Assembly: GCF_000092105.1 (NCBI RefSeq)
Contig: NC_014148.1
Span: 5,070,001-5,102,000, forward strand
DNA from: Planctopirus limnophila DSM 3776
GTDB lineage: Bacteria; Planctomycetota; Planctomycetia; Planctomycetales; Planctomycetaceae
DNA length: 32,000 bases
Direction: 5' to 3'
In this document: positions 1 to 32,000 of the stretch, piece after piece
How the letters are laid out: the number at the start of each line of letters is the position of its first letter
Position numbering within the stretch: the stretch's first letter is position 1
The notes under the pieces: model-generated
The model's database searches: none
Told to the model about the DNA's origin: nothing
Seen by the model: only the letters and a program-made list of their open reading frames with translations
Position numbers and translations under genes: made by a program

Positions 1-53
1 TCCGGCACGCTGCCGAAGATAACCTGTTGTTGTTACACATGTTGTGGCAGAGA

Positions 54-166
54 GCGGGTGGCTGGGGTTGAGTCTTCGAACCCCCAGCGACCTACGGCAC
101 GACCTGGAGTTCGCTTAAATGCTCAACCGCAGTCTTCCCAAAACAAGGAGGGTAGTTGATGATTGG
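54..166 (+). repeat. Copy 1 of a ~113-nt intergenic repeat (5' arm intact, 3' arm decayed)
   Basis: nt 54-87 (gcgggtggctggggttgagtcttcgaacccccag) are identical to nt 3562-3595. The downstream blocks ggcacga, ctgg.gttcgc, caaggag, ttga and attgg recur at the same spacing as in copy 2, apart from a 1-nt indel. Confidence 0.8.
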
Positions 167-387
167 CATCTGTATTGTGGCCAATCGCCTCAACATCAGT
201 GCCTGTGGAACTTTTGGCCCTCTTTCCACGATTCAGCCAAGACAAGGCTGACAAGTGCGATACTCTCCCCGGAACTGAGGGTTAAAACAGTGCGTAGGCA
301 CATCTCGAACCTGCGGTGCTACGCATGAATTTTCCTGAATCACTGCCATGGCCAGCCTGGAGCAAGCCAATGCCCGGTTCCACCACA

Positions 388-1395
388 ATGACCAGAGTTG
401 CTGAAAACGGCCTTCGATGGGGCTGCTGTCTATTCTTTGTGGCCTCGATTTCCTGGGGAAACATCGCTGCGGCACAGGATGGCGAAGACCGCTCGGCCCG
501 GTTCTGGGGCATGATGGATCGCGATGGGGATGGTGTGCTCTCTGGCGAGGAACTCGATCGAGTGCCCGGCTTTCTGCGTGGTCGCCTCGAAGAAAGTGGC
601 GTTGATCTTTCACGTCCTGTCAGTCGGGAAGACTTTTCAGGAGTCATGGATCAACTCCGTCGGCAACGCGAAGAATCCGGTGGTGGATTCGGCGGCCCCC
701 CACCCGGCGGATTCGGCGGAGAAGGCTTTGGCGGTCGTGGCAGTTTTGGTAGCCGCGGCGGTGATGATCGCAGTGAAGGTGGTCGCGACAGAGATCGTGG
801 AAGTGATCGCGGCAAGAAAACGGAAGTTCCCAAGTACGATTTTCCCCGCACTTTGCCCGATGATTACAAGCCTCTCGATCTCAACGCAGATAATCAGATT
901 TCGTTTGCCGAGTGGCCCCGCTCCCGCAGGGCAGATTTCGCTTCCTATGACCATAACGGCGATGGGTACATCACTCCTGCCGAGATTCGCCTTCCCGCCT
1001 TTGTAACGAAAACCGCAGACGAAATTGTCAGCGAAGCGATGGCTGCCCGAATCATCGGTGGCACTATCGGCGGATCAACCGTCGCGAGCAATCTCTCGGC
1101 CACATCGGCAAGTTCAGGAGCGACACCCGGAAGTGAGGGGCGCGACCGTGGTTCTCGTGATCGAGGCGGACGAGGAGGCCCTCCTCAGGCCGGAAGTTCA
1201 TCAGGTGAAGACGCCATTGCCGTCGAAGCCAAAGGCTACTTTGACAGGCTCGACACCAACAAAAATGGCTCCGTCGATCCCGATGAGTGGAGTGTCAGTA
1301 AACGTCTGAAGCCACTGTTCGAAAAAGTGGGGGCTGATCTCACAAAATCACTCACTCTGGAAGAGTTTACGGTCAGTTATCGCAAGACCAAGTAG
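388..1395 (+). CDS. Secreted EF-hand calcium-binding repeat protein with RG/GGF-rich low-complexity linkers
   Basis: EF-hand loops DRDGDGVLSGEEL, DLNADNQISFAEW, DHNGDGYITPAEI and DTNKNGSVDPDEW. Signal-peptide-like LRWGCCLFFVASISWGNIAAAQ. The start is uncertain: ATG 388 or 370, and the ORF track opens at GTG 316. Confidence 0.8.
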   Translation: MTRVAENGLRWGCCLFFVASISWGNIAAAQDGEDRSARFWGMMDRDGDGVLSGEELDRVPGFLRGRLEESGVDLSRPVSREDFSGVMDQLRRQREESGGGFGGPPPGGFGGEGFGGRGSFGSRGGDDRSEGGRDRDRGSDRGKKTEVPKYDFPRTLPDDYKPLDLNADNQISFAEWPRSRRADFASYDHNGDGYITPAEIRLPAFVTKTADEIVSEAMAARIIGGTIGGSTVASNLSATSASSGATPGSEGRDRGSRDRGGRGGPPQAGSSSGEDAIAVEAKGYFDRLDTNKNGSVDPDEWSVSKRLKPLFEKVGADLTKSLTLEEFTVSYRKTK

Positions 1396-1468
1396 TCGAT
1401 AAAGCACGTCGCTTGGTCACTGCGACCGCGCGATTGAGTTCTGCCAGAGATTCATTCAGAGGCTCGTC

Positions 1469-2014
1469 ATGCCCACACCTCTCGAACAGGCAGCAGCCAG
1501 GCTGGCGGGCAAACTGGCCGATAGCAAACAGAGGTTAATCCTTGCCGAAAGCTGTACGGCTGGATTGGTCAGCGCCACCTTGGCACAGACTCCCGGCATC
1601 AGTACCTGGCTCTGTGGATCTGCCGTCGTTTATCAGGAACAGACCAAAACCACCTGGCTGGGAGTCTCGGCAGCAACTCTGGCCCAGTACACAGCCGTCA
1701 GTCGTGAAGTGGCTCAAGAGATGGCTGCTGGTGTGCTGCAGTTGACCCCTCACGCGGATATCGCTGCCGCCATTACAGGTCATCTGGGGCCCCATGCACC
1801 AATCCCACAGGATGGTGAAGTCCATGCAGCGATCGTTTTTCGAGACTCAAATCATCTCTCGAAAAGCACTTGCTGGCATTTACCGTCTCAAGTTCCAGCG
1901 GAAATTTCTGAAACACTGCGCGTCTGGCGGCAACACGAAGTCGCACGCCTGTTCATTGACTTTGTGACAGAACAGATCCCTGGCCCCAGCCAGAATCCCG
2001 TACAAAATAATTGA
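1469..2014 (+). CDS. pncC: CinA C-terminal domain / nicotinamide-nucleotide amidohydrolase PncC-like protein
   Basis: LILAESCTAGLVSATLAQTPGIS...GSAVVYQEQTKTTWLGVS...AAITGHLGP matches the PncC/CinA-C pattern (AESCTGG...G.V.YSN..K...LGV...ISGIAGP). Length is 181 aa. Confidence 0.8.
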   Translation: MPTPLEQAAARLAGKLADSKQRLILAESCTAGLVSATLAQTPGISTWLCGSAVVYQEQTKTTWLGVSAATLAQYTAVSREVAQEMAAGVLQLTPHADIAAAITGHLGPHAPIPQDGEVHAAIVFRDSNHLSKSTCWHLPSQVPAEISETLRVWRQHEVARLFIDFVTEQIPGPSQNPVQNN

Positions 2015-2122
2015 CTATCAAAGTGGTGATAGATAAGCTCCTGGCCAGGTAAACATGTTTTTGAGTAAGGCAACCAGCCTGTCATCTCTTGGTTGTCTCT
2101 GAATTCTCGGAAAGTAGGCATC

Positions 2123-3535
2123 ATGGTTCTGCGTAACGGCTTCCATTTCTCTTCGATCTGTCTCGTGGGGATCTGCCTGGCAGGAATTTCTTCGATCTGC
2201 GATCTGGCACAAGGGGCTGAGCCAACTCAGACCTCCCGGAAGCCGAATGTCATCATCTTCTACGCGGATGACCTCGGATGGGGAGAAACCGGGATTCAAG
2301 GAAATCCACAGATTCCCACGCCTCACATCGATTCAATCGCCAAAAATGGGGTGCGATGCACTCAAGGCTTTGTCGCAGCGACCTACTGCAGTCCTTCGCG
2401 AGCCGGCTTGTTGACCGGCCGCTATCCCACACGCTTCGGCCATGAGTTTAATCGGATTGCCAATGTCTCTGGCCTCGATCTTCAGGAAACAACTCTGGCT
2501 GATCGCCTGCATGGCTTAGGCTACAAAACTGCCTGTGTCGGCAAATGGCACCTGGGAGACGGCCCGGAATATCGACCAACAAAACGAGGTTTTGACGAGT
2601 TCTTCGGCACACTCGCGAACACCCCGTTTTTTCATCCCACCAAGTTTGTCGATTCCCGAGTCTCGAATGATGTCGCAGAAGTCTCCGACGAAAACTTTTA
2701 CACCACAGACGAATACGCCAAACGCTCAGTGGAGTGGATTGGACAGCAACAGCAGTCTCCCTGGTTTTTGTATCTTCCGTTCAATGCACAGCATGCTCCA
2801 CTGCAGGCTCCACAGAAGTATCTGGATCGCTTTGAATCGATCGCAGATCCCAAGCGTAAGCTCTTCGCAGCCATGATGTCCGCCATGGATGACGCCATTG
2901 GTCAGGTGCTGGGCAAGGTGCGAGAACTCGGGCAGGAAGAAAACACACTGGTCTTCTTCATTTCCGACAATGGGGGCCCGACCCAAGGCACGACATCTCA
3001 GAATGGCCCCTTGCGCGGCTTCAAAATGACCACCTTCGAAGGGGGAACACGCGTGCCGTTCCTCGTTCAATGGAAAGGTAAGCTCCCCGCTGGAAAAACT
3101 TACGACAATCCTGTCATCAACCTGGATGTTCTGCCGACCGTGCTCACCGCAGCAGGGAGCAAAATCGATCCCGCCTGGAAGCTGGATGGTGTTGATCTGG
3201 TGCCTTATTTTACAAGTTCCATCGCAAACAAGCCCCACGAAACCTTGTACTGGCGATTTGGTGAGCAATGGGCTGTTCGCCAGGGCGATTGGAAGCTGGT
3301 TGTCGCCCGCGGAGGGAGTGGACAGCCCGAACTCTACGATCTGGCGAGTGATATTGCCGAGTCGAAAAATCTCGCTTCAGAAAACCCCGCCAAGGTCAAA
3401 GAATTGCAGGCACTATGGGATCAATGGAGTCACGAACAGGCTGCTCCCAAAGTTGTTGACCAGCCCAATAACGCCAAGAAGGCAGGAAACAAAAAAGGCG
3501 CCAAGAAGAAAGCCGCAGCCGGTTCCGCCACTTAG
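2123..3535 (+). CDS. Arylsulfatase (Cys-type, formylglycine-dependent), secreted
   Basis: PNVIIFYADDLGWGE, the CSPSRAGLLTGRYP (C-x-P-x-R) signature, GKWHLG and FISDNGGP. N-terminal signal peptide present. ATG 2123 lies inside the TTG-initiated track ORF. Confidence 0.9.
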   Translation: MVLRNGFHFSSICLVGICLAGISSICDLAQGAEPTQTSRKPNVIIFYADDLGWGETGIQGNPQIPTPHIDSIAKNGVRCTQGFVAATYCSPSRAGLLTGRYPTRFGHEFNRIANVSGLDLQETTLADRLHGLGYKTACVGKWHLGDGPEYRPTKRGFDEFFGTLANTPFFHPTKFVDSRVSNDVAEVSDENFYTTDEYAKRSVEWIGQQQQSPWFLYLPFNAQHAPLQAPQKYLDRFESIADPKRKLFAAMMSAMDDAIGQVLGKVRELGQEENTLVFFISDNGGPTQGTTSQNGPLRGFKMTTFEGGTRVPFLVQWKGKLPAGKTYDNPVINLDVLPTVLTAAGSKIDPAWKLDGVDLVPYFTSSIANKPHETLYWRFGEQWAVRQGDWKLVVARGGSGQPELYDLASDIAESKNLASENPAKVKELQALWDQWSHEQAAPKVVDQPNNAKKAGNKKGAKKKAAAGSAT

Positions 3536-3561
3536 TACGGATTCCGATAAAGAATTGCGCG

Positions 3562-3675
3562 GCGGGTGGCTGGGGTTGAGTCTTCGAACCCCCAGAATTC
3601 TTCGGCACGATCTGGGGGTTCGCGAAGACGTTTGGCCTCAGCCACCCCATACCAAGGAGCGCGGTTGAATATTGG
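3562..3675 (+). repeat. Copy 2 of the intergenic repeat, here a long near-perfect hairpin (REP/MITE-like) between convergent genes
   Basis: The 5' arm 3564-3595 pairs with the 3' arm 3612-3647: gggtggctgggg/cctcagccaccc, gtcttcg/cgaagac and aacccccag/ctgggggtt. The loop is 3596-3611. It sits between the sulfatase stop (3535) and the coaX stop (3743). Confidence 0.8.
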
Positions 3676-3742
3676 AAACGTACTAACGCAGCTTTCCGTA
3701 AATGGTATAGTTTTCCATGTACTATCCCCCTGTGGGAAAAGC

Positions 3743-4570
3743 TCACGACTCTACGGGCATCGAAAGGATCATGCCCCAGAGTCCTAAGGCAGGAACCAGG
3801 CGCGCTTGTGGGAATTCACCCGCCAGAATTCCTGCACTTCCACCGGTCAACAGCAGGACGGGGGGCTGAGTGTGGGCCGATAGTCGGGTCGAAATCTCGC
3901 GGATCGCTCCCACATGCCCCCAGAAGAGTCCGCTTGACATGGCGGCACGGGTATTCCGGCCAATCACATGAGGATGAGGAGCACTCAGTTCCTGCCGGCT
4001 GATCAGTGGCAGTAACGCCGTGTATTGATGCAGAGCGCGGGCCCCCAGCTCAATCCCGGGAAGTATCGCACCTCCACAGAACCGGCCCGTCGCATCGACC
4101 CAGTCAATCGTGGTCGCTGTCCCTGCATCGACCAGAATGGCCGGTTGATCGGGTAAGCGAATCGTATTCCCCGCCACTGCGTTAAAAAGTCGATCCAGAC
4201 CCACACGTTCGGGGGCATCCACATCAATCACGATCGGCAAATCCAGGCCACTCCTCAGCACGTGGGGGCGTGGCCAGAAGCTCTGTTCCGCTGCATCATC
4301 AGAACTCATGGCAACTTCTGGCCAGGCAGCCAGCAAACAATCGAGTGCTCTTGGATTGGATCCACCAGCAATCGATTGCAGCTTATTGGCACCCGAGGCC
4401 AAAGCCCTCCGGCACCATTGTTTCAGGATCTCGACCGGCAGGGGAGATTGCAGATCGAGCGCCAGAAATTCGATCGGTTCTTCGAATTGAGCATGGCTTT
4501 GATCGCGAAAGAGCCCAAATTTAACCCGGCTGTTTCCCGAGTCAATCGCCAGAGACCAGGTCTGCGTCAT
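3743..4570 (-). CDS. coaX: Type III pantothenate kinase
   Basis: AIDSGNSRVKFGLF, VDAGTATTIDWV, GGAILPGIELGARAL, GRNTRAAMSSGLFWG and LLTGGSAG. I prefer the start at the internal ATG (cat at 4568-4570) giving MTQTWSLAIDSGNS. Confidence 0.85.
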   Translation of the reverse strand: MTQTWSLAIDSGNSRVKFGLFRDQSHAQFEEPIEFLALDLQSPLPVEILKQWCRRALASGANKLQSIAGGSNPRALDCLLAAWPEVAMSSDDAAEQSFWPRPHVLRSGLDLPIVIDVDAPERVGLDRLFNAVAGNTIRLPDQPAILVDAGTATTIDWVDATGRFCGGAILPGIELGARALHQYTALLPLISRQELSAPHPHVIGRNTRAAMSSGLFWGHVGAIREISTRLSAHTQPPVLLLTGGSAGILAGEFPQARLVPALGLWGMILSMPVES

Positions 4571-4731
4571 AACAAATTCTCGAACGATCTTTCGTAGAAA
4601 CAGAATTGACCCACATCGGGAATCGTCGGATGATCTGGGCAGACTCAAATAATTCACACTTGAGCTTGTCTAGTGAAACAGACGTGTGAATTAAGGATAG
4701 TTGTTTGCTTGCCTGCAAGGAAGGATGCCTC

Positions 4732-5082
4732 ATGGCCGATGGACAATCTGCGACTGGTTCGAATGGAAACAGCACTCTGAACGTGGCACAGCCGCAAATT
4801 CAGGAACCTGCCGATCTCAAACCGCTCTACTCAAATTTCGCACGTGTCGCAGGGACACCCGAAGAAGTTGTCGTCGATTTCGGGCTGGATCCCATGCCGT
4901 TTTCAAATTCGGCTCGTCAGATCAAAATCTCCGAGCGAGTCGTCATGAACTATTACACCGCCAAGCGGCTGTGGGCGGCTTTGGGTGCCTCTTTGCAGCG
5001 ATTCGAGCAGGCTTTTGGCCCACTGGAAATTGATGTTTCCAAACGTGCCAAACAGCTTCCCGAAGCGAATCGAAATAGCTGA
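4732..5082 (+). CDS. DUF3467 family protein
   Basis: YSNFARVAGTPEEVVVDFGLD...ISERVVMNYYTAKRLWAALGASLQRFEQAFGPLE resembles the DUF3467 pattern (yaN...v.hs.eEfvlDFg...v.rvvmsp..aKrl...L...YE..fG). This is from memory. Confidence 0.65.
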   Translation: MADGQSATGSNGNSTLNVAQPQIQEPADLKPLYSNFARVAGTPEEVVVDFGLDPMPFSNSARQIKISERVVMNYYTAKRLWAALGASLQRFEQAFGPLEIDVSKRAKQLPEANRNS

Positions 5083-5141
5083 TCAACTGCGGGAAATGAC
5101 AAAATTCCCTCAGCATAGCCACCAGATCGATGGATACAGTT

Positions 5142-5192
5142 CCTCTCCTGCACGGGTTCAATTTCTGAACTCGACAGGAGAGGTTTGTTTTT
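5142..5192 (+). terminator. Rho-independent terminator after the DUF3467 gene
   Basis: Stem cctctcctg (5142-5150) pairs with caggagagg (5175-5183), with an inner gttca/tgaac pairing. A tttgttttt run follows. Confidence 0.7.
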
Positions 5193-5246
5193 CAATGATC
5201 GATTTGTGCGAAATTTCAGCCAGCGTCCCTGATCGAGTACGTTCTG

Positions 5247-5693
5247 ATGACTTCCCAATTATCACCCCTGCAGGCTCTGGAACTGTGGAAAAGCTACATG
5301 CAGGCTTTGAAAACGCTCTCTGCTGATCAGGCCCAGCTCATCGAGCAGGAAAACTACGCCGATCTCATCGCTTTATTGACTCACAAACAGCAACTGCTCG
5401 ATTCCATGGCCGAACACCGCAAGGCTTATCGCGATGTCTGGGAATTGATTCGCACCCAGGGCCAATCACTCCCAGCCACAGCTCAAGAACTCTTTTCAGC
5501 CCGTATTCGCGAGATCACATCACTCACCGAAGAGTTGCTGGCCGTCGAATCCAGGGCTTCCACAGCACTTTCTGCCCGCAAAAATGAGGTGCAAGCAGCA
5601 CTTTCTGCCGCTTCTTCCGCTCAGGCAGCGGCCTCCGCCTACGATTCTGCAAATTTTGCGGAAAATAGGGCTCGCGTCGTTTGGGAAAGTTAG
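5247..5693 (+). CDS. Helical Gln/Leu/Ala-rich protein, possibly a FlgN-like flagellar chaperone
   Basis: 148 aa, with a predicted all-helical heptad-like pattern (QAQLIEQENYADLIALLTHKQQLLDSM). It lies just upstream of the flagellar regulator/rod genes. The family call is weak. Confidence 0.35.
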   Translation: MTSQLSPLQALELWKSYMQALKTLSADQAQLIEQENYADLIALLTHKQQLLDSMAEHRKAYRDVWELIRTQGQSLPATAQELFSARIREITSLTEELLAVESRASTALSARKNEVQAALSAASSAQAAASAYDSANFAENRARVVWES

Positions 5694-6064
5694 TTACATA
5701 CCACGCACCGCTGACGTTCATGTCAGTTTCGCCTCACAAAAAACCTGCCTTACTCCCCTCTCCAAGTTTTCGGTATTCCTTTCGCATCTCTTAGAAATTC
5801 AGCCACTGGCCATGTTGCTCAATCGAGCTCCGATCAATGGATGAATCGCTCAAAAATCTTCTCGCCTTGTGAATCTGCCCCTGCTTCCTTTCGCTGAATC
5901 TCCCACGATTTTTTGCTTTCCCCGTCTTTGAATTCGCCTCGCTAGACAGTCAGTCTGAGATCTCTCAGTCCTCACTGTTGATCGATAAAGGCTCTTCCCG
6001 AGCCTGCCTTTCCCCTCCTGCCGTTTAATTCCCGCCCCCCCTCCCTCCTGTCGAAGATCACTGT

Positions 6065-7549
6065 ATGAATCCCGACATCATTCCATTCCCACGACGTGTG
6101 GCTGCTCCTGTCGACAGCTCGATCAGCGTGCTGGTCGTAACGAATGATCCTTCGATCGGCGACCGTCTCGCGGCCGACGTTCAAACAGCAGGCTTCCACC
6201 TGAAGCGCTGTGCGACCGTCGATGCAGCCGTGCAGATTCTGTCGACTGTCCCTTCGGACATCTGTATCGTCGGACCACTTGGCCTTCAGGATTCTGTTGC
6301 CCAACTGGCTGGCCAGATCTCTCAGCGAGGCTGGGCAACTCAGTTGCTCCAGGTGGCTTCTCACCCCGGCGAGTTTGCACAGCACTCCACAGTCGCTGGT
6401 GTTGAACACCTGACCTGGCCTGTCAACTCGACAGTCTTCTATCAGCTTGTTTCGGGTGCTGCCCAGCGTGGCCGCCTCAGTTCAGAAAACCGCCGGTTGA
6501 AGCGTCAGATCTCCAATCGAAATCTGCGGGATATGGTGGGCCACAGCCCTGCCATGCAGACCTTCCGCCAGCAGATTCAGCATGCCGCCGAGCAGGCGGG
6601 TTCAGTACTGATTGTGGCTGAACCTGGTGCCGGTGCAACGATTGCTGCTCAATCGATTCATGAAGCCAGCCGTCGTGGTTCCCGCCCCTTCATTCGTGTC
6701 GATTGCCATGTCCTTTCCGTCGAAGCTCTCGAAGTGGAACTCTTCGGTGCACCCTGCCCACCACAAGAAGATGGTCGCCAGCACCTGCCGGGCCGCATTC
6801 ATCAGGCCGAAGGCGGGACAATTTACCTCGACGGGATTGATAACCTTGCCATACCTGCTCAGCGACGATTGCTGAACCTCGTACGCCAGCAAAGACGCGA
6901 GCACCCGATCACTGGCGAACCCATTCGGGCCGATGTGCGGATCATGGCCTCGACTTCCATCCGGTTGACACAACTCGTCAGCCGCAATCTCTTCCGGGCT
7001 GATCTGGCGGAAGCTCTGCAGGATTATGTTGTCGAAGTTCCCGCTCTGCGTGAACGACCCGAAGATATTGCCACACTCGCTGAACACTTCCTGCATCGTG
7101 TTTCGGTTCGCGAAGGCCGTCCCCCACGCATGCTGACTGTCGAAGCTCTCGATCGATTGCGTCAGTGGAAGTGGCCCGGCAACATCCGTGAACTCGAAAA
7201 CGTGATTGACCGAGCCTGTTCAATCGACTGCAGCCACAAGCTCACTGCTGAAATGATCGAGCCCTGGATTCAAAAACCACTGGCCCAGGAAGAAGAAGAT
7301 ATCGTGCCCGGCCTGACTCTGGCCGAAATGGAACGCAAGCTCATCGAATCGACCTTCACCCGCTTTGAAGGAAATCGCGAAAAGACAGCTCGTGCTCTCC
7401 AGATCGGCATTCGCACACTCTCAGGCAAGCTCCGCGAGTATGGCTACCCACCACGAGGAGGGCCCGGCTCAAACCGCATTGCAGCACCGGCAGAGACAGT
7501 CGAAACTGTCGAGCCGATGATCAGCACGTTCGAAACCCGTGCTGCCTGA
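6065..7549 (+). CDS. Sigma-54-type enhancer-binding protein (pseudo-receiver + AAA+ + Fis-type HTH) with degenerate catalytic motifs
   Basis: Conserved blocks: GHSPAMQ, ELFG, VRIMASTS, FRADL, PALRERPEDI, WPGNIRELENVIDRA and the C-terminal HTH NREKTARALQIGIRTLSGKLREYG. Walker A, Walker B and GAFTGA are altered (see findings). Confidence 0.85.
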   Translation: MNPDIIPFPRRVAAPVDSSISVLVVTNDPSIGDRLAADVQTAGFHLKRCATVDAAVQILSTVPSDICIVGPLGLQDSVAQLAGQISQRGWATQLLQVASHPGEFAQHSTVAGVEHLTWPVNSTVFYQLVSGAAQRGRLSSENRRLKRQISNRNLRDMVGHSPAMQTFRQQIQHAAEQAGSVLIVAEPGAGATIAAQSIHEASRRGSRPFIRVDCHVLSVEALEVELFGAPCPPQEDGRQHLPGRIHQAEGGTIYLDGIDNLAIPAQRRLLNLVRQQRREHPITGEPIRADVRIMASTSIRLTQLVSRNLFRADLAEALQDYVVEVPALRERPEDIATLAEHFLHRVSVREGRPPRMLTVEALDRLRQWKWPGNIRELENVIDRACSIDCSHKLTAEMIEPWIQKPLAQEEEDIVPGLTLAEMERKLIESTFTRFEGNREKTARALQIGIRTLSGKLREYGYPPRGGPGSNRIAAPAETVETVEPMISTFETRAA

Positions 7550-7562
7550 TACAGACTTCACC

Positions 7563-7604
7563 ATACGCCATACCCGTTCGCCGGGTATGGCGTATTGGTG
7601 TTTT
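7563..7604 (+). terminator. Rho-independent terminator after the EBP gene
   Basis: A 14-bp perfect stem atacgccatacccg (7563-7576) / cgggtatggcgtat (7582-7595) with a 5-nt loop, followed by tggtgtttt. Confidence 0.8.
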
Positions 7605-7706
7605 GATGGTGGTTGAATTTCCTCTCCGGCTTCTACCCTTCTCCCCCTTTTTCCCTTCCCCCCTTTTTGAACTCTCCCTTCTCAGCTTCATACTGAGGCA
7701 AGTTCC

Positions 7707-8183
7707 ATGTTCAATCACCTGCTCACATCACAAACGTCAAACCTGCTCAAACAAACAGCCAAGTTTGCAGAACTCAGGCAGGATGTCCTCGCAGGAAACG
7801 TGGCCAATATCGATACTCCCGGCTATCGCATGCGCGACCTGCCTGTAGCCGACTTTCAGAATGCACTCAAAAAAGCTTATGAATCACAGACAGCACAGCC
7901 AGCCAGTCTGCATCCGCCTTTAGCAAATCCTGAAAATCCTTTAACCGATCTCATCTCACCTTCAGCCACATCAGTTCACACGACAAACTTCTTTCCTGAG
8001 TCTCTCTTCCAGGCCAGCGAAAAGAAAACCCAGCCGGGTATTACCTTTCAGGATGCGAACAATCGCAGCATCGAACAGCAGATGACACAGATCTCCAAGA
8101 ACTCGATGTTGCAAAGTTTTGCGACTGAATTATTGAATCTGCAGTATAACCAGCTTCAATCAGTCATCAGCGAACAGGTCTAA
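7707..8183 (+). CDS. flgB: Flagellar basal-body rod protein FlgB
   Basis: The N-terminal LRQDVLAGNVANIDTPGYRMRDL rod-protein signature. Its position is immediately upstream of flgC. Confidence 0.9.
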   Translation: MFNHLLTSQTSNLLKQTAKFAELRQDVLAGNVANIDTPGYRMRDLPVADFQNALKKAYESQTAQPASLHPPLANPENPLTDLISPSATSVHTTNFFPESLFQASEKKTQPGITFQDANNRSIEQQMTQISKNSMLQSFATELLNLQYNQLQSVISEQV

Positions 8184-8189
8184 TATATC

Positions 8190-8603
8190 ATGTTCCATAC
8201 TCTTGATATCAGTACCAGTGGTTTAATTGCCCAGCGAACTCGGATGGATACGATTGCTGGCAATATCGCTAACGTGAATACGACACAGAATGAAGAGGGG
8301 AAAATTGCTCCTTTTCAAAGACGGCTCGTTATGATGCAACCAGCCTCCGTTGGAGCGACCAGCCCCACTGGCAGCCAGGGAGTGGCATCAACGGTCGAGA
8401 TTGATACCGTCTCGCCGCCGCGGATGGCCTATGAACCAGGTCATCCCCATGCCAATGCGGAGGGAAAAGTCCTTTATCCGAACATCAACGTCGTGACAGA
8501 ATTCGTAAACGCCATGGAAGCCAGCCGCGCTTATGAAGCCAACGTCACGACGATGGAAGTCACCAAAGATATGATCCAGAACACCTTTCGATTATTAGGT
8601 TAA
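8190..8603 (+). CDS. flgC: Flagellar basal-body rod protein FlgC
   Basis: LDISTSGLIAQRTRMDTIAGNIANVNTT...YEPGHPHANAEGKVLYPNINVVTEFVNAMEASRAYEANV. Confidence 0.92.
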   Translation: MFHTLDISTSGLIAQRTRMDTIAGNIANVNTTQNEEGKIAPFQRRLVMMQPASVGATSPTGSQGVASTVEIDTVSPPRMAYEPGHPHANAEGKVLYPNINVVTEFVNAMEASRAYEANVTTMEVTKDMIQNTFRLLG

Positions 8604-8630
8604 TAGATAGACCTGCATTGCATTTTGTAG

Positions 8631-8696
8631 GGTGCATGCTAATGCACCAATTTGCATGAATTTAAACTGGTGCATTCCGTAAGAACTCCATGCACC
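8631..8696. promoter_or_regulatory. Two hairpins/palindromes built from the same 7-mer (GGTGCAT/ATGCACC) in the flgC-fliE spacer
   Basis: GGTGCAT(8631-8637)-gcta-ATGCACC(8642-8648), and GGTGCAT(8669-8675)-14 nt-ATGCACC(8690-8696). Extra TGCAT copies occur at 8614, 8619 and 8653. Confidence 0.5.
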
Positions 8697-8744
8697 CAAC
8701 AGGCCGTTTTGGATATTGGTGAAATGAATTGTAGGTAAACGTCT

Positions 8745-9080
8745 ATGTCAAACATGATCTCACAGCCGGCGTTTTTTCCTGCTCCCGGGCAGGCCGTCCC
8801 ATTTACGGCCTGGTCGCAGCCACTGGCACTTCCAGAATCGGTTCCAAACACTCAACCCACGGTCTCTTTCGCGGATTTATTGAGCCAGTCGTTGGATGCC
8901 ACCAACGGCCAGCAACAACAGATGCATTCCCAGATTGCCGGAAGTTTGACAGGCTCTGACTTGTCGATGGTGGAAACCTTTTCAGCAGCTCGGGAAGCCG
9001 ATCTGGCATTGAAACTGACTTTGCAAATTCGCAATAAACTGATTGAGGCCTATCGCGAAATTCAAAACATGCAGCTTTAG
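8745..9080 (+). CDS. fliE: Flagellar hook-basal body complex protein FliE
   Basis: SFADLLSQSLDATNGQQQQ...DLSMVETFSAAREADLALKLTLQIRNKLIEAYREIQNMQL is the typical FliE C-terminal pattern. Size is about 110 aa. Confidence 0.85.
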   Translation: MSNMISQPAFFPAPGQAVPFTAWSQPLALPESVPNTQPTVSFADLLSQSLDATNGQQQQMHSQIAGSLTGSDLSMVETFSAAREADLALKLTLQIRNKLIEAYREIQNMQL

Positions 9081-9170
9081 TACTGCATTCATAATGAGTG
9101 GTTTACAGTTTTCTCAATAGCTACCGGATTCCAGAGAGTTTCCGAAATCTCGCATCAGGAGCATCGCCTT

Positions 9171-9587
9171 GTGAAGCGGTTGGTCACGACAATTTCGACA
9201 ATTACTCTGATTCTGCTGCTTCTCTATTGGCCGCTGATGTTCTTCCTCACACACCGGCCCGTCGTACCGAAAATTGTACCGCGACTCCCCGATTATGTAC
9301 TGCACTTTACGGGTTACGCCTGTCTGGGATTTCTCTTTGGTGTCAGACATCAGGTTCTCAGACGCGTGACCTGGCAGCGTTTTGCCATCGCCATGCTCAT
9401 CATCGCGTCCTACGCCGCCCTTGATGAACTGACACAACCCTACTTCCGCCGTCAGGCAGATTTCTGGGATTGGGTTGCCGATCTTTCTGGCGCTGTTGTG
9501 GGGTGGTTGATAGGTGTTCTACTTCTATCATGCTTACGCCGCATTCGAGGATATCTGCGCAAACATCCACGACATAGCGATCAATAA
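9171..9587 (+). CDS. VanZ-like family membrane protein
   Basis: Four hydrophobic segments and a LDELTQPYFRRQADFWDWVADLSGAVVG motif (VanZ pattern DE..Q...pgR....D...d..G). GTG start with aggag 9 nt upstream. Confidence 0.65.
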   Translation: MKRLVTTISTITLILLLLYWPLMFFLTHRPVVPKIVPRLPDYVLHFTGYACLGFLFGVRHQVLRRVTWQRFAIAMLIIASYAALDELTQPYFRRQADFWDWVADLSGAVVGWLIGVLLLSCLRRIRGYLRKHPRHSDQ

Positions 9588-10023
9588 ATTGTGATCTCAA
9601 ACGATACTACCGTAGATCTTCACGGCGATTCGTTTCCCCTATCAGCGAGATAACTGCCAAAACCTGCAGATGGCAATTTCTGCCGATCTTTTCACGATTC
9701 AAACACTATAGAACGCGTTGTTTCACACAGAAAAATGACATGTCGTGAATTTACGCTCAAGTTTTTAGTGGAATATCGGAAAAAAATAAAAACAAGCCAT
9801 TTTCGTATGATGCACCGGCACAAATCGTCCGATGCCAAATGATGAACGAATACACCAATTCCATTGCGGGCGCATGGACTGAGCCACGATTCGCGGAATC
9901 AGCTCAGACGAAACCATACGACTGGTTTCGATTCGTTCTTGGTGATCGTGGGGAATGACTGTCCACTCTTTGGGGCAGGAGTTTCGCCCGCGTTGGAAAC
10001 TCCTAGCAAAGGGACTTGTCAAA

Positions 10024-10554
10024 ATGAAGAGTTTCGGATTGGTAAAGAGCCTGGCTGTGGCCGCTGTCTGTGCCGGCGTGTTGTCGCCTGCCGGAATCGT
10101 TTCAGCCGGTGAAGTTGCTCCAGCTGTCAAGCCAGTGGCTCCAGTCAGCGACATCACTCTGGTGAGTGGTCAGCTCAACGGTCGCGTGGTCGATGCCCAG
10201 GGTGTTTCCCTGAACGGCGCTCAGGTCGTGATTAAGCAGAACGGCCAGGAAGTCGCTCGCACAAACAGCGACAAGAACGGTCAGTTCAGCGTTAATGGCC
10301 TCAAGGGTGGCGTCTATCAGGTCTCTGCTGGCAACAGCGAAGGCACCTACCGCGTCTGGACAGAGCGGACAGCTCCTCCTTCATCCAAGAACGGCATTGT
10401 CATGGTCTCTTCCCCCAGCACTGTCCGTGCTCAAGGAGGTTCCCTGTTTAACCCCGTCAACACCACCGCCATCATTCTTGGTGCGACTGGTACAACTCTG
10501 GGTGCCGTGGCTTTGAACGAAGCCAACAACAACGACGCTCCCAAGACACCATAA
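10024..10554 (+). CDS. Secreted protein with a carboxypeptidase-regulatory-like (CarboxypepD_reg) beta-sandwich domain
   Basis: Signal peptide MKSFGLVKSLAVAAVCAGVLSPAGIVSA. GRVVDAQGVSLNGAQVVIKQNGQEVARTNSDKNGQFSVNGLKGGVYQV fits the domain pattern. The C-terminus has a hydrophobic stretch. Confidence 0.6.
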   Translation: MKSFGLVKSLAVAAVCAGVLSPAGIVSAGEVAPAVKPVAPVSDITLVSGQLNGRVVDAQGVSLNGAQVVIKQNGQEVARTNSDKNGQFSVNGLKGGVYQVSAGNSEGTYRVWTERTAPPSSKNGIVMVSSPSTVRAQGGSLFNPVNTTAIILGATGTTLGAVALNEANNNDAPKTP

Positions 10555-10582
10555 CGTCCTGGTAATGACTGTTTGAAATAGC

Positions 10583-10630
10583 AAAGCCATTCCCACTGGT
10601 CACCGACCTTGGGAATGGCTTTTGTCATTT
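10583..10630. terminator. Bidirectional-type terminator hairpin between convergent genes
   Basis: A 13-bp perfect stem aaagccattccca (10583-10595) / tgggaatggcttt (10610-10622), followed by tgtcattt. Confidence 0.75.
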
Positions 10631-10658
10631 AAGAATTCTCTCGCATTCACCTTCAGGG

Positions 10659-11504
10659 CTAAACTTCGCATGAGACCGGCATTTGGTCGTGCCGCATCAG
10701 CTCATCAAAGGTCGAGGCCCAGACATTCTGGATTTCATGAGCATCGCAGGTCTGCCAGGCCGATTCTTCGGCAGTAGGTAGCGACCACGGATCTTGTGCC
10801 GACCACGAGAGTCGCTCGAGCTGAGAGGCCGTCATCGGTGCCTGAAACCGGCAGACCAGCTTGAACCTTCCGCGCCCCAGATCGGTGGCTCTCACCACAA
10901 TCGCGACAGCATCAATCGCTCCCATGGCTGTTTGTGCAGCCATTAACCGAATGACGAGTCGTTCTCCAGGGAGCCAGCGGATCGGAACAGCGACCGCGCA
11001 GCCACTAAAACTCACATCGAGTGCCTCACCTGGCGAACCATGATGCGTCAGCATATCATCCAGAATCTGTGGTAAAGGCAGCCTCTCTTTACTCACTCGA
11101 AGCACCGAAACCTTGATCGAAAGGTTAATCCGCCAATCCTGTCGTCTTTCGCTCTCATCATCCTGTGGTGGAGCAAAATGAGAGGCCGCAAAAGGATCGC
11201 TCTGAGACGGAAATGGGTTGAATTCCACGGGCGAAGCAGCAGAAATCGATCCAATCCCCTGCAACTGTTCGAGTCTCCGGGCATCAGCCGGAGGCATATT
11301 CTCAGGTGCCCCTGTCATCTCTGGAACACCTTCTTCCCGGCCCTTTTGAAGCGCAACAGAATGAGAACTGGCCGCCTGCAATCGCGATTCAATCCCCTTG
11401 TTCAACTGGTCAACAGCAGGCAGCCTTTCTGTTAGTGATTTCAGCCTGAAGAGTGATTTGGTCACTCGGGAGACTTCCAGATTCCCACGGAGATTCTTCG
11501 TCAT
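10659..11504 (-). CDS. PilZ domain (c-di-GMP-binding) protein with an uncharacterised N-terminal region
   Basis: RRQDWR (RRxxxR) is followed about 45 aa later by DVSFSGCAV (DxSxxG). These are the two halves of the PilZ c-di-GMP binding signature. Confidence 0.65.
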   Translation of the reverse strand: MTKNLRGNLEVSRVTKSLFRLKSLTERLPAVDQLNKGIESRLQAASSHSVALQKGREEGVPEMTGAPENMPPADARRLEQLQGIGSISAASPVEFNPFPSQSDPFAASHFAPPQDDESERRQDWRINLSIKVSVLRVSKERLPLPQILDDMLTHHGSPGEALDVSFSGCAVAVPIRWLPGERLVIRLMAAQTAMGAIDAVAIVVRATDLGRGRFKLVCRFQAPMTASQLERLSWSAQDPWSLPTAEESAWQTCDAHEIQNVWASTFDELMRHDQMPVSCEV

Positions 11505-12020
11505 GGTGAGTACCGCTAAAACTTTGTAGCCGGTGGGCTTCTACCAGCATTTGGGGAAATAACTGACACCTCGAGCACTTGATTAATCCTCCAGTGAACA
11601 CGATCTCCGTGTCACTGTTGCTACGTGATGAAGCCGAGTCATGAGGCAGAGAACTCTGCCCGAATTCTGGATGTGCTCGCTGTTGCTCAAAGACTACGTC
11701 GAGATCGACAACCAGCAAACGACTCTTATCGATCTCTCTCGATTTGTGGCAATTGACCGACCTGGCCACCGGTTCACGAGAGAAACTTTTGCCTCAAATT
11801 CGGTAAATTCGCTACAGTACGTCTCTTGGGGCCTAGTCGCGCTCTGTTTATTGTGTAACGTGCCATGCTTGCAGCTCTGGGCAAGCATGTCTTCTCAGCC
11901 AGCACATCGCTGCTATTTCCAGGGAAACGTACAAGCTCCATCGTGAAGGGCCAGCCCCCAAACGAAAAACACTCACAGGCCACCCCTGTGGTCTCCTCGA
12001 AAAAGATTTGATTCGCAAGG

Positions 12021-13790
12021 ATGCGTACCATGGCCATAGGTCAACTTCCCCTCGAACTTGAAGTTCCTCCGTGGGCATTTCTCTCGGCCCGGAAGACTCC
12101 CTGGTGGCTCGAAGTGGAATGCTGGTCTTTAGGGATTCTTTCACTGGCGATGTTGTGTCTCGCTCCCCTGGTCACACCGTTATCAATGGCCGAAGCGACC
12201 GTAGGCCGAGCTGCCCTCGAAATGCTGCTCTCCCAGGAATGGGTCGTTCCTCGTTGTCAGGATGTTCCCGTTCCCCAACTGGCGCCACTTCAAGTCTGGC
12301 TGGTCGCCCTGATTTCCACCGTTCAGGGCCATGTCGATGCCTGGTCGATCAGACTTCCTTCACTGATCGCCTTCTGGCTGACTGGCCAGTTACTTTACGC
12401 CTATTGCCGCCAGTTCATGGGAACAGTCGGCAGTCTGGGTGCCGGCCTGATGTTCCTCACCACCGTCGGCGTTCAAATGCAACTCGGCAGTGGCACCGCA
12501 TTGCCCATCGCTGCGTTTTTCCTGGCGCTGGCACTCTTCAGCTGGCACATTGGCTGGCTGCACGACTGGCCCGATCTGATTCAATGGGTCGTTCCCTACT
12601 TCGCTCTCACACTGGCAATTCTATCCAGTGGATTGTTCCCCGCTCTCGTCTTTGCCAGCAGCCTGACCTGCTACCTGATTCTCCGCCGCAAAGAAGAGTA
12701 CGCCCTCACATTCGGGCATCTGGCTGGTCTCCTGGGCTGCATCGGGCTGACAGCTTCCTGGGTGCTGACCTACCTTTCAATCACAGGCATTAATCCCTGG
12801 TGGGCGGGGGCTTCTCCCTTGGGAACTGCCAACCCGTTATGGTCGCTGGTCGAGCACCTCGTGACATTCCCGCTCCTGGTGGCCTGCACCATCTTGTTGC
12901 CATGGGGTCTGTTACTCGTGGTCTATCTCTTTGCCGACTTCCGCCGCCATCTGGGCGACGCCCGCCCCGCCGTCCAGTTCATCAGTGTCTGCCTGCTGAT
13001 CCCCGGGGCACTCATGTGGGTTGATCCCCGCTGCACACCCTCCGCAGCACTCCTCCTTCTCCCTGGAATCACAGTATTGACCGCCATCGTTGTGCAGCGA
13101 TCGGTCGAATGTTTTCCCACGAGTGACTGGCAGTTCATCTGGCCCACATTCCTGCAGGGAACAGTCATCGTCAGCTTCGTCGGCATGGGACTCGCCATGG
13201 CACTTCGAGGAGTCCTCCCCGAAAAAACGGCCCATATCCCGTGGGAAACACTCGTCTGGTCAACCATCGCCATGGTATGTCTCTCGATCGTCATCATGCG
13301 GTCACTCGGTCGGCATCCTCATCAGGGATTATGGGCCATGGGAGCCACCGCACTCCTGATGACTCTCTCGATTGCACCACCCATCCGCGCCAGTCTGGTG
13401 CCGGCACCCTTAGCCACCGCCCCACCACTTGTCATTCCCAGGCCACTCGCGGGCCAGATGCCGGAGATCAGCCTGGGTTCCATCCGAGCTGACGTCCTGC
13501 TCAAGTTCAACCAGCTTCTGCCCCGGCAGCCCTGGCCCGAAGACCACGAGACACTCGATCTCCGGCATCACGTCTTCTGCTTCATGGAAAGCGAACACCA
13601 AAGCCGGCGACTCCCCTTTTCATGGAAGCTCATCTCACGCCAGCCGGTCGCTCCGACTCCCGAATTTCCGCAGAAACAATGGCTGGTGTTAGGCCGCCGG
13701 GCCGATTTCGTCACCCCTGCCAGTTTTCTGGCAGAACCAGGTGCAGTTATGCCGCAAACCTCACGCCCATCAGAATTTGGCACCCGGTAA
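12021..13790 (+). CDS. Polytopic membrane protein, probable GT-C fold glycosyltransferase (GT39/ArnT/PMT-like)
   Basis: More than 10 hydrophobic segments. The N-terminal loop AEATVGRAALEMLLSQEWVVPRCQDVPVPQLAPLQVWLVA resembles the ArnT/PMT_2 motif (DEa.ya..a.em...g.w.vP...g.p...kPPL..Wl.a). The start is uncertain. Confidence 0.55.
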   Translation: MRTMAIGQLPLELEVPPWAFLSARKTPWWLEVECWSLGILSLAMLCLAPLVTPLSMAEATVGRAALEMLLSQEWVVPRCQDVPVPQLAPLQVWLVALISTVQGHVDAWSIRLPSLIAFWLTGQLLYAYCRQFMGTVGSLGAGLMFLTTVGVQMQLGSGTALPIAAFFLALALFSWHIGWLHDWPDLIQWVVPYFALTLAILSSGLFPALVFASSLTCYLILRRKEEYALTFGHLAGLLGCIGLTASWVLTYLSITGINPWWAGASPLGTANPLWSLVEHLVTFPLLVACTILLPWGLLLVVYLFADFRRHLGDARPAVQFISVCLLIPGALMWVDPRCTPSAALLLLPGITVLTAIVVQRSVECFPTSDWQFIWPTFLQGTVIVSFVGMGLAMALRGVLPEKTAHIPWETLVWSTIAMVCLSIVIMRSLGRHPHQGLWAMGATALLMTLSIAPPIRASLVPAPLATAPPLVIPRPLAGQMPEISLGSIRADVLLKFNQLLPRQPWPEDHETLDLRHHVFCFMESEHQSRRLPFSWKLISRQPVAPTPEFPQKQWLVLGRRADFVTPASFLAEPGAVMPQTSRPSEFGTR

Positions 13791-13938
13791 AAGGTTCAGA
13801 CGCACGGAGGCCCAGTCCGGCAGGCTGGCAATCCTCCGCCGGACTTGCAAAATTCCCCCCCGGCTGCGATAACCCATGAGTCTCCAAAGCCCGCAGACAT
13901 CATGAAAGTGATGGCCTGGCAGGCTTTGCCAAAGACAT

Positions 13939-14013
<75 letters not shown>

Positions 14014-14037
14014 TTCGCCTGCGGCGAATAGAGAGTC

Positions 14038-14109
14038 GAGGGTAGAAAGTGGAGAGTAGAATGAGAAGGGTCGCACTCGACTCGGTCTACTCACTACTTT
14101 CTACTCTCC
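14038..14109. repeat. Long imperfect inverted repeat built from ~14-nt GGAGAGTAGAAAGT-like units, directly 3' of the tRNA
   Basis: Arm 14038-14064 (gagggtagaaagtggagagtagaatga) versus the reverse complement of 14082-14109 (ggagagtagaaagtagtgagtagaccga) gives 22 of 27 matches by hand alignment. Each arm is itself a tandem duplication of the unit. Confidence 0.7.
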
Positions 14110-14125
14110 TTCTTGGATTGCGTGC

Positions 14126-14439
14126 ATGACATTTGCCTTTGAAAAACTGCTCGTTTATCAGAAGGCCGACGCAATCTGCCAGCAGACTGAGAGCTTTCCA
14201 AGAAGTCGAAAGCTGATGCCCAGGATCGAGCCGAGTTCCCGTTGCTGGTCTATATTCTGCGTCGTCCCCTCGATGATCATCGACACGCTCGACACTACCA
14301 AACGAAAGTTAGGTAGTGGAAGAACTTCCAAGGGTGATGGCCGAGACGGATAAGGAGTTGTTTCGTTGTTGGGTTGAAGGGACTCCTCGACAAACTGTCA
14401 GCACGACTGGATGCGGGAGCAGGAACGAAGGCCGTATAA
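14126..14439 (+). pseudogene. Frameshifted four-helix-bundle protein gene (23S rRNA IVS protein / Avd-like family)
   Basis: The N-terminus FAFEKLLVYQKADAICQQTESFP matches the family start (fe.L.vyqka..l...i...t..FP). The expected Q..RAa.Si..NiaEG block is missing. Helix-like fragments continue in the other two frames (..AEFPLLVYILRRPLDD.., ..LKGLLDKLSARLDAG..). Confidence 0.5.
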
Positions 14440-14454
14440 GGTTGCAAAATTTGG

Positions 14455-14492
14455 AAACCCCACGACTGGCTTGGTGCTGGTCGTGGGGTTTT
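14455..14492. terminator. Hairpin terminator between the pseudogene (+) and membrane-protein gene A (-)
   Basis: Stem aaaccccacgac (14455-14466) / gtcgtggggttt (14480-14491) with a 13-nt loop and T-rich flanks on both strands. Confidence 0.65.
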
Positions 14493-14514
14493 CCTGCACC
14501 AGAATTGACGCCAC

Positions 14515-15249
14515 TCAAAGAAAAACAGACCAAATAAGCGAAACGATCCCGAACACAATTGGGATCACCACACTCGAAATCAAAATCCATCGCCAATTGT
14601 CTGCTGTTTGATGTCGTTTGAGTCCATCATTGATTGCGAAAACTCCCGGCGGAAACCATAAATCACGCAAATGATTCAGGAGAAAGCCAGCAAGAAATGG
14701 AGTCACAATCAAGGCGATAGCCAATAAGTTTGCAAACGCCTGCATTTTCGTGGATTCGACTGGTTTTCTATCTGGCATGAACCCAGCAACCAGAACGAAA
14801 CATGTCAATATAAACAGAACAAATGTTGCACAGAGTATCGAAACCGCATCAATTCTTGTTAGACGGTCGTACCACGGCCTAAGGCCATCCAGCGATTCTT
14901 CAATTCGCTCACGATAACGAGTTAAAACTTCATCGCTACCACGTATCTGAATGCTTATCGGAGACATCAATCCCATCCATGTCTTTCTTCTGAAGGACAG
15001 CGACACATGCTTTTCTTGATCGCCCTTGGAAGATAATCTCAGCAGGTTAATCTGCTTGGATGCAGAATTCTGGTATTCCAGCAATTGCTTGACAGTCGGT
15101 TCACGATCAACACCGTCTTCACATTCAATTAGAACTTCAACATCTTCGCTGTATGACTTAATGATTTCACAAAATGCCTTAATGTCCTTCTCGGTCAGAA
15201 CAAAAGACCTGTTGATTCCATTTGTATATGAAGCTGGTGCTCGGCTCAT
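14515..15249 (-). CDS. Hypothetical protein A: ~135-aa cytoplasmic-looking N-domain plus three C-terminal TM helices
   Basis: 244-aa ORF in low-G+C DNA. Hydrophobic segments AVSILCATFVLFILTCFVLVAGF, FANLLAIALIVTPFLAGFLL and WILISSVVIPIVFGIVSLIWSVF. I recognise no family. Confidence 0.6.
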   Translation of the reverse strand: MSRAPASYTNGINRSFVLTEKDIKAFCEIIKSYSEDVEVLIECEDGVDREPTVKQLLEYQNSASKQINLLRLSSKGDQEKHVSLSFRRKTWMGLMSPISIQIRGSDEVLTRYRERIEESLDGLRPWYDRLTRIDAVSILCATFVLFILTCFVLVAGFMPDRKPVESTKMQAFANLLAIALIVTPFLAGFLLNHLRDLWFPPGVFAINDGLKRHQTADNWRWILISSVVIPIVFGIVSLIWSVFL

Positions 15250-15356
15250 GTTCTATGCTGAACCATTTCCTAATGACTGAAGGGAAAGACAGGATATTTT
15301 TCACCGACCTTGAAGACGCAAATACGCAGCCCTATGTTCAGGTTTTTTGTGCCGAA

Positions 15357-16424
15357 TTAGGGGTTGGGGGTTTCATCTCTTGATGTTTCTTTGTCACTCA
15401 CGGATTGCAGGCGGGGAAGATATAAGCTGTGTACTCCTATTGGTCGTTCTTCGACATTTCCGTTCATCAATACCAAGGGCATGTTTGCATGCCTCTCAAC
15501 AGTCATGCCGTCGTCCGTAGGCGTCGTCCAAGAAAGCTTGGTGTCTATGTCAACAAGTTTGATGTTCTTTCCAAGGGAAACTGTTTGATTTCTTCTCAGG
15601 TCTGTGGAGATGACGATGTCCGCAGATAAGTCGTAGATTCCTGGGGCAAGGGGATTCACGACAAAGATGAATTTGCTCCATTTGTTATCATCAAGCGAAA
15701 CAAACCTTTCTCCCCATGAGATAGAGCGACGGCCATTTGAATCAGGCCATTCAACAGTATGTGGCCTGTACTCGCCCTCTTTGCCCTGTAGGTCAAAGTA
15801 GAAGAACGTAGCACTTTGAGGCATTGCCCCAGGCGGTCTATACCCCATGATATGTCGTGGCTCAAACTTTGTGACACGGATCACACAATCGAAAACCACA
15901 ACGTCTTGAAAATCTTTTCTCTTTTGGATTTGAAAAGTAAAATTTGGCTTGTCATCGTCAACATTCGGACTAATTGGCCCATCAATTGGCTGTTTACCCA
16001 TGTTTAGCGAGTAACCATCTGCAAACGATTTGATAAATTCTTGGTCTTCCTTTGAAACGAATACAGGTGCAGGCTGGCAGTTAAATTTTATCCTAGCGAT
16101 ATTTATGATTGGTTGATTTTGATAGACGACAATGTCAACCGCAAGCATTACAAGTGGGATGCAAACTAAGCATAGGCTTCTCATTTGACGCCATGATTCA
16201 AATTTCCATTCGAAATCGTTTCTGGTGTTCACATAATTGAATAATGCCAGAGCGGATAGAACCAGATATGCAGGCCATCGAAGTGTTGGGCTAGGGAGAT
16301 TTTCAACAAGCTCCTTTGCAAGAAGCATGCTTGAAAGCACGGCCAATGAAAAAACAGCCCATACGGCAACAGGTGTGCCGATAATTTGCGACAACTTGGT
16401 TTCAGGTGATATTTGATCCGTCAT
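15357..16424 (-). CDS. Hypothetical protein B: three N-terminal TM helices plus a ~270-aa beta-rich C-domain
   Basis: The track ORF 15357..17024 is trimmed to ATG (cat 16422-16424), giving MTDQISPE..., because the upstream part is antisense to a recognisable TerS gene. An alternative start is MRSLCLV at 16184. I recognise no family. Confidence 0.55.
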   Translation of the reverse strand: MTDQISPETKLSQIIGTPVAVWAVFSLAVLSSMLLAKELVENLPSPTLRWPAYLVLSALALFNYVNTRNDFEWKFESWRQMRSLCLVCIPLVMLAVDIVVYQNQPIINIARIKFNCQPAPVFVSKEDQEFIKSFADGYSLNMGKQPIDGPISPNVDDDKPNFTFQIQKRKDFQDVVVFDCVIRVTKFEPRHIMGYRPPGAMPQSATFFYFDLQGKEGEYRPHTVEWPDSNGRRSISWGERFVSLDDNKWSKFIFVVNPLAPGIYDLSADIVISTDLRRNQTVSLGKNIKLVDIDTKLSWTTPTDDGMTVERHANMPLVLMNGNVEERPIGVHSLYLPRLQSVSDKETSRDETPNP

Positions 16425-16454
16425 TTCTGATCCAACCAAAGCATATCTACTTGC

Positions 16455-16925
16455 ATGGCTCGTGGAAGAATCCCCAAACCCAAACAACTGAACGATCTCA
16501 AGGTTGACACGCATAAACGGCGTCGTCATCAGGCTGAGCCTGTGCCTCTCAAAGATCATACCACTTGTCCCGAACACTTGAACGATGTGGCACGGGACAA
16601 GTGGACAGAGATTACCACACTTCTTGATCAAATGGGACTGCTTTCCTCGGCGGATTCTGATGCCCTGGAACTGTACTGTGCGGCGTACTCTCGATACCGC
16701 AAAGTCGAAGAAATGGTGAAGAATTTCGGGGAAGCGATCATCAGCCCCGTGAACAAGTACCCGATGATTTCTCCATACTCCACGGTGATGAACAAAAACC
16801 TCGAAACCTGTCGAAGGTTGCTGATTGAATTTGGGCTGACGCCAGCGGCTCGTTCTCGCTGTGCGATCACGCCGACCGGCAAGGACAACAGTGGATGGGG
16901 AGAGTTTTTCAAAGTAGCTGGGTAG
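16455..16925 (+). CDS. Phage terminase small subunit, P27 family
   Basis: MARGRIPKPKQL..K..RRRHQAEP....CPEHLNDVARDKWTEITTLLDQMGLLSSADSDALELYCAAYSRYRK...FGLTPAARSR matches the P27-type TerS pattern (P.p...G...kr...EP...P.cP..L...a...W......L...D...L..yc.....ElGLTPasR). This is from memory. Confidence 0.8.
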   Translation: MARGRIPKPKQLNDLKVDTHKRRRHQAEPVPLKDHTTCPEHLNDVARDKWTEITTLLDQMGLLSSADSDALELYCAAYSRYRKVEEMVKNFGEAIISPVNKYPMISPYSTVMNKNLETCRRLLIEFGLTPAARSRCAITPTGKDNSGWGEFFKVAG

Positions 16926-16996
16926 GTGGATCGACGTGAGGTTCATACGTATGATAAATCTTTTGACTTGTTCAACACCAACTAAGGAGGCCATTT

Positions 16997-17902
16997 GTGA
17001 ACCGTCCATTTGATGTCTTCTCAAAACGTATTGTGAAGCTACCTGAAGTCTTTGAATACGACGTACTACCTGACAAGCTACGCAATCAGCTTGTCATTCT
17101 CTTTGACAGAACCATTTTCCGATTAGCCGAGAATCTTAACATTGGCGGTGAGGTGCAGGGGACTATCCGCCATCTTGTTGCCCGCATTGGCGAGGAACAT
17201 GGGCTGAATTCCCTAGATGATTCGTTCGTTCCAGTCTCAGGTAGAGCAAATTCGCCCATTGAGCAACTTAGAAACTGTATTTGGCGAGAAGGTGAGGTCG
17301 GAATTGTTTTGGATGCTGTGGAGTGGCTATGCATTGCCTTCCTGCACTTCGACAGACAATATGAGTTCCTGAAACTAAAATCGTCCACTGAAATTGCCAC
17401 CCTAAACTATCGGTTCCGTGAAAATGGTATCGGTTATGAGTTTAATATTGACGCTAAGAAGATTATTCGTATTGACTCGACTCTTCTCCACCAGTCGTCA
17501 ATTCTTCCCTCTCTGTCGTTGTTAACTGATCCACTCTACTCAACAGCAAATTCTGAGTTTGTCATTGCGTTCGAGGATTACAAGAAGGGTGATTATGACG
17601 ACTGTGCAGTGAAATCATGCTCTGCCTTCGAGAGTACACTCAAAGTTATTTGCACTCGGAAAGGGTGGGCATTCGACCCGAATAAGGATACTTGCAGCAA
17701 ACTGGTCGAGATTGTCGTCAAGAATGGGAATCTCGATTCTTTTTTGACAGAACCGTTCAAGCTGATCGGGAGCATCCGAAACAAATTGAGTGCCGCCCAC
17801 GGAGGCGGGACTTCCCAGCGTGTTGTTACCGAAGAAATGGCTCGATACTGCCTCAATTCAACTGCTTCTGCCATTCTTTACATGGTCGAAGCTACACGCT
17901 GA
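16997..17902 (+). CDS. AbiJ-NTD4-like / HEPN-like protein (resembles the STM4504/CBY_0614 family)
   Basis: The N-terminus FDVFSKRIVKLPEVFEYDVLPDKLRNQLVILF resembles the AbiJ N-terminal domain signature (FSKR...y.YD.lP..LR.Qi..i). The C-terminus has SIRNKLSAAHGGG, which is R-x6-H, the upper limit of the HEPN Rx4-6H motif (R261..H268). GTG start with aaggagg 6 nt upstream. Confidence 0.65.
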   Translation: MNRPFDVFSKRIVKLPEVFEYDVLPDKLRNQLVILFDRTIFRLAENLNIGGEVQGTIRHLVARIGEEHGLNSLDDSFVPVSGRANSPIEQLRNCIWREGEVGIVLDAVEWLCIAFLHFDRQYEFLKLKSSTEIATLNYRFRENGIGYEFNIDAKKIIRIDSTLLHQSSILPSLSLLTDPLYSTANSEFVIAFEDYKKGDYDDCAVKSCSAFESTLKVICTRKGWAFDPNKDTCSKLVEIVVKNGNLDSFLTEPFKLIGSIRNKLSAAHGGGTSQRVVTEEMARYCLNSTASAILYMVEATR

Positions 17903-18206
17903 CAAAATGCCGTTGATTCCACACTAACTAGGATGTGAAACCATCCCAGTCTGCACGGCATGCCATTAGCGTCATTGCAAAATCCACCTTTATCAGCGCA
18001 TTCGCCGAGCGAACAATGTCCGCCGAGTTCCCTTGGAGGAGCGTAATCGTTAGCTGTCCGCATAGTCCGAATGCCTTCCTCGAAAATTCCTGATAGAGTC
18101 CTGTCACTCCGGCTAGAAGTGTAGACTCAAACCCCACCCTCTTTTGCCAACACAACCATCCCCATCGATTCCGTTTTCGCGAAGAAACTGCCTTTTTTTG
18201 CAGCGA

Positions 18207-18233
18207 CTGTCACAGGGCTTTCCCTTGTGTGTC
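18207..18233 (+). promoter_or_regulatory. Candidate ECF-type promoter upstream of the ECF sigma gene
   Basis: CTGTCACAG-N13-GTGTC lies 57 nt before the start codon. The same bipartite motif with identical spacing recurs at 19188-19214. Confidence 0.5.
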
Positions 18234-18289
18234 CAAGGAGTGGATCACATGCTCAATTGACTCCTAGATCCTGAGCGAGGAATTTCGCG

Positions 18290-19171
18290 ATGCAAAATCC
18301 CTTCACCGAAGTCCCCGATGAATCGACCGATGCCGACCTCATCGAAGAGGCCCGGCAAGGGAGTCGTGAGGCGCTGGAGAAACTGGTGCTCAGGCATCAG
18401 GCGTGGATCTACAACATCGCCATCCGCATGGTCTTTCACCCTCAGGATGCCGAGGAAGTCACCCAGGAAGTGCTGATCAAGGTCATCACCCGCCTCAGCA
18501 CGTTCCAGGGGGAAAGCCAGTTTCGCACATGGCTCTACCGCATCACAGCCAACCATGTTTTGAATATGAGACGTCGCGGTGCCGAGCGGGAGGTTCATAC
18601 GTTCTCCAGCTACGCCAGCGCGATCAACGCGACGCCGGATCTCGATCTGCCCGACCCGAAGTCGGTTCCCGTCGAAGTGCCGCTCCTCGTTGAAGAGGCG
18701 AAAATCTCCTGCACGATGGGGATGTTGCTCTGCCTCGACCGCCAGCAGCGGCTGATCTTCACGCTCGGCGAAATCCTCGGAGTCACCGACAAGGTCGGCA
18801 GCGACATCCTCGAGATCTCCGCCGACAACTTCCGCCAGTGCCTCTCACGCGCCCGCCGTGATCTTCACCAGTTCATGCACGGCCAATGTGGTCTGGTCAA
18901 TCCCGATAACCCCTGCCGCTGTGCCAAGAAAACCAGAGGTTTCATCGAGGCGGGGCATGTCGATCCCAACCATCTGCAATTTGTCCCCCGGCACGTGCGG
19001 CGTATCTCGGCAGCAGCCGAAGCTCTGGTACTCACCATCGAGCAGACCGTGGATGAACATGACCAGACGATCTTCCGCGAGCATCCTTTTCTCGAACCCA
19101 GGCACCAGCTCGACTGGCTCCGGCGACTGCTCGACAAGGGGGATTTCGGGACTGCCCTCGATCTCAATTAA
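18290..19171 (+). CDS. ECF-type sigma-70 family RNA polymerase sigma factor with a ~110-aa C-terminal Cys/His-containing extension
   Basis: Region 2: ALEKLVLRHQAWIYNIAIRMVFHPQDAEEVTQEVLIKV...FRTWLYRITANHVLNMRR. Region 4: LIFTLGEILGVTDKVGSDILEISADNFRQCLSRARRDL. Extension: HQFMHGQCGLVNPDNPCRCAKK... Confidence 0.85.
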   Translation: MQNPFTEVPDESTDADLIEEARQGSREALEKLVLRHQAWIYNIAIRMVFHPQDAEEVTQEVLIKVITRLSTFQGESQFRTWLYRITANHVLNMRRRGAEREVHTFSSYASAINATPDLDLPDPKSVPVEVPLLVEEAKISCTMGMLLCLDRQQRLIFTLGEILGVTDKVGSDILEISADNFRQCLSRARRDLHQFMHGQCGLVNPDNPCRCAKKTRGFIEAGHVDPNHLQFVPRHVRRISAAAEALVLTIEQTVDEHDQTIFREHPFLEPRHQLDWLRRLLDKGDFGTALDLN

Positions 19172-19187
19172 ATAATTCTGGAATCGC

Positions 19188-19214
19188 CTGTCACAGTCCC
19201 CTTCCTCTCGTGTC
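19188..19214 (+). promoter_or_regulatory. Second copy of the candidate ECF-type promoter, upstream of the SDR gene
   Basis: CTGTCACAG-N13-GTGTC lies 24 nt before ATG 19238. Both spacers are pyrimidine-rich and contain TTCC. Confidence 0.5.
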
Positions 19215-19237
19215 TATGGGAGTAAGGAGGACAATTC

Positions 19238-19993
19238 ATGTCGAAATTGCAAAACAAAGTGGCTCTCGTTACGGGAGCATCTAAAGGGATCGGAGCGGGA
19301 ATCGCCGGGGAACTTGCCGCAGCCGGTGCGGCTGTGGTGGTGAACTACGCGAGCGACCGAGCCGGTGCAGAATCTGTTGTGGCTGCGATCAAGGCCGCAG
19401 GTGGCCAGGCCCTGGCGCTTAGGGGGGATGTTGCGAAAGCCGCCGATGTTGCAGCGCTGTTCGAGCGCACGCAGGCGGCCTTCGGCTCTCTCGATATTCT
19501 GGTCAACAATGCCGGCGTCTATCAGACCATGCCAGTCGCAGAACTGACAGAGGCCGAGTTCCACCGCGAGATCAATATCAACCTGCTCGGGCCACTGTTG
19601 GTGATCCGCGAATCGCTCCTGCACTTCGGGCCGGAAGGGGGGAGTATCATCAATATCGGCTCTGGTGCTTCAAAGTCGCATCCACCCGGCTTCGCCATCT
19701 ATTCTGCGAGCAAAGCGGGTCTGGATGCCGTGACAGGTGTGCTGGCCAAAGAACTCGCCCCGCGAAAAATTCGCGTTAATTCGGTCAATCCCGGCGCGAC
19801 GCTGAGTGAAGGGACGAAGGCGGCCGGATTGTATGGCGTCGAGAGTGACTTTGAGAAACTTCTCGTCTCCATGACTCCTCTGGGCCGCATGGGGACACCA
19901 CAGGACATTGCGAAGGTGGTGGCGTTTCTCGCCTCGGATGATTCGGGTTGGTTGACGGGCGAAGTCATCCTCGCCTCAGGTGGATTGCGCTAG
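19238..19993 (+). CDS. Short-chain dehydrogenase/reductase (SDR) family oxidoreductase
   Basis: [16 protein letters not shown] (TGxxxGxG), NNAG and YSASKAG (YxxxK). aaggagg RBS upstream. Confidence 0.9.
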
Positions 19994-20027
19994 GCCTCAT
20001 CTTTCCAAACGTCTGCAGGAGAACCTC

Positions 20028-20315
20028 ATGCCCGCCTATATTGTCTTCATGCGTGAAAAGACGCTCGATCCGTCCGAGTTGGAAACCTATTGGGAAAAGG
20101 TAAAAGGGACGCTGGATGGCCATCAGTTGAAAGTGCTGGCCGCCTATGGGAAGCATCTGACGTTGGAGGGCCCGGCTGTGGAAGGGGTCGTCATCGCCGA
20201 GTTCCCGACATTCGCTGAAGCCAGCGACTGGTACGAAAGCCCCGCCTACCAGCAAGCCGCCCAGCACCGACACAACGGCGCCATCTACCGCGGCTTAATC
20301 GTCGAAGGACTGTGA
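20028..20315 (+). CDS. DUF1330 domain protein
   Basis: About 95 aa. MPAYIVFMREKTLDPSELETYW...VVIAEFPTFAEASDWYESPAYQQAAQHR fits the DUF1330 pattern (..ay.i......d...y..Y.......g...vviEFps...a..wy.S.eYq....R). Confidence 0.75.
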   Translation: MPAYIVFMREKTLDPSELETYWEKVKGTLDGHQLKVLAAYGKHLTLEGPAVEGVVIAEFPTFAEASDWYESPAYQQAAQHRHNGAIYRGLIVEGL

Positions 20316-20405
20316 GAGCGATAAGGCTGAAAGTGTTGAGACCCTAGGGCAGGCTCCCGGCAGCCGACTTCTGGTTATGAATGCTGATCGCTTGCCCGAC
20401 TGAAT

Positions 20406-20423
20406 ACATGCAATTTTGCATGT
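20406..20423. promoter_or_regulatory. Perfect palindrome, candidate operator for the downstream HTH antitoxin-like gene
   Basis: ACATGCAA-tt-TTGCATGT has 8-bp arms and lies in an AT-rich spacer 88 nt upstream of ATG 20511. Confidence 0.5.
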
Positions 20424-20510
20424 CATTCTGCTTGAATCGCAGAGAGGAAATGCCAGATCATAGAGTTGGGATGGTTATTGCCATCGCGAAGAGAATTGCA
20501 GGGGTGGGAT

Positions 20511-20924
20511 ATGTCAGTCATAAATCGCAAGAAATCAGCAGTCCCAAAACATGTTCCGACCAAGGGGCAGGCAAAGCCCAGGATCAACCGCACATCCTTC
20601 AAGGCTGGTATGGTTTTGGAGCTTCGTCATCGACTGCAACTCAAGCAGGCAGACTTTGCTCGGCTACTTCCGGTTTCAGTGAGATCTCTCGCCACATTAG
20701 AAGGTGGGGCGCCTCCATCCGAAGCTGTCGCCCGTAAGCTTGTCGAAATCCACCGCTTAACCAACGCACTTGCGGAAGTCATCAAAAAGGATTCGCTCGG
20801 CTGGTGGTTACAAACCCCGAACGGGGCTTTTGACGGATTGAAACCCATCGAAGTCATCGACCGCGGGGAAAGCGATCGTATCTGGTCGATGATCTTCTTT
20901 CTCAGGTCTGGAGTCCCTGCATAA
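20511..20924 (+). CDS. Xre-type HTH + DUF2384 (MbcA/ParS-like antitoxin) domain protein
   Basis: HTH LKQADFARLLPVSVRSLATLEGG. C-terminus WWLQTPNGAFDGLKPIEVIDRGESDRIWSMIFFLRSG matches the DUF2384 pattern (WL..pn.algG..Pl.ll.t..G...v...L..i..G). Confidence 0.75.
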   Translation: MSVINRKKSAVPKHVPTKGQAKPRINRTSFKAGMVLELRHRLQLKQADFARLLPVSVRSLATLEGGAPPSEAVARKLVEIHRLTNALAEVIKKDSLGWWLQTPNGAFDGLKPIEVIDRGESDRIWSMIFFLRSGVPA

Positions 20925-21095
20925 GGCATAGCGTTCAAAAGCACGTGCGAGGTTGCCAAGTCCTGTAGGGTGCGGTTAAGGCTTTGCGCAACCCACCAGA
21001 TCTTCTGCGAACTCATTCTCTGTCCCTTTGCCCTACCGATCGCCCCACAGCAAAAGCCCCGTCATCCTCCACCAATATTCCCGAGGAACCCATGC

Positions 21096-21350
21096 ATGGC
21101 TGCGTCTGATCTTTTGCAGATTCCGGGGATTGGTAAGACTTTTGTCCGGGATTTTGCGCGGATTGGGATTCATTCCATCGATCAACTGGTGCAGAAAGAT
21201 CCCGAGCTGCTTTTTCATCAGTTGGCACTCGCCAATCAGGCGGTTGACCATAAAACCAGCAAGAACTATCTCTACGTCATTCGCATGGCCGTCTACTATG
21301 CCAATGGCGGGCGGGATCCTGAGCAGTTGAAATGGCATGCCTGGAAGTGA
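21096..21350 (+). CDS. Helix-hairpin-helix protein, Cdd1 ('pathogenicity locus') family-like
   Basis: LLQIPGIGKTFVRDFARIGIHSIDQLVQKDPELLFHQL...YLYVIRMAVYYANGG. The HhH motif plus the conserved tail are as I recall for PF11731. Confidence 0.55.
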   Translation: MAASDLLQIPGIGKTFVRDFARIGIHSIDQLVQKDPELLFHQLALANQAVDHKTSKNYLYVIRMAVYYANGGRDPEQLKWHAWK

Positions 21351-21385
21351 TGGTGGCCAGGCAGTTCCTGCGGGGGTCGAGTTTT

Positions 21386-21847
21386 TCAGGCTGTGGGCTG
21401 GATTTGCAGATCGACGCGATAGCCGAGAGCCCATTGGTGGAAGCCGAGCTTTTCGTAAAAGGGGGCCACATCGGGGGCACAATCGAGAATCACCTTGTAG
21501 CAACCCGCCTGCTGACAGACTTCAAAGAGGTGCTTCATCAGTGCCAGCCCAATGCCGTGATGCTGCTCACTCTGGCGGACTGCCACATCTTCAATATGCC
21601 CCACTGCACTGCCACCATGCAGAAACTTGGGCTCAATCATGAGTGATGCCGTCCCGATCACCTGATTTTCGAGCAAAGCCACATACGTGTGAACTTTGCT
21701 CCGCAGGCGTCGTTGAAAGACCGAGACGGCGGCTTCATGGGAAAGTTCCGTTGGCTTGAGTGCCGAGAGCGTTTCGAGAAACCCGCGCTGGAGATCGCGG
21801 GCATCCATCAGCCGAACGACAAGGCCGGGTGGGGGTGTGACAGTCAT
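21386..21847 (-). CDS. GNAT family N-acetyltransferase (glucosamine-6-phosphate N-acetyltransferase-like)
   Basis: VIGTASLMIEPKFLHGGSAVGHIEDVAVRQSEQHHGIGLALMKHL...GCYKVILDC...FYEKLGF is the acetyl-CoA binding R/Q-x-x-G-x-G/A pattern. Start at MTVTPPPG (cat 21845-21847). Confidence 0.8.
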   Translation of the reverse strand: MTVTPPPGLVVRLMDARDLQRGFLETLSALKPTELSHEAAVSVFQRRLRSKVHTYVALLENQVIGTASLMIEPKFLHGGSAVGHIEDVAVRQSEQHHGIGLALMKHLFEVCQQAGCYKVILDCAPDVAPFYEKLGFHQWALGYRVDLQIQPTA

Positions 21848-22174
21848 ACAATCCTTTTTGCTCGCTAATGGCCAGGATGTTGAACGCCTAGTCAGGCTCC
21901 AATCGGCATCCTCACCTATGTTCTCCATGAACCGGGTCGTTTGGCAAATCCGCGGGTTGTCCAAGACTGCAAGATTTCGATGAGAGTACGGCGAACAGTC
22001 CCAAAACGGCTGGCAAGTTTGACGAATAGGTTGGATTCAGCGGGAGCGAGCTGGTGATTCCCGCGTCCTGGCGCCAAAACGGAAAATGGGGCGGCAAAAC
22101 CTTGGTTCTGATCGTCGAGGATGGTATCGTATTCATTAACGCACATTGATGCGTTCTTGCCGGAGTTCCACGCC

Positions 22175-24454
22175 ATGCCCGCCCCCGCCTCAAGTTTGAA
22201 GATTGGCATTGCCTCCTGCTGCCGGAACCATGGGCTCCGAGTGGTCGCGCTCGGTTTGTTTCTGATGGTTTGTGAAACTGTGCGGGCTGAAACTGCCCCC
22301 AGCTTTCGCAACGAAGTGATGGCCGTCCTTTCGAAGGCGGGGTGCAATCAGGGAGCGTGTCACGGGAATGCACGCGGCAAGGGAGGCTTTCAGCTTTCCC
22401 TGCGAGGGCAGGAACCTGCGGCCGACTACCAGGCCATTGTGCATGAGTGGCAGGGCCGCCGGATTGACACCTTCCAGGCTGAGAAAAGTCTGCTACTAGA
22501 AAAGCCGTTGATGCTCGTACCGCACGAAGGAGGGCGCCGATTAACGGCAGGGACCATCGAGCATGAGATTCTTTCCCGCTGGATTGCCGCCGGTGCTCCA
22601 GAAGATCCACCTTCGACACCGCAACTGGTAAGCATAGAAGTCTCACCACGCCAGCGAGATCTGATTGTGCCAAGCGCCGCCGAAGCGACCTTTCGTCTCG
22701 AAGTGCTGGCCAGGTTTTCTGATGGTACGACAAAAAACGTCACCCGGCTCACCGTCTTTGAACCTTCACAGCCAGTCGTCGAGATCGATCCCGAAGGATC
22801 GGTGAGTGTGCAGGAGTTTGGAGCCTACGCGATTGTGGCCAGGTATCTCGACCAGCAGGTCACTGTTCGTCTGGCCGTTTTTCCACCCCATGCTCATGCT
22901 GCTGCGGTCGAGCGACGACCTCACTCACCTATGGATGAGATTGTCTTCCGCCGGTTAAGAGAATTGCAGATTGAACCCTCGGCTTTGTGCGACGACCAGA
23001 CGTTTATCCGCCGCACAACACTCGACATGATTGGCCTCTTGCCCACTCCTCAGGAAGCCCGCGACTTCGTCAACAATGGAGATCCCCAGAAGCGGCAGAA
23101 GTGGATTGAAAGCCTGTTGGCTCGTGCCGAGTTCGCCGATTGGTGGGCCCTCAAATGGTGCGACCTCTTGCGTGTCGAAGAGAAAACTCTTGATGCCAAA
23201 GGGGTGGCGGCTTTTCATGGCTGGATTCGAGACGCGATTGCCAGAAATCAGCCCGTCGATGAGTTCGTACAAGAACTGATTTCGGCCCGCGGAAGTTCTT
23301 ATACCGTCCCCGCAACCAACTATTATCGAGCATTGAGAGACCCTGCGACTCGAGCAGAAGCGACTGCCCAGATTTTTCTCGGTGCCCGGCTGCAATGCGC
23401 GAAATGCCATAATCATCCCTTCGACCAATGGAGCCAGAACGATTATTACGCCTGGTCGAATGTTTTCTCGCAGATCGATTACCAGATCGTCGAAAACCAG
23501 CGGGGTGATACTAATGACGCGCACGAGTTCAAAGGCGAACAGATTATTCTGCTGAAAATGAAAGAGCAGTTTCCTGATCCTCGCACAGGGCAGCCCAGGC
23601 AGCCGAGTCTGCTTGATCATCAGTTACCGCCCTTGAATGCCGAGGAAGATCGATTGCTCCCCATGGCCCAGTGGCTGGCGAGCAGGAATAATCGCCGGTT
23701 TGTCGAAGTCTTCGTCAATCGTGTCTGGCAGCAAATGCTGGGGCGAGGGATTGTCGAGCCTGTGGATGATTTTCGCGCCACGAACCCCGCCGCTCACCCG
23801 GAACTCCTCAGCTGGCTGAGTGACGAGTTCGTTCATCACAATTGCGATCTGAAGTGGCTGGTGAACACGATTGCGAATTCAGCCGTCTATCAATCGAGTT
23901 CGACAACAAATCCCAGCAATTCGCGAGACGAAGTTTTCTTTTCGCATAGCTACGTCAAACGATTAAGTGCCGAGCAGTTACTCGACGCCATCAGTCAGGC
24001 GACGGACGTAAGGCCAAACTTTGCTGATCATCCGCAGATCCAGCGGGCTCAGGCCTTGCCAGGGGTCCAGGCCATGGCTTTCCGGCGAGGAAAGACCACT
24101 TTGGCAGATCGATTTCTACGAGAATTTGGTCGGCCACAACGATTGCAATCGTGCGATTGCGAGCGAACCACCGAAACGACACTGACCCAGACATTTCAAT
24201 TGATTGGCGGCAAACTCATTCAGGAGTGGGTGACCAATCCAGATAACATTCTGAAAACACTCGCTACAGATCATCGCGAGACTGATCCCTCGGCCATTGA
24301 AGAACTTTACTGGCGCACAATCAGTCGAGCACCCACTTCCCTGGAAGCGGAAACGCATAGGAAATACATCGAGAAGTCACCCACGCCTCGTGAGGGCTTT
24401 GAAGACATTCTATGGGCCTTGCTCAATAGTGATGAATTTTTATTGAGGCATTAG
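22175..24454 (+). CDS. DUF1549 (PSCyt2) / Ig-like / DUF1553 (PSD1) domain protein
   Basis: N-terminal GCNQGACHG, a Big_2-like middle region, FIRRTTLDMIGLLPTPQEARDF (DUF1549) and LGARLQCAKCHNHPFDQW (DUF1553). Signal/TM sequence after ATG 22175. Confidence 0.88.
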   Translation: MPAPASSLKIGIASCCRNHGLRVVALGLFLMVCETVRAETAPSFRNEVMAVLSKAGCNQGACHGNARGKGGFQLSLRGQEPAADYQAIVHEWQGRRIDTFQAEKSLLLEKPLMLVPHEGGRRLTAGTIEHEILSRWIAAGAPEDPPSTPQLVSIEVSPRQRDLIVPSAAEATFRLEVLARFSDGTTKNVTRLTVFEPSQPVVEIDPEGSVSVQEFGAYAIVARYLDQQVTVRLAVFPPHAHAAAVERRPHSPMDEIVFRRLRELQIEPSALCDDQTFIRRTTLDMIGLLPTPQEARDFVNNGDPQKRQKWIESLLARAEFADWWALKWCDLLRVEEKTLDAKGVAAFHGWIRDAIARNQPVDEFVQELISARGSSYTVPATNYYRALRDPATRAEATAQIFLGARLQCAKCHNHPFDQWSQNDYYAWSNVFSQIDYQIVENQRGDTNDAHEFKGEQIILLKMKEQFPDPRTGQPRQPSLLDHQLPPLNAEEDRLLPMAQWLASRNNRRFVEVFVNRVWQQMLGRGIVEPVDDFRATNPAAHPELLSWLSDEFVHHNCDLKWLVNTIANSAVYQSSSTTNPSNSRDEVFFSHSYVKRLSAEQLLDAISQATDVRPNFADHPQIQRAQALPGVQAMAFRRGKTTLADRFLREFGRPQRLQSCDCERTTETTLTQTFQLIGGKLIQEWVTNPDNILKTLATDHRETDPSAIEELYWRTISRAPTSLEAETHRKYIEKSPTPREGFEDILWALLNSDEFLLRH

Positions 24455-24539
24455 CGCCCGTTACTTGAGAGTTGGCCCGCCGATTCATCTTATGTTTCTG
24501 TAGTGATGGTTTTTGCAAGCGATAGTGAGTGGTAGCAAT

Positions 24540-25937
24540 ATGAATCATCATCTACAGAAATTGTTGAGTCAGAAACTTCCTCGCCGTCAGTTATTAACGG
24601 CCGGTGGCATGGCTGGTTTTGGGTTGACCTTACCTCGGTGGCTGGCCGCTCAGGATCAAGCGGCTGCTGAGTTACCGGCCGCCATGTCGACGGCGAAGTC
24701 TGTCATCTTTCTTTACCAGTTTGGTGGGCCAAGCCATGTTGATACCTTCGACATGAAGCCACTGGCACCGGATGGCACCCGCAGCCAGTTTGAAACGATC
24801 TCGACATCCGTCCCAGGACTGTCAATCTGCGAGCACCTGCCCCGAATGGCAGAGGTCATGAATCGCGTTACATTGCTCCGCACAGTGTGGCACACCATGA
24901 AGAACCACAACAGTGCCTCCTACTATGCACTCACCGGCCATCCACCCGCTGTCGATGATATCCGCCTGCGCGACACGCTCGATCTCTTCCCGGCTTATGG
25001 TTCTGTGGTGGATCGATATGCACCCAATACCAATGGCATGCCGACATTTGTGGCTTACCCACACGTCATTCGCGATGGCGAAGTGACCCCCGGCCAGCAC
25101 GCGAGCTTTCTGGGGAAAGTGCACGATCCTCTTCTCGTCACCGCTGACCCAAATGCCCCAGGCTTCGGCTTGCCGGAACTCAGCCTGCCAGCCGGCGTTT
25201 CGACGGCACGGCTCGAAAATCGTCGGCAACTGCAGCAGATGATCAACGCTCAGGCCAAACTCGGCGATGCAGCAGTCGCTGCACGCGGCCTCGAAGATTA
25301 TTACTCCCGTGCTGTATCAATGCTGAACTCGCCAAAAATCCGCCAGGCATTTGCGATTGATGAAGAGTCAGCAAGCGTTAGAGATCGCTATGGTCGCACG
25401 GAGTATGGCCAAGGCTGTCTCCTGGCACGCCGTCTCGTCGAGCGCGGCGTCAAGTTTGTCAGTGTCTACTACTCGAAGAGTATTGGTGGCCGACGTAAAG
25501 AAGAGGGCTGGGATACCCACGGATTTGATAACACCCGCATGTATCCCATTCTCAAAGATTATCACCTCCCCTTACTGGATCAGACATTACCGACATTGAT
25601 TCTCGATCTGGAAGAACGCGGCCTGCTCGACCAGACGCTCATTGTCTGGATGGGCGAATTTGGTCGCACGCCCCGGCTCAATGCCAATATCAGCCGGGAT
25701 CACTGGCCGCAGTGCTATAGTGTGCTGCTGGCGGGTGGAGGGACGAAAAAAGGCTACGTCCATGGCACATCCGATAAGACCGGTGCTTTCCCTGAGAAAG
25801 ATCCTGTGGCTTTGGACGATCTCGCAGCGACGATGTTCTCTGCGATCGGAGTTCCACCAGAGACAGAACTTCGAGATCGCGGCAATCGACCACTCGCTGC
25901 AGCGCTCGGTCACGTTGTCTCCGAAATCTTTGCTTAA
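24540..25937 (+). CDS. DUF1501 domain protein (sulfatase-fold), Tat signal
   Basis: RRQLLTAGGMAGFGLTL twin-arginine leader, then FLYQFGGPSHVDTFDMKP...VWMGEFGRTPR...RDHW. This is the canonical partner of DUF1549/DUF1553 genes. Confidence 0.88.
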   Translation: MNHHLQKLLSQKLPRRQLLTAGGMAGFGLTLPRWLAAQDQAAAELPAAMSTAKSVIFLYQFGGPSHVDTFDMKPLAPDGTRSQFETISTSVPGLSICEHLPRMAEVMNRVTLLRTVWHTMKNHNSASYYALTGHPPAVDDIRLRDTLDLFPAYGSVVDRYAPNTNGMPTFVAYPHVIRDGEVTPGQHASFLGKVHDPLLVTADPNAPGFGLPELSLPAGVSTARLENRRQLQQMINAQAKLGDAAVAARGLEDYYSRAVSMLNSPKIRQAFAIDEESASVRDRYGRTEYGQGCLLARRLVERGVKFVSVYYSKSIGGRRKEEGWDTHGFDNTRMYPILKDYHLPLLDQTLPTLILDLEERGLLDQTLIVWMGEFGRTPRLNANISRDHWPQCYSVLLAGGGTKKGYVHGTSDKTGAFPEKDPVALDDLAATMFSAIGVPPETELRDRGNRPLAAALGHVVSEIFA

Positions 25938-26129
25938 AGCAGGATCTTCGCCTGGAGTTGGATCGTTGCCTAAAGAAAGATTCTTGCCGGGAGAAGATCA
26001 AATTTTGATGAGCTTTTGTGGTCCGGCGAAGACTTGAAATCTCTCGCAAGTTAAGGTCTCTATTCATGAGTAGCGCAGACCATCAGGCACTCGCTTCAAC
26101 GATAGAACCTGCTTCAGGAATCGAATCCG

Positions 26130-27203
26130 ATGTCGGAAATCAGCCGTCGCACCATTCTTCAACTCGCCGCCTCGGGAATGATTCTCCCCTCCATTCAGCA
26201 ACTGGCTGTTGCCGTCGAAAACGATCCTTACCAGGACGCTAAGCTCGTGGATGGCCCACCAGCAGCGATTCAACCTGGCAGCTTTACGATTGCCGTTCTC
26301 CCGGATACGCAAAACTACAGCCAGAAATTTCCAGAAACCTTTCTGGCCCAGACTCGCTGGATTGTCGAGCAAAAAGCCTCTCGAAACATTGCGGCCGTCT
26401 TGCATCTGGGAGATATCACGAACACCAGTTCAAAAATCGAATGGGAACTTGCTCGGGCGGCTATGCAACAACTGGATGGGCAGGTGCCCTACTTTATGGT
26501 GCCAGGGAATCACGATTACAGTGCCGGTGGAAGCGCCACTGATCGCAAGACACTTTTTTCAGAATACTTTCCACTGGCCAGTTTCCAAGATCTCCCCACG
26601 TTCGGTGGAATCTACGACAAAGAGCCTGGGCGGATGGAGAACAGCTATCATCACTTTGAAACCGCTGGACGCAAGTTTCTGGTGCTATGCCTCGAATTTG
26701 GCCCACGCAAGGATGTGGTCCGCTGGGCGAACGAAGTGGCCAAAGCCCATCCTGCTCATGAAGTCATACTGATTACCCATGCCTATATGTACTATGATGA
26801 TACTCGCTATGACTGGAAAAACCTGGGGACTAAGCAGAACTGGAATCCGCATGCTTACGCCGTGGCAAAGAATACTGGAGACGACGTGACCGATGGAGCC
26901 GAGCTGTGGGAACAGCTGGTCAGTCAGCATGAGAACTTTATTCTCACACTCAATGGCCATGTCCTGAACGATGGCCTCGGGCGGCTCACCAGCCAGACAC
27001 CAGATGGCAGAGATGTGCATCAGATGCTGGTAAATTACCAGGTGAGGCCCCATGGCGGTGACGGCTGGTTAAGATTGCTCGAATTCCAGACGGATGGCAC
27101 GATTGCCGTTACGGATTACTCACCCGTGCTGAACAAATCCAATCATTCAACGCAAAGCCATTTCGAACTCAAGGGTTCACCTGTATCGAAAAAATCTAAA
27201 TAA
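26130..27203 (+). CDS. Calcineurin-like metallophosphoesterase, Tat signal
   Basis: SRRTILQLAASG leader, then VLPDTQ, LHLGDITN, GNHD and LITHAY metallophosphoesterase blocks. Confidence 0.8.
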   Translation: MSEISRRTILQLAASGMILPSIQQLAVAVENDPYQDAKLVDGPPAAIQPGSFTIAVLPDTQNYSQKFPETFLAQTRWIVEQKASRNIAAVLHLGDITNTSSKIEWELARAAMQQLDGQVPYFMVPGNHDYSAGGSATDRKTLFSEYFPLASFQDLPTFGGIYDKEPGRMENSYHHFETAGRKFLVLCLEFGPRKDVVRWANEVAKAHPAHEVILITHAYMYYDDTRYDWKNLGTKQNWNPHAYAVAKNTGDDVTDGAELWEQLVSQHENFILTLNGHVLNDGLGRLTSQTPDGRDVHQMLVNYQVRPHGGDGWLRLLEFQTDGTIAVTDYSPVLNKSNHSTQSHFELKGSPVSKKSK

Positions 27204-27543
27204 GACTCTGTATTTATGGGGATTGTTCTATCGTAAGGAATCGTCAATAGGCGGTGCAACGCCTGGAGCTTCTTGTCAATCAAAAGCGTGCCGTAAGCAA
27301 GGCACGAAAGACGGAAGTGTCGCATACGCTGTTGAGTGAAATCAGGGAATGCGCGTTGGCGGCGGTTCGCCAGAATCTCTTGCCCCCTTTCCAGTTCCAC
27401 TCCCCTTCAGTAGGAAAGTTCCTCCAATGCTGGTTCAATAGACATTGAATCCCGTGCTTCAGAATCTGGGTGTCATAAGCTCTGGTGCTGCTCGCTTGGG
27501 GAGGAATTTGATCGAACAGCGTCTGTTTTACCAGTGAGATAAT

Positions 27544-28467
27544 GTGACTGCAGATTCTCAGGCTTCCGCAAACTCCGGCCAATGGACCATCCGCAAGGTT
27601 CTGGAATGGACGACGGCTCATCTGAAAAAGCATGGCTCAGCCACTCCGCGCCTGGATGCCGAAGTTCTTCTGGCACATGCCCGTCAGTGTCATCGCATTC
27701 AGCTTTACACTCACTATGATGAAGAACTCACGGAAGAAGTTCGCGCCAGCATGCGCGACCTCGTCCAAAGGCGAGCCAGGCAAGAGCCTGTCGCTTATCT
27801 GGTGGGTGAACGCGAATTCTTCAGTCTCTCTTTTTCTGTGAATGCCGATGTCCTCATTCCACGACCTGATTCAGAAACACTGATCGTCGAAGCGATTTCC
27901 TGCCTCAAACCCACACCCGCAGATGACACCGCTTCTGTCGCATCTCGCTCTTGGCGGATTGTCGATCTGTGTACAGGTTCAGGATGCCTGGCCATTACTC
28001 TGGCCCGGCAGCTTCCCACAGCCCAACTGATTGCGACGGATCTATCCGATAAAGCTCTGGCGGTGGCGAGGCAAAATCTCGCACGTCATTCATTGGCCGA
28101 CCGCGTGGAATTGCGGCAAGGCTCGCTACTGGAACCACTGGAGAACGAACCACCCTTTGACCTGATTGTTTCGAATCCCCCTTACATTCCCACTGCGGAT
28201 ATCGAATCACTCGAGGAAGATGTTCGCCGGCATGAGCCAAGGCTGGCACTGGACGGAGGGGCCGATGGCATGGATCTGCTGCGACCTCTCATTGCTGAAG
28301 GAGCGAAACATTTGCTTCCCGGGGGATGGATGCTTCTCGAATTCACTTCCGAGCAGGCACCAGCCCTGATGAATTACGCACAAGCCCAGCCTGACTGGTC
28401 GCTGGTGCAGGTTGTCAAAGATCTTTCACAACTGCCGCGAGTGCTGAAACTGCAGAAAAGATCCTGA
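27544..28467 (+). CDS. prmC: Peptide chain release factor N5-glutamine methyltransferase
   Basis: RLDAEVLLAH, EPVAYLVGEREFF, IPRPDSE, DLCTGSGC and IVSNPPYIP (NPPY), then EPRLALDGG. GTG start. Confidence 0.9.
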   Translation: MTADSQASANSGQWTIRKVLEWTTAHLKKHGSATPRLDAEVLLAHARQCHRIQLYTHYDEELTEEVRASMRDLVQRRARQEPVAYLVGEREFFSLSFSVNADVLIPRPDSETLIVEAISCLKPTPADDTASVASRSWRIVDLCTGSGCLAITLARQLPTAQLIATDLSDKALAVARQNLARHSLADRVELRQGSLLEPLENEPPFDLIVSNPPYIPTADIESLEEDVRRHEPRLALDGGADGMDLLRPLIAEGAKHLLPGGWMLLEFTSEQAPALMNYAQAQPDWSLVQVVKDLSQLPRVLKLQKRS

Positions 28468-28524
28468 ATGGCTGATTTCTGAACTTACTTTGGCAGTTTG
28501 AACTGTCGATTGCTGGCGGCTGTC

Positions 28525-29280
28525 ATGTCTCGATTTTTTCATCCCGAATTGCTGAAGCCTCTCGATTCTGGAGAACTCCTCCTGGAAGGATCGGAAGCGC
28601 ATCACGCACTCCATGTGCTGCGTGTTAAAACAGGTCAGCAAATTGTGCTCTTTGATGGGCACGGAAACTCGGCTACAGCCGAAGTCATCCGTCCCGGTCG
28701 CAAAGATGTCGGTCTCAGAATCGTGAGTGGCATCCAGCACTCATCACCACCCGCTCTGCAATTGACACTGCTGGTCGCGACTCCCAAAGGGGATCGGCTC
28801 GATTGGATGGTTGAAAAGCTGACAGAACTGGGCGTATCGAGATTTGTTCCGCTGATCACTCAAAGATCGGTCGTCGATCCGCGAGAAAGCAAACTGGAAA
28901 GACTCCGGCAAACCGTGATCAGTGCCTGTAAACAATCCCATCGCGACTGGCTGATGGAGATCGAAGAACCAGCGCGCTTGACCGACTGGTTGAACAGGAA
29001 AGACCATCCGACCCAATGGTTCGGCAGTTTGCAAGCTCCGCTTGTCGCTCGAAAAGCCTCCAACGATTCACAGCCGATCGCCTCTGCAAATTCCCGCATG
29101 CCATTAGAAAATACATCGTTAGCGATTCTGATTGGCCCGGAAGGGGGCTGGACTTCTGAAGAAGAATCGCAATTGATGACCTCTGGTGCGCGCCCTGTGC
29201 GACTGGGGCAATTTGTATTGAGGACAGAGACAGCCGCAATTGCGCTCACATCGCTCGCCCTGAATGAATTCTCACTTTAA
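28525..29280 (+). CDS. rsmE: 16S rRNA (uracil1498-N3)-methyltransferase
   Basis: MSRFFHP...EAHHALHVLRVKTGQQIVLFDGHG, LLVATPKGDRLDWMVEKLTELGVSRFVPL and ILIGPEGGWTSEE. Confidence 0.88.
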   Translation: MSRFFHPELLKPLDSGELLLEGSEAHHALHVLRVKTGQQIVLFDGHGNSATAEVIRPGRKDVGLRIVSGIQHSSPPALQLTLLVATPKGDRLDWMVEKLTELGVSRFVPLITQRSVVDPRESKLERLRQTVISACKQSHRDWLMEIEEPARLTDWLNRKDHPTQWFGSLQAPLVARKASNDSQPIASANSRMPLENTSLAILIGPEGGWTSEEESQLMTSGARPVRLGQFVLRTETAAIALTSLALNEFSL

Positions 29281-29514
29281 GACTGCTGGTGCCTTCGCGA
29301 AAACTTTCAATGAACCTCGTCAAAACGTCGCTGCACATCGCCACGGTGTCGCTCAAGGGACGGTTTATCGGCCAAGATTGCCGATCATTGGCACGGATTG
29401 AGATCATCCCGTATTCCGGCGAAGTCTCCCGCCTCTCTTTGTCGATAATCTCGATATCGAAACGGGCTCTTGAACGGCTGGTGAATCTGATCACCCAAGG
29501 AATGTGAACCTGCC

Positions 29515-30024
29515 ATGCTTGCACATGATCAGCAAAGCTGGCTGCTGGTAAAATTCACGCCCAGGCGTGCAATTGCAGGAATGCTGTGGATATCGTTGAG
29601 TGCGAGCAGTTCTTCCTGCTTCATGATGCCCGATTACCATCAGCCGGGCGGGTTCAGCAGTACCTATTACAAAGCGCTGCAATTCCACCAGCATACCGCC
29701 ATGGGGACACCCGGCCACGCGACTGTGGTTCCGGGAACTCCACCGCCGGGCATGCATCTCCCGGTTGATTCCCCCTCTGGCAGTCAGTCTCAAACAGGGA
29801 CTTCGCCACAGGATGGCATGGTCGATCCCTCCATTGCTCAGTCGCCACACTATGGGGCGACTCCCCATAGTGGCTACAACTTTGGTTTCTCATGGCCAGA
29901 TTTTACGCCACCCCAGCCGCCAGTTGGGCACGATGCCGCCGCTCGACAGAAATCCTACCTCCAGTTTAACCAGCCTTCCCAAAACTCCGACTCTTCAGCT
30001 TCCAGTAAGCGGAAGAAGTCCTGA
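29515..30024 (+). CDS. Hypothetical Pro/Ser/Gly/His-rich, probably exported, protein
   Basis: The ORF has a hydrophobic leader (alternative ATG 29581: MLWISLSASSSSC) and a low-complexity body. There is no recognisable domain, so coding status is uncertain. Confidence 0.35.
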   Translation: MLAHDQQSWLLVKFTPRRAIAGMLWISLSASSSSCFMMPDYHQPGGFSSTYYKALQFHQHTAMGTPGHATVVPGTPPPGMHLPVDSPSGSQSQTGTSPQDGMVDPSIAQSPHYGATPHSGYNFGFSWPDFTPPQPPVGHDAAARQKSYLQFNQPSQNSDSSASSKRKKS

Positions 30025-30302
30025 ATTACATGGCTCACCAGGATATGACACTGGAATCAGCGTTCTTGAGCTGAGCGATTATTTTCTGTGCACTCACTCC
30101 CGGACTTCCTCTCGACAAGATTTGTCGAAACGAATACGTTCCGCCTGAAACGAAAAAAATCGGCAAGGATCGCCTGTTTTTTCGTTCGTCAAATCGTGGA
30201 GTTTGTCGACACGGAAGATCTCTCCTGGCATTACAAATCCGGGAAGAATTTCCAGCAGGCTCAAGGATGAGCCTTCAATGTAGCACACCAAGGATGGTGG
30301 GT

Positions 30303-32000
30303 ATGCGACCACAAATCATCGGCATGGCCCTGGCGGTTCTGATCGCCTTCTCCGGGTGCGCATCCTCGAAGGGGAGTCTCTTCGGCTCGAAATCCAAATC
30401 CACCGATAGCACAAACTCGAAAATTGCCAGTTCCAAATCAGACGGGAAGAAATCTCCCAAGCAGGAAGAGCTGGAAGATCTGCTGGGCTCTCGCAAAGAG
30501 ACTCCCGTCGCCTTTCGCGGTGGTTCTGGAACTTCTCCTTCAAAGAAAAAAGACACTCGGCTCGAAAACCCGGATCAACCGTTTGGAGATAACACACGCC
30601 TGTCATCCAATCGATCGATTCGTGATCTCATGAGAGATGGGGCCAAGTACGAATCGCAACAGAAGTGGGATCAGGCCGTCGACGCTTACGAAAGTGTCCT
30701 CTTAAGTGAGCCTCAACACGCAGAAGCTCATCATCGTCTGGCTGTGATCGCCGACCGTCGAGAAGATTACCGTCTGGCTGATCAACACTATCGCGTGGCG
30801 ATGCAACGAAAGCCCACAGATGCCAATCTCCTCAGCGACGTCGGTTATTCTCACTTTCTCCGCGGCGAACTCGACCGGGCCGAAGGCTATCTGAAGCAGG
30901 CCATCGAATCCGATAACAAACACCGAGTGGCCCATTTGAATCTCGGTCTCGTTTACGGAAAACAGAACCGCTATGACGAATCGCTGGCGATGTTTCAGGC
31001 TGTCGCCTCGGAAGAAGAAGTCCAGCGGAATATGGCGACACTCTTTCCGGATGGCCCACCTGCAGGACAGGATACTCAACTGGCCAGCCATCGAAATGCG
31101 GCTGCAGTTCCCGCAGGTCGAACGCCTCGAAATGACCTGATGCCCGAATGGGCCAACACTCCCGCTGGCTCTCAACCTGCAGGTTCAACATCCACAAACT
31201 CCATGATTCCACCGGCAGGCAACCCCACTGCCAGCGATGCCTGGGCACTGTCATCTCCAGGAATGTCATCTCCAGGAATGTCATCTCCAGGTATGGCATC
31301 GAATGGGATGAACAGTTCTCCTGCCAACGCCGGAGTCGCTAACGCTAATTCGTCGAACTCTCAGCCATCTGGCAATGATTTCTGGCAAGGCAATGCTGCC
31401 ACAAACACAGCCAGCCCTGATTTCCCGCCCCGCTCTTCGAGTGTCCCCTCCACAGGTCTGGCGCCTCGAACACAAATGGCCAACATTTCGCCACCTGCTC
31501 AGGGCATGCCGACTGCCAATGGATCGTTCAATTCACCAGAATCAATGGCAGCTCGTTCTTTGGGAACACCCATGCAAACGAACTCAGCCGCTCTGGCTGC
31601 TGAACTTGCCATGAACTCGGGCTGGGGCAATCTTTTTCCCACAAGTTCCAATTATGGAACTCCGGCGGCATCGTCAGCACAGCAAGGTGGCCCATCGGTA
31701 CCACAACTTCCCGTAATGACGCAGCAAACGGCCTGGCCTCAAGCTCCTGGGGAATATCGTGATCCGGCCGCAGGCAATAACCTCTCAGGCAATAACCTCT
31801 CCAGGGGTGGCAATCCTCCAGCGACAGTCAGTCCGACGGCTCCTGCCGGGATGCCTGGTGATACGAGAAACATGAACCCGCCTGGCACGAGTGCCGCAGC
31901 AGGCGTCTGGCCCACCACCAGTGTTCCGTGGAACTCCCCCACCAGCAATCAACCATCCGCCTCCAGTTGGGGAGACTCATCTCAACTCGCCAATAGGCCT
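30303..32000 (+). CDS. Lipoprotein with TPR repeats and a long Ser/Pro/Asn/Gly/Ala-rich tail (3' partial, runs off the window)
   Basis: This frame is not in the ORF track because it has no stop in the window. I translated it by hand from ATG 30303 (agga 8 nt upstream): MRPQIIGMALAVLIAFSGC (lipobox). TPR-like repeats follow: YESQQKWDQAVDAYESVL..PQHAEAHHRLAV, YRLADQHYRVAMQRKPTDANLLSDVGYSHFLRGELDRAEGYLKQAIESD and HRVAHLNLGLVYGKQNRYDESLAMFQ. It stays open to nt 32000. Confidence 0.75.
   Translation, partial: MRPQIIGMALAVLIAFSGCASSKGSLFGSKSKSTDSTNSKIASSKSDGKKSPKQEELEDLLGSRKETPVAFRGGSGTSPSKKKDTRLENPDQPFGDNTRLSSNRSIRDLMRDGAKYESQQKWDQAVDAYESVLLSEPQHAEAHHRLAVIADRREDYRLADQHYRVAMQRKPTDANLLSDVGYSHFLRGELDRAEGYLKQAIESDNKHRVAHLNLGLVYGKQNRYDESLAMFQAVASEEEVQRNMATLFPDGPPAGQDTQLASHRNAAAVPAGRTPRNDLMPEWANTPAGSQPAGSTSTNSMIPPAGNPTASDAWALSSPGMSSPGMSSPGMASNGMNSSPANAGVANANSSNSQPSGNDFWQGNAATNTASPDFPPRSSSVPSTGLAPRTQMANISPPAQGMPTANGSFNSPESMAARSLGTPMQTNSAALAAELAMNSGWGNLFPTSSNYGTPAASSAQQGGPSVPQLPVMTQQTAWPQAPGEYRDPAAGNNLSGNNLSRGGNPPATVSPTAPAGMPGDTRNMNPPGTSAAAGVWPTTSVPWNSPTSNQPSASSWGDSSQLANRP
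31251..31295 (+). repeat. In-frame 15-nt tandem repeat x3 (SSPGM) inside the TPR lipoprotein tail
   Basis: tcatctccaggaatg occurs at 31251, 31266 and 31281 (the last copy has a->t). A second 15-nt duplication (ggcaataacctctc.) lies near 31773-31802. Confidence 0.9.

Follow-up and report, generated by a model that had tools for sequence, protein, structure and literature searches.

A probable tRNA-proximal prophage stump at the tRNA-Pro(GGG) gene of Planctopirus limnophila, with small-terminase, AbiJ-type HEPN and membrane-protein genes

The block at positions 14022-18153 of the window (the whole 32,000-nucleotide stretch of Planctopirus limnophila DSM 3776 DNA that was analysed) is best explained as the tRNA-proximal stump of an HK97-type prophage with a P27-family small terminase (TerS), from which the part from TerL to the distal end has been deleted, and not as a four-gene system; we put the probability of this reading at about 0.85. 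It is favoured because the metagenomic contig L011 contains a collinear arrangement of gene B, TerS, an Abi gene, TerL, portal and protease genes, while the window keeps only the start of TerL. The block and its flanks contain the following features.

12021-13790: PMT_2/GT-C membrane protein, upstream flank of the block
13938..14014, plus strand: tRNA-Pro(GGG), integration target, attL side (ARAGORN; Rfam tRNA 64.1 bits)
14038..14108: imperfect inverted repeat of 28 nt (hairpin), a short way in from the left junction (repeat search)
14126..14447, plus strand: composite pseudogene, frameshifted and internally deleted (alignments with L009/L010 and L014)
14455..14491: hairpin with a perfect 12-bp stem, 3' of gene A (inverted-repeat search)
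14515..15249, minus strand: gene A (Plim_3961), 244 aa, soluble N-terminal part and three C-terminal transmembrane helices (hydropathy)
15357..16424, minus strand: gene B (Plim_3962, corrected start), 355 aa, three N-terminal transmembrane helices and a C-terminal beta-sandwich, divergent from TerS
16455..16925, plus strand: P27-family TerS (PF05119, TIGR01558, phrog_83), an intact relic without TerL
16997..17902, plus strand: AbiJ-NTD4 plus AbiJ-type HEPN protein (STM4504/CBY_0614 family), 301 aa, a moron between TerS and TerL
17935..18048, plus strand: TerL 5' stub, about 38 codons long with good conservation in the first 14; deletion scar
18112..18148, plus strand: degenerate tRNA 3'-end-like stretch, possibly a decayed attR (local alignment to tRNA positions 13979-14006, score 10)
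18290-19171: ECF sigma factor, downstream flank of the block

The block is an insertion. Its GC content is 0.463, compared with 0.544 for the remainder of the window, and is lower than that of all 79 same-length segments elsewhere (minimum 0.508; z −5.5), while its tetranucleotide L1 distance is 0.339 versus 0.167 ± 0.013 (z 12.9). Along the sequence, GC amounts to 0.41-0.50 over 14250-18000 and to 0.55-0.60 in both flanks. A second, milder low-GC patch at 7500-10000 (0.47-0.49) consists of core flagellar genes; a GC content below 0.5 is therefore not diagnostic by itself. The loci compared were those of a Planctopirus metagenome-assembled genome (MAG, L005) and Planctopirus hydrillae (L006), the Planctopirus islands L009/L010 and L014, the metagenomic contig L011, L012, and the related contigs L015 and L016. 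The tRNA-Pro(GGG) sequence is identical in L005, L006 and L014, and the content downstream of it differs among these. P. hydrillae, whose own 2.75 kb segment at this tRNA is unrelated, shows homology up to 14021, 7 nt past the tRNA, and again from 18154; homology with the MAG, which has GH88-like and esterase genes at this site, stops with the final base of the tRNA (14013/14014). The right junction, taken from the comparison with relatives, lies at 18153/18154. The composition and the comparative boundaries, the latter nearly to the nucleotide, bear out the original prediction of a low-G+C insertion of about 4 kb directly 3' of the tRNA, and the flanking genes encode a GT-C membrane protein and an ECF sigma factor, as it had claimed.

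That prediction had also proposed looking for an insert-free arrangement in relatives. The content at the site does vary, but an empty tRNA-Pro/ECF-sigma site was not found among the relatives compared, and for this reason we infer what the locus was like ancestrally. Together with the occurrence of the block in three Planctopirus strains, the lack of an empty junction would suit an ancestral AT-rich chromosomal segment, which P. hydrillae and the MAG would have lost or exchanged for other DNA. We regard such an origin as scarcely credible, given the z-scores for GC and tetranucleotides, the collinearity of three genes and the TerL stub with phage contigs of other organisms beside different tRNAs, and the far greater divergence of block alleles (23-27% identity for B) than of the flanks (90-94% nucleotide identity).

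The phage origin of the block is evident from its synteny. L011 has the same gene order and orientation as the window, with a B homologue (62% identical) pointing away from TerS (82%) and Abi (69%); TerL, portal and Peptidase_S78 prohead protease genes come after Abi, and an HNH gene lies upstream. In L015 and L016, a tRNA is followed at some distance by HNH, opposite-strand cargo and a TerS-TerL-portal-protease-capsid series. The tRNA-Pro/ECF-sigma interval of L009/L010 and of L014 contains the same island as the window, in each case further decayed.

TerS belongs to the P27 family by clear margins (PF05119, 3.4e-23, 82.3 bits with a cut-off of 24.7; TIGR01558, 73.8 bits with a cut-off of 45.6; phrog_83, 3e-34). 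In sister strains it is cut at codon ~65 (L009) or has a stop at codon 135 (L014). Its dN/dS between the window and L014 is 0.23, compared with 0.03-0.10 for flanking genes of the same pair; over all comparisons, including L009 and L006, the flanks give 0.03-0.16, and TerS between phage copies gives 0.12. Downstream of Abi, the TerL stub reads VKPSQSARHAISVI, matching VKLSKSAQHAIGFI of the L011 TerL; DNA homology to L011 in this region extends to 17975, and a tblastn match covers residues 1-37 (E 1e-3). L011, L015 and L016 have a full-length TerL. The stub, the sequence downstream of it and the junction are common to the window, L009 and L014, so the deletion predates the split of these strains. 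No HNH gene is present in the block, and with TerL reduced to a stub, TerS would therefore be unable to package DNA by itself. In family membership, and in having relatives with HNH upstream and TerL downstream, it resembles the P27-family TerS of HK97-like cos phages (HNH-TerS-TerL); it differs from them in its stub of a TerL, its missing HNH and its truncation in sister strains.

The original prediction had singled out A, B, the TerS-like protein and the HEPN protein as a candidate novel anti-phage or abortive-infection module, which would have been retained because its genes cooperate. All four reading frames are indeed intact in this strain, PADLOC includes a defence candidate that the Abi protein matches, neither of the membrane proteins A and B has a known family, and related phages have defence-type genes in the A/B slot. 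None of L009, L011, L012 and L014 has the whole set, however: A is missing from L011, which has B, TerS and Abi; L009 combines A with a truncated TerS and has neither B nor Abi; in L014 the B-family allele is 27% identical, TerS has a premature stop, an unrelated gene takes the place of A, and Abi is lacking; and L012 combines a B-like gene and TerS with an unrelated partner. TerS is a pseudogene in two sister islands, and TerS, Abi and the TerL stub form a syntenic fragment of the phage packaging region seen in L011. The A/B pair is encoded on the strand opposite to TerS/Abi, with separate transcription. PADLOC returned a single-gene match for Abi (PDC-S32/AbiJ), nothing for A and B, only noise-level matches for TerS and no multi-gene model. 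As far as comparison of sequences can tell, the failure of the genes to co-occur, which the original prediction had itself named among its grounds for refutation, largely refutes a four-gene system, and we hold it to be very unlikely.

In the prophage stump reading, an ancestor of several Planctopirus strains would have acquired a temperate HK97-type phage (HNH, P27-TerS, TerL, portal, S78 protease), which used the 3' end of tRNA-Pro(GGG) as its integration site. A later deletion would have removed everything from TerL codon ~40 to the distal end, any integrase included, and of the distal sequence about 100-180 bp would be left, possibly with a decayed attR. Three independent survivors would remain: the opposite-strand accessory slot with A and B, a TerS without its partner, and a single Abi moron between TerS and TerL. 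The block shares with cryptic prophages and islands at tRNA 3' ends its position directly 3' of a tRNA, foreign composition, differing cargo in sister species, packaging genes in the same order as in an intact relative, a deletion scar in the form of a truncated TerL, and pseudogenes; it differs from them in the lack of an integrase fragment, the weak attR-like repeat and the retention of the packaging end.

Against this reading stand the absence of an integrase or excisionase remnant in the reading frames of the block and sister islands (domain searches), the statistical weakness of the attR-like repeat and the lack of an empty-site relative. The stretch at 18112-18148 is suggestive: compared with shuffled versions of the right end (103 nt), P is ~0.02 for the window and for L009 and 0.08 for L014, in one register throughout, yet 19% of 358-nt windows elsewhere score as high. 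In our account the integrase is missing because it was deleted with the distal part; the pseudogene, the TerL stub and the absence of integrase domains from the reading frames of the block fit the decayed element without intact integrase that had been envisaged. Packaging genes, rather than an integrase, adjoin the tRNA in this phage group, and no integrase position is visible on the contigs. A packaging end next to the tRNA is the less usual polarity.

In L011, L015 and the window, only 2-6 kb separate the tRNA from the start of the packaging module, and no lysogeny or replication block lies between the two. This arrangement, and the lack of visible tail genes on contigs that end early, would also fit the stump of a capsid-forming satellite (cf-PICI-like), or of another satellite with its own HNH, TerS, TerL, portal, protease and capsid genes; satellites are known carriers of defence hotspots, as outlined by Rousset et al. 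2022 (PMC9122126). We think a satellite unlikely: L016 lies within a 35.9 kb IMG/VR viral contig, and an AAA_25 helicase-type replication gene precedes its HNH, cargo, TerS, TerL and portal genes, fitting a full-size phage, and the satellite hallmarks (int next to att, alpA, pri-rep) are not seen on the contigs, which end early, before the expected position of the tail genes.

The third survivor of the proposed prophage, the 301-aa protein, is AbiJ/HEPN-like as predicted. Its N-terminal domain is AbiJ_NTD4 (PF18863, E 1.4e-15, residues 6-166) and its C-terminal domain a HEPN (PF22809, DUF7014, 1.3e-13; Abi_C at 2.3e-3 is under its cut-off). Over residues 21-298 it scores 166 bits for NF046078 (STM4504/CBY_0614; cut-off 150), and it also matches phrog_20794 (2e-40) and PADLOC PDC-S32 (1.6e-7). 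Arg261, Asn262, His268 and Gly269 are invariant in an alignment of four homologues, and the HEPN motif R-x(4-6)-H is present. Its homologue in L011 is full-length and likewise located between TerS and TerL; Clostridium phage phiCp-A also has a member of this family, as a moron among its head genes. The combination with AbiJ-type HEPN was described by Anantharaman et al. 2013, who defined AbiJ-NTD4 on CBY_0614 (PMC3710099); with NF046078 and PDC-S32, this gives the protein a named family, where the original prediction had matched the four-gene combination to no named defence system. It resembles the CBY_0614 prototype and PDC-S32 in its full-length two-domain architecture, its R...H motif, the curated cut-off passed and its phage or prophage moron location as in phiCp-A, and differs in its 28-35% identity to characterisable homologues and its R-x6-H spacing. 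We found no experimental work on the AbiJ-NTD4 (STM4504/CBY_0614) subfamily in the literature searched, and no solved structure for it. By family membership the gene would be a single-gene abortive-infection gene of known type. By analogy with the family-level proposal of a sensing step followed by HEPN RNase action (PMC3710099), the protein may act alone, its N-terminal domain sensing a phage component and thereby releasing the C-terminal RNase (Arg261...His268), which would arrest the infected cell.

Genes A and B, located in the opposite-strand slot upstream of TerS, are near-orphan membrane proteins. For A, single-sequence and profile searches of 5.8 billion proteins gave a single homologue (P0002, 53%); Pfam, NCBIfam and PADLOC gave no match and PHROG only the weak phrog_26340 (E 0.0097, unknown function), and its AF2 model is unusable (pLDDT 49.5). 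The longer calls for B (a 555-aa open reading frame and the 545-aa annotation) are too long, because they overlap TerS antisense and the homologue P0004, adjoining TerS in L011, has 358 aa. Five remote relatives of B (E 8e-12 to 5e-5) were found among 1.84 billion representatives, and no known family in Pfam, NCBIfam or PADLOC. Its AF2 model (pLDDT 69, pTM 0.59) gave no significant fold match; the best, at E 2e-3, was generic Ig-like. Both genes are still intact, and the slot is filled in all strains with the island, which is compatible with selection and also with a young deletion. From position and topology, A and B would most likely be membrane proteins expressed by the prophage for superinfection exclusion or abortive infection.

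The opposite-strand cargo of L015 and L016 consists of a Schlafen AlbA_2, a HEPN/RES-NTD1+RES and a DAC-like protein. The fixed HNH-TerS slot between phage core genes, with its variable cargo transcribed against the late genes, these conflict domains, and slot alleles that turn over much faster than the flanks recall the P2/P4 defence hotspots of temperate phages and satellites, so far as these are outlined by Rousset et al. 2022 (PMC9122126). The differences are the planctomycete HK97-type lineage, another slot, a sample of about seven loci, A and B in no known defence family, and cargo known here from sequence alone. It is conceivable, and on balance doubtful, that the HNH-TerS gap is a dedicated anti-phage cargo slot of an undescribed planctomycete temperate phage group; the B family with swapped partners, A for example, would then be a new membrane-based superinfection-exclusion or abortive-infection module, kept by Planctopirus with cassette replacement between strains after the prophage deletion. 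In that case the beta-sandwich of the B family could be cytoplasmic or periplasmic.

At the left end of the block, the pseudogene at 14126..14447 joins a 5' fragment to the last ~55 codons of a gene whose 178-aa product is intact in L014. Alignment with L009/L010 shows indels of −1 and −8 nt, and compared with L014 about 370 nt are lacking. The 5' fragment corresponds to the N-terminus of what had been predicted as a frameshifted four-helix-bundle gene. The frame is clearly broken, but the four-helix-bundle (23S rRNA intervening-sequence) assignment has no database match: for 14126-14353, no family was found at E <= 0.01 in Pfam, NCBIfam or PHROG, and phmmer against the PDB gave a chance match only. 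A true four-helix-bundle remnant may be present there, the fragment being short and broken.

Two hairpins lie on either side of this pseudogene. The one at 14038..14108 folds as RNA with −51.2 kcal/mol (z −4.96) and matches no Rfam family; positions 14009-14105 are 99% identical to L009/L010, and the adjacent sequence ~83%. The one at 14455..14491 is almost unchanged in L009, L010 and L014 and is probably a terminator.

The insertion 3′ of tRNA-Pro(GGG) is real and well delimited, spanning window 14022-18153. Its GC content is 0.463, against 0.544 in the remaining window, and lies below that of all 79 control segments of equal length; its tetranucleotide distance to the remaining window is 12.9 sd over the same 79 controls. 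Locally, GC is 0.41-0.50 over about 14250-18000 and 0.55-0.60 on both sides. A GC dip alone is not a sufficient sign of foreign DNA here, because a second, milder low-GC patch (0.47-0.49; 7.5-10 kb) consists of core genes, with flgB, flgC, fliE and a VanZ-like gene (7707-9587).

The limits are set by homology. Scanning species-representative genomes with the GT-C protein identified two relatives, Planctopirus hydrillae JC280 (97% amino acid identity) and a pond Planctopirus metagenome-assembled genome (98%), both with an identical tRNA-Pro(GGG). Homology to P. hydrillae ends at 14021 and restarts at 18154, while homology to the pond genome ends at the final tRNA base, GH88-like and esterase genes coming next. 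The P. hydrillae site contains an unrelated 2.75 kb insert (L006 12002-14748, GC 0.517 versus 0.56 in its flanks), encoding a 292-residue unknown protein and a 355-residue SAM methyltransferase that matches PADLOC mad2 (MADS) at 2.4e-19. As each species holds different cargo there, the tRNA-Pro(GGG) site appears to be a multi-cargo hotspot within the genus. The original prediction was thus correct on the low G+C content, position and coordinates of the insertion, and on its flanks; these are a PMT_2/GT-C membrane protein on one side and an ECF sigma factor, then an SDR, on the other. The proposed comparison of loci did reveal different contents, but no empty tRNA-Pro/ECF sigma site among the relatives compared. 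An independent assembly of the identical sequence (L004, SRR4046663) has its position 1 at window 18149, 5 nt from the right junction; this break could be due to chance, or to junction heterogeneity in that sample.

The tRNA and the island comprise the following features:
13938-14014, tRNA-Pro(GGG)
14038-14108, imperfect inverted repeat directly 3′ of the tRNA (RNA fold −51.2 kcal/mol, z −4.96)
14126-14447, composite pseudogene
14455-14491, conserved terminator-like hairpin
14515-15249 (−), gene A (Plim_3961), 244 residues
15357-16424 (−), gene B (Plim_3962), 355 residues from its probable start
16455-16925, TerS, P27-family small terminase (PF05119, TIGR01558, phrog_83)
16997-17902, AbiJ_NTD4 + DUF7014/Abi_C protein, 301 residues (NCBIfam, phrog_20794, PADLOC PDC-S32)
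17935-18048, stub of the large terminase, TerL

Family matches bear out the predicted identities of both the P27 small terminase and the AbiJ/HEPN-like protein. The latter scores 166 bits against the curated NCBIfam family STM4504/CBY_0614, above the cut-off of 150, and matches phrog_20794 (2e-40) and, over its full length, PADLOC PDC-S32. CBY_0614 is the prototype for the combination of AbiJ-NTD4 with an AbiJ HEPN domain (Anantharaman et al. 2013, PMC3710099). In an alignment with three homologues, one of them carried as a moron by Clostridium phage phiCp-A within its head module, the HEPN R...H motif (R261, N262, H268, G269) is invariant. A single-protein scan of IMG/VR found no relatives. 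By its sequence, the protein is assigned to a described single-gene Abi family.

P0004, the homologue of B, comes from L011, a metagenomic contig of 12.3 kb. In window orientation, the order on this contig is a host gene and tRNA-Ala, then genes for an EndoIII-like protein, a C5 DNA methylase and HNH. The B homologue comes next, encoded on the other strand, and is followed by TerS (82% amino acid identity), an Abi homologue of full length (69%) and finally TerL, portal and a Peptidase_S78 protease. DNA homology with the window extends 73 nt beyond the Abi stop codon. The window open reading frame from 17935, VKPSQSARHAISVI, matches the start of the L011 TerL, VKLSKSAQHAIGFI, and is therefore retained as a TerL stub, the rest of TerL and all that followed having been deleted; a weaker match extends to about codon 38, PW(Q/R) motif included. 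A continuation beyond about 18048 was dropped as unsupported, its sole basis being an E value of 4.6 for the match 'LPRK'. Searching phage and plasmid collections with the DNA of the whole block gave no match, the P. limnophila extrachromosomal prophage included, if it is in them.

A TerS-profile scan yielded two further relatives, a metagenomic prophage (L015, from the 24.7 kb contig VFQN01003067.1) and part of a 35.9 kb IMG/VR viral contig (L016, from IMGVR_UViG_3300010052_000172). In L015, host genes and tRNA-Lys precede an unknown gene and HNH; two genes on the opposite strand come next, then TerS-TerL-portal-protease-capsid, and the gene order of L016 is the same. We put the probability that the island is a degraded prophage stump, and not a four-gene system, at about 85%. 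A capsid-forming satellite could have left a similar stump, but is an improbable source, less likely than a prophage. As a prophage stump, the island fits the decayed element originally predicted; the proposal of a novel defence module made up of A, B, TerS and the HEPN protein is largely refuted in favour of an ordinary prophage stump at a tRNA hotspot.

Two other Planctopirus strains, recovered as Logan contigs (L009/L010 and L014), have this island too, at the same site between tRNA-Pro and the ECF sigma gene; their flanks are 90-94% identical to the window. In L009/L010 the left end and the broken 5′ gene are still present, as is a homologue of A (53%), and an unrelated 328-residue membrane protein replaces B; only the first 65 or so codons of TerS are present, fused to the TerL stub, the 3′ half of TerS and the Abi gene being lost. 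In L014, an unrelated soluble 364-residue protein replaces A, the B-family allele is 27% identical to B, and TerS (85% amino acid identity) has a stop at codon 135; there is no Abi gene, the end of TerS abuts the TerL stub and the right end contains 160 nt extra. Because the TerL stub and the sequence following it are common to all three, the large deletion is ancestral to the window strain, L009 and L014. In a more distant contig, L012, TerS (69%) is divergent from a B-family gene (23%), then comes another unrelated gene. The co-occurrence expected of a module is absent: since the sister islands, L011 and L012 each carry different subsets or partners, the four genes never recur together. TerS is decaying wherever comparable, with a dN/dS of 0.23 between the window and L014, versus 0.03-0.10 for flanking genes of the same pair and 0.12 between phage copies; over all comparisons made, L009 and L006 included, flanking genes range from 0.03 to 0.16. 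The values for Abi and B against L011 were discarded as uninformative because synonymous sites are saturated.

Between HNH and TerS, the opposite strand encodes a Schlafen AlbA_2 protein and an unknown protein in L015 (7672-9971), and a HEPN/RES-NTD1+RES protein and a DAC-like protein in L016 (7381-10153). Because the two hold differing conflict-type genes there, this gap looks like a hotspot for cargo in this group of phages, behaving like the variable cargo hotspots of P2/P4 described in PMC9122126. Genes A and B occupy the same slot, and this position, guilt by association being the sole argument, suggests that they are conflict genes.

Gene A has a soluble N-terminal part and three transmembrane helices. 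It has a single homologue among 5.8 billion proteins, even by profile search, no match in Pfam, NCBIfam or PADLOC and one marginal match in PHROGs (phrog_26340, E 0.0097). Its AF2 model (pLDDT 49.5) was unusable and was excluded from the fold search. At the 3′ end (14515-14640), the final 41 residues (F204-L244) differ from the L009 homologue at one residue, the remainder being about 45% identical, which suggests a mosaic or a recombination breakpoint within the gene. Gene B combines three transmembrane helices with a beta-sandwich (AF2 model, moderate, pLDDT 69). P0004 (62% identical, 358 residues) is its one close homologue, and 1.84 billion representatives include five remote ones; Pfam, NCBIfam, PADLOC and PHROGs gave no match and a single-protein IMG/VR scan no relatives. 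Foldseek searches of the PDB and BFVD found no significant neighbour, only generic Ig-like/beta-sandwich folds at E values of at least 2e-3, and a Kir-channel-like fold was rejected as meaningless (TM-scores 0.15-0.2). As annotated (545 residues; 15357-17024 (−)), Plim_3962 overlaps TerS antisense. The ATG at 16424 gives 355 residues and is taken as the start because P0004 is 358 residues long; the annotated start is probably wrong.

At the left end, 14009-14105 is 99% identical to L009/L010, versus about 83% for adjoining sequence. The inverted repeat is kept in L014 (about 7290-7380), but its arms differ and its loop is 46 nt longer; an Rfam scan returned only the tRNA, leaving the repeat without a family. 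The gene predicted to encode a four-helix bundle is the broken, composite pseudogene, without a match in Pfam, NCBIfam, PADLOC or PHROGs to confirm that family. Promoter and terminator sites were no commoner than in shuffles. In keeping with the predicted lack of an intact integrase, no integrase fragment was found when the right end was read in six frames and searched by phmmer against the PDB. When a repeated copy of the 3′ end of the tRNA, in direct orientation, was sought there, the best match, at 18112-18148, was similar to the T-arm and the acceptor 3′ end, with a register shared by the window, L009 and L014 (P about 0.02, 0.02 and 0.08 against local shuffles). This match is weak and only suggestive of an attR, which is not claimed, because 19% of control windows elsewhere score equally high. 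In three independent contigs (window/L014, L011 and L015) TerS follows a tRNA at a distance of 2-6 kb, so the packaging end of the phage group appears to adjoin the tRNA, and one large deletion would therefore suffice to explain the stump: a prophage at tRNA-Pro would have lost TerL and everything beyond.

The island holds one Abi-family member, a relic terminase gene, and two membrane genes that are near-orphans and come from the cargo slot of a phage. Explaining an apparently novel four-gene island as an ordinary object spares follow-up effort, and the relatives provide a first sketch of a tRNA-targeting planctomycete temperate-phage group with a variable cargo slot, in the order HNH - cargo slot - P27 TerS - (AbiJ moron) - TerL - portal - S78 protease - capsid; the Plim_3962 annotation is also corrected. 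What is still of interest is the B family and the slot for cargo. Three candidates can be tested separately, namely the AbiJ-NTD4/HEPN gene by itself, B by itself, and B together with A, and genetic tools exist for P. limnophila (PMC11958385).

Elsewhere in the window, a gene encoding an HTH_31 and Xre/MbcA/ParS C-terminal antitoxin-like protein (20466-20924 (+)) lies downstream of a DUF1330 gene, with the next open reading frame at 20970-21350; it may belong to a toxin-antitoxin pair. At this place, P. hydrillae is longer by about 1.65 kb (window 20342/20356 versus L006 16936/18592).
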